A stretch of DNA of 58,074 nt, counting the filler, from Sphacelaria rigidula (Eukaryota): NCBI GenBank assembly GCA_964200075.2. It is 7 parts of 7 records of this genome, joined end to end, with 100 filler letters (N's around TTAATTAATTAA, not from the genome) between each part and the next. Parts side by side here need not be neighbours in the genome. Positions count along the whole stretch, not along the records: positions 24,934 to 33,144 come from CAXNAA020011907.1; 6 more parts are not named here. The stretch is one strand, 5' to 3'. Shown piece after piece: positions 1 through 58,074 of the stretch; positions within the stretch are counted from its first letter, which is position 1; each line of letters starts with the position of its first letter. The position numbers were made by a program, and so were the translations under genes. The notes beneath the pieces are model-generated. The model searched no databases, had not been told where the DNA came from, and saw nothing but the letters and a program-made list of their open reading frames with translations.

Positions 1-1747
1 GAAGATTTTAATCCTCCGGGTTCTCATCCTCAATGAAAAGCACCATCCTCAACATAGATGATCGGCTGTTTATATGTATATTGTCAGTTCGTGCGCTGTA
101 AGAACTCAAAAAGGGTCAGACTTCTTAGAAAGAGTCATCATGAGTGTATCCATGGGTTTGTGCCGGTATGATATTAATGATGTATATACTCCCATCGCGT
201 CTGCTGGAGTGAGTGGATTCTGGAGGTATGGTGAAGAACGTGACACTATACTGTACCCATGGGATACTAACAACCGCATGTTTAGTAGTGAGTTTTGTAC
301 TGCTTCACGGACCCAGCCGTTCAGCAGCGAAACGGTGTTCGCGCTCATCTATGGAGAACATATGAGCATGTCCACGGAGCCAGCTGCTATTTTCCCCTGC
401 CTCGATCTTTCTAACTAAGCATCATCCTTGTCCCTCACTGAACTTTCCTGTAAAGTTCGAGAATCAACACCATCGTTGTAAAGCGAACCAAACTCCTTTA
501 ATCTCTGCCAGTAGATGGAAAGATATCATGCGCAGCATAGTCGACGCAGCGTCGAACAACTCTCGCTTCTTGGCATCTACCCTGCACGCGAACTCACCAG
601 GCAAGCACTTGAGGACGAATCACTGTTGCTCCCGTCGCCCTTCTTGTCCTTTTCATTGATGTGTATGTTCCCATCGCTGTTGGTCCCAGCCGTAGCCATA
701 CCCACCACCTCTCTTGGCTGTGCTGCAGCAGGGCTGGGGGGTGTACGGGGTCGACTTTTTCGCATCACAATCGTGTTTCCATTGGGTGTGCGGTCGCCGT
801 CCCGCAAGTGGTCCCACATCTCTAATTGTAATGTGAGCGGTAAACATTCATAAGGGACTTTCTTGGGCATTATTCCCTTAATCTTACCTTTATCTTATTT
901 CCTCACCGCGTTTCTCACGTCGTTGTGATGCTGTTGAAGCCGCGTCTAGATTTTTCATGTACATTAGAGTGCGCATCTTGGCGTTCGTTATGCTCGTCGA
1001 CAACATGAAACCGTAAATAGTGTTGTTCACAATAGCTGCCATGCTCCACCATCCATCATTCTTCCGGGACTGCTGCTGCGAGCCTCAGCGAATAATCTGT
1101 TTCGTATAGGGCATGATGATAAAAAAAGAATGTGGACCAAAGGATAACAGTTTATCCACTTTTTCATAAAGTACTCTGTTGACCGCGAGGAGGGTAGGTT
1201 ACCTGTGGAATCGGTATCAATTTTCACTTGAAAAAAGTATGCGTGATCCAGATGGACTACCCGCACCCCTGCCGAATGAGGGTCAAGGGCAAATAATAAA
1301 TTTTCAGGTTTCATGAAAATGCCGATGACTCATAAAAATGTAATATATATATATATAATATATATATATAGGTGGATACACTATGATTATTATTTTTATT
1401 ATGCACTCTTCATTGTTCATACCAACTATAGGAACCAACACTCGTGATTATTGGGCTGCGAATGGGCCTGCAACACAGCTAATCCGCTTTTAGGCTGGCC
1501 CAGATCGTACTCGTGGTCAATTAAGCATGGGCAAGTCAGATCCCTCCCACCATGGAGATTTTAGACGGTAATATGGGATTCATGACCGGTTTGTCTTTCA
1601 CGTAGCGAGCCTCGTAGAATTTACAAGGCACTTGACACTTTCGTTATCATCTTGCAGTTGGATGATAGCCTCCAATGAGTTGCTTCATGGTCTGGTGTCG
1701 CCACTTCCAGAGACAGTGGCTATGAGGAAGGAAGGCGAGTAAGAATT

Positions 1748-2070
1748 ATACAGAAGTCACAGAACTCTCGGGTAAGAGTGTGAGAGGTTTGTAGAACTCA
1801 CAGAAACTGTCGGGTGCAGTATGGAGATCGCACCGATAACCGTGCCCGCAACCGGGTATCTCGTCCGGAACGTACCCGTGCCCCCGGTAACGGGTACGGG
1901 AGGGTTACAGAACTCACAGAAATATTGGGTAAGGGTATGAAACTCTTACAGACTTGATAGAACTGTCGAGTACCGGTATGAAACTGCTACAGAAGTCACA
2001 CCTGTCGGGTACGGTACATACTCAAAAAAATACCCCGAATACACAGAAAATCGTACTTTACAGAACACAA
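1748..2070 (+). repeat. Degenerate minisatellite (ACAGAACTCACAGAA...CGGGTA-type units), likely part of a dispersed repeat
   Basis: The motif (T)ACAGAA(C/G)TCACAGAA followed by (T/C)GGGT(A/G) recurs about 6-7 times at roughly 35-40 bp spacing, with a GC-rich CCGTGCCCG interruption at ~1840-1890. Confidence 0.75.
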
Positions 2071-5000
2071 CCTATTAGAGGAATCCGCCAGCAATGCCAT
2101 GTGCGCACCAGAAATGTCACCCCGGTGCGTTCCAACTAGTTTTGCTGACTGAGGGGACGCAACGGGTCAGGCATGTTCATAACCTTGTCCACACAGCCAA
2201 ATTAGCACGTGCGCACCTGAACTCTGTACCAACGAAAGTCAGCACACCGCCTGTCCATTTTTCATCTACTGAGTTCCGTGCTGCACTCGGGGCATATTTT
2301 AATTTGATTCTAAAAAAAACACGCCTCGTGCCAATAATTTTGGGTGAACGCTTAAAAAACCGGATGTCGTTCAAAAAACAGCACCTCGAAATCCACACGT
2401 TCCCATCGTCAGTGCCAATAAGGTTAACGAGTTATTACATGCATATATCCACATAACGAAGAGGCAGAATGGTCTTGGTTGACTACGGGCAGAGAAGGTT
2501 GTGCGATTTCGCACCAGCGATACCAGAATCCGCATCCCCAGAGTCAACCTTGGCGGGGGTATAATCCAACTCACAACGCAGTTGCTAACCGGACAATACC
2601 AAGTGACCCCACAACGGCAGACAATTTCATGTACACACCAAACACATAATGCATGGCGTCCTTTCAACTTCCAAACGCGCACGTGCTCGGGCTTACGGGG
2701 CGAGGGCGTCCACTACTCGAGAGTTGGCACGTTGTGCTGTGGGACGGCTCATGCCAGGGGTCCAACATACTTGGCATCGCGGCACTCCGCCGACCACAGA
2801 ATTATCAACCTCCTCTGAACTTCGTTTATGGCGAATAAACGTGCGTGTTATTCGCAAGACTAGAAAAAACCTAGACAGCTCGTCTTCAGTAAGGAACTTG
2901 ACATATACATGACAATGAGTCATCACTATTTAGTGTCACCTAAATATATGTACTTCGTATTCGTACAAAACTTCATTTTTCAACCAGCTTTTGCACGAGC
3001 GACGTCGTACGTTCAAGCTTTTTTGGGCATACATGAACTGGAGTACTTTTTCCAGCAGCTAAATGCGTAGCTGCAGCCGAACACGAAAACACATCGCGAA
3101 AAAACACGCTTCGTTATTTTACGATCAACCCCACCTTTTAAAGGATTCTACTTCCCTGCATCTCTGAGGGAGGGCGCGTCTAGTCGGAGAAGCCCTGCGC
3201 ACCAACCAGTGGGTGTAGTAGCACAACAGTAGTGGTAACACACAAAGTACCGGTTGCTTTTCAATAGCAATCATTCGACGCCTCATTACTCGAACCCCCC
3301 TCTCGTCAAATGACTACTCACGTCTCTTATTTTCAAGGTGTGTTGTTTACAAGAGTAAAACCGAAGCCTTTTCGACGCTTCCCCCACGTGCTCTCAACTC
3401 CGACCAATCAACAGCCTAGAAAACATACTTTCGGACCTGCGATGTAAACCCCCACATCAATCGCTCCCAACTTTGGATTTACCCACAAATCCCTCAAGAA
3501 TTGATGCACGACAGATGCCTGACTATCGCCGAGCCCGCCAGTCATCTCTCAGCTGGCACAATACTTACTGCACATCAACGAAAACCATGCGACACGCTCG
3601 ATCGTGCCGCATGCCTTCGGCTTGTACTTTCTTCCAAATTCTCATCGTTCAATAAAAAAAAGCTCTCTCCCGTTTTCTCCTTGCACCCTGCCGAGCACAA
3701 CCCACTTTTCATAAACTCGTCGAAACAACGGAATAAGGTAAAGACAGCACTGGGGCTACCCCTGGACCCCACGATTAAAAGGACGACGGTGGGTGGACAT
3801 TATATATATACTGGTAACTTACACGTGGATCCCAATCCAATAAAAAACAAGACACCCTTCATCTCTGTCTCGCACCGCACGTCGCGTCGCCTCCACAGGC
3901 GCCATCTGTGAACATCCTTGCCGACGCATGAAAACTAGACACGCTGTGGCCGTGCATGCTGGCCATCTTCCAGGCATGGTATTCGAAAATTCTTGTCCAT
4001 TGCCCAAATGCCGGCTCAACAACAAACCTATGCTCTAAGGCAAGTCGACTGAATGGATGATGGAACATCACAATTATACTCGGGGAATAAACATCGTACC
4101 CCACCCAGATGCACACTAAAAACACCACATGTAAGACGAACCCCAGAGGGGCAAACCAATAAAAATCATCATCGTTCCCCGACCTTGGACAACACGCTGT
4201 TCGCTCGGCCACAAAAAATATATTACCGCGCACCCATAAAAGTCAAATCGTTGGATCCAAGTGGGACTGGACACCTCTGCTAGAGAAATCGCACCTCCGA
4301 CCTTCGGCTTTTTGCCTCCCTCCCTCAACATACATTTTATTGCAGTGAACGGACGATAAAAATCGAATCGAGTCGCGCAATTTGTGGGAAACTGTGGGAA
4401 ACAAATCACAATCGCGTTTCGCCTCCACATCACGACACCCCCGTAGTGCCAAATCGTCTTATAAAAAAGCCGTAACCCCCAGCAAAAAATGGGTTCCATT
4501 TCCGTAAGGAGGGGACATCGAAGAGCCCTATTGGATTTTCACAAGTAGACAAGTCACCGAATTAGCTGATATAGACGGCGCACAGTGGCATAGTACAACT
4601 GTTGGCAGCACGCCCAAGCGGCCAAGTAAGTCGAATGCCCCCTGGCATAAATTTTGTACAAGAATGATGGGATACATCAATGCAATCGTTCCCCGAACAC
4701 GCCCCCCTCCCTGCCCCTCACCAAATCCAAAACATTTTCCCATAAAAAAAATTTACAAGGTTTGCGCCCATTCCGAGCAACCACCAGAGAGGTAATTTGA
4801 ATGCCACAGTTGATACAAGATTTGACACAATACGCTCGCCGGCCCGCGGGAAAATTCACCAGTTCTTCGTTGCGTTATGCGAGCTTTCTCTCGAAGCTCC
4901 AAGCACATCACCAGCCGCTCAAAAAAGCAAATACAGACTCTCCCCTTCGCCCCTTTCCCAGATGCTATCGCCCCCAAATTTGGCACTTGAAAGCGAATAT

Positions 5001-5470
5001 ACGGACCGGTCGGCAGAACACGCGAGAGGTCAGGAGGGAGTGAGGGGAGAGGGGCGGAAAGGAAGTGAGCAGAATCAGATGGTAGAGCGTGCCTTGTATT
5101 GTAATCCCCTTTGAAAGCCCGACTATATCCTCGTTGAAATCGTTAAAAGCTAATGTAGATGCGCAAAGGAGCTTCAATACTCGAGTGTTCCGTCTGTCGG
5201 CGCTTCAGGGGTTGGAGTTGAGGCCGTTCACCGCCTGTTCTTACTCGTGCTCGGGAAAAAGTTGCACTTGTCCAGGTGACCAACATCTTTTTTGGCAGTC
5301 ACCGATCTCGACCTGTACGTAAATAAGTCCGGAAACACGGATTGTAAAACCCAATTCGACATAATGACCACATATAGGGGCATGAAGTATGAGCGGCAAG
5401 GTTTTCAGGTCAGTTACGAGCTGGGCCAGCCGAGAGGCTACATCAACGTTTGCATGCGGATGCGCCGGCC

Positions 5471-5723
5471 AATATTTAGAGTTAGACCCTGAAAATCGGT
5501 ATGGATTATGCATGGGGCATGATAAAAAATCTGGAAAAGCACCCGAAGTTTTTTTGGTTTTTTTGGTTTTTCTCGTGAGTCAAGGGCGTTTTGCTGAAAC
5601 CTGAAGACTGATTATTGCCCTTGACTCACGACAAGAGAAAAAAAACTTGGGGTGCTTCTTCCCGACTTTTATTATGCTTTGTGCATTGTCCATACCAAAT
5701 TTCAGGATCCAACTTTAAATATT
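5471..5723. mobile_element. Long imperfect inverted repeat (two head-to-head DNA-transposon ends, or a foldback)
   Basis: Perfect 15-bp arms TCGTGAGTCAAGGGC (5573-5587) and GCCCTTGACTCACGA (5617-5631) around a 29-bp spacer. Looser complementarity extends out to AATATTTA at 5471 and TAAATATT at 5723. Confidence 0.7.
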
Positions 5724-7689
5724 GCCCGGAAGAATCGGATCGGTAGAAATTTGGGACAGTATTTCGCAGGCCACTCACTGGCCCACGTTTGGCTTTTGTG
5801 TGATAAAAATTTGCGTGGGCCCTCGCTAGGGCACAATTAGCAAAACTCAGCGGACCAGATTTGTTTCACTCGTTTTCTACTTGGTTGAGAGCGTGTTGGT
5901 ATGGTGAAGACCATTTCTTCACGAGAACGCCCCAACCTCTACGAAAAAAAAAAATTAAGTCCCCTTTGTTTTTGTTCGGCATTCTTTTGCGGTTCTCCAA
6001 ACCAATTTTCGTTACTATCAGCTAAATGCATTGATCAGGAGTTTCATGGAGATTTCAGTATTAGCGCTATCTCCCTGAGGTATAGCAAGACATGGGGTTT
6101 AATCAACGAGAAAATATGGGCCCAAACTTTTGAGTAGATGGGCACCTTCCCCTTGATTAGACGATTAACACGATATGCGAATCACGGCCCAATTCGTTTC
6201 CGGTGATGAAATATAGCTTTGCCAGGCTAAATCTGTTTCTGGGCTGGCCCAGCTCGTAGCACTTCCAAAGTGCAAAAATCCGGCGACTTTTAACTCATCA
6301 AATACCAAGAAAAAAACGGCAAGTGAGTGGCAGGTATGCCTTGATTGGCCTGCACCTTGCGCCGCTGCGAGACAGAAAGCTGCTACCATCAATAGCTGAG
6401 AACACAGAAGCTCCGTGCTGGCTCAGTTCATTTGTCCCAACCTGTATGCACCCGTCTTACGAGTCTTCCCCGATCAGAGCACCCGACTACAAATGAAATA
6501 GCGAAGAAAACGCAACAGACAGACGCACAGCCGTCACGTGGTTGTTTCAAGATTGTGTAGACAGCACTTTGATCGCACCCCAATTACATGCAGGACGAAA
6601 CACGGCATGCAACGGCATGCAGCAGTACACCTGTCCAGGCACTCTCCAGCGCACATGTTTATCATATAGTGTTCAAAGGCGCAACAGCACAGCGACAACT
6701 ACAGTACAGAAATTATAGGTATGATAAGCGTGTTCGTTTGAAGGTGGACCAAACAGCTAACATACGATGAAGTTTTCAACAGCATATAGACAACAGTAGA
6801 CAGCACTGCGTGCCGACTGACTGAATTTTCTCCAGGGACCAACGCGGTAAAAATAACGAGATCCAGGCAGTTCCAGCGAAGACAAGACCGTCTTCGCGTC
6901 GTCTTCGAAAGATCTGAACAAGCCACAGCGCAGTGACAACTACGGCACGTGAGAGAGGGCTTGACCGTGTCTGTGCTGCAGCACAATGAAACAGGACATG
7001 TCCTGTGCGATAATTATTTCCCTGCTTTCCTTAACTGTTGCGGAGCGCCGATTTTTTCACCGCCATCACCACGCTTCGCGCGAAAAACTCCGTCTCATCA
7101 GTTTCAAGCCAACACGAAATAGTTTTCGTGTGCCCTGAAAAAAGGGGGCATAAAATTGAAATGGCATATAACTGATGGCAAAAGACAGATAACACCACAG
7201 GCAGTTGTTGGGAAATGCTGCGTTCGCGTCCCCAAGTTTCCGCGGCTGAACCTCGTGGACCACCGATCCTACCGTCGACGCCAGTGAGGCCACTACCCCC
7301 GGGTGTGGGAGAATTAGTGTCGGTAGCCACGGACTTGGCCGTTGGACGTGCCTCGACAGTTGGTTCTTGTGTGGAAATGATACGGGGTCGAGAGGACAAG
7401 ATCGAGGGGTTATCGGAAGCGACACCACCTCGAATTGAGATTGATTACTCCGGGGAAAGAGGACATTGACACGAGAGGACATACCAATGTTTCTGGGGAG
7501 ACATGGAACACTCCTGGAACGGAGCGGAGGGATCCATAGATACTATAGAACCTATGGCGAGGGAAATATGGTCCCGTCGTGGTTGTGAACATCAGACACA
7601 TTTTGACTTGAGGACTACCCTGATACTAACATGCAGCCCAGCTGTATCATGTGTACTTGTTTCGAGTAAAAATGACACCCATTCGACAG

Positions 7690-7902
7690 ATGACCTACTC
7701 TCACGATTCAACCCTCGTGGGACCGGAGTCCCTGGAACATGTGGTTGCAGGTGAGGGTTTTTTGTGTGAATCGGCATCAGTTTCAATCGTTTCCAAGTAA
7801 AAATGATGCCAATTCACGGAAACGCCCCTCAGTGCAACCCATATGTTCCTTCGAGTCCGGTCCCAACAGGGTTCCAACTCTTTGACCGGGAGGGTAGGTC
7901 AA
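7690..7902. mobile_element. Foldback/MITE-like repeat with central GAATCGGCATCA...TGATGCC(G/A)ATTC palindrome
   Basis: Arms ~7690-7785 and ~7795-7902 are imperfectly complementary. The same core recurs at ~1190-1235, ~15030, ~22965, ~32370, ~32465 and ~55375-55425 in other contigs. Confidence 0.7.
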
Positions 7903-8211
7903 CTTCTGAATCTGCATCAACGATTTTCATTATTATTATTATATTCCTCACATGGGTCATTATTTCCACAAATCAACCCTTTTGGGACCGGGCCTCCAGA
8001 ACGATCAATGAGGCTCGTCAGGAATGACGTGTCTGGCGCCTAGACGAAACAGTGGCGTGTTGCTGAAAATCCGCGTATGTAACAACTGCAGGGTGATGAC
8101 GAAGACCGAGAGTTTCATCTAGTCTGTTTTCAGGAGCAGGGTGCGCATTAGGTGGTGTACATCCAATGTAGCGAGCAGTATGTGTCGCGGTAGAGAGCTT
8201 CCAACAGGATG

Positions 8212-8311
8212 NNNNNNNNNNNNNNNNNNNNNNNNNNNNNNNNNNNNNNNNNNNNTTAATTAATTAANNNNNNNNNNNNNNNNNNNNNNNNNNNNNNNNN
8301 NNNNNNNNNNN
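8212..8311. other. Artificial contig linker N44-TTAATTAATTAA-N44
   Basis: Exactly 100 bp. The palindromic 12-mer puts stop codons in multiple frames on both strands. Confidence 0.99.
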
Positions 8312-8723
8312 CGCCGTGCCTGACACGGGAACCCCATCCCCATCGTGCCGCTCCCGCCCCGAGCTACTCCCACCACCACCCCCTCCACTCCCTCCGCCCC
8401 CAGCGCTGCCGGCGACTCCGCCCTGCTTGCCGCCCTTCATCGACCGACCAATTAAACCGCCGGTACCACCGACCCCGCCACCGCCTCCCCCGCCACCACC
8501 GCTGCTGCCGCCGCCACGCGATGACGAAACCTGCGATGATTCCATCGGAGCGTCACGGGCGCGAGCGCCACCGCTCGACGTGCCCGCGGAGTTGCCATTG
8601 CTCCCAGAGGCGTTCGTGGTGGTGTTGGTAGTAGTCTGGCCCGGGTTCCCGCCGCCACCCACGACTCCGGCGCTGCCACCCGCCCCCGAGCCTCCTCTGC
8701 GCAAACCATTTTTTCGGGGTCTC
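8312..8723 (-). CDS. Internal exon of a Gly/Ser-rich low-complexity protein (truncated by the contig edge); starts (G)RPRK, possible AT-hook half
   Basis: GC-rich open frame RPRKNGLRRGGSGAGG... runs to the contig end. It is preceded on the minus strand by a pyrimidine-rich tract and a CACACAG acceptor at 8725-8724. Confidence 0.55.
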
Positions 8724-11207
8724 CTGTGTGTTCAAGGGGCGAGATAAGCGGATGAAGGGGTGGAGGAGGGGGGGGTTTCGATGGACGGGACGTTTGTGGG
8801 TGTGGCTTCGCTTGCTGGCTGAGCAGTTTTTTCTGAGTTTTGAGTTGAAATGATTTCCTCTTTTAATTAAAATCAGAACTTGCGCGCGTTCAATCCCGCG
8901 TCATCACCCCGGTGGACAGGCATCGGATCTGGCGATCCAAGGATCACAGTCTCTACACGATGAATAACTCCGATCTTCCATCGCCCATATCGGTCCTTTC
9001 AAATTTTACACCAGCCGCATCCGCCCCATGTGGGTCTCAGCAAACGCACGACAGAAGCACAGCAATACCGGTGCGGCCGAGGGAAATGCGTGACAGCGAA
9101 TGACGACGATACGATTTGCAGCAGATCGACGCTGTGGATAAGTAATCGCTCCAGCACGTGAAAATAATCAAGTACTACAGTACTAGCCGCGCAGGTCGCT
9201 CGAGCTATAATCCACGCCACTTAGCGCGTGTGTCAACTTTGTGCATTGTAGTCGTCCGCGCCCCCCTTTTGCTGAATGGGTCACAACTTGCTTGCGCGCC
9301 CGGTCGCGGTTGACGTTCATCGGTGGCTCGCCAGCGCGTGGTGGGTCGAGCGCGCTCCGTCCCGTCACCGTGACGAATGAGCAGCGGAAGAACGCATCTA
9401 TGATAGCGACTATTATAGTCAAACCGCGACATGGAACATGACTTTTTCTCAGCGGGAAAGCTGCAGTGATGATGGCACGCTGCTGCGCTGCGGTATTATG
9501 AAGGCGCAACAGAAGCAGTGTTACCTGAATGTCTCATTTGATGACTTTTCTCGGAATCCATCACCATGTTTCTGATACTCATTCGCGAACAATAGCTATA
9601 CACGTCCATGTGTCGACAAGTTGGGCGTGGAACGAGTTAGATACCGCTTCTTTTTTTCCTCCATGCTCCATGACTTTCATGGGTTTTGCGATCCATGTGG
9701 GAAACGCGTGCATGCAAGACTGTAGGCCTAGGCAAGGAAGTGGAAGTCTAGCGCAGTCGTACATCGATTGCTCGAACAGAGGACCTCTATTCGTGCTCGT
9801 CACCGAAACTTTTGCCTTCCACCAAAGGCTCCTCGATCCGATCATAACCTTGGCCACCTCGAGATACCTCAGGTTTCTTATTCTCCGGCTCAGACACCCA
9901 CAACATACACAGCGTTACTTCTCCCTCGGGAAACATATGTGGCGAGGAGAAGGTCGAGATATATTTTACCCAAATCAACATGTTTCACTCAAAACAAATT
10001 CTCTGCGTGTTTTTTTCCTCACAAAATCCATATCTCTCTACACCAGAAACAAAAAACTACGCAGTCCATCGGCGACATGTAGCGCGCAAGGCTGAAGAAT
10101 CGGGAAATCACCCGGACGTTTCAAACCACAGCAACGACAAAAACGACACGACGCATCACATTCCCCCAACGTGAAAAGGTCTGACGGAGGTGAAATTGCA
10201 CTATATCCAACTCACGAGTGAGATCTTGTGACGGACATATCGTGCGGTGATCGAATCTCGATGTGAATCACGAGATCCAGCCGTGCTCTCACGATAGACG
10301 CGAGACGTGCCCAAGATGAAAAAAAAACAAAAACGGGAACACTCCTGGCGAAGCTTGAAAAAAAACAAGGCGACTGGAGGAACAGGAAATATACGGAGTG
10401 GGCTAAACAACACAAAAGACAAACACAAAAGAGCCGGGAAATGAAAAAAAAGTAACCACGGCCGACGTCAAAAAATCTCATAGAGTGTATCCACGTATGG
10501 ATGGTTTACAACGCCAATTTTATCCGTTATGTGGTTGCGATCCGTTGCTTCAGGTTCTTCGGCGGTTGGACCACCCCTGGTGATCAGCGCTGGTGTGTAC
10601 CACGGTCAAAATCCACGCGCATGATTGCGGAGTGATTTCTCATTCTTTCATGGTCCTGCAAAATAAATGATTTCTCAGTTTGGTACAATCGTCCATGTCG
10701 AACCTATTTCCGCTTACATACATCAAATCAGTTTTGTACTCTCAACTCCCAATATCTCGATACCTGACGTTCCAAAACTGCGTTAAACTCACTAAACGCT
10801 TTGCCCTGTGGCGGCGAGACTTAGGCCGAAGTATTTCCAGGACTGATGATGCCCGAGTGCCTGCAAAAAAGGCAATTTGTTTGTGTCAAAAGTTCGAAGC
10901 CTCGCGAGTTCCGAGATGTTCTTACAGCGCTTCGTTTTCGAGTGTTCTTTACTATTCCCGTTCCATTATTTTTTATTTTTTCCCTCACACTTTGGACCCC
11001 TCCCCTTCCTCGGGATGAGGCCGTGGTCTCAAGAGATCAACCCATCTCTCCGCCGGTGCGTGCCTTGCATTTAGGTGTCGCGGATTGGGTCATGGCTATC
11101 AGCACTCCCGCACCGCGTCAGCTCACGTCACGAAACCAAGTCGACTACTTTGTTTACTCACGTTCTCACGCGTTAGACGGTGGAAATCATACATTACCAA
11201 GAAAAAA

Positions 11208-11288
11208 CCCAACGCGTCGGGAATCGAACCCCCGTTCTCTCCACCACAATGGCGACAGTCGGACCATTACACCACCGGGGCGCGGCGG
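11208..11288 (-). mobile_element. tRNA-derived SINE head (Pol III A and B boxes)
   Basis: Minus strand reads CCGCCGCGCCCCGG-TGGTGTAATGGT (A box)...GGTTCGATTCCC (B box). The acceptor stem does not close, so it is not a functional tRNA. It shares the GCCCCGGTGG start with the copy at 49881-49962. Confidence 0.65.
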
Positions 11289-12738
11289 TTACATGGAGGC
11301 GGTATTATGGGAGGTGGGGAAGTTGGAAATCCCATCAGATTCAAGATTTCTCTCGAGATCCAAGATTCTCTCACAGCGCTTCGCTCCTGGGTGTCCTGTG
11401 TTTTCCACTCCCCATGATATGAGGAGGGTATTTCGGGAGGTAAGGGTCCGGACAAAACGCACCTCGTGTGTTATGATGCCCAAAACTTGGAGAGTGTGTT
11501 GGTTTGTACCACAGGCACATGTCAAAGTCACAGCCTCAGTGGCGCAAGGCGCTGAGGGCGCGGTGTGCGTTTATACGGTGGATACCAGCATTGCGCTCAT
11601 CTTTTGTATTCAACACTTGCTGTCTGATGACAATTATGAGGGTATGACATCAATCGGGCACGCCGGCGGCAACGGGTCCTGCCAGCCACGTCATAAATCT
11701 TCGATTAGTTATGGATCAACATTCGGACATGAACAGCTGAGAAGCACCCCTGAGGCTTCGTGATATATCTGAGAATTTGGGGCTCAACGTTCTAACTCCA
11801 ACTCGTTCGACAGCTCTAAAACGAGCTCCTCCACGGACCTTCGACAGCGTACCTGGCGACGAGGCAACGTCCCGTTACAGGCAAAATCTGACAGCCACGG
11901 AGGTGATTTTTGTCGAATTCTTCACCAGGTACACACTTGGATGGAGTACGGCTGTTTCCGGTTTGGACGTATAATAGTTCGGCGATTCACCAACTTCCAC
12001 TTCGCCGAGGTCTTGCGGACTAGTTCATTATTTTGCAGGTAACACGTTATGCTAGTCCAGTTCCGCGCCAGACACGATCAGAAACAGGAACTCGTGTGTA
12101 CAGAGTGGCGCCCGCGGCTCTGAGAATTTGGTGCCAACATCGTCGTTAAGTCCTAGATCGGGGCAGGTTTTGAGTTGCACCTGCAGGCGATCTCTGCAGT
12201 GACGTTCGTCTTCCGCCATGCATATTTCTCCACCGCCGAAGCACACGTGTCGCGCCAGCTGTCCGTACTGGTTTTGATCACCCCTCTTGCCAGGACGGTT
12301 TCTTTTCAAAGCCTAATTCAACCCTTTGACCGAGATGCGGGTGGTCCACCTGGATCATACATATTTTTTTCAGGTGAAACTGATGCCTATACAACAGATG
12401 ACCCTACTCTCGCCGTCTAGAGGTCAATACCGGCAATCCTGTGGAACATGACTGTTTCATTTGGAACATGAAAATTCTCATCAAATCACCGCCACAAAAT
12501 ATTACACGTCATGGAAAAGGTACAGGACTGGTGTCAGGTAATATTCAGACATTTCCGGCAGGATACGCTGCTTTACAGCCATGAAACCTACACACAATAG
12601 GCTTTTTGGCTCAAGTTTGCACGTGGTAACCTCGGCGGAAAATGACGGGCAGACAGTGTACTACGACGCCGAGACCAGTGTAATTCGTGAGGTGGCCAAC
12701 CTCCCCCCCCCCCCACCCCCCCATCCGGCGATAACACG

Positions 12739-12835
12739 GCGTGCTCCGTCCCGGCTTTGCAGGCATGCGAAGTCAATGGTCCTACGACTATAGCATGCAT
12801 GATCATGAGCACCCGTCCACCCCCCACCCCCTTCC
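12739..12835 (+). repeat. Fragment of high-copy unclassified repeat (CGTGCTCCGTCCCGGCTTTG...ATGATCATGAGTACACCCCCC end)
   Basis: Homologous segments at ~21873-21965 (+), 33245-33310 (+), ~51905-51937 (-) and ~57970-58074 (-). Confidence 0.8.
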
Positions 12836-14339
12836 CCCGTCTGCACTCTCCACAACAGCTCCCACTTCGTCAAGCGCTTCACTGTGTTGTTGACAGCGAT
12901 GCCTCGCTTCTCAAGCCACCTCAGCCCTGTAGTATATTATTCCAACCCCGCGCTTTCACTTCTCCGCTCTACCAACATTCCAACATCGGCGGCATCTTGC
13001 TTTTTCGCAACTTACGCTGACAAGCGAGATTGGGTCACACATGTTGAACCGTTGCGACTCGTTCGCAATTGGGGGGGGGGTAATATCGTCCCGGACCCCG
13101 AGCTATCGATGCCAACCGACACCACTCACACAAACTGTTTCTGGAGACGCCAGGAAAACTGATTGTGGATGACAAAAAAAGCCCCTACCGGGCACTCCGG
13201 GGTACGGGGAAGGGGGGGGGGTCTGGCGGGGGAAAGTACAATGACATTCGACACGGTGGGGTAAAGGGAAATAAACCGACGTTTTGGTTTTTCACACACG
13301 CAGGCCGTCTTCTCGAACATGTGTGTACCGTAACTACAACCCCCTCCCGAGCAAGGGTCTTTTGACCCCGCATTATTTCACCTACTACTACGTTATACGC
13401 ACCCCCTATCCCGTCAGGGTTAATTCCAGTTACTTTCATGGGCTCTTTCATTTTCAACCAAAGATGTAAAAAAATCGCCTTGCTGCCTTTCACAATCTCA
13501 TCACACAGTAACGGCAACAGCAGGGAAAGCCTCCAACAACACCATCACCACCAGAAACATGGGAATCATATCCACAGCGCGATCGAACCGTGGTGTGCAC
13601 TGGGCACTATCGCGAATGACACCATATTCCAACTTTGAAGAATAATGGCAAACGCGCAAAAATGTAGAGTATATGTTCATATAAATATACCCCGTACTAT
13701 GTCGTCCGACACGGACCCCATGGAATAAAGGGGGTAAAACAGGGTGTCCTGGCATGTCAACAAGACACACAACACTCGTTTTTAGTGCACATGCCCTGGT
13801 GTTGAACAAAAGGCTTGGGCCCCATGAAAAAAATAAACGCATGGTGTCCCACTCACCACGTCCATTGGGCCAAGCCGAGACACGTCGCATGAGCAACACA
13901 AAAACAAGGGGATCGTGATGACCTCTCGAAAAGAGATTGTCTGATTCCCGAACTTATAGGATGTCAATTCAATATCTGACTGCATGTCTATTCCCCGTCG
14001 TCGAATTTCCTACTCAAGATATCTTGAGGATAGTGCGCGATCGTGTCATGTTGTGTGTTCGTCCACTTGAGCAACGACGGTCACCTATACGAAGCACATT
14101 TAACAGCGACAACTGCGCAGTAACGAATAGATTTCCATGTGCTTCCAGGAGTATACAGTGGTTGTTAGGGAGAAAGTGAAGTGCTGCTGTTGGCTCGCTC
14201 TGTACAGGAACAAAAATTGAACATTGATTGGTACGGTGCATGGATCACTTTGACATAGCCCCCATAGTTTCCTCCGCGAACGGGCATCTTCGAACGTAAT
14301 AAAAACAACCAATATACCCCTTACCCCCCGCCCCCCCCC

Positions 14340-14548
14340 ATGTAAGAGGGCGAGACGGGACGAGGGTAAGATACGTATGCGGTTTCTGTGTAGTGTATGG
14401 GAAAAAACATTGGGTGATGAGTACCTCAACGTTGGAGGTGTCTCCATGAGAAGTAGGAATGGTGCTCCGCCTCGAAAGGGATGCGCGATCAATGGTCAAA
14501 CAACTGAGGCAAGCAACGAATGAGTACGCCCCCGTACCTCCTCCCCCA
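14340..14548 (+). repeat. Fragment of the same high-copy repeat (ATGGTGCTCCG(T/C)CTCGAAAGGGATGCG...GCAAGCAAC(A/G)AATGAGTACGCCCCC end)
   Basis: Homologous segments at ~49680-49755 (-) and ~51590-51780 (-). Confidence 0.8.
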
Positions 14549-15400
14549 AGAAAAGCATTGCCCGAAACAAAAGCGGGGGCTGACGCCGTACAAATCACGA
14601 CACATTCCTACTCAAAGCGCCCCGACTCAGCAATATTTGGTGATTTCGCCCGCATGAAATCCACACCACAAATGGAGAGACGACCCCTCGGCCGCTATGA
14701 GTCCATGGCTGTTCCGCGGGTGCATAACTGGAGACGACGTGATGATAGCCGCTTTGGTTGCAACAGTATACAACAGTACAAGAGGGGCTGTGAAACCATA
14801 AACACACCCACATGCTGTTATTTCGGCCGATGCGCGCAAACGGAAGAGAGCTCGCCGGTAAGAGTGTCTGGACTACCGACGTTGAAGGGCCGCCAGCGAT
14901 ATAGTTCCGCACGAATATCTGATGCCCAGAAGGAGAAGTGAACACCATATCCACTATATTGAAAAAATTCAACCACGCAGGGGCGTCGGATATCTGTTGC
15001 CCCTTCCACAGCCAGGGTATGTAACTCATTGACTCGGCATCATTTTCGCTCGAAAGACGAGTGTACGGACCATCCTCGCAGTCAAGGGATCACATCGGCA
15101 TCCTTGTTCACTCGAGAAAAGTACGTTACTCATCAGGTATGATACTCTCCAAGATATTTATATACTTATTTTACATTATTCAGACACCCCCCCATAATAA
15201 GTCACGGCCCTACCAGCGACTTGGGTGCTCGGGTCTCTACGGGGTCCGAATCTTCGGTCACGACAAGGTGCGAGTACACCCTCATGAGACCCGCAAAAAA
15301 AATCAAATATTTGCAAAGCGAACTTAACATCAGTGCGACTATGCGTGTATCCGCATGCCCACTTGTCACTGAGGCGGTGTCTCATCAAAGTGATCTCGAC

Positions 15401-15534
15401 TCGAAAACGTACGGTGGGATCGAATTCACTCGTTTCTGATTCATCCACGGCATGCATTTTGTTCACCATTTGAGAAAAAAAACAGCGTGGAGGAATCAGA
15501 AACGAGCGAATTCGATTCGACCGCACGTTTTCGA
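15401..15534. mobile_element. Palindromic MITE core
   Basis: Arms TCGAAAACGTACGGT...CTGATTCATCCACG (15401-15449) and CGTGGAGGAATCAG...CGTTTTCGA (15486-15534) are imperfect inverted repeats. A homologue lies at ~26668-26800. Confidence 0.75.
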
Positions 15535-16522
15535 CACGAAAACAAATTGAAAATATACGGCCTGACCAGTCATTTTGTGGCGAATACTGTACGCATGCGT
15601 TTCTTCACCCCCGAAGCCGTTGTACCGCAAAAGAGGATCATCATGAGACTACCGAACAATGTATGTTGAGCTTTTCCGCAGGCGGTTATCCGAAACAAAC
15701 CGAGAATTTACCCATCCCGTATCGAACCGCAGCCGACGGTCTGCAACCTCCTGACTGCGGGCCCCACCGTAAGTCACCTTAGATTTACCAGAATAGATAG
15801 ACTTGGGTTTCAGAATATTTATTTCTCAAGTGACACGACACGCCCAAGTAAATATATACCAGCACATGAAAGTCGAACAGTGGCGTACAAGTCAATGCTG
15901 GAAAACCCCTGACCGGTTTTGAGCCGTAGGTCGAGTGCATGTACGTATGTCTTCGGTGAGCTGCTTCCGTGGGGAATCGGCTTTCGTGCTTTCTCCGCGA
16001 GGGAGTGGGGGCACGTAGGCAACCAGTGCTGCCGCGATACTAGTGAAGTCCAACAAACGTACCCACTCTTCCTTTGCTTCCGGGGTCTTCGTACCCATGC
16101 ATTACTGCTTATGGCGCTGTGCCGTACACAACAGGCGTTCTTCATCAGCGGATGACGGTATAAAACAAATCATCAGCGTGCCATCGCTTTGCACTGAACA
16201 GGCAGTTCTGCTGCATGTTGTCCATATCTCCGCTCAGTGTCCTACAAAACACTCACAAGAGTGTGCAGCTATATACTGTAGTGCTGAGCCCCCAAACTGT
16301 TTTTTGTTCGAAAAGGTATTTTTCTCGCCACCACGCTTATTTAGAACTAGAAAGTGCTAGCGTCGATAGATTTTGGTAAAAGATATAGTTCGTCTTCCCC
16401 CCACCCATGGCCGAAGTTAGTACTAGTTGGTTTTATCGGACGATACGAGTAGATTCCCCGTTTATCGGGAGGGTGTTATTGACCGTGAAACACAGTATCT
16501 CGGCTTCAGTGCAATGAGTGTG

Positions 16523-16622
16523 NNNNNNNNNNNNNNNNNNNNNNNNNNNNNNNNNNNNNNNNNNNNTTAATTAATTAANNNNNNNNNNNNNNNNNNNNNN
16601 NNNNNNNNNNNNNNNNNNNNNN
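16523..16622. other. Artificial contig linker
   Basis: N44-TTAATTAATTAA-N44. Confidence 0.99.
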
Positions 16623-17259
16623 ACATACACCGAAAGGTGTAGACTGGTGCCCAGAATAAATGGGACAACACACACACACACTGTACTGCAGCACGCACTC
16701 ACGGCTCTCTCATGTGCTGCACCTATCACTGCACTGTCGTGTGTTTAGACCTTGCAATAATTGTCTGGTCTCTGCTGGATTACGTGTTCCGAATAACTGC
16801 AGTCGGCACGCAGTGCTGTCTCGTCGAAGTTGAAAGTGCTCTACAATATGAACTTGTTGGATGTTGTGTCTTAGGTCCTTGGTGCGCAGACCCAGCATTC
16901 CTCTCCTGTACCTGACACGGTAGTGTGGTGTGTTGGAACTCTGCAAAGACGGTTTGATCTGCGCTGAGGATCGCGTGAACTGCTGTACTGTTGTCGTGTC
17001 CCGTTCGGTACACAAGTCCACACAGTGCCAAAAGCGTCACCATCATGGTGTGTTGGATGGGTTGTGTCGTCTGTAAGACTAATATAGCTCGGACGAATCA
17101 AATCTTGATTCGACTCATACTCAATCAACGATTGGACGAATCAATCACACGATACGTATACAACTTGTGATTTGTACATGTTCTGGGTTCGTGATTCGTA
17201 CGACACTACTTGAAGTGTACATATTTCCAGGTCGTGATTCGTGCAGTACACTGTCGAAG

Positions 17260-17660
17260 ATACACGTTTCCCACCTGTCATGCGTATGGTGTGGCTCATC
17301 GGTACATGTTTCCCAAATTTTTATTGATTCAGCATGAGTCATAGGCACACGCTCCCCACCTTCCATTTATACGAGGTGAATCAAGCGTACATGGTTTCCA
17401 ATTTCCGTTCATGCAGCATAAAATCATACATGCATGCTTCCTGCCTTCCATTCGCACGAGATGGATCAAGCGTACATGTTTCCCAACTTCCATTCATGCA
17501 GCATAAATCATACATCCATGCTTCCTACCTTCCATTCGTACGAGATGGATCATGTGTATACGTGTACCACTCTTCATTTATGGAGCATGACTCATACGTA
17601 CATGTTCTCTGAATTTTGTTCACATGATATCAATAAGAACGTGTTGTTTCCCACCTGTAA
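17260..17660 (+). repeat. 42-bp tandem repeat array with alternating A/B monomers
   Basis: The conceptual translation repeats every 14 aa and alternates HS(Y/H)E(V/M)(N/D)QAYMFPNF with HSCSINHT(Y/S)M(F/L)PTF. Confidence 0.85.
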
Positions 17661-17929
17661 TTTCATGGGGCGTGACTCTTCGGTTGCGCGGCTTTTTTGC
17701 AGCTTGGATGGGCACATACGAGTGTACAGGTCGCGATACCCTTGACAACCGAATCCGCAATAAACCCATGTTGAACTTTGTATTCCCACATAATACATCA
17801 ACTATCGAGAAAAGCATTCTGCGTCCCCAGAGCGGTTTTTCTAGCCAGCTGTTTTTCCGAGCGATGCTTTTGATGGCCTTCGTGATTTCATGTTGTGTTC
17901 TGTGCTACAGTCGACCTGAACATACTATA

Positions 17930-18500
17930 CTTCCTCTGTCTCATAAGTCTGTGCAGTTATGTTTATATGAGCCCTTAACGATGTCCGATTTGATTTTCGA
18001 TTTTTTGGCCGCATTTGTTGGCATTTTTTGAGCTAAAAGCAATACTCTTTCTGCAACATGGGTGCTTGACCCGTGCAGACTGGCGACCGAGAAAAAGTGA
18101 GTCGGTCAAAAATTGGGCATTTTTCGCTTTTTTCCCCAGTGAAGCACAAAATCGTGAAATAAATGTGAAAACCGCAAAACTACCACTGATTTGATATCTC
18201 CATGACGTTAACCTACGCACGTCCCATCTGACAATTTCTCAGCATGTGACCGCTAGTGCTCGACGTAAAAACGTCCAAAATCGGTCAATATTGGAGTATA
18301 AGTGGACCAAAAAGGGCCAAAATGGGGTATATTTTGAACTAAAATTAGTATTGAAAACCAGTTTTTTTTCCCCTTTTTCTTTAGTCACATTCGTCTACGC
18401 GTTATCTCTCTAACGAACCCAATCACAGGATGATCGTCAGCGTTGAAATACCCAAACAATCAAACGTCCATAACTGCACAGACTTGTGAGACAGAGGAAG
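17930..18500. mobile_element. Stowaway-like (Tc1/mariner-derived) MITE, 571 bp
   Basis: 32-bp TIRs CTTCCTCTGTCTCATAAGTCTGTGCAGTTATG (17930-17961 / 18469-18500, 31/32 complementary) with TA on both sides (17928-17929, 18501-18502). The TIR resembles the Stowaway CTCCCTCCGT consensus. Confidence 0.85.
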
Positions 18501-18984
18501 TATACACCACCACGAGGACATGCGAAGAATACAGCACCAGCACAAGTCGTCCTCCCATGCTTGCGGGAGTTTTCGGAAAACCTCTGGCAGCGTACACTGC
18601 AGTCCGCGGACAGTACGGTACAACATGGCACAGCACGCATCTGCGCGCCTAGAGTAATTCTTTTAGCTGTTTATTTTCCCGGGCTAATCTATTGCCGGCG
18701 TTTCTGCTTTTCATGCTTTGTTCTTCGGTACAGTTGAGCTGAATATATAAAACAGTGCAAAGTCAGCTCCAGACAGCGCCGGTGATGCAAGAATCGTCCC
18801 CGCGTGTTCGCGTAAGTTTCTGGAAACACCCCGGCAGCGCCCGCTGCAGTCAACGGAGAGTAACGCACAGCACAGCACAGCACAGTACTGTACAGCAGGC
18901 AGCAGACGACAGTAGTACGAAACCTTCCATTCATGTGGCACATGATCACAGGTACAGCACATGCTTTATTCCTGCCCTTTGATT

Positions 18985-19370
18985 CATACACGATGAATCA
19001 TGTGATTCATGCAAATATTTTCCACCCTGCGTTCGTGAGAATGAATCACAGATATGTTTCCCACCTCTTATTTATACGAGGTGAATCAAGCGCACATGTA
19101 TCTCCCCTTTCATCCATGGAGCACGAATCATGGCCACAAGCTCCTCACCTTTCATTCATACGAGGTGAATCACAGGTACGTGTTTCCCAATTTTCGTTTG
19201 TGCAGCATGACTCATTTGTACATGTTCTCCGCTTTCCATTCATACGAGGTGAATCAAGCGTATGTGTTTCCCAATCTCCGTTCACGTAGCATTAATCATA
19301 CGTACATGTTCCCCACCTTCGATTCATTCGAGACGAATCAAGTGTACATGTTTCCCACCCATCCTTCATA
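18985..19370 (+). repeat. Second 42-bp tandem repeat array, same family and orientation
   Basis: Same 14-aa-periodic conceptual translation (FHSYEVNQAYVFPNL / RSRSINHTYMFPTF). Confidence 0.85.
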
Positions 19371-20099
19371 CAAGGATTGCGATTCGTACAATTTTTGCTC
19401 CTTTGATTCGTCTGATACTACTTGAAGTGTACACATTCCCAGCTCGTGATTCGCGCGGTATGACCTTGCATGTACAACTCTACCATCCGTGATTCATACC
19501 GCATGACTCTTTGGTACATGATTCGCATCCAACATTCGTGGGGAGTCGGGCCGTATCAAATGTGATTGATCCGAACCGTGCAACACATTACTCGCTGACC
19601 CTAGGTGTGTAGTCCTTGGCTGGCTAATGCTGATTTGCAAGGTACCGTATTTTGTTGCGTTGATTTCTCTAGGAAGTGTTTGGTTCGGAGGAACGAAAAA
19701 AAGTGCTGCTTTGCAAAGGGCCCCGCGAGAGAAAAGTACCGGGATCGTTTGAATTTACAGTATTTTCATCCTAGAAACAGCGATTCGTGCCCACATCGAT
19801 CATTTGTATGCTGTAGTTGTCGTTATACTGACTGTAGTGCGCTTGAACCTTACGGACACGGTTTGATCTACGCTGGTCATTGCCCAAGATTCTGTACTGC
19901 CGCTGGTCCGGTCTGACCAGAAATGGGATGGGAACAAAATGCTTTTGACACGCAGTTGGAAAAGTCGCGTGATGATGCAGCCGTTATGTCTTCCTTGAGT
20001 GCTATTGAGTGCTATTGTACAGGTGCGCAACTCCTAGGTCACGTCAAATTAAAAAAATATGTACAAGTCCAACTTTGTGCCACGAAAGTGTTTCGGGAA

Positions 20100-20700
20100 C
20101 AAGGCAAAAGTGGGTACAATCCCCGTTATTTCAGCCATAATGTAGGTATAGGTGACCGCACAAGTTGGAGTTGTCCGTGCTAGGCCCAAACCACTCAAAA
20201 TTCAACCCCCACGCGAAGACAAGGCGTTCACGGCCCATAGAGAGCAAGCACACTAGCTTCCGCGAAGAAAGAGCGCGGTTGTACGGCGGAACAGCGCCGC
20301 GGGAAACAAGGGCCTTGCAGAGTACCCTATCTTGTTCAACAACCGGGGTAGGTGTACCAAGCAAACACCACTAAGTTTGTATTGTACCTCATTTTCTCTA
20401 GTTATGCCTCATATTATGTCCCAAGTGTACCTCTTTTTGACCAATATGGACCTTCCACGGCAGCCGTCCAACCTAGCGCACGACACAAAGTCGACTGGAC
20501 GAAGAACTTCTCCCACCCTTCATTGTACCTCTTTGTATGGCCTAGAGACGTAAGAGCCCACGCTTCTTTTTATCTCTTTATACGGCCGGGGGACACAAGA
20601 GCCCACGCTTCTTTCCCCCCCCTTTTGGCGGCCCGGAGACGCGAGAGATCACGCGTATTTTCACCTATTTCTGCAGCCTCGAGTCGCAAGCGCCCAAGTT
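20100..20700 (+). repeat. Left arm of ~500-600 bp inverted repeat pair
   Basis: Colinear reverse-complement similarity to ~22170-22673, e.g. TATTTCAGCCATAATGTAGGT...GTCCGTGCTAGGCC..ACCACTCAAA..TCAACCCCCACGCGAAG. Short GGCC.(A/G)GAGAC..AAGAGCCCACGCTTCTTT subrepeats lie at the inner end. Confidence 0.8.
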
Positions 20701-22169
20701 CATGTTTGCCTCTTTTTACGGTCTGTAGACTCGAGATCTTTGCGAAGTGATCGACACACCGCGCGACCGTTGGTAAGCGGCACAGCAGGCTGCCAAAAAC
20801 GGGACGGGAAAAAAAAGCACAGATTATTAAAATACAATGGCAGGAATGGCCACACCACATCGATAGCGCCACATTCCGCATGCTCTGTGAAGTTAAGTAG
20901 CGGCGGGCCAGGCTAATACTACGGTGGGCGTGGGTGGGACGTGGGACGCCCTGGTGCTGTTCCTTTTAAAGTGCGACAATCAATCAATCAATGGCTGAAT
21001 ACCTCCGTCGCTCAGTCATCGCTTTGGCATTCGGCGCAAGCAGGTCCAAGCAACTTGCCCGGTACGGCGCTGGTAATGTACAAAACAATTGTAGCAGCAG
21101 TAGAGGCACACGAAGTGATCGTGGGGTATAATACATGAAGCGATTATGGAGACGGGAAGACAAGGGTGCAACACCAAGTACTGCGCGAAAACAAATTGGG
21201 GGGATTCGTAGCTGATCCAACTCCAAAGCGCAATAATAATGGCTTTCATTCGATCGAAGCTTCCTGTTTTTATCGACATATGAACCGCCGTAACTTATCA
21301 AGAAGATGACAGAAGCCAAAAGGGAGCAAGAAAGGGAGCGTGCCTGCCCACAACGGCCAGCGACCACTTCGGCTCCCTCAGAGGAAAAAGAACAGAATTT
21401 GAGCAATGCCGCGATAGCCCCCCCCTCCCAGCCTGGCCCGGCGCAAACCCGGCGTGTTACGTCCCGGTTTTGTAGGGACACAACCCCTATGGGATTGTCG
21501 CCAGTTGGCAATGACGCTGTAAAACACGCCTCTCACTGCGTAAGCTACGAAACCAGGTTACCGGTTGTTTTGGCGCGCTTGCGTTTTTTTCGCGGTAACG
21601 ATGATGGTGGTCGAGCTAGATTACATTGTGCGTAAGTGTTTAAATGGTGAGACAGCCATGAGGCAGTGTGTAAGCCGTGGCTGTCTCTAGAAGTGGCGAT
21701 ACCAGAAAATGAAGCAACTCATTGGAGCCTGTCATCCAAATGCAAGGTCATTAGTACGCTTCGGGTCGAATAATCTTGGCAGAATGCAGCTCACCCTTCA
21801 TGCGACTCGCCGAACACATCACGGCGCTTCGCGCTTGGTGGCTGATTGCGAGCCTAGTCCGACAGAAACCCCGCGTGCTCCGTCCCGGCTTTGTAGGGAG
21901 GTGAGGTGAATGGTCATACGGCTGCAACATGCAATATCATGAGTACACCTCCCCCCTCCCTCCCCCAACCAGTCCCAAAACTATGAACTCAAGGACCATT
22001 CAGCGCATGGTAGCTGATTTCCGATGCGTATGAAGCACCTCGCAACGGCGACATTGGCAAGAACGATCCCAATCGTGGGAGTTCCCAGATGGCCGGTGTG
22101 CTCAGCTTTTGTAATTTTGATTGACATGTAGCATTTTTGCGCTGGAACACCGTAGAAAGAGGTGAAAGG

Positions 22170-22673
22170 AACGGGCTCTCACGTCTCCAGGCCGTAGCAA
22201 GAGGTAGAAAGAAGCATGGGCCCTTGCGTCTCTAGGTCGTAAAAATAGGTACAAAGAAGCGTGGGAGATTATCTTGTACTAGGTATTATGTCATGCGCTG
22301 GGTTGGACGGCGGCCGCGGAAGGCCCCTATTGGTCAAATAGAGGTACACTCTGAACATAATATGAGGCAAAATTAGACAAAATTAGGTGCAAGATAAACT
22401 TAGTGGTGTTTGCTGGGTACACCTATCCTCCTTGCTGGACAAAATAGGGTACTCTGCATGGCCCTTATTTCCCGTGGCGCTGTTCGGCCGTGCGACCGCG
22501 CTCTTTTTTCGCGAAAATAGGTGTACATGCTCTGCATGGGCCGTGGGTGCCTTTCCTTCGCGTGGGGGTTGATGTTTGAGTGGTTCTGGCCTAGCACGGA
22601 CAGCTAAAACTTACGCGGTTACCTACACCTACATTATGGCTGAAATAGGGGGGATTGTACCTACTTTTGTCTT
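22170..22673 (-). repeat. Right arm of inverted repeat pair
   Basis: Reverse complement of ~20100-20600. Confidence 0.8.
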
Positions 22674-23207
22674 TTGACCAAGTGTTCTTTTTAGCCCCCG
22701 TTCAGACTCGCGGCAGGCAAAAACGGTGATGAAAGTTTTCACAAAAATAAAACTTTGAACGACTCCCATATGAGTTGGCCTGACCCACTTCGCGATACCA
22801 AAGTTTCAGGCATGCACCACGGGAAGCATGGGTTGATCCCTTGAGACTACGCGACCGTCCCGAGGAACAGGAGCTGAAGACACGGCGAAAGAGTACGATG
22901 CTTATGCTACTGATTTTTCACCCCGTCAGCGACAACCCTTCGACAGCAAGGACAGGTGATCTGTTGAATCGGCATCATTTTGAAGAGTGGTCGGTGCGAT
23001 CCAGATTACCCTCGAGGTTGATCCCTTTGACAGCCAAGGTGTGTCCATCCGTTGAGTCTGCATCGTGTGAACTTGAAAAATGAGTGCCAGATTCAGGTGA
23101 CCATTTCACAGGGCCGAAAGGAACATAACTATTCTTAGACATGAGAACAGTTTTCGAAAAGAAAAGCTTGTCCATCTGGTAAGGAAGCAAGGAAGCACAA
23201 CACTCAC

Positions 23208-24331
23208 TTGTTTAAAGACATCAAGCAAGCCGTCGCTTTCAGGACCTCGCTACAGCTATCCAGCGAACAAGCAGACCCATCGAATCTTGGGCAATTAGGC
23301 GCACCATCACCTTCGTCGCCCCCGTAATGCTCCGCGCCGCCGACAACGCCTGTGGTACTACTGCCGGTGGGAGTACTGCCAGTCTGTGTTTGCAAGAGCA
23401 AATCTAGCAGAGCGAAAGACTTGCCGAAAAGTGAAAGCTTTTTACCACTATCAGGGATATTGAGATATCCCAACTCGCTCTCGGCGAGGTTGTCAGCGCC
23501 TCCTGAGGTGTTGTCGAGCAGGATACGCTTGCCGCCTGGAGTGTCCACCAGCCACTGCAACGACCGAGCTATGCGGACCGTGCAGTCAGCACTTTCTGCT
23601 TCGGAAGCCTTGCTCCTAGAAGCATATGGATCTAGCAACATCGACTCAGCCTCAGAGTATGACACCCCAACCTGCGCATGTACTTTCCCGAGGCCAGACG
23701 CGGTAGCTGCCAACACACCAGAAGCTCCTTCTGTGGCGGTTGCGCATGTTGAAACCCTTGTGGCAGCTGTAGGCAAGATCGTGCTGGTCACCTCCAACGA
23801 CCGATCCAGAAACCTGTCGAAAACGACGAGGACGATATTATCCGTGCTCGTGCTTCCCATTGAAATGGCAGCCTTTTCAGCCGTCAACAAGAGTCCCTTG
23901 ATGGCCTTCCGCAGCGAACCGGTATCGGTGTCCATGTACAACAGCAGGCTGATGAGAAACACAAGGTTCAACTCCTGCCGTTCCGCCGTGCGTGTAACGG
24001 TTTCAACATGATCGGCAGCAGACCAGGCATCTGGTCTTTTTTCATGCGCTGCAGCGATTTTCTGCAATCTAGAACGAAGGCCTTGCAAGCTACGCACCTG
24101 CGCGAAAGGGCCTCCCTCGGAATTTGTAAGCACTCCAAAGACGTCTAGGCGAGGAGAGACCGGCGGCGGCAACGGGTCGGCACCGAGGGCTATGTTGAGG
24201 TGTTTAAACCAAGTTTCGACGACCGTGCGGAGATTGTTGCTGTGGCCATCGCCACCACCTCCTTGTGTGCCGCTATATTCCGGAGCAGGGTGTTGGCTTT
24301 GAGATACTCTTTTTAACTTCTTACGGACCAT
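23208..24331 (-). CDS. Probable first coding exon (~374 codons) of an uncharacterised protein
   Basis: 1.1-kb open frame from ATG 24331 (MVRKKLKRVSQ..., basic NLS-like start) with amphipathic Leu-rich segments. It ends at a consensus donor AA|GTGAGT (23207). Downstream exons were not confidently placed. Confidence 0.65.
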
Positions 24332-24702
24332 TTGTGTGATGAATGAAGAATGCAGCGGGTGCACGCTTCCTCAGGTATGACGACCGACGTACACTTGCCC
24401 GAGCGAGCAGGGAAACAGAACCTGCCAGTAGAGTAGAACCAGTTCAAAAAGACATTTGTGCAGACCTGCCGGTCCGACCAACACCATCCTTGAACCAACC
24501 GCTGCACAACAGAGCCGGCACACCATTTTTGGACCCAGCCGCGCACATCAGAGCCAGGATAGAGCGCACGCGATGGCACATACACCCACAACACCGCAGC
24601 TGACACGCATAAGCACACAGACAAACCACCAGCAGCTAGCGACAAAAGCAACAGCAGCCGCAGTCCAAATATTTACCGTGGAGGAAAATATAATTAAAAC
24701 TG

Positions 24703-24704
<2 letters not shown>

Positions 24705-24765
<61 letters not shown>
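24705..24765. repeat. (GT)n microsatellite
   Basis: About 30 perfect GT units. Confidence 0.95.
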
Positions 24766-24767
<2 letters not shown>

Positions 24768-24833
24768 CCTTTTCGGGATATGTGGGCGCATCAGTCGGGG
24801 TCAGACATGAGGTAGGTCAACACAGGAGCTTTT

Positions 24834-24933
24834 NNNNNNNNNNNNNNNNNNNNNNNNNNNNNNNNNNNNNNNNNNNNTTAATTAATTAANNNNNNNNNNN
24901 NNNNNNNNNNNNNNNNNNNNNNNNNNNNNNNNN
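24834..24933. other. Artificial contig linker
   Basis: N44-TTAATTAATTAA-N44. Confidence 0.99.
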
Positions 24934-25025
24934 CTGAAACGATTCATTCACTGATTGACCGCTTTTCACTCTCAATCGTATCATCTACTCTCAATCTCAC
25001 GAAAACACATATCGTTGTCGACACC

Positions 25026-25811
25026 ATGCTGAAGCGTTTTGAGGTTACAGAATTCTCTGATATTCCCGCATCATCAGTGTCTGCAGATTTGGGACCGGTT
25101 AAGCAAGGTGACAAGGGTTTAGATAGACTATACCGGAGTGCCGTGGGAGGTTTGATGTGGTTAGCTGGGGTAACCAGGCCTGACTTGGCAAACGCGGCAC
25201 GAGACCTGGCCCGACAATCACATGACTCATGTGAAAGACACTGGCGAGGGGTGTTAAAAGTTCTGGCGTACCTCAACACGACCAGGAACTACGGCCTTAC
25301 TTTTAGTTCAGGGGAGAGTAGGCTCACAGTTTATTGTGATGCTGATTACGCGAAGAAAGATACCGACCTACGGTCAGTTTCCGGTGTAGCTGTCATGTAC
25401 GGGGGAATAGCAGTATCAAGTACTAGTCGAACGCAACACCGCGTGACCCTGTCAACCACCGAGGCCGAGTACGTAGTTATGGCGGAAGGGGCGAAGGAAT
25501 GCATGTTTGTCAGGTCGGTACTGTCTTTCCTACGACCGAAGATCGTGTTGGGACGACAAGTAGAATACGATGTTGTTCTCGATGAAGACAATGAGGGGGC
25601 TAAGGCTCTAGCCGACAAACCCCTCAGCTCAGGTCAAAGGAAGCACATCGACGTGAGGTGGCATTTTATTAGGGACTTGGTTAGGACGGGAGCAGTCAGG
25701 ATTGTTCATGTGGATTCGGAGTGGCAACACGCCGATATTCTTACAAAGCCGCTCCCATTCACGCTGTTCAACAGGCACCGTCGCGCCTCGAACACTGGGG
25801 ACATCGAGTAG
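25026..25811 (+). mobile_element. Ty1/copia LTR-retrotransposon pol C-terminus (RT C-terminal part + RNase H)
   Basis: Hallmark motifs YRSAVGGLMWL-TRPDL, YCDADYA, RSVSG, TLSTTEAEY, EDNEGA, KHIDVRWHFIRD and QHADILTKPL. The 5' part is truncated or disrupted at the contig start. Confidence 0.95.
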
Positions 25812-26113
25812 ACACATATTTTGTTTTGTGTGTGTCTTTCGATTTGTCAGCTCTAGATGTTTCAAGTCATGGTTTCCGTAATGCATCTGCGCTTACATTG
25901 GGTGAAGCCGCTCACGCTACTTTGTGGGGCATGGGTTTGTAGGGCGTTTCCCGTTGTTCAGTGCAGGTGCCCTGGCCTGGGCGTCTGCGAGACAGGGCTG
26001 TTTGTTTTGAGCACAAGCGGTGGAGTTTGTGTGATGGGGGGGTTTTGCTCGGAAGGCCGAGTTTCCTCCTTTTTGTTATTTTTTTTGAGCTTTGAGTGCT
26101 GAGGTATCCGATC

Positions 26114-26332
26114 AGGGGGAGTGTTCGAGTGATTCAGATACCCAGTATTGCTGGATCTACGTAGAACCGGGGGTTGGGGTGACGTACGAGTACCGACAGT
26201 CAAGTGTGTGCAAATGTGGTACAGTGCAGTTGAGAGCAGCGGGGCAGTCCGCCTCCCTTGTTCATTCTCAGTTCATCTACCTCCATCACTTCAGCACTCT
26301 CCCAAGTTATAGTAGAACTTGGGTGCTCTTCA
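26114..26332 (+). mobile_element. Copia polypurine tract and probable 3' LTR
   Basis: AGGGGGAG (26114-26121) is directly followed by TGTT (26122), the classic PPT-LTR junction, ~300 bp after the pol stop. The end at CTCTTCA (26332) is tentative. Confidence 0.6.
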
Positions 26333-26579
26333 ATCAAAGATCTGAAACCATTACCCTGTGCCTGAGCCAAGGAATAGCTCGCTTCTTTTTTACATCCTCC
26401 TGTACGAGACACGCACACACGCACTCAGGACACCCTGCTTGCAAGCAGTGCAGACAGTACAGACTGTCTGTACTGTACATGAGTGACCATCTACCGTTTT
26501 ACTAATTTCACGGTCTTTTTTCGACCGAAAACTTGGAAATCCATCTGGACCCAACTGCATCAAGACGAGAAGTTTCTGC

Positions 26580-26885
26580 TCAAATCGATTCCACCGCCCC
26601 GTTGTTTCGATCGAAAAGAAAAGTGCAGACAGGCACTCAGGTCGTGTCTTATCAAATTGTTTCCAACTCGAAAACGTACGGTGAAATCGAATTTGCTCGT
26701 ACCTGATACGTCCACGGCTTTCATGTTCTCAACCATGTGAGAAAATTAGCAGCGTGGACAAATCAGGTACGAGCAAATTTGATTCCATCGGACGTTTTCC
26801 AGTCAAAAACAATTTGATAGGACACGGCCTCAGGCCGTGTCCTACCATTTTTTTTCCGCCTCCAAAACATGCGGTCGAATCGAAC
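26580..26885. mobile_element. Foldback MITE (same family as 15401-15534)
   Basis: Inverted arms, including TCGTGTCTTATCAAATTGTTT / AAACAATTTGATAGGACACG and TTTGCTCGTACCTGAT / ATCAGGTACGAGCAAA. Confidence 0.75.
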
Positions 26886-27053
26886 TGGCCGTTGCGAGAC
26901 CGAATCTGATATGCCCACGGCATTTGTGTTCCTAGATGGCTTCAAGTCAATTTTGTAATTAGTTGTGTGCGACGGGCAGGGTCAAAAACAGAAAAGCTTG
27001 GCTTTTTCGAGCGAAACGAGCGGTGGAATGAACGAAGCGGCACGTAACTCCCA

Positions 27054-28261
27054 TGTTGCAGACAACCGTGCCAGCCACTACCCTGTCACAGAGGTACGCA
27101 AAGCCCAAATGGTCCATTCGAAGCTATTGAATACTTACTCAACCTTGCCGCACGGTAGATCACGAACTGAGCGCAGGGATACAGGGATACACCCACTCCA
27201 GTGATAAGAAACCGACATCACCACTGTTTTGGGATGACGTGTTCCTTTTTGTTCGCGAAAACTTAGACACCTAATTTTGTGGCAGGGTTCACCGACGGAG
27301 TTGCGTATTGTGGTGGGCGATCGAATTGCCAACGCGCTCATGGACATTCGAGGGGGTGCAAAACTGCACATGGTTGAAATCTGCTTTGTATCCTCTTGTA
27401 TGCAAAGTGTCAGAAAGCTGTGCTATCTGTCAAATCTGCTGTATGTCGCGTTGTCCACTTCTCTTCCACATCGCGGCTGCATGGTAAGCGAAACACACGC
27501 ACCATCTACACAACACAGTAGTACAGGCCGCCACTGCTGTACACTCTGGTACTCGATTGATTGACTGTTATATTGGGGAAGAAGTCAACAGACGTTACGA
27601 CGCGGTCCTCTAAGCACGCAGTCCTCTCACCCATTACATAGGTCAGCAGTGGTGAGCAGTAGACCCAGCTTGTCCAGAACTGAACGTGTTTTGTTCCGAA
27701 ATCGTCTGAAAGGCGTCGATTTGAGCTCTGGCAACGCACACTTTGCCTAGGAATACTCTGCACCCCCTTGCCCGAGTGTTCTCGGTATGACTTGATCAGG
27801 GTTAGGGTTAGGGTTAGCGTTAGGGTTGGCGGCATCTCCATAGTGCGTCAACCATTTTTTCCGACCAGTTGGTGAAGAGGCCTCGAAGAAGTACCAGTGT
27901 TGCAAACAATCATGCCAGATACCACCCTTTCACAGAATTACGCAAAATCCAAATGGTTCATTCGCAGCTACGTACCCAACCCTGCGGCATAGATCACGAA
28001 CTCAGCACACGAATATATACTACAGCAGTGATAGAAACCGCCACCACCACAATTTTGGCATGATGTGTTTCTTCTTGTTGGCAAAAACTTGGGCATCTAA
28101 TTTTGTGGCAGGGTTCACCGACGGAGTTGCGTGTCGGGGTGGGCGATCGAACTGCCAACGCGCTAATGGACAACAGTAGAGTCGGTGAAAAACTGGTAGT
28201 TCAAAATCTACTTCGCATCCTCCTGTATCCAGAGAGTCAGAAAGCTGTGCTGTCTGTCAAT
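27054..28261 (+). repeat. Diverged direct duplication (~27054-27433 and ~27898-28261)
   Basis: Shared anchors TGTTGCA.ACAA, CTAATTTTGTGGCAGGGTTCACCGACGGAGTTGCGT and AGTGTCAGAAAGCTGTGCT.TCTGTCAA (one copy AGAGTCAG...). Confidence 0.8.
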
Positions 28262-28757
28262 TGTGTACGATCACGTCACTCAAGATCTGGATTCATATGG
28301 CGGCGAATCACCGAAACTGAATCTACCGTCAACCGTGATAACTAGTGCCCACGACGGATTTTATTCGTGAATTCTCTACTTCAGGTGCCTGACGTGTGCT
28401 TCAATACTCAGAATGCGATGTTGACAGTGGAATTCAGTGCTCATGATATGTGACGCCACACAAGGGAACCTGTAGAAGCCTGGTTCAACTCTTCACAAGA
28501 CAAAAATAGGGCAAGGCGTCGTGAGAGTCAGAGTGAAAGTGCGTGATTCTGGGGGTTCTGGTGATTCGGGGGGTTTCTTCCGTTGATTGGTTGAGATCTG
28601 ACAAGTTGGAATAACAAAATCAACGAAAAGAAAACTCGAAAAACGCCGGAATGCCGCTTACTCTCACGGCGGGTTCCAACTTTTTTCTTGTCTCGTCGAA
28701 CAGGCCCCTTCACAGTCACGCAGACTACACATGAATTATAATTATATATATGCTACA

Positions 28758-28990
28758 GGAGTGCGGGAAGATAAGTGCACTCGGTGTCTCGAGTGTGAGA
28801 GCGACGGGGAATTACTTTCCCATTCTACAACAACTGTTGTATTACCGGAGAGCGGGGGGATATGACACTCGGTGTCCTGTGTGTGGGAGCGGTGAGAGTA
28901 AAAACTCCCGTCCTATCACTCCTGTGTTTCCGGCGTGCGGGGGGATACGTGCACTGGGCGTTTCGTGTGTGAGAGCAACGGGGAATTTTT
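28758..28990 (+). repeat. Short tandem repeat, 3 diverged ~85-95 bp units
   Basis: GGAG(T/A)GCGGG..GATA...CACT(C/G)GG(T/C)GT..(C)G.GTGTG(A/G)GAGC recurs at ~28758, ~28847 and ~28931. Confidence 0.7.
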
Positions 28991-31774
28991 TGTTCATGCT
29001 ACCATTGTTGTCCCCACCCTCAGATGATAGAAGAAGTCAATGGGGATGCGACAGAGTTCGACCTTGTTGACGGGAGAAGTCACACAAACAGTGTCGAGGG
29101 CTCCGACACCGTGTCGTCAGCACTGTTCGCATTACTTGCCATCTTCCGATGCTGTTTATTTCGGCTTTTGTACAATCAGTCAGTCATCCCCTGCCGTCAC
29201 TGGCGATCACTGCGAACGTCGCGAACCGTCATTTATCGAACGCATGGCCTGCTGCAAACACTTCAGGGCTAGACGAAAACATTCCTGTGTTTTCTCATGC
29301 AGCGCGACGGAGATGAGTTCCTCTGGTCAGGCGTTAAAGCGCTGCCCCATCATCAGGCTGGGAGACATGAGGGGGGCTACAACAACTCTGCCGCTGTAAC
29401 TTTTGTGTCTTTTGTGTCGACAGTACGGTGAGATAGTGCATGCGTCCCATGAGACCAGCGGATTCTTCACGAACTTCCCTCCATCGCAGCAACACCACTT
29501 GCTTCGTGGTTGGCCGGGAAATATTACAGAGCAGTCGTGCTCGTCAACCCTCGTAGATATTCCTATTCGCTGCTTAGATATGAATTCGTGAGTGGGCGCA
29601 AGGTCCGTTCACGCGGGCAACAACGTTGCCAGGATCGCTTCATGTTTCCTGGCAGTGCACGTATTTCACCTGGACAGGAGACCTTGCATGGTTCATGAGA
29701 GAAATATGATGTAGCATCACATACATGTTTGATAAAGAAAACCATGTAGGAAACGAATACGGCCATGTACTCGTAGTTGTAATAATATTTTGTGGTGGAA
29801 CCGTCTGTAGAGCACACACCGAACGGGGGAGCACACGAAACTGCCACGAAGCATGTTCACGTTGGCCGGCCACCTTCTTCGTTCTCTGTGGTATTTCGTC
29901 AAGGGTCAGGTATCTCACGGTTTGCTCGTCCGTTCAAGGTGCGCCGCAGTGGTCTGCTGCCTGCACAGCGTAGGGCAGTTCCAGGACAAGGTCATTCACT
30001 ATTCAAGAGAAGAAACCGTAATGCTCCACAAATCACCTTAACACGCGCTCATGTTCCCCACCTTTGGCCATACCATACCATCAGCAAGCCACCGAGGGCA
30101 TGTGGGTGGATTCGTGGCCCGCTACAGGTGTGCCTGCTCTAGATGTCACAGACGACAAAGATTGATCCTCCTTGACGCCATACCGGCGTCCGCAATCCAG
30201 CTTCGCTTTCTCTCATGAATTTGTCAGCCGACCAACACCATCTGATCTTCACCCCACAAGGTAAACCCGTGTGCATACGCGGCTCACACTCATACTTCAA
30301 CGCCGTACAAAAAGCACGCACCAGCCGCGAACAATGAGCACTGTAACGCGTTGGAGGACCGCGTGCTTAGAGGACCGCGTCGCATTATAGTATGAATGAG
30401 CATCCCAGGATTGACGTTTTTCTAAATCAATCGAGCTGGTCCCTGCAGGCAACACACCCCTGGTCCCAGCACTAACCTCAATAACACCGACACTGAGGAC
30501 AGGGGTGCCTAAACTCCGATGCGGTCCCCTAAGCATGCACTCCTCCCATGCAATATAGGCACCATCATACTCACACGCACCTGACCAGGTCAACCAGCCC
30601 GATCCAACTTTGCTTCGCCTGGCTGCTGCTTTTTTGCTCCGGACGACGCTTCCTTGTGAGCGGGTGATCGTGCTGCTTGGACTCAAGACGTGGTAGGAAT
30701 CGTTGGCAGCGAACGTAGGAGTGGGGTGCGAGTGGGGCTATTATTTCCCCGCTGTCGCACTTCCCGTCACTGTTTTCATCGCCAAAAGAACGTGCTCGTG
30801 GGCGGGTTGAATAGCCTTTGATGTCAATTTTTTCCCTAGTCACAGAGATGGTGGACATACTCATATGATACTTAGCACGACAAAAATACTATGGTACAAC
30901 AAGCCCAGCACAAGTCACGTACATCTCCTGTGGACGCATGTGTTGTCACGCAATGGGATGGATGCGTGTCAGCTTGTCAGGAGGTACAGAATGAGCTAAA
31001 TATGAAACTCGTCTGTGAAGGGGTCGCTATTTTAATGCGTGAGAGTACCGCGTGCTTAGAGGGCCGCATCAGAATTTGAACATCCCTATGGTTGGTAAGG
31101 GTTAGGGTTATTAGGAGTAGTGTTGGGGTTACGGTCAGGGGGGTGGTCCCTGCAGGGACTGACCCGGTTGGTTTTGAAAAACGTCGATCCTGAGATGTTT
31201 TGGACTACGACGCGGTCCCCTAAGCACGCGGTCCTCCCACGCATTACACCATACCCATAGGGGTGTTCGTTCGTACTCTGATGCAGTCCCCTTAGGTACA
31301 CGGTCCTCCCACGCATTATACCAACATCATTCTTCATCGGTGATTTCTTCGCACTTTTTTTTCAAAGATCCAAATCCAAATATCCAGGCGCACAGTGCTT
31401 GTCATCGGATTACATGGCACACCTGTAAGCACTCCGCACATGTAACAAAGCTGTATGCGTGCTATGATGTTCACACGCACTTGACTAGGTCAATCGGCCG
31501 AATCTGACTTTGACCGGCCGTGCTGCTGATTTTTTTTTTCCGAACGACGGTTCCTTGTTAGCGGGTGATAGCGCTACTTGAACTCAAGGCGTGGTAGAAA
31601 TCGTTAGCAGCTGACGTAGTAGTGGGGTGCGAGCGGGGCTATTATTTCCCCGCTGTCGCAAATCCCGTCACTGTTTTCATCGCCTAAAGAACGTGCTCGT
31701 GGGCGGGTTGAATAAGGTTCCACTTCGATATCAAATTTTCACTGGGCACGGAGGTGGCAGACATGCTCATATGA

Positions 31775-32070
31775 GGACCAACGCCCGGATGGGTAGGGTG
31801 ACTCGTGTACAGAGTCGAGTTAGGGGACATTGTAGGAGGTTTGGTCGTGAGGAACATTTTTGTTTTTATTTTCCTAAGTCCGACACTACCTGGGTGGGGG
31901 GGCACTCTCACCTTGGTGCCCATCCATACATTCGCCGGACATGCCTACCCTCGGGTGGGCATGTCTGACGGGTGGAGCGACTCGAAGCGCTGCACGAAAC
32001 TAGAAATAGCGAAGTGAATTGTTTAAGGGTCCTTCCTGTCCTCTGGGGATAAAAAATTAGAAAAGAAAAA
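31775..32070 (+). mobile_element. Non-LTR retroposon insertion (SINE-like or 5'-truncated element) with A-rich tail and ~15-bp TSD
   Basis: Flanked by GACATGCTCATATGA (31760-31774) and GACATCCTCATATGA (32072-32086). It ends in AAAAAATTAGAAAAGAAAAA. The paralogous copy has a single GACATACTCATATGA at 30853-30867 (empty site). Confidence 0.8.
31939..32016 (+). ncRNA. Degenerate hammerhead-ribozyme-like motif
   Basis: CTGACGG (31965-31971; consensus CUGANGA), stem II GTGGAGCG/CGCTGCAC (7/8 pairs), GAAA (31996-31999), stem III CTA-GAAA-TAG. The cleavage triplet and stem I are degenerate. Confidence 0.45.
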
Positions 32071-33144
32071 AGACATCCTCATATGATACTTGATACGACA
32101 AAAATACTATGGTACAACAAGTTCGGCACAAGTCACGTACATCTCCTGTGGACGTGTGTGTTGTCACGCAATGGGATGGATGCGTGTCAGCTTGTCAGAG
32201 GTTAGAGGACTGCATCAGAATTTGAACATCCGTATGGTTGGTTAGGCTTAGGGTTAGGATTAGGGGGCGCGGTCCCTGCAGAAAAGACCTGAGCGATCTT
32301 TAAAAACGTCGATCCTGGGGCGTTCACCTATTATTGGAACGCGAGGAGGGCGGGTCATTCATACTTCCTTCAAGTGAAATTGATGGCGGATAGCCTTGTC
32401 TCGTCGTCTAGGGGTTGACCCTTAGATCGCGAGATTAGTCTTTCTGGACCATGCATACTTTTTTTCACTTGAAATTGATGCCGATTCAACAAAAGACTAC
32501 CCTCGCGGTCTTAGGGCTGAATTCCGATGCGGCCAGAAAGCACACGGTCCTCCCACCCATTGCATTACAACAGTATCGGATCAATTCATTTGTCCGAGAA
32601 GAAATCCTGCTGACTGGAAGGCATCTTGAAAGCGCTGAAAGCAGCGCGGGCGAGCGGAGACAGAGAGCTGGCGAGCACAAGCCATGCCTGTTCTCACGCA
32701 TGATCGAAACGTATTGACTTGTCGGTCACATCAGAACATAGACGACGGTACAAATCGAATCATTATGTAACAACTGTTGTAGCCGGGCTCGGTATTTTCT
32801 ATGAGAGAAAACGAGGCGCCGCACAGCAGACGTCGATTTTGACAAAAACACTACGTTCTGGACTAGCTGGGTCCACTGCTCACCTCCCCCACACACACCG
32901 CTAGCCAACGTCCTGCCGACAAGAACCCCACTGACGTGTACCGCACAAGGAAAAAAATACACGCATCCCACACTGTACCCCGCTGGAACACCGGCGATAA
33001 CGTGTGCCGGCACTCGAAGGGGTACCATGGTTCTGTCGACCCACGGCCTGCTCCGGTCTCGCTACGCGTATAGCGTGGGACCGCGCCTGCGACTAAAAAT
33101 CGGATGAATTCCCTCACGATCGCGTGCTCACGATCCCCTCCGTG

Positions 33145-33244
33145 NNNNNNNNNNNNNNNNNNNNNNNNNNNNNNNNNNNNNNNNNNNNTTAATTAATTAA
33201 NNNNNNNNNNNNNNNNNNNNNNNNNNNNNNNNNNNNNNNNNNNN
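33145..33244. other. Artificial contig linker
   Basis: N44-TTAATTAATTAA-N44. Confidence 0.99.
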
Positions 33245-34829
33245 GGATGCGAGGTCAATGGTTCTATGACTATGGCAAGCATGATCATGAGTACACCCCC
33301 CCCTCCACCCTCCCAGTAACCCCCTTCCTTTTCAATCCTTCGACGTCAGCCTCGATTTCAACTTGTTCCGAACCCCCGACTTCTGTGCGCGAAGTTCTGC
33401 GAGGGGGTAAAACGTCTGTGTTTTTGACGCGCAACGCATCGACTGTACAAAAACAAACAGACAGAGGGTTTTCACGGCATCGTGACCAATCTTTAGACGT
33501 GCACAACAACATATGATCCCTTCCTCCGTCATCTCCCGAAATTCCCAAGATGGTTACAGAACAAAATCCTACGTTTTTCGGATACTCGCAGCGAGGTGTT
33601 CATGTCCCGTTCGAAAATGGAACCGATCGGATTATCCACACTGGTCCCATTCTAATCTCTACTTGGAATTGAAGGGGGGTAGTTTAACTTTTTCCAACAT
33701 GCCCTCGTAGGCCGCCAGCTTCTTTGCCTGAGAAAACATGTATACCTTCTACACAACACACAAGAGCCGCGTGTGCCAGAGGAAAAAAAATGGAAAAAAC
33801 GCTGTAGGGCCTCACCTCATGTGGGGTGCGTAAGCTACTATTATTAGGTGGAACAAGTATTCTTCTCGTGGGTGCCTCGCTTTTGTAATCACAAGCTTCA
33901 GTAACACGGGCAGTACAAACAATATCTCGGGGGAAAAAAAAAAGGTCACCCGGGATGAATTTGTACGTGAATGTACGAGACTGGGCACTACTACTCGTGT
34001 CATGCTCATATTTTCAGCCAGAGCCAAACTGTTGTCCACGCTTTAGTGGGAGAAAACATCAGCGCAAATTGACGCAATAGCTATGCAGATCATTCTCAAC
34101 TAAAAAGAAAGCGTACCACAGTGAGTGACAAACGCCTGGCTCGTGCAGTAAATGAACTTTAGAGTATTACCATCTAATCGGCCGCGTATTTACGCCTTAC
34201 GTGTGACCCACACCTCGCTCACCTTGGGGCTAGCGTTTATGACGTTGCCCTCCCTGGCGATGGCCGCTCCCTCGGTCAGAACGGGAAGCGGTGCTTTTCT
34301 TCGCGGTAACGCGATCTACCATAGCATACAATATCGAACGATGTCGACCGGACGGCGAACGGGAGCAAAATCGGCACACCAGCGAAAATTCGGAACACGG
34401 GAAATACAAGCACCATGTTTTACGCGCTCGCTATGGACTATTTCATGGGGGGCGGGGCTGGTGGGCTTCGTGTCGACCGGACCGGGCCGGACCGGGTCGA
34501 ATCGTAGAGCGAGCACGGGCCTGGAGGACAGATCGGATCACATCAAATCAAACCAAACCGACGAAAACAGGCCATCAAGAACCGGCACCTGATCAATCTC
34601 CCTCGCCTATTTCCAAGAGGCCGGCAACGATAAAGCGTGAAATTGCTCTCCAATTATATGAGACCCCACAGGCGAGAACATATACTGTACAGCTCTTGGG
34701 CTTCGAGCAGATTCCTTGCTGAATGCACGCATGTACTACAGAAATGAACGCGAGCAGCAGTAGCTGCACTCCAGAAACGGGGGAAAGCGGAACAAATAAC
34801 ATGTCATTTTTCGTTGTCTCATATCTTAC

Positions 34830-34893
34830 CTCGTCCGCCCCGATCTCATGGAGCAAGTCGTCGAGCCAGCCGTGAACATCTCCCGCCGTCGGT
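34830..34893 (-). CDS. Protein kinase exon 6 of 6 visible (end of subdomain XI)
   Basis: CAG acceptor, phase 2, completes R of D-R-P-T-A-G-D-V-H-G-W-L-D-D-L-L; GAG|GTAAGA donor. The gene continues but the next exon was not placed. Confidence 0.8.
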
Positions 34894-35483
34894 CTGTTGG
34901 TTCGCAAAGAAAACACATCACGCACGCGTGTGGATAGATTTGGAGCTGTCAACTTCACTCATGACTGTACTGTGCCCCAATCTGAATGCGCCACATAATT
35001 CCAAAAAAACGCGGGTCACCCACCCAGCCTCTCGGGCGTGTCTAACGGTACAGTACACACAACTTGAACCATCATTACCCTACATATCAATATTAGAAGT
35101 GTCAAACGCATCATTACCTCCACCTCCTGTAGATGAGATATGTCTGTTTTTGTTTTATTTTCTTGTGAAGAAGCATGTCACTTCCGCCATTGAGAACGCG
35201 ACAACATGAGAACCAAGAATACTATTATATATTATTACACCAGAGTCGACGCGAAGCAGGAGTCGGGCGAACCAATAATCCGCTTTACCAAAAACGAATA
35301 GAGATGGAGAAATAGAGAAATAGAGAGAGAGAGATAAACGGATAGAAAAAAGAGATTGGTTCATCCCTGGAGACTGCCGACTCTTCCCGAGCAAGGGGAG
35401 GGGTTCAAAGTGTGCCAATATTCATGTATATTACTGTGTTCATGTTGCAAGCGCTACTGCTGCATCGCTCAACGTGCGGTCAC

Positions 35484-35593
35484 CTATCCGCAGGCTCGGC
35501 ATCCAGGCACTGCGATAGTAGCAAAGAGAACGACTGCGGGCATCCCTCGAGCAGCTCCGCCTGGATCTCTTCCTCGCTCACGACAAAGAACAA
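35484..35593 (-). CDS. Protein kinase exon 5 (subdomain X-XI)
   Basis: LFFVVSEEEIQAELLEGCPQSFSLLLSQCLDAEPAD(R). CAG acceptor, AG|GTGACC donor. Confidence 0.85.
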
Positions 35594-36448
35594 CTGCGCA
35601 GCAGAAACAGGACATGAACTGATGAGACACACAAACCTTTCCACGATTCTACGGCACATACATGCATGCACATGGGCACAAGGTATACTTGAAAATAAAG
35701 TTTATATCCGTACACACACACCCTGGACACACAAGTGTATACAAAATCGGTGGGGTAACAACAAAACAGCACCAATGATGAAAAAAAAAAACAGCACAGA
35801 GCCCCACAACACGGGCCACGGGAACCAGAACAAGGCAATTACAACGAATTTGAAACGATTTGAGAGGACTGGCCCGAGCATTAATCTCCGGTGAAGGACA
35901 CGTGATGCAATGACACGCCCTACAGAAAGATGCCCGGCTTCAAAACGAACGCATATACTGTAGCCGTACCCCCACCCGAAGGTGGTTCTTTCTTGAGGCG
36001 GTCCTCTTTCTAGGCTAGGTCGCTCTCGACGGCTGTAAAACCTGACCCGCACCATTACTCCTCCGGTAGGAAGTAAAGCCCAATCCGACTTATCCGAGGC
36101 TGAGTCCTACTAGAAGCTTGTCAGTTTTTGTGTCCAGTACAAGTCCCCCCAACGTACTCACCAACCGCGAAGAGTGCAAGAAAATAGTCCGGAAGTTCAT
36201 CACAGCAGAAAGTACTTCGCACCACCTCTACACCGCCACATTTACAACATCACACAAAACACGCACACGAGATTGTACCGCAAAAGTGACACGCGTTGCC
36301 TCTTCCGACAGCGAAATAAATGAGTGCCGGTTCAAGCTGGCCGCCGTAAACCCGTTTCCACGTTCCCGGTTCCCCCCCGTGCCGCATCCTATTCCAGTAA
36401 CACATCACATTTTAGGCACGGCTTAACTGCGGTGCAGTCAGTCAGTAC

Positions 36449-36604
36449 CTGAGGCGGGCGCTCCGGAAAGGTGGGACTGGGCTCCTTGCCCGTGAGCATC
36501 TCAACGAAGATCATACCGAGGCTGAAAATATCACTCGGCAGGCCGTAATCCTCGGACAGCAGCACTTCTGGAGACATGAACTCCGCTGTTCCCGCGCAAA
36601 AGTC
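36449..36604 (-). CDS. Protein kinase exon 4 (subdomains VIII-IX)
   Basis: DFCAGTAEFMSPEVLLSEDYGLPSDIFSLGMIFVEMLTGKEP. 156 nt, phase 0 at both ends. Confidence 0.92.
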
Positions 36605-36758
36605 CTGGAATGATGGATGAAAGGAGCGTGACGAGCACTGGGGTCAGGTGGGGAAGGGATGGCACCGGGGTAGTAGGCTGAAAAAAACTAAGAGCTCGCC
36701 CGTGCCGTGGGGCGTTTCTCTTATTTTCTACTACAACTTATGACGGAATAATTGGCAC

Positions 36759-36801
<43 letters not shown>

Positions 36802-36908
36802 AGGAGTTTGAGCAAAACAACCCTGTTGATTTTTTTCTTGCCTTTTCCGTACTGCTTTGAACCTCAATCCTTCTCGCTCCTCGTGGTGTCGAGACTACTC
36901 CATCAGCC

Positions 36909-36946
<38 letters not shown>

Positions 36947-37678
36947 GCTTACAGCTTCGTACATCAGCCTGTCCTTCCCATGAAATCGGCCTGATCTCTC
37001 CAGTGTCTGAGGGTTGAGTCAGCATTCCCGCACCCCGTGTCGACTCTCGTCAAATTTGTCTTCGCTACAGCGACAGCTACAGCACTCGTGTCCTCTCCTT
37101 TCCAACGACGGAGTATAGGCTTTGCTTATAGACCGTATCAGTACAGTTCTCATACCTGGTTACTGGGGGCCACTTTTCGTTCAGAATTTCGGGGCGCGAT
37201 GGCTTCCGGACCCTGGCAAAGCGTGCTTCGAACCTTGGTCCCCAAATCTTTCCCAAAACCGTCACATTTGTTGTCAAGGCAACCTTTTTTTCCCAGCTCA
37301 AGTAATAAAGAGATAGCAGCGACTCTGCTTCTCTCATCCCTCGTTAATAATGGGCTGACTACTCAGGTATCATTTTTGTTCATGCTTGATTCAGGTATAC
37401 TAACTAGAAACTGCGCCAAGGTTTCTTTTGTCGACGTCTTGAAAAGATCGAGTAATGAGTTGAAATGAAACCATGAACAAATGATGGGTCATTCCAACCT
37501 CTTGAAAAACTTGATGTAACGCCATGCATTTTTTGAATCTATTTATGTATTCATGACTGTTATGATGAACGTAAAAAACGTGTTTTTGGAAACAAGAAAA
37601 GACGGCGTCTGTGCGCAGGCAGGCCTTCATCGGATATACGATTCGACGGTACTCCAGTACAAGTTTCAGCGCACGAAC

Positions 37679-37840
37679 CTGCTTGATGGTGCTGTTCTCG
37701 TCAATGGCAAAGTTGTAGTCGCACAGCTTGGCCCGCCAGGCACTGTCTATCAGCACGTTTGGGGTCTTGATATCCCTGTGGATGATGCCGTGCTCGTGCA
37801 GGCAATTTAGCCCGGCCGCCATATCGCCCGCGATTCGCAC
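37679..37840 (-). CDS. Protein kinase exon 3 (subdomains VIa-VII), TKL/LIMK-TESK-like
   Basis: VRIAGDMAAGLNCLHEHGIIHRDIKTPNVLIDSAWRAKLCDYNFA. 162 nt, AG/GT flanks. Confidence 0.93.
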
Positions 37841-37898
37841 CTTCGTAATGGCAGACGGTAGCGGTCTGGTCAAAATGAGAAGAGAGTAATCCTACGAT

Positions 37899-37930
<32 letters not shown>

Positions 37931-38946
37931 GCGCGCGTGTGTGCGTGTGTTTCGAGTCACTTGTAGCGAGAAGGGGCCACTTTTGAAGCGTTCATGCAGG
38001 TCGGCAAATTTGACTCGAGTTCTCTGGGCACTACAATTACACTCTTTGAGATACATAGCTTTCGACAATATATATATATCTCCACCAACATGCGAGCAAG
38101 CTCATCATGAGTGTGTGCGACGTTGTGTAACAGCACACACTCGTGAGCTTTTGTCCTTTCAAACACCCCCATCTTGTATATCTTCTATCGCACGATCCCT
38201 GAACAAGAACAAAAAAAATGCCACAAACGATCACGTGCACAATTGCATGCATGCATGCCTAAATAGATGAAAACAAGCCTCATGCAAGTTGAAACTTAAA
38301 CAAGAGTTATCACAAGGCATTGGCTTTGTTTGAGCACAATCAGAGGTTTGTTTAAAACTCCGCCTGCAACCTCATGGGAAAGCAGTGCACTTCTTCACCA
38401 CATGAAAAAAATTCAGCGCTGATGTTTGAGGATCCCCGTCTCCCTCTCTATATTTACTTGTTGGAACAGTTGTGTCGACGTGGTGGATCACCGACATAAA
38501 CCATGACTCCGCGATTCTGCGGGGGTACGAGTCGACAAGCGAAGTCGCAATACACAACACCTTGTAGTGGAGCTTTACACTCCTCGTAACGCGGCCTAGA
38601 CAAAATCATTCTCCAACGGCCACCTGGCAATCCTACTTCCAACTCTATCCAATGTCCAAAAATAATGCGAGGCATTTAACCTTCTTGTTCTTCGTGGACA
38701 GCCAGGAAGACTGCCACTGGCACTAAAGGAGTGCCGTACTACATGACCGTACGCAATTGATTAATGCAACACGATATGTACTCCTGAGCTGCATCATCTT
38801 GCGGTGTCGACCACTATCTGCGACTGGCAGACAATCTTTTCCAAGCAAACGTCAAATGTTGCCGAATTCTCACCAGACTTCGATCCAATATCACAGCTTC
38901 GCGGTATTTGATCCAAATGATGAGGTTACTCTCGACTGCGGTATAC

Positions 38947-39135
38947 CTTTAACGGCCAGGCGATGTCCAGCTTGAGCGTTTCTCGCAACGCGCCGTTGCT
39001 ACACAACTCCATCGCCAACATCACTGTGTCAACCCCCCGCTCCATGGCAATGGCCGTGCCGATGAATCCCACGAGGTGAGGGTGCTGGTGATGTCGAAGC
39101 ATCGCAAGCTCACCCAAAAGATTCGCCTGTTCCTC
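38947..39135 (-). CDS. Protein kinase exon 2 (subdomains III-V)
   Basis: EEQANLLGELAMLRHHQHPHLVGFIG...MLAMELCSNGALRETLKLDIAWPLK. 189 nt, CAG/GT flanks. Confidence 0.92.
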
Positions 39136-39435
39136 CTGCACAGGCCGCCCCAACCGCCCAACGGGAAGAGCAACGACCCCATCAACGACACTGGTTATTG
39201 GAGTTATCACATCCATCACGTGCTCGGCCACGTCATATTACCCTCAACTATTCCATCCAAGGGGCCCTATTTAGATCAGAGACAGTATTCGGTGTATTGC
39301 TGTGTTGAAATTTCGCACGTTAACTGATTTCCAAGGAACCTGCGTTCAGGCGCGGTCATTATCCATAAGATACATGTACCCGAGGTGAACAAAACGAGGA
39401 AATGCTCACCAGGAAACAGAAAAGTGGAAGTATTG

Positions 39436-39647
39436 CACGGTTAGGACGAATCATCACGGGTTCGAATCACCAAATCCACGATTTCCCAAAAGGGAGAAAA
39501 AATAAATGACCGCTGATCCAAGGGGTATCTGAGCTGCGTGTACCTGGGTTGCAACGCTGAAAAAAAAGCTTAGGGATTGATTCGTACGATTCGAAAACAC
39601 TAAAACCAAGTAATTTCCAGGCGAATCATTGATTTGTCCGACCCTCA
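39436..39647. mobile_element. hAT-like MITE (212 bp) in kinase intron
   Basis: Ends CACGGTTAGGACGAATCA / TGATTTGTCCGACCC, flanked by the 8-bp direct repeat AAGTATTG (39428-39435, 39648-39655). Related copies at ~49965-50030 and ~57520-57730. Confidence 0.8.
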
Positions 39648-40982
39648 AAGTATTGTCACACACCCTATATCCATCGCGTGCTGCTCATGGCTATTGGGCT
39701 TCCAAAAATACCCAAGCCGAGACCAACGGAGGCGTCATATGTTGTTTGTTCATCAACATCAAAATGGTCGTGCTTCATCAACCCTCGCCGTGGAAATCGA
39801 CTGTAGCTCAAACCCCGGCCCGTTGTCTGTTCATATTGTACACAATTGATCGACCTGCCACAGTTGAACTCCTTTATCCCACGGTTGGTCGGCACTCCAA
39901 TACAAGTTGAAAACTACTGGATTATAGCGCGAACCGTCATGTTGAGATCTTCAAGCGTATGGCAGTTCCGAGGGCTTGCCCTGGGTGCTAAGCAGCCATC
40001 TCGGCCTTTGGAGCAGATTTGATCTCTGCCGGTGCACACTTTGCCTAGGGCACAGCATGCATCACCCCTCCCGAGAGTTCTCGGCCTGCCCTGCGTTGGG
40101 GGTGATCTTGGGGGTTTGAAAAAAGCAACGTTCGATCGACTTTGGTGCGAACCCTTCCTATCAATCACATCCGTGCTTTTCATGTAAAAGGGGGGGGTAT
40201 ATTCCTAGGCTGGTTGAGGAGGGCAAGGCGGGGCCGCAAAGAGCAACACATCACCCCAGCATGCAATTATATAGATATACATGGGCCATGACAGCGTAGA
40301 GCGCCTTCAAGACACACGGCACGGTCAGACACTACGACTAAGAACTGGAGAGATGAGGTAAAACAGAGGCAGTCGGTAGCGCGACTGTGATTTGACAGGA
40401 GAATCTGGAGCCTTCAGCCACACAAGAGGTGGTTCTATGTGAACCTCAACCTTGTCGTGAAACTCTCAACTTGGTCATCATCCGATCATGCTGTTAAACG
40501 TGAGCAGTAGGCCAGCGCCTTGCAAATGCACGACAGCGGCACTATCTTCGCAATGCCAAGTTGTGGTTGGCGGAGAATAACTCATCACAGGTACAGCGGA
40601 GAAGAGGCCTCGGCACTACAAAAGTACGTTTCAAACATCTCAACCACAAATACAACGACAAACGAACACAACCTCGAGAAAATTCTGCGCGCATTCATAT
40701 ACTGCAACACCGTATCATTCGTGTTTGCAATAAAACCACAGACACAAACGCGACAAAGTCTTCCCTCCCTGCCCGTGAGAACTACAAAACTATGCATACG
40801 TGCGCATACGCCGAGGCACCACGGGTCAGGGCGTCGACCACTTCCAGCAATACAGTCATCATACCGCCATGCTTTAAACGCAAATTTTTCGGTGATACGT
40901 ACAGAGCACACTCCACCCAAGGACATCGACGTAACATTTTCAATCGAAAACGATCACGGCCCCTGATCAACTATCCACCCAC

Positions 40983-41329
40983 CTCATCTAAAGGTACTTG
41001 TTGAATTTTCACGGCCACCCTAGCCCGCTCCACATTCTTCCCCGCCCCGTCCACCACCCCGTCCCCAGCACCCACTTCCGCCTCGACCGTGGCTCCACCC
41101 TCCTTGCCTCCCGCCTCACCAGCGGTCGCACCGTCCACACCACTCGTCTCACCCACACCGCCCTCCACTGCCGCCCCCGTTGTCGCCGTCATGGGTTGTC
41201 CTCCTTCTGGTGGAGGTGCTGTGCTACCCGCTACGTCTCCGCCTTCTCCGCTCTTCTTAGCCGTGGTGTTGGTTACCGCATCAGGGTCTTCGTTTTCTCC
41301 GTCGGACACTGTTACCTTTGATATTGGGC
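40983..41329 (-). CDS. Protein kinase exon 1 visible (end of Gly-loop, low-complexity insert, VAVK)
   Basis: (G)PISKVTV...~100 aa Gly/Glu/Ala-rich...RARVAVKIQQVPLDE, then GAG|GTGGGT donor in phase with exon 2. The acceptor after a CT-rich tract at 41331-41330 is tentative. Confidence 0.75.
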
Positions 41330-41454
41330 CTTTCCAGTGCGGAGAGAGAGAGGGGAGGGGGGGGGGGGGGGGGGGGTTCTCACATACAGGCACTGCAGTA
41401 GAAAGCAGTTCTACAGACCCCCTACGGGGGGATCCACACATGGTTGCTCACGTT

Positions 41455-41554
41455 NNNNNNNNNNNNNNNNNNNNNNNNNNNNNNNNNNNNNNNNNNNNTT
41501 AATTAATTAANNNNNNNNNNNNNNNNNNNNNNNNNNNNNNNNNNNNNNNNNNNN
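41455..41554. other. Artificial contig linker
   Basis: N44-TTAATTAATTAA-N44. Confidence 0.99.
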
Positions 41555-41926
41555 GGGGGAGCCTTGTCGAGCTGATTTTCGTTGCACGTTTTTTCCCTCC
41601 TTTGCAGGACCAATTGGATACCCCCCTGTGTCCAAGCGTATGCTATCTCACATCTCGTCCTCCTTTTCCAACCCCTTAACCCCCCCCAGAGAACGCACTA
41701 AGGCTCTCGCAGTAACCGCGTCATAATTGTTCCTCGCGTTGACATGCCGAACTCGAAACGATTCACACACGAACAAGAATACGAAGACAGAGTGGTACCA
41801 TGTTACACCTTATTGTCATTCCTCCATTTTTTCCCCCACTTGGTGGACCAAACCTAGAACCAGCACACTCATCCGTCGTCATTCGTTCATCGTTCACTTG
41901 ATCTTTCATTGCAACCGATGGCGCAG

Positions 41927-43341
41927 CGACTCCGGCGGGGGTCTGTGGGTGGGAAAGCACCAACAGCGGTTCGGCCGCAGGCGGGCGGAGCGCGCTTGTG
42001 AAAGCTGGGACCCGGTATTGCTGGAAAGGGGTCCGGAGGCCAGGGTTTGTGGAGGGGGGCGGCAGCACATCGCAAGCTAGTGGTTGTCATCTTGTCGGCG
42101 TGGAACGGGTAGATCGTGCTCGCGGCGCGGACAAAGTCGGAGCACAGACGAACGGGTGTCCTGTGTCTGTAGGAGCGGGAAGCGACAGCGCTGAGGGCGT
42201 GGTCCCCGGTGTCGACGGTAGCGGTGCTGCCATTCCTAGCACCGATATGTCCTGCAAGAAGTCATCTTCCCTCGGATCCAGCGATAGCCTAGAATCTTCG
42301 CGGAGCGACGCTGCTGCGATCTGCAAAACAAACGATACTCCGGGGTGTGTGACGGTTAGGTCCGACTCTCGTGAGAACAACCCTCACGAAGCCCGAACAA
42401 TCGCGGGCAGCAAAGACTCCGTCGTTGTCACTCCAGCGGTCGCCAGTAGTAGTATTGTCAGGCCCCAAGCCGGGGAGGCTAGCGCTGCCGCTTCGGGCGG
42501 CTCGTCGACGAAATCGGATCCGGCGGTAGGCTCCAACATACCTGCTGTGAAAGGCGGTGGTGGTGGTCCAAGTCGCCGAGCTTGCAGAGAATCCACGGTG
42601 GCGGCGCGATTGGCGGCGCGTGTACCTTACGTGTCGCCCCGCGCCGCTGCCGCCGCTGCCGCTGCGAAGCGGCGCTGCATAACGACAGGTGGAGCTATCG
42701 ATCTAGTAGGGACAGTCGAAAATGTGACCAAATCTACGGAGGAAGGAGCGGCGGCGGGCGAGGCAAACAGCACGGCACCGGAACCCGCACCGGCAGGGCG
42801 AGCGTCGGGAGGAACGCCGGCGGGCCGAAAAAGTGAAGACGGGGCTGGGAAGGCGACCCGAGATCCGGAAGGTGGGGCGGGAAGGTTGAAAAGTCCGCAG
42901 GCGAGCGGTGAAAGTAACATGGCAAGATCAACGACCGTTCCGAAGGACCAACATGAACGAGCGGAAAGCGGCGGCGGCGGCAGCGATAGTGGTGATATTG
43001 CCGCTGGAGACAATCCCGGTGTGACCCCCGCGTCGAAAGGTGCCGTGCGCCCGTTTTTCGGGTCGACAAAGCCGCCGGTCGGGGATAGGACCAACGGCGG
43101 TAGTCAGCAACGCTCGCCTGCCGCGCGGCTCGCAGCTTGCTCTCTGCGGCGCCCGAAGGAAGGAAAGGAGACTATGGATGAGGTGTCGTTCAGGTTGGCG
43201 ACTCTTCAGGAGGCGCTGGGTTTGTTGGAAGAAGTTGCAATCCGTCCTGCGCTTGGGCGGGTAGCGGATGCTGTGCAGATTGGCGTGGACGGGAGAGCCG
43301 AAGACCGCGCAAAAAACGTTGCCGCCATTCGAATCGAGAGG
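41927..43341 (+). CDS. EsV-1-7 repeat-containing protein, exon A (low complexity; 5' boundary tentative)
   Basis: GC-rich ~1.4-kb open frame ending AAIRIER at AGG|GTGAGT. Putative GCGCAG acceptor at 41925-41926. Confidence 0.75.
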
Positions 43342-43805
43342 GTGAGTGTTTTATTTTTTTTGCTTTTCTGATAGGTCTACTTGGATTTTTTCGCCATAGC
43401 CAAGAGTGGGCAAGGGGTGAGTCCTGTTGTGATATTCACCGCAATTGTGGCACTTTCCTTGTCAAATATACGAATGGTGAAAAGGACGGGTTTTCAATGT
43501 AGCATTATTGGTGAGGAAACGGTTCGACAAGTGTTTCGTTGCCTGTCCCGTGTCTGATTGCGTTTGCTCTGCGCCCCCAGTGGAACATGAATCGATTTTT
43601 TAACAGCCACGACAGAGGTTGGGGGGGAAGGGGCACTGAAGAAGAAATAAGAGTCGAGCGTGTGAATAATCGAGAAGTTTCCCGTCGTTTCCTTGTCAGT
43701 CCCGAGATCCCGCTCCATAGTTTTCCAGTGTGTAACTCACACCTCCGCCCCCGCCCCCGCCCCCGCCCTTTTCTATTGGTACACATTCCGCCTTCCCCAT
43801 GTCAG

Positions 43806-44726
43806 GCTTGGCGAGCTGTCTCTCACGTAAAGTCTCGCGGAAGAACTAAGAGACGAGCCCGCACGGAATCTTTCTGCTCCTTATCCTCGTCCTACTCAGC
43901 CACAGACATCCCTGCTCAACCGGCCCGCAAAAGCGGCGGCATTGGCGACGGGGACTCCCCGGCGACCGTCCGCAACAAGAAACGCCGGCTCCTGGAACAG
44001 CGCCGTAGGATACCGCCCGAACAAGAGAAACGGGGGAAGCCGTCCACGACGGAGTCATCGGTTTCGCTTTCTTCCTCCTCTACTGGCGCAGGTGCACTGC
44101 TCCCGCCGTCGGGGCTATCGTGTGATTCAAAAGAGCGGGGATCGACGACGGCTGCGACAGCGTCGCCCTCGATGTCGAGAGCAAGAAACCGCACGACGCC
44201 GCCCTCGCCGCTCGAGACGGCGGGGCGAGCGGATGCGAGCGTTGGCCATGAACGCAAGCGCCCCGCTTCGAAACATGACGCGGCGGCGGCCCTGCCGGGT
44301 TCGTCGTCAAAGCGCAGTAAGCGATCCGGCCGTGCAGAGTCCGGCGTCCTTCCCCGAGGGCCGCCTTTAAGGGGCTTCTCCAAGGGTGTGTTGGCGTTAG
44401 ACAAGGCACCGGGTGCGGACGGCGGAGGGAGCGATTCGAGCGCTGGCCATGACGAGCGCAACCCGGCGAGGCGAGCAGGCAGCGGCGCCGGCGGCAGTGG
44501 AAGCAGTACTGTCCCGATTAGTTCTGGTGGTGGCAGGAGCGTTAACAAGATGAGCAGAAATGTACACGGCGGTCTCCACTCAGACCGTGGGCGCAATAGA
44601 GCGGATGACGGCAAGCGCCACTCGTGTCGGGAGTTCGATTGCGCGAGGAGGGCACACTTCGGCACGCCGGGGTGGGTTCCGGTGCACTGTGTCGAGCACC
44701 GACGAGATTGGGAGGTGTTCCTGAAG
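43806..44726 (+). CDS. EsV-1-7 repeat-containing protein, exon B (first EsV-1-7 repeat)
   Basis: CAG|GCTTGG acceptor, phase 0. Ends CREFDCARRAHFGTPGWVPVHCVEHRRDWEVFLK at AAG|GCAAGC (GC donor; alternative GT donor at 44715). Confidence 0.8.
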
Positions 44727-45087
44727 GCAAGCTTTCTGTCCGTATATTTTGTGTGTTTGGAATGTCGGCAGTTTTCGCGCGGTGTAACCGAGGGACATGG
44801 GCACGGTATTACATCTGGGGAGAGGGGGGCGTTCGTCAGATGTTGGACATCAACATGTGTCTACCGCTCTCGGCTCACACTAGCGTACCAATGCTGAAAA
44901 TGATTTCATCGCCACAGTTGGTGTTGGCAGGGTCGGAGGGAAAAGACGAAGACGGCCGTCACATCGGCGAAACGTGTGAAAGCTGATGTAACCCCCGTCC
45001 GCCCGTCCATCTATCCCTTCTCGATTTCCATCATTAATGCCACTGTCACAAGTCTCGAGTCCTCTGGTCCTTCCGTGCTCCCATGTC

Positions 45088-45170
45088 TCTCTCTTTCTCT
45101 TTCTCTTTCTCTTTCTCTTTCTCTTTCTCTTTCTCTTTCTCTTTCTCTTTCTCTTTCTCTTTCTCTCTCT
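45088..45170. repeat. (TTTCTC)n microsatellite acting as polypyrimidine tract
   Basis: Hexamer array directly upstream of the GCAG acceptor at 45171-45174. Confidence 0.9.
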
Positions 45171-45174
45171 GCAG

Positions 45175-45369
45175 TACGCCTCGTGTCTGGCGGAGGGCTG
45201 TGTGGAACGACCAGCGTTCGGAATCCCAGGGGACCATTCGAGGGTGTACTGCAGGCGGCATCGCATACCGGGGGCGGTAACACTGGCGTCGGCGGGCTGG
45301 AAAATGCCGGATGGTCCGCGGTACGCTGGTGCTGGAGGGTGGGTCGAGGCTGAGGAAGACGGAATGGGG
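45175..45369 (+). CDS. EsV-1-7 repeat-containing protein, exon C (second EsV-1-7 repeat)
   Basis: YASCLAEGCVERPAFGIPGDHSRVYCRRHRIPGAVTL matches the C-x4-C-x3-(P/A)-x-FG-x2-G-xn-C-x2-H pattern. 195 nt, GGG|GTGAGT donor. Confidence 0.85.
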
Positions 45370-45983
45370 GTGAGTTGATCGATTGTTTGGATTGATTGTC
45401 GCACACGAAGTGATTTCCCCGAGAGGTCCAGTGGTCACAACATTGACGAATCCAAGAAGGCAACACGGAAACACTCTCCAGAGAAACTCGAGAAAAGGAG
45501 GAGACATATGGAGAGAAAACAAATGAAATAGAGCTCGTTTTTGGGTATTTATTGGCTGATCTGATACCGTCGCTGCGGCTGGGCTGGAGGAATGTGATTC
45601 CGGTGCTTCTCCTTCACAAGTTTTCTTCTCTTGTTGCGTGTTCACCAGCATGATCGAATGTCGTCAATTGCTGGTGTATATTTCTCCTGTTGATTTCTCG
45701 CCACGTGCGTGTTTTCAGCCGACAGCGTCTTGTATGCAGGCGCTGCCCTGGAATACCACAGTACATACCATCCGAGAACACCCGAAAGCACTGTCGTCGA
45801 GCTCATGTCTAGCGCAGCATATATATTGTTAACTCCCACGAGTAGTCGCTTGAAAGCTGAATCATACTTCGCAACCGTTCGCTATACCCCCATCTCCCCA
45901 CCCTCTCAACCACTCAGTTCCGGCCCAAAGTTCCTAGATTATTCACTAATCAAATACCGCGCACAATTTGCAATGAAAACCAG

Positions 45984-47392
45984 GTACCTGTGGACTCCGA
46001 CGCAGAGGACGATTCAGAAGAAATGGCGGCATCGGAAGCAGCGGCCACAGCGGCAGAGTCAGCCAGAAAAGCGGCGGCTGAAATCGCGGCTGCCGCTTCC
46101 TCCGAGGCCGCACAGACCGTCGCCGCGCGCTGCGGTTGCGGCGGCAGAGATGAAAGCAACACAAAGCAGGCATCTCCGGCGCGGACGAACGTTACGAAGT
46201 CGACCAGGGTAGGAATTGTTGGAGATTCGAAAGATCAGAGCGGTGTTGTGAGGGACGATCGGTGCGCGGTCGATCATCGTAGCGCGAGGGGTACTGTGAG
46301 TACCCGTGTTGGCGGGGGTAGCCGTGTCGGGGGGGTGCGCAAGGTGGGGCCGAAGAAGGGTGGCAGTGCAAGTGTCAAGAAGGGAAAGGAGAAGGCAGTT
46401 TTGACTGGTGTTAAGCGGGGACGGCACGAGGAGAAGGAGGAGGATAGCTCGGATTCCGATTCCGATTCCGATTCCGATGGGAGCTCGGACGGTTCAGGGT
46501 CTGATGATGATGCTGACTCGGATGCTGGGTCGTCATCGTCATCATCATCGTCATCGCTGTCGTCTTCGTCTGATAGTGACAGTGAAAGCGATAGCGACAG
46601 CGATAGTTCATTGTCGTCGTCGTCTTCTTCATCGTCGTCAGATGATGATTTGTCATCGTCAGATACCGGTTCAACATCGTCATCGTTGGCGTCGTCGTCA
46701 TTGTCCTCGTCCTCGCCATCAATTTCGTCATTGTCATCATCTTCCTCCTCGTGCTCCTCTTCCTCTAACAGCTCTTGCGGAGCGACAACCTCTCCAACCA
46801 CAACAAGTACAAAGCTACCCGAAAAAACAAAGAAAAACAACGTCAACACCAATCTCAACGACGCATCCTTCACCCCGGGACGCTTCGTCTACCTGGTACC
46901 CAGTAAGAAATGCGACCGCCCGATCCTCGTCGGCAAGATCCTACCCCCAACGCCCGCCACGGCTGCCCTCGCAGAAGGCGACGCCCCCTCTCAACCTTCA
47001 CGCCCCGCCCGTCCATCATCACCGGAGACCGTCCCGCCGCCGACAATCCCAGTATCGTCGGCCACGGCCCTCTTGCTAGCTCAAGTGGCCGCGCTAAGCG
47101 GTCACCACGCCACCGGTGCCGGTGGCAGCGCTACCGGCGCTACCGGCGTTGCCGCCGCCTTTGCCGGTACCGGCGGCGTAGAAGCCATAATCGGTGGGCT
47201 CCGAGGCGGGGCAGGGGCAGGCGGGCGGGAAGGGAGTGGCAGTGGTGGTGCGGCCGGAGCAGGGGACAAGAAGTGTGAGGGGGGTAGCGGAAAGGCGGAG
47301 GGGAGCAAAAATCGTGTGAGTGAGGACGCCAAAAAGTGGATATACGTACACTGGCATACTCCTGCTAGTCTTCGGCGTGAGAATTACTGCAG
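45984..47392 (+). CDS. EsV-1-7 repeat-containing protein, exon D (Ser/Asp-rich tract, start of C-terminal globular domain)
   Basis: CAG|GTACCT acceptor, phase 0. Open to TGC AG|GTGGGG. Contains PGRFVYLVP...PILVGKIL and KWIYVHWHTP. Confidence 0.8.
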
Positions 47393-48061
47393 GTGGGGAA
47401 TCTGGTCGAGTTTTGAAGTCTAGGAGGGGGGGGGGGGATGACTAGGGAGAAGATAACATTCGGTGTGTTCAAGATTTTGAGTGTAGAAAGGCGGTGCTCG
47501 AAGGGGATACCGCGTGATACATAGTCGCGAACGACCGTTTGGCGTGGGAATCGTCATTTACTGGTGAACTTGTTGTATCTGTGTTGGGTCATGTACACTT
47601 CTCAGCAACATTTGGTCGCGCTGGTAATGGGCACGAAAATCCTGAATCGCTGGATATACCCGGAACAGGGAATATGGGTGTCGCCATGAAATCCTAAACA
47701 TGAGTGCAAAAGAGAAGAGCGTCGCGAAGTCGTCAACGTGCGCGCAAGGTGACTGCCCTTTCCCCCTGCCCCCCGCTCCCCTTACTTGTGAGCAAATGCT
47801 TGTATGTAGAGAGGCATTGGTTACGAGGACATTTCGAATGTCGTCATGAATTTGTGCTGCTTGGAAAATAACCTAGACCGGCACTTGCTGGTATTTTCAT
47901 GTGTCCTGGTGCTACTTGGTAACCCAGCCGCGCAGTCGATTTTGAGGTCGGCGTCTCGGAAAGAGATTATTATTATTATACGCATGCGTTTACACCTCTT
48001 TTCACTCCGTCCGCGTGTTCTTGTTTCGTGCTTCTCTTGTTTTTATGTCTCTCTCTTTCCG

Positions 48062-48119
<58 letters not shown>

Positions 48120-48141
48120 CGCCTTGGCGTGTTTTTCGCAG

Positions 48142-48304
48142 GGGCTCCTTCACTCCGGACTTCGTGAGGAGGGAGGGCGCCAAATCCAGCGTGTGGGCAC
48201 CGTTCGTTACGAAGATCCGGAGATCTTCCGTCGTCACGACATCTGCCAGTCTCCTCAAGAGCAACCGCATTCCGGCTGAGTGCCTGAAGGAACTCGGGGT
48301 GTGA
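48142..48304 (+). CDS. EsV-1-7 repeat-containing protein, terminal exon E
   Basis: TTTTTCGCAG acceptor, phase 2 matching exon D. Encodes RGSFTPDF...LLKSNRIPAECLKELGV, stop TGA at 48302-48304. Confidence 0.8.
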
Positions 48305-48309
48305 TACTA

Positions 48310-48770
48310 CTTAGCTTTGCGTCGTTTTGGGGGAAATGGGCGGGCGGGCGGGGGGGATTCTCCGGAACAACTTTGACGCATGGTTGCGGCATACTCAGCG
48401 CTCATGGATTCCCAACATCTTTTGAAAAGGAGTGAAAAGGAAATGCGGGAAATTGTGGACTTCAGCACGGGTTGGTTGGCGAGCGCTGGGGTATTGGGTT
48501 AACGGTGTGTTTGTGGTGAATCCATGGCATATGTCACTTAGCCTTGCGTCGTTTTGGGGGGAATGGGTAGGGAGGGGGGGGAGGCGGTCGGGAACAACTT
48601 TGACGTATGGTTGCAGTATACGCAGGAGTCGTCGATTTCAGAGATGGTACTTGAGAATGAACGAGAAGGAAGTGCGGGAAATGGTGAAATGCAGCACAGG
48701 TTGGTCGGCAAGCGCTGGGGTGCTGGGTAAGGATGTACGCGGAGTGTTTGCCGTGAATCGACGTCACGTG
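48310..48770 (+). repeat. Two-unit tandem duplication (~227 bp) directly after the stop codon
   Basis: CTTAGC(T/C)TTGCGTCGTTTTGGGGG at 48310 and 48537, with shared GGAACAACTTTGACG.ATGGTTGC and GGTTGGT.GGC.AGCGCTGGGGT. Confidence 0.8.
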
Positions 48771-49764
48771 TCAAACCAGTCGAAGGTCTACTTCCCACTG
48801 GTAGAGAGCTGTTGTTGACGTAATGTACTGTTTTTTGTTGTTGTTGTGTGTGTGTTTTTCCTCGAATGATTGAGGTCTTTTCAGGGAAAATGCGCCAAAA
48901 ATCTTGAAGATTTGATCAGTATTATAGCGCAATCCGAACGACGGCCACTTATACTCTGTTCCTAATTGCTCTGTGGGGGTGGTGAGATGATGATCATGGG
49001 TAGACACGAATGCTTTTTTTTTCCGTGGGGTTCACCAACACATTTATGTGTTCATTTTTTTTTCGCTTTCCCAACGGATGAGAGGACGGCAGGGGAAACG
49101 GGCTCATCGACCGTTCGTGTCGTTGTGTCTACGGGGCAAGGATACTGAGGGAAAATTTCCGCCCCGCCCGGGAAATGGCGAAGTTGTAGTGTTGTAGTTA
49201 TACCGTTTCTGAAACAGCGGATTGTTGTGCTTAGTGGCGTATGGAGAGTCGAGCATTTTCATGTACGATAGCGGTCTTTGGTTTGGTGTTGTTCATGTCT
49301 TACGCGAGTTGCAACTAGTCCAGGTTATCCGCCTCGGCTGTTGGGGAGGGGGGGGGGGGCTTACCGTTGGCGGGGTTTCTTACATTCATGGGGAACATGA
49401 CTTTACGATTGTTGGCGCTGCTCAACCCGTTTTGTATGTACCTTATTTATGTCTACGTGGGGGTACCATGAATCGTGGGAACTGACTGTGCCGCGCACGT
49501 TCCTTACAGTACAAGTATGAGAGTTTGTTCGACGGGTCTCGTTGTGTATGTCATGCGATCTCGCGTTACGCTTCCCGTTGGCTGGGCGACACGTTTACAG
49601 CACTACTGTGACGGGATAGTGAGGGAGGAGGTCTGGAGGGAGAAGGGACGAACAGGCAAGCAGGGCAAGCCGGGAAAACGGGGGGGGCGTACTCATTTGT
49701 TGCTTGCCCTAGTCGTTTGACCATTGACCACGCATCCCTTTCGAGACGGAGCACGGGGGGGGGG

Positions 49765-49864
49765 NNNNNNNNNNNNNNNNNNNNNNNNNNNNNNNNNNNN
49801 NNNNNNNNTTAATTAATTAANNNNNNNNNNNNNNNNNNNNNNNNNNNNNNNNNNNNNNNNNNNN
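49765..49864. other. Artificial contig linker
   Basis: N44-TTAATTAATTAA-N44. Confidence 0.99.
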
Positions 49865-49880
49865 GTGTGAGAAAAGATCT

Positions 49881-49962
49881 CAAATCCCTCCGGGAATCGA
49901 ACCCCACTACTCAACCGTCAGAAGGTTATGAGGTTACCAACTGAGCCACCGGGGCGACCGGC
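49881..49962 (-). mobile_element. tRNA-derived SINE head
   Basis: Minus strand reads GCCGGTCGCCCCGG-TGGCTCAGTTGGT (A box)...GGTTCGATTCCC (B box). No closable acceptor stem. Confidence 0.7.
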
Positions 49963-50512
49963 CCACGATACGAACCAATCACACCAAAATCAAGTAATTT
50001 CCAGACGAATCATTGATTCGTCCGACCCGTGGATGTATGTTACCTGCAGCTAGGACAGGGTGCGGGCGTTAAAATCCATCATTGTGCTTCAGCCGGTGCT
50101 CTCATGTTAAATCGGCATGGGGAAAACGTGAAGATTCCCCGAGGAGCCCTCGGATTGGAAAAAGCGAAACCTCCTCTCGACAGTCAAGTCCTTTCTACGG
50201 TCGCCCCTTTTTCTATTTCCCATCCATCTCTGCCGCGACTATGGCTATCAAAAGCCGCCGCGTACAAGCGCATGATCCCGCCTTTTTTTCTGAAAGTACA
50301 ACCTGGTATTCATTCACGGTACGTGGAAAATATATCCTTTCAACAGTCGTGCTTGCCAATCCGCGACATCAAAAGTGATTTCAAGAGGTTTCTGGTCGAA
50401 CATTGCTTCCGAAAATTATTTTGGCAACACAGCAACACGCGTGTTCCAGTACGCCTGGATTATGGCACGCGTGTAGAACTGCACAGCGGAACCACCAGCA
50501 TGCATGACACAC

Positions 50513-50683
50513 CTTTTGCTGAACAGCCCTAAACAAGGGGACAAGCTCCGTCTTGAGCACTTCGGAAACCTCCTTCAGTCTCTCCAGCGTCACGCCCCGT
50601 TCGAATTGGTCCACGCAGCCAGAGTAGGCGCTCCCAAGCTCTGGTCTGGTAACTTCAGCGACTTCCCTTTGGATGTCAAACAT
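50513..50683 (-). CDS. Peptidase M32 (carboxypeptidase Taq-like), exon 3 visible
   Basis: MFDIQREVAEVTRPELGSAYSGCVDQFERGVTLERLKEVSEVLKTELVPLF resembles the M32 YDALLDxYEPG(M/V)T..L region. 171 nt, CAG/GT flanks. Confidence 0.8.
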
Positions 50684-50809
50684 CTGTTGTATTGAGGGGG
50701 GTACGAGCAATGCACCGCTTCCCGTTAAGCAGCGAGTTGCAGCGCCCGTGGACTGGATCGGGAACAATCACAATCGCCAGGATTAGGCAGGGGAGCTACG
50801 TGTCTTGAT

Positions 50810-51140
50810 GAAGAGCGTTGTCGTACCCTGTGCCGAAGGATCTCCAAAGCGAGGCGTAATTTTCTCTCTTGTTATGTGGGGCAAGGATTGGCCGTGGCTC
50901 GGTGATAGGCAAGTGACCGAGCTCGTACGGAGCACAGCGAGTCGTCAGCCAGGGCTCATGAGGGGGCTCTATTATATCGAGCTCTTCCTGCCGGAGGACC
51001 CTGTTACCTAGGTCACCGGAGATTCATCTTCACAGATTTGAACGTTTCGAGTCCGCTCACGTATGTCACTGGCGGACCCCGTTCCTGTGACTGTTTCTCC
51101 GGTTTACATGTGTATTCCGGTCATCATTACGCCCATACAA
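50810..51140 (+). repeat. Intronic dispersed repeat, copy 1 (copy 2 at ~54395-54740)
   Basis: Shared CGTTGTCGTACCCTG, GGATCTCCA and ATTTGAACGTTTCG.GTCCGCTCA.GT.TGTCACTGGC.GACCCCGTTCCTG. Confidence 0.8.
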
Positions 51141-51589
51141 ACGTGGTTTCCACACAATTTGAATGAACAAAAAAGAGAAACTTGTCCACCGATGGTAGTA
51201 GTATTTTACGCACGTTCGTTCGTCGCCAAAAGAGTGTCTTATTCTACAAGACTATTCGGCCTTTCGATTCGAAGGGTTTCGGTCCAAGTTAGAGACATTC
51301 GTTACAAATATATATATATATATTCACCACGATGAAAAAGAGACCGTGTCAAAATCAAGATTTTTTTTTGTAGACAGACCAATGTGAGGTACTTACTGTA
51401 TCCATCCACACAAATTTAATCCAGCATTGTTTTGGCGTTGAACTGAGGCCAAGTTGCTATCCCACTCCACACCCACCCATTACGTTGCGCTACACTACAG
51501 TAGTAGTCCACTTCGCGCTTGACACCAACACTTAAAACGCGGAAGGTCGTGCCTGGGCCCTGGGCGGCGCTCTGTCTTTTCACGGGTGG

Positions 51590-51937
51590 CGGGGGGGGGG
51601 GGGCGTACTCATTTGTTGCTTGCCTCAGTCATTTGGCCGCTGACTACGCATCCTTTTCGAGACGGAGCACCATTTCTACTCCTAACAAGAGACACCTCCA
51701 ACATTTTGGCGCTCATTACGTTTCTTCTATACATTACGAGTACACTATACCCTTCACATGCCTTATCCTCTTCCTGTTTCGCCGTCTGTGACTGCCATGT
51801 ATCTCCTAGTGTGGCGACCGTTGTCTCGCTACTATTTAAGGTACCAAACGATTTCATGCCCAATTTTTTAACTTCCCACATTTCTCCCTCTAACACGCCC
51901 CGTCGGTGCGGGACGGGGGGGTGTACTCATGATCATA
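51590..51937 (-). mobile_element. Most complete copy of the high-copy unclassified repeat (both ATGAGTAC(A/G)CCCCCC modules)
   Basis: Joins the module seen at 12739/21873/33245/57970 to the module seen at 14340/49680. Confidence 0.65.
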
Positions 51938-52372
51938 CGTGGGGATTGAGATGCCTGGAAGATATGCCTGACTACGTGTGAGATTTGGGACATAGTCTGC
52001 ATTATTTAATTGATTGAGAAAGTGTCATACATGAGTTGATCAGCCTCGAACCAAGCCGTGGTCACAAGGTGGACATATCCCCCAAATACCAAATGAAAAA
52101 CACGTACACAATGCCCGGAGAGTAGGGTACAGTATAACGTGTGCATGGCAAGGGGTATTCTTCCCGTACGGTAGGTCTTCTATCTGTATCTCAACACGTG
52201 AAGGGTGTTAACATCTCATTTTTTTTCAATGCAAACGAATTTATATCAAACGACATAGGTAAACTCATCCACGTTGTGATAAAACGGACGCCACGGTCAC
52301 CTTGTTCCGGCCACCTGAGCCACTGAAATCACTATCGCGTCGCGCGTCAAACCAACACAGAGCAAAAACAAA

Positions 52373-52403
<31 letters not shown>

Positions 52404-52746
52404 TTTTCGTGGAATTGAGAGTAGAGGATACGATTGAAAGTGAAAAGCGGTCAATTAGCGAAAGAATCCTTTCAGTTCCTGAATATTCCTCCACGAAGCC
52501 CAACATGCTTTCTGTGGTAGCTGACCACTGAGTCCCTTGATATCCCTGAGTAGGACATCGACGCGTAGCTGTAAGGACATGCAAGTGATAGAGGCAAACA
52601 GAGACACCCCCCACATGAAAATTGGCGAAGTTAAAGCGAATGATCAAAGTCACTCTCAATCAGCGCTCTACTCACAATCTTACAAAACCGTCATTAATTG
52701 TGCTAGAGCGCTCACTCCTCGGTAACCCACCACCACAAGCACCAAC

Positions 52747-52935
52747 CTCCTGCATCACGGGGGCAATATCTCCCCAGCCTCCCTGACCGACCTCCATCCA
52801 CGCGGCATACGCCCTTGCCTCAACGTGTGCCTCTCTAGCGGCAAGATCCTGAGACTTCCTCGAACTATGGTTGTAGTCACGAAGGGCGTTGCGAACGACG
52901 GCAGCCTCTTGCTCCGCGAGGTCTAAGCTCGATGG
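52747..52935 (-). CDS. Peptidase M32, exon 2 visible
   Basis: PSSLDLAEQEAAVVRNALRDYNHSSRKSQDLAAREAHVEARAYAAWMEVGQGGWGDIAPVMQE. 189 nt, CTGCAG acceptor, GAG|GTTGGT donor. Not in the supplied ORF track. Confidence 0.8.
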
Positions 52936-54893
52936 CTGCAGGTATAAATGGAAGGTGGGGGGAACGGGGGTGCCGTGACGTATCTCAGGCGATGAAGTGG
53001 GAAATCGTCTAGACCTATCCTGTCAAACTTAGGTTGACATCAAGGCTGAACAGATGGTATCCATATCGTCTCCGACGTTCATGGGAGCTGGGGGCGGGAC
53101 CATGGCGCGTGGTAGATACGGTCTTACGTGGCGGGGGGAAACCTTTGCGGCTTATCTCGTAAATTCGCCAACTGAACAAAGTCTTGCAAAAACTAAATGT
53201 ACGTTTTCTTCCAAGATCTCGTGCTCACAAGAAAAAAACGACCAAAGAGGATGTCACACATGTGTAAATAATAAAATTGTTACGTCAGCCCTTTTTTCAA
53301 ACGGCGGAGTTTCATGATTGGAAGAAAAAAAAAAAAAGAGAGTGCCGTACGACAAAAGCTTTGGTGAGTCATGGAAGACTTGGTCATTGCCCAATCATGA
53401 CCAGGGTTTGATGAGGACTGGCAATGATGAAGAGGTCTTCCCCGCCCGTACCAGCTTGTAATACGGGAGGTATGTCCCGTTTCCGACTGTGAACCAGGTG
53501 CTGAGCTAACACAACAGAAGTCGTGCTGTACAACAAGGATCGAATGGAACGTCCAACATAGCAAAATGGGTGCTGGTTCTTTGGTGAATAAACACACTCA
53601 AATAAAAAATCAGCCAAGCGACCGCGTCGTGTCCGGGCATCCTAAAGACCCAGGGAGACAGGGAGACAGACAGAGCCTTCCAGTATATGCACAGCAGCCC
53701 CGAGACTAGCAGTTGCCTACACAAGTCTTGTTTTGGCGTGAACGCCTCCACCATTTCGAGAGCTACGGCGAAATTCCTGGGCAGAAAAATCACTGCCTGT
53801 GAAATTTTTTACTGAATGTGGCAGAATAAACGAAACAGCTCACCTGTTACTATGGCACACCACTGATTCATTCACTTCATCATGCCGCACTCAAGACACG
53901 AAAAAAAAAACTTTTTCCCGCCCACCTCTTTCAAGGCTTCATTGAAAGCTCGAAACAGGATTTCGCTGTCAGTGGTGGAAACCCCTACAAAACCCTGTCA
54001 AGTACACTCGTGACACTGTTATCGTCGTCCTCTGTGTATATACGCGTCAATATTTATTTGCCTTCAAACGTGGTGTGTATTCGGGCACTTCTTCTTTAGA
54101 TCGGCCGGCCTAGACAGAGATTTGGGCTACCGCATAATTTTACAAAGTTTGAAGAAAATCTACGGAGCCGTTACTGCTTCGAGCGTCACGTTGCTTTTCA
54201 TTTGCGATGCAGGGTGCCAGTCACTCCCACGACATCGTGGCACCTCTTCTGCATGTGTGGAAGGGCGTCGACAGAATCCTCTTCGTGAAACGTCTTCTTA
54301 TTCGGCGAAAACAAAACAAAGGTAATATATATACATATATGTACATGTGAACGAGGCTTCGCTAGGGGTGAGGCAGTAGAGTTACGGGTCCCGAAGAAGA
54401 ACGTTGTCGTACCCTGCTGCCGGAGGATCTCCAGAGCAATCGTCATTCTCTCTCTTGTCGTTTAGGCTAAGGATGCGGCCGTGACCGATGGTGACAAGGA
54501 GAAGAAGTTAACGAGGGGGTACAGTAGTACCGGCTACGTTCCACCAGGGTTCATGCGGTGACCCCGTTGTTTTGGGGTCTTGTACCGGAGGCCCTGCTGT
54601 GTTTGCCTAGGTTGCCCAAGGTCAAGTTTCACATATTTGAACGTTTCGGGTCCGCTCATGTGTGTCACTGGCAGACCCCGTTCCTGAGACGGTTTCTCGG
54701 GCTTACATGTGTATTTGGATGTCATTACGCTCATACATATGTGGTCTCGACATATATACATATATATATATATATATATCGTTCGCTGCAAAAAGTGACG
54801 CTCTGTGTTTTTTCTCCGCACGACTTGCTCGTTCCCATGGACAGTGATCCACGAAAGTGCTTGTCATGTCACCAAAACGATATAAACATTTGA

Positions 54894-54896
54894 ACA

Positions 54897-54938
<42 letters not shown>
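54894..54938. repeat. (CAA)n microsatellite
   Basis: Trinucleotide run in an M32 intron. A shorter run lies at ~52372-52401. Confidence 0.9.
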
Positions 54939-54974
54939 GGATGAAACAAAAGCACTGCTTGAAGACCCCGATAC

Positions 54975-55088
54975 CTCCTCGAACTTGCGAAGCACATCGC
55001 CGAGTTCGACCCTTTTCTCGTGCACGATCGCCGCAAGCGCAGTCTTTTGGTCCGCCCTAGATGCCGCTCCGCCGGGAGGCATCATCAC
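54975..55088 (-). CDS. Peptidase M32, exon 1 visible
   Basis: VMMPPGGAASRADQKTALAAIVHEKR matches the M32 N-terminal (WD)xxTxMPxGGxxxRxxQxxxLxxxxHE motif. 114 nt, TAG acceptor, GAG|GTAT donor. Confidence 0.85.
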
Positions 55089-56209
55089 CTAACGTGTAGC
55101 CGAACATGATAAAACACACACACATCAGAGACAAGGCACAGCGATATCACAGGAGGGAATATATACATGAACATGTGTCTAATTTAACCCCTCGAGAGAG
55201 TCATTTGGCGGTCTTTGTACATAGACATGGCGGCAAAACAGGTATACCTTAAATACTGTATTGTATGTGCGTTACACAGACATGGTATCCCAATAGTAAA
55301 CTATAATAAACGTTTTGGGACCAGATTCCCATTAAACCAGGGGCGAGGACCTTGTCTGCAAGCAGGGTCCATTCGTGATTCGGCATGATATTCAGTCGTT
55401 TTCAAGTGAAAATGATGCCGACGCATAACAGGCCTCCACCCTCGGAATGTCCACTCCGGTCCCCAAAGGAATCAAGACATTTTGTGAAAAGCGTGTTCCT
55501 ACTCTCCTGGGGTTCCGTGACCCCGATCTCCTACACACGAACTCCACGTGGGACTATGCAGCGTTCCGGGTGGGCGTGATGCACCCACGAGAGGATAAGA
55601 CCTCACGGCAAGCAACCTACGTCTCCTCTACACTTCAAGGCAAACCTAGATTCAACAAACACTGCACGGATACAGCCTGAGGAGTACTTGTAGCCGGTCT
55701 TCGGCGGGAGCTTACAGAGGGTCAACCAAACGACTGCACTACTGCAGGAACACTGATACTTCAGCAGTTATTTTCAGATTGCGGAGATGGTGAACATTGT
55801 GGATATGTGGTCCCTGCGCCGACCCCGCCGCTTCCCCGCCGCGCGTAGTATTCGAAGAAAATCCTTGTTCTTGGAAAGTATTGTCCTTGTGCTGAACGAC
55901 CGAATGATCAGGGCACAAGACATAAATCTGACAGAAAAAAATACGTCGGGATAGCTCATTTACGAGTGCGATCCGCGCCGTTACAGCGCTGGCTGTATGC
56001 TCACTAGTCTCCCGTTTGTTGCGTGTCCGTCACTGCGTAAATATATTTCCTCCTTACTTCTTCACCTGGTGTGACTGCCTTCGTACGCAAATCGACATCG
56101 GGTCGACGTTGGCATGAACGCCCAGCCTACCACGTGCGATTTGTGGGCCAGGTAGTCGAAGGACATGCTCCTACATTAAATTCACGCTCGTCGGTGAAGA
56201 AAGGTATAC

Positions 56210-56288
56210 TTACATATATATACATACATACATACATACATACATACATACATACATACATACATACATACATACATACATACATACA
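56210..56288. repeat. (TACA)n microsatellite
   Basis: About 17 perfect tetramer units from 56221. Confidence 0.95.
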
Positions 56289-57519
56289 CACGTGCGCGGC
56301 TGATCGACACAGAGTCCGATAGACAAAAAGGGGTACACACAAAGATGATGACATTTCTACACAGGATGTGACCTTTTGGAGGCGACATCTTCAGCTTCAT
56401 ATTTTGTCAAAGAAAACGAAACAACAATGTAATGTATACTGCCAACGCTGAAACAATGAGCATGAGGTCGCTGATCCCCCAAACTGAGGGGCTGAGCCAA
56501 CATGACAGTCACACGCAAGGAAAGAGAGGGACATCCACTTCATCGCGTGAGATGTATGATATGTCAATGACACCCCGTGCCGATGCTCCTCCGTGATGAC
56601 GGTAAGAAAATGAAACTGTCAGTCGTCTATTTCAAGGTATGAACGCTTGAAAAATATGCCGTCTTCGAAAAGGAAAACAGAATGCGAACATACAACTGTT
56701 TACGCAGATCGAGGGCTCACACTACCTTACACAGACTTACGCCTACACGGCGCACAACAGCAGCATCCCAATGAGTCGATGATTATCTGAGGCTCCAATG
56801 TAGGTTGACTATCAGCATGTGCCCCCCTGCTCCTTCGTCAGGTCGACGATCCGCTTGTGCCAATAAACTCCTGATTAGGGTTTGCGCGTCGCCACTCCCG
56901 CCATCCTTCTTCCTTCTACAGTTTCAAGTGGGGGTCCCCGCGCATCGTACGCGTCGCATAGACAATACTTGCCGTTTAGGCGGCAATTTCGATCTTACTT
57001 CCTTCGCTAGATACATGGCAAGACCAGGTATTCCTAGAAACCTTTTGTGCCACAAAGAGCACGCCCACGCTAGTAAATGCCCGGCTTATGGCCACGTAAC
57101 TGGCCGAAAACAGTCCCGTAACTAACTGTTTGTGATGACAAACGCCTTAGACATACACCCGATTTGGACGATTTTTCTCCCATGCTTGCACCCGAAAGTC
57201 TACGGTTAACTGAACCCGGCGGAAAATTGTTGAGCCTGCCTTCAGAAGTTACCAAGAAAACAAGAAGCGATATTTCCCCTCTCTTGCAACTGCGAGGAAA
57301 CAGCGATGGCCGTAGGATGTCGAGGTCTTCCGAAAAGGTTCACACGGTATAGAAGACCCCCGGAGCACGGAGCGTCTTCACGGATCTCTGAATCTCCGCA
57401 CGCCGTACGACTCCTCGTGCTTCGCGTGTCCAGCAAAAGTGGGGCTTCCGAGGTTGCTCCTGAAAAGACAACCCGTGCACGGACTTATAGGAGCCGGCAT
57501 CGCTGAAAGGGGAAGCTTT

Positions 57520-57730
57520 ACGGTTAGGACGAATCATCACGACTCAAAATCACCAAATTCACGATTTCTTGCCCAAAAGGGAGAAAAAAGTTCATCGCTG
57601 GTCCAAGGGATATCCACGCAACTTTTGCGCCGTTCCACGTGTCTGGGTTGCGTGTACCCGGGTTGCAACGCTGAAATAAAGCCTAGGGATTGATTCGTCA
57701 CGAGTCGATTCATCATACTAAAACCAAGTA
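57520..57730 (+). mobile_element. Copy of the hAT-like GGACGAATCA MITE (3' end truncated)
   Basis: CGGTTAGGACGAATCATCACG...CCAAAAGGGAGAAAAA...TAGGGATTGATTCGT...CTAAAACCAAGTA is colinear with 39436-39612. Confidence 0.75.
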
Positions 57731-58074
57731 CGGGTGACGCTGCCTCACATGTGGCTCACCATCTCAACACTACGCAGCAAGATCATACCCGTTTGGGCGA
57801 AAATGAGGTTCTCGCACCCCGCACATGATCTAACTCGATCACCATCATGGTTACAGGAAAAACAAAAATCAAGCGCGCGATAAAAAACGGTTATCTGATT
57901 GCCTAGCCTACTCGGTGAGTGGCGCGATCTACAGCGTCATCGCCAACCGACACCAACTCCATAGAGGACCCGTCCCTACAAAGTGGGGACGGAGCACGCC
58001 AGGTTTTCGCCGGACCAGGGGTTGGGGGAGGGGGTGTACTCATGATCATGCATGCCATAGTCGTAAGACCATTG

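Follow-up and report, generated by a model that had tools for sequence, protein, structure and literature searches.

Several kinds of described element provide points of comparison for a short insert in DNA from the brown alga Sphacelaria rigidula (assembly GCA_964200075.2). The window analysed is the whole stretch of 58,074 nucleotides, made up of seven parts joined by filler, and all positions given here count along it. Classical SINEs combine a small-RNA head with a LINE-derived tail. The Sphacelaria element is like them in its size, copy number, LINE-dependent spread, A tail and target-site duplication (TSD), but it appears to be wholly LINE-derived and without a small-RNA head. Hammerhead ribozymes occur in Penelope-like elements and plant retrozymes, where they are canonical, detectable with Rfam and located in pLTRs/LTRs or tandem units, and these elements use GIY-YIG or LTR machinery. 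The likeness of the present element to them is a superficial order of motifs within a non-coding retroelement; its core is defective and its partner is most probably a LINE with an apurinic-type endonuclease and a reverse transcriptase (APE+RT). Chlamys, a clade of Penelope-like elements recorded in Ectocarpus (PMC12477816), is described as mostly lacking canonical hammerheads (PMC8557442).

The non-autonomous LINE-dependent families RTEX-N1_Ec32, RTEX-N2_Ec32 and RTE-N1_Ec32 of Ectocarpus (188–1320 bp, thousands of copies), as described in PMC12477816, are likewise short, non-coding and found in a brown alga. They have their 3′ end in common with an autonomous LINE and, like the present element, have a head of no known small-RNA origin and no proven Pol III promoter. 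By description, these families have (C)n or (CAA)n ends and C-rich TSDs and share only the last 12–100 bp with a LINE, whereas the element here has an A-rich tail and a mixed TSD of 12–15 bp, and starts inside the LINE open reading frame (ORF). Since the LINE families described from Ectocarpus in that source are tailed by (C)n, (CAA)n or (CA)n, without A runs, the partner clade would not be among them; an A-tailed APE+RT LINE is, by description, a type additional to those curated there (PMC12477816).

Outside the algae, the trypanosomatid elements NARTc, RIME and SIDER, which are internally deleted or short LINE derivatives with the Pr77 hallmark, are described as short, A-tailed and TSD-flanked and as retaining at the 5′ end a conserved stretch of their parent LINE (PMC4035085). 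There, as in the element here, the conserved 5′ block is common across species. Pr77 is the 5′ end of a LINE, however, and has been shown to be a promoter and an HDV-like ribozyme (PMC4035085), whereas the block here consists of the end of an ORF and the start of a 3′ UTR.

Filled and empty target sites in tandem paralogs

The insert lies in one of two tandem paralogs that are ∼90% identical. Their alignment has one clean gap, located exactly between the direct repeats flanking the insert, and the target motif occurs once in the other paralog (Table 1). An earlier note on this DNA had described an A-tailed insert between direct repeats of ∼15 bp, with the single motif of the paralog as its empty site. 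The paralog alignment, the junction contigs and the composition of the tail all bear this out, with small changes to the coordinates: the insert is 297 rather than 296 bp long, and the empty site is shifted by one position.

Contigs with no differences bridged the 5′ junction (31500–31800) in runs X1 and X3, which come from different studies, and the 3′ junction (31989–32186) in X1. The empty paralog had its own contig, at a comparable depth. These contigs show that the insertion is no artefact of assembly, and it lies far beyond chance; the filled and empty paralogous sites make it a clean, dated example of a retroposon insertion.

Table 1. Features of the insert, its flanks and the empty site (positions in the window)
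Feature	Position	Strand	Basis
Unoccupied target site GACATACTCATATGA in tandem paralog	30854..30868	+	Single-copy motif; empty-form contig in X1 and X3
5′ TSD GACATGCTCATATGA	31760..31774	+	Paralog comparison
Retroposon copy, 297 bp: LINE ORF end, 3′ UTR and A-rich tail	31775..32071	+	Gap in paralog alignment; multi-copy depth 31772–32057
Last codons of LINE ORF, in frame (E)DQRPDG, stop TAG at 31794–31796	31775..31796	+	Translation; LINE ORF C-termini
Conserved block spanning the stop codon, including hairpin GACTC (31800–04)/GAGTC (31812–16) with 7-nt loop	31789..31828	+	Comparison with L001 and L002
T-rich stretch (runs T5, T5, T4), varying among copies	31854..31875	+	Indels and substitutions listed at 31846–31870
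12-bp hairpin ACATGCCTACCC/GGGTGGGCATGT	31939..31964	+	Self-match 85.7% over 28; MFE fold
Hammerhead-like string, apparently a chance resemblance	31965..32011	+	Rfam; family variants; descriptor counts in random windows
3′-terminal motif CTGTCCTCTGGGGA	32036..32049	+	Resembles CATCCTGGGAGG (L002) and CATCCCTGGGAAC (L001), each preceding the tail
A-rich tail, 17 A of 22	32050..32071	+	Sequence; other copies enter A runs after 32056
3′ TSD GACATCCTCATATGA	32072..32086	+	Sequence; paralog alignment

The element begins within the end of a LINE reading frame

The first 21 nt of the element encode EDQRPDG-stop, a reading that fits [DG]QRP[DN]G-stop, the signature at the C-terminus of APE+RT LINE proteins from a broad clade. 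The element takes in the last seven ORF codons with their stop, then a structured 3′ UTR of ∼254 nt and finally the A-rich tail. Most probably it is a copy of an abundant, non-coding, non-autonomous non-LTR retroposon derived from the 3′ end of such a LINE. Its RNA would be copied into a nicked target by the LINE endonuclease and reverse transcriptase, and this target-primed reverse transcription, suggested by the anatomy of the insert, would have left the TSD of 12–15 bp.

A scan with an 18-mer from the head of the element returned six loci, four of them metagenomic and two genomic (L001–L006). Two of the six, L001 and L002, share ∼43–51 nt of the head at 86–88%, and both carry the 22-mer of 31789–31810 unchanged. 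The remaining loci, L003–L006, have only 18–19 nt in common with the head and were set aside as chance matches. In L002, a metagenome contig, the head block coincides with the stop of an open frame that contains a CCHC zf-RVT-like motif. From end to end this frame aligns at 63% identity with the C-terminus of P0002, a protein of 1407 aa with Pfam domains Exo_endo_phos and RVT_1. Judged by its sequence, P0002 appears to be a non-LTR reverse transcriptase whose nearest relative in the PDB is L1 ORF2p (E 1e-25 for its RT against the human protein). A word-index search with the P0002 C-terminal region returned only P0002 itself, and none of three patterns had a match in viral_contigs.

The C-terminal peptides of P0001 (SDRSSDG), P0002 (SGRSPDG) and P0004 (SDQSPDG) stand in the same register as EDQRPDG-stop in the window, and LINE ORF C-termini include ...STSDQSPDG and ...SAPDQRPNG. 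Of the 150 best HMMER representatives, 31 had an end of the form [PS][DNGA]G, as did 13 of the top 30, and the C-terminal peptide is retained among LINE ORFs that are just 30–40% identical. Homology to L002, which comes from another sample, is limited to the ∼50-nt head and the short terminal motif, the bodies of the UTRs being unalignable. L001 has ∼75 nt extra on the 5′ side, and the fixed 5′ end is thus not universal in the wider group.

Only seven codons of the LINE ORF are kept, with no ORF in the element, and the rest of the window lacks LINE coding sequence (best E 0.23). Among 15 long ORFs of the window, Pfam returned only EsV_1_7_cys and a sub-threshold PFF1_TM, and no RT or endonuclease domain. 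The earlier note had held that its reading would fall if the insert were simply the 3′ UTR of a LINE, and this is essentially what was found, with part of the coding end attached. In this reading, a high-copy repeat of Sphacelaria rigidula is the tail of an A-tailed APE+RT LINE.

A classical Pol III SINE, its head coming from a tRNA, 5S, 7SL or other small RNA, would likewise be short, abundant and A-tailed with a constant 5′ end, and the first 50 nt of the element contain a 4-bp and a 5-bp hairpin that by eye recall D and anticodon arms. Such an origin is very improbable: ARAGORN was negative over the heads at default, 90%, 80% and 70% thresholds, Rfam, run on 96 nt with E ≤ 10, matched no tRNA, 5S, 7SL, Y or snRNA, and the head corresponds to the final coding part of a LINE ORF. 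T5 runs are expected to terminate Pol III, and such runs lie inside the element at 31858–31870. The C-terminal match at the stop codon, the lack of a tRNA or Rfam head and the internal T5 runs together point to a LINE 3′ end rather than a Pol III SINE.

The sole ARAGORN matches at 70% lay elsewhere in L001 and L002, outside the heads, and Rfam on the 96-nt head returned noise only (flpD, Ms_IGR-2 and sR10; E 1.1–8.1). Likeness to 5S boxes A and C and to the 5′ end of Y RNA was noted by eye; Rfam on the 96 nt did not support it, and it was rejected.

A high-copy family with one fixed 5′ end

Contigs of the same organism were matched to 31500–32400 at a likeness of at least 80%, which placed 976 contigs from X1 and 1006 from X3. 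Summed word depth was 12,985–283,097 over 31779–32057 compared with 26.7–58 in the flanks, summed contig depth being distinct from copy number. The depth was greatest at the head of the element and did not climb towards the 3′ end. Position 31772 was a common exit point into unrelated sequence (agreement 0.32), with family similarity starting there in 85 contigs of X1 and 76 of X3; the 5′ TSD may be 12 bp long (31760–31771) if TGA is part of the element. After 32056, loose contig ends, as in X8, began with A runs.

In X8, a run that may be RNA, family contigs entered varied flanks and the flanks of this locus were uncovered. X6, a run labelled as another organism, held one copy of 31877–32056 at 90–95%. 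A blastn search with word size 7 found no further copies within the window. Internal deletions were frequent, with many copies jumping from about 31811–31847 to 31985–31993; the joint 31847→31990 was seen in two contigs of X1, three of X3 and one of X8. The insert is a copy of a very abundant, multi-copy, non-coding family whose members have A tails and begin at a single 5′ position. The earlier proposal of a non-coding, A-tailed, LINE-dependent family in a brown alga therefore stands, in view of the family depth, the paralog gap and the EsV-1-7 motif in the window.

An ordinary LINE copy, truncated at the 5′ end and dead on arrival, might give the same anatomy if there were a truncation hot-spot ∼20 nt before the stop codon (e.g. 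an RNA cut site or a reverse transcriptase stop), with no self-propagating short lineage. The start of the element inside a LINE ORF fits this, as does the failure of ARAGORN and Rfam to find a promoter or small-RNA head, and L001 resembles a copy that has a different 5′ end, further upstream, and perhaps an 8-bp TSD (ATGCGTGT). We nevertheless regard truncation as unlikely, given that so many contigs end on the same base with unrelated flanks, that depth shows no rise towards the 3′ end and that the recurrent internal deletions fit lineages of short elements. The contig ends show the short form starting at one fixed point in many loci, which marks it as a family of its own and not an assortment of random 5′ truncations.

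The hammerhead-like string in the 3′ UTR

The RNA of the element is predicted to be strongly structured (MFE −114.2 kcal/mol, z −3.85, with 0 of 200 shuffles as low). In the MFE fold, the hairpin at 31939–31964 is extended by pairing of the adjacent downstream CTGACGG. A panhandle between the 5′ end and 32029–35 in the same fold was discarded, being weakened by the family-majority T at 32029 and absent from L002.

The earlier note had taken the element to be ribozyme-bearing. The order of motifs that it described, and the deviations that it listed (G for A9, one stem II mismatch and CG after TAG), are present: CTGACGG (31965–71) is followed by GTGGAGCG/CGCTGCAC (31972–79/31988–95), GAAA (31996–99), CTA-GAAA-TAG (32000–09) and then CG. 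Stem II (8 bp with one mismatch), stem III (3 bp) and G12-A13-A14 (the GAAA) can all be formed or found. The core C3-U4-G5-A6-N7-G8-A9 is broken at position 9, which is G (31971), and C3 (31965) is T in 28% of the family depth. Position 16.1, where a type I hammerhead has U, is C (32010), opposite A15.1, and position 17, which should be H (not G) at the cleavage site, is G (32011). For stem I, 7 of the 12 positions are pairable, four of these as G-U and with no more than three consecutive, and the 5′ strand is tied up in the upstream hairpin in the MFE fold, in agreement with the earlier description of that hairpin.

A search with Rfam 15, Rfam models being proposed in the earlier note as a check, gave no match to any hammerhead family at E ≤ 10 on either strand of 31500–32400, and none at E ≤ 1 in L001–L004 and L006. 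We also used a relaxed descriptor (at most one core mismatch, stem II of at least 6 bp with at most one mismatch, GAAA and stem III of at least 3 bp) that asks for neither UH nor stem I, exactly matching what the earlier reader had accepted. It found one site on the two strands of the window and no match in L001 or L002. In first-order-Markov random windows the mean was 0.38 sites per window, with at least one site in 244 of 774. The hammerhead-like string appears, from these comparisons, to be a chance resemblance no better than random and not a ribozyme. A 20-mer from this region had no matches in metagenome_contigs.

A retroposon family with a type I hammerhead, degenerate in this copy and intact in the consensus, would account for the ordered motifs and for their being the sole window site to fit the descriptor, and it has a precedent in Penelope-like elements and retrozymes. 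In addition, by the X1 change-type counts, the listed rows fall short by one G>A, three C>T and one G>T, so that there is strictly still room for repair of 31971, 32010 and 32011. None of the 19 variants listed inside the insert touches any of these positions (40 of 61 variants being listed), however, and among the 15 joints listed, 10 resume at 31985–31993, removing the CUGANGA half. Together with the lack of an Rfam match, the wrong bases at positions 9, 16.1 and 17, the T at C3, the unpairable stem I, the pairing of CTGACGG with the preceding strand, the chance expectation of the descriptor and its negative result in L001 and L002, this makes an intact consensus hammerhead exceedingly unlikely, and that reading is already largely refuted. 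A LINE-derived UTR whose hammerhead-like string would have no ribozyme role is preferred. A false lead is thereby removed, there being no evidence here for hammerhead-bearing SINE-like elements in brown algae.

A conserved block across the stop codon

In the ∼50-nt block lying across the LINE stop codon, the last codons (...QRP[D/N]G-stop) are followed by GGTGACTCGTGTAC and a 5-bp hairpin. We tentatively suggest that this block might act in cis and characterise a broad clade of LINEs, although we consider this less likely than not. [quoted passage not shown] If so, the block would account for both the fixed 5′ end and the success of a ‘3′-UTR-only’ parasite starting ∼20 nt before the stop. The conserved block offers a modest, testable lead on the recognition or processing of such LINEs and their parasites.

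Other readings of the head gained no support. For a 5′ ribozyme of the HDV or twister type there was no Rfam match, and the three heads shared no such fold; an HDV P1 candidate (GACCAA/TTGGTC) was noted by eye in the window only, where no P3 or P1.1 could be placed, with nothing conserved in L001 or L002. Stop-codon readthrough was considered because eight open codons (GDSCTESS) follow TAG in the window and L002; three of the four differences among the window, L001 and L002 are at third codon positions, too few to carry meaning. RNAalifold on the three heads gave two small hairpins with no compensatory pairs. The three elements that carry the identical 22-nt stretch are otherwise unalignable.

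Insertion and empty site

Alignment of two tandem paralogs, ∼90% identical, left a single clean gap, which corresponds to a 297-bp insert in the second paralog. The insertion is genuine: the filled site carries a target-site duplication and an A-rich tail, and the first paralog retains the motif as a single copy. The earlier note had described this insert with its direct repeats, A tail and empty site, all of which stand, although its coordinates were off by one base. The sixth base of the 15-mer varies among its three versions, and at least two changes must therefore have occurred there after insertion.

Coordinates of the insertion and of other features in the window
Feature	Position	Sequence or remark
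First paralog	30630–31100	
Second paralog	31531–32300	
5′ direct repeat	31760–74	GACATGCTCATATGA
Insert	31775–32071	
Insert 3′ tail		TAAAAAATTAGAAAAGAAAAAA; 17 of 22 residues are A
3′ direct repeat	32072–86	GACATCCTCATATGA
Empty site, first paralog	30854–68	GACATACTCATATGA
Multi-copy stretch	32182–32243	summed depth up to 86,472
Multi-copy stretch	32337–32398	summed depth up to 7,973
Paralog counterpart of the multi-copy stretches	31040–31100	
Short interstitial TTAGGG-like units	32237–32272	ggttaggcttagggttaggattaggg
Tandem-repeat arrays	17302–17604; 19062–19357	84/42-bp repeats
Long open frame (+)	41902–43368	489 aa
Long open frame (+)	43515–44894	460 aa
Long open frame (+)	45861–47420	520 aa
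Paired 44-N blocks	8212–8311; 16523–16622; 24834–24933; 33145–33244; 41455–41554; 49765–49864	six pairs
Dispersed repeats with C-rich end	12724–12833; 21858–21967; 33245–33315; 49680–49754; 51596–51670	...CATGATCATGAGTACACCCCCCCC...

Contigs from two public sequencing runs of separate studies (X1 and X3) bridged the 5′ junction (31500–31800) with no differences, and a contig in X1 bridged the 3′ junction (31989–32186), again with no differences. The empty paralog lay on a contig of comparable depth (31.3 versus 26.7). No second copy of the element was found within the 58-kb window.

The insert is the 3′ end of a LINE

Scanning for exact matches to an 18-mer from the element head yielded six loci, four of which matched over 18–19 nt alone. 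The other two, L001 and L002, share 43–51 nt with the head at 86–88%, including a 22-nt core identical in all three sequences (ATGGGTAGGGTGACTCGTGTAC). The three also have in common a 5-bp hairpin and a short motif preceding the A-rich tail, and are unalignable elsewhere.

In L002 an open frame with a CCHC zf-RVT-like motif has its stop codon within the conserved block. This frame is 99% identical to the LINE protein P0001. Over its full length it is also 63% identical to the C-terminal end of P0002 (1407 aa, with the domains Exo_endo_phos and RVT_1), whose reverse transcriptase has human L1 ORF2p as its nearest solved structure (E 1e-25). The C-termini of P0001, P0002 and P0004 read ...SDRSSDG, ...SGRSPDG and ...SDQSPDG; translated in register with these, the window has EDQRPDG followed by TAG at 31794–96. 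When P0001 was the query of an exhaustive HMMER search, 526 relatives reached E ≤0.001; a [PS][DNGA]G C-terminus, typically ...GQRP[DN]G, was present in 31 of the best 150 and 13 of the best 30. The head thus sits on a LINE stop codon with a matching C-terminal peptide, which makes the insert the end of a LINE in the P0001/P0002 clade, comprising its last 7 codons, stop codon, ∼254-nt 3′ UTR and tail. The earlier note had named a LINE 3′ UTR as the finding that would speak against its ribozyme; this is what the insert proved to be, with the end of the LINE ORF as its head. No LINE coding sequence was found in the window, and among its 15 long ORFs the EsV-1-7 motif (brown alga/phaeovirus) was the sole Pfam match above the curated cutoff.

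Beyond the TAG, another 8 codons (GDSCTESS or GDSCTGSS) can be read before a second TAG is reached, both at 31794–31823 and at 504–533 of L002. Of the four nucleotide differences that separate the three sequences after the LINE stop, three are at third codon positions, which is not enough for a readthrough call. L001 (reverse strand) has a possible 8-bp target-site duplication (ATGCGTGT) at ∼400–416 and 966–981 around an A-tailed element of ∼557 bp, in which the shared head is located 75 nt inside the 5′ end and the pre-stop frame is open for 18 codons only (...SLEGRSPNG).

An abundant family with a fixed 5′ end

Contigs of four runs, out of ten with part of 31500–32400, were compared with this region at ≥80% likeness. 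There were 976 matching contigs in X1 and 1006 in X3; those in X1 comprised 128 at ≥99%, 274 at 95–99%, 335 at 90–95% and 239 below 90%. Summed contig depth, which is not copy number, was 12,985–283,097 over the insert versus 26.7–58 over the flanks. Even so, the repeat is clearly very abundant, and the earlier note's proposal of a LINE-mobilised, non-coding family is borne out. One copy of 31877–32056, 90–95% alike, was present in X6, a run whose label names another organism.

At 31772, 85 contigs in X1 and 76 in X3 lose the match, and what follows is unrelated (agreement 0.32); the family accordingly has a single 5′ end. With an element start at 31772 (TGAGGACC...), the duplication would be 12 bp long and the TGA would be microhomology. 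Loose contig ends beyond 32056 open with A runs.

The main rival explanation is that LINE copies were repeatedly truncated at a hot-spot. We rank this lower because so many loci share one exact end, depth is highest at the head, and internally deleted variants recur. The favoured reading is of a short RNA, recognised via its UTR and tail, on which a LINE endonuclease and reverse transcriptase would act by target-primed reverse transcription. Neither a promoter nor a small-RNA head nor a ribozyme could be found for the element. A Pol III SINE was ruled out: ARAGORN found no tRNA over the heads, relaxed thresholds included, Rfam gave only noise on 96 nt, and T5 runs occur inside the element.

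The hammerhead-like string

The order of hammerhead-like strings described in the earlier note agreed with our parse (CTGACGG / GTGGAGCG / ACTCGAAG / CGCTGCAC / GAAA / CTA / GAAA / TAG / CG), and the ribozyme read from it is unsupported. The Rfam search it had proposed (Rfam 15, E-value mode) detected no hammerhead family on either strand at E ≤10; flpD noise was the sole match. Three of the positions that define natural hammerheads deviate: there is a G at position 9, a C at 16.1, facing A15.1, and a G at 17. The flanks are unable to form stem I, with 7 of 12 positions pairable, four of these G-U, and a longest run of 3. The minimum-free-energy fold has CTGACGG paired in an extension of the 31939–64 hairpin. 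A relaxed descriptor accepting everything that the earlier note accepted found one site in the real window versus a mean of 0.38 per random window of the same first-order composition, with at least one site in 244 of 774 random windows.

A family consensus had been expected to repair the core. Nearly all copies differ from the window copy at 31820, 31853, 31875, 31908, 31921, 31944, 32017, 32020 and 32029, and at 31965 (C3) T makes up 28% of family depth. Among the variants listed (40 of 61 overall), 19 fall inside the insert and none changes 31971, 32010 or 32011. By the X1 change-type counts, the unlisted places include a single G>A, a single G>T and three C>T; a full core repair is improbable, since it would have to use exactly those places and would leave the element lacking stem I. 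Ten of 15 joints listed connect ∼31811–31931 to 31985–31993, so that the CUGANGA half is missing from many copies.

Canonical hammerheads are a feature of Penelope-like elements (PLEs) and retrozymes. Chlamys, the PLE clade recorded in Ectocarpus (PMC12477816), is described as mostly without them (PMC8557442). None of the papers retrieved in a literature search on hammerheads and brown algae, judged by title and first abstract lines, dealt with such an element.

Relation to known elements

The most abundant Ectocarpus repeats are described as LINEs and short non-autonomous families, the latter sharing 3′ ends with LINEs and having heads of unknown origin (PMC12477816). Examples are RTEX-N1 (∼600 bp, >6000 copies), RTEX-N2 (188 bp) and RTE-N1, with (C)n or (CAA)n tails; among the LINE and PLE rows of the supplementary table, an (A)n end is noted for Chlamys-1_Ec32 only (PMC12477816). 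Compared by description, the present family is of the same kind with another partner clade. Pr77 of trypanosomatids, likewise conserved in LINEs and retained by their short derivatives, is a useful analogy, although it lies at the LINE 5′ end and has demonstrated activities (PMC4035085). One feature merits closer attention, namely the block conserved around the LINE stop codon, along with the fixed 5′ end seen in its ‘3′-UTR-only’ derivative.

Other features of the window

Just 3′ of the insert are two further multi-copy stretches. Loose ends at 32202 have a consensus agreeing with the paralog (...AATGCGTGAGAGTACCGCGTGC) and therefore mark another repeat family, whose 5′ part (∼72 bp) is absent from the second paralog. 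The TTAGGG-like units occur in the second paralog only and were skipped as repeat in the contig comparison.

The two tandem-repeat arrays are related and ∼1.6 kb apart. Of the three long open frames, that at 43515–44894 has the EsV-1-7 cysteine-rich motif (E 5.9e-06) and the other two have no Pfam match; together they may be a gene cluster specific to brown algae or a mobile element of unclassified type. The paired 44-N blocks, regularly spaced by ∼8.3 kb, look like masking rather than assembly gaps. The dispersed repeats with a C-rich end recall, by description, the (C)n-tailed RTE-X-type elements of Ectocarpus (PMC12477816).
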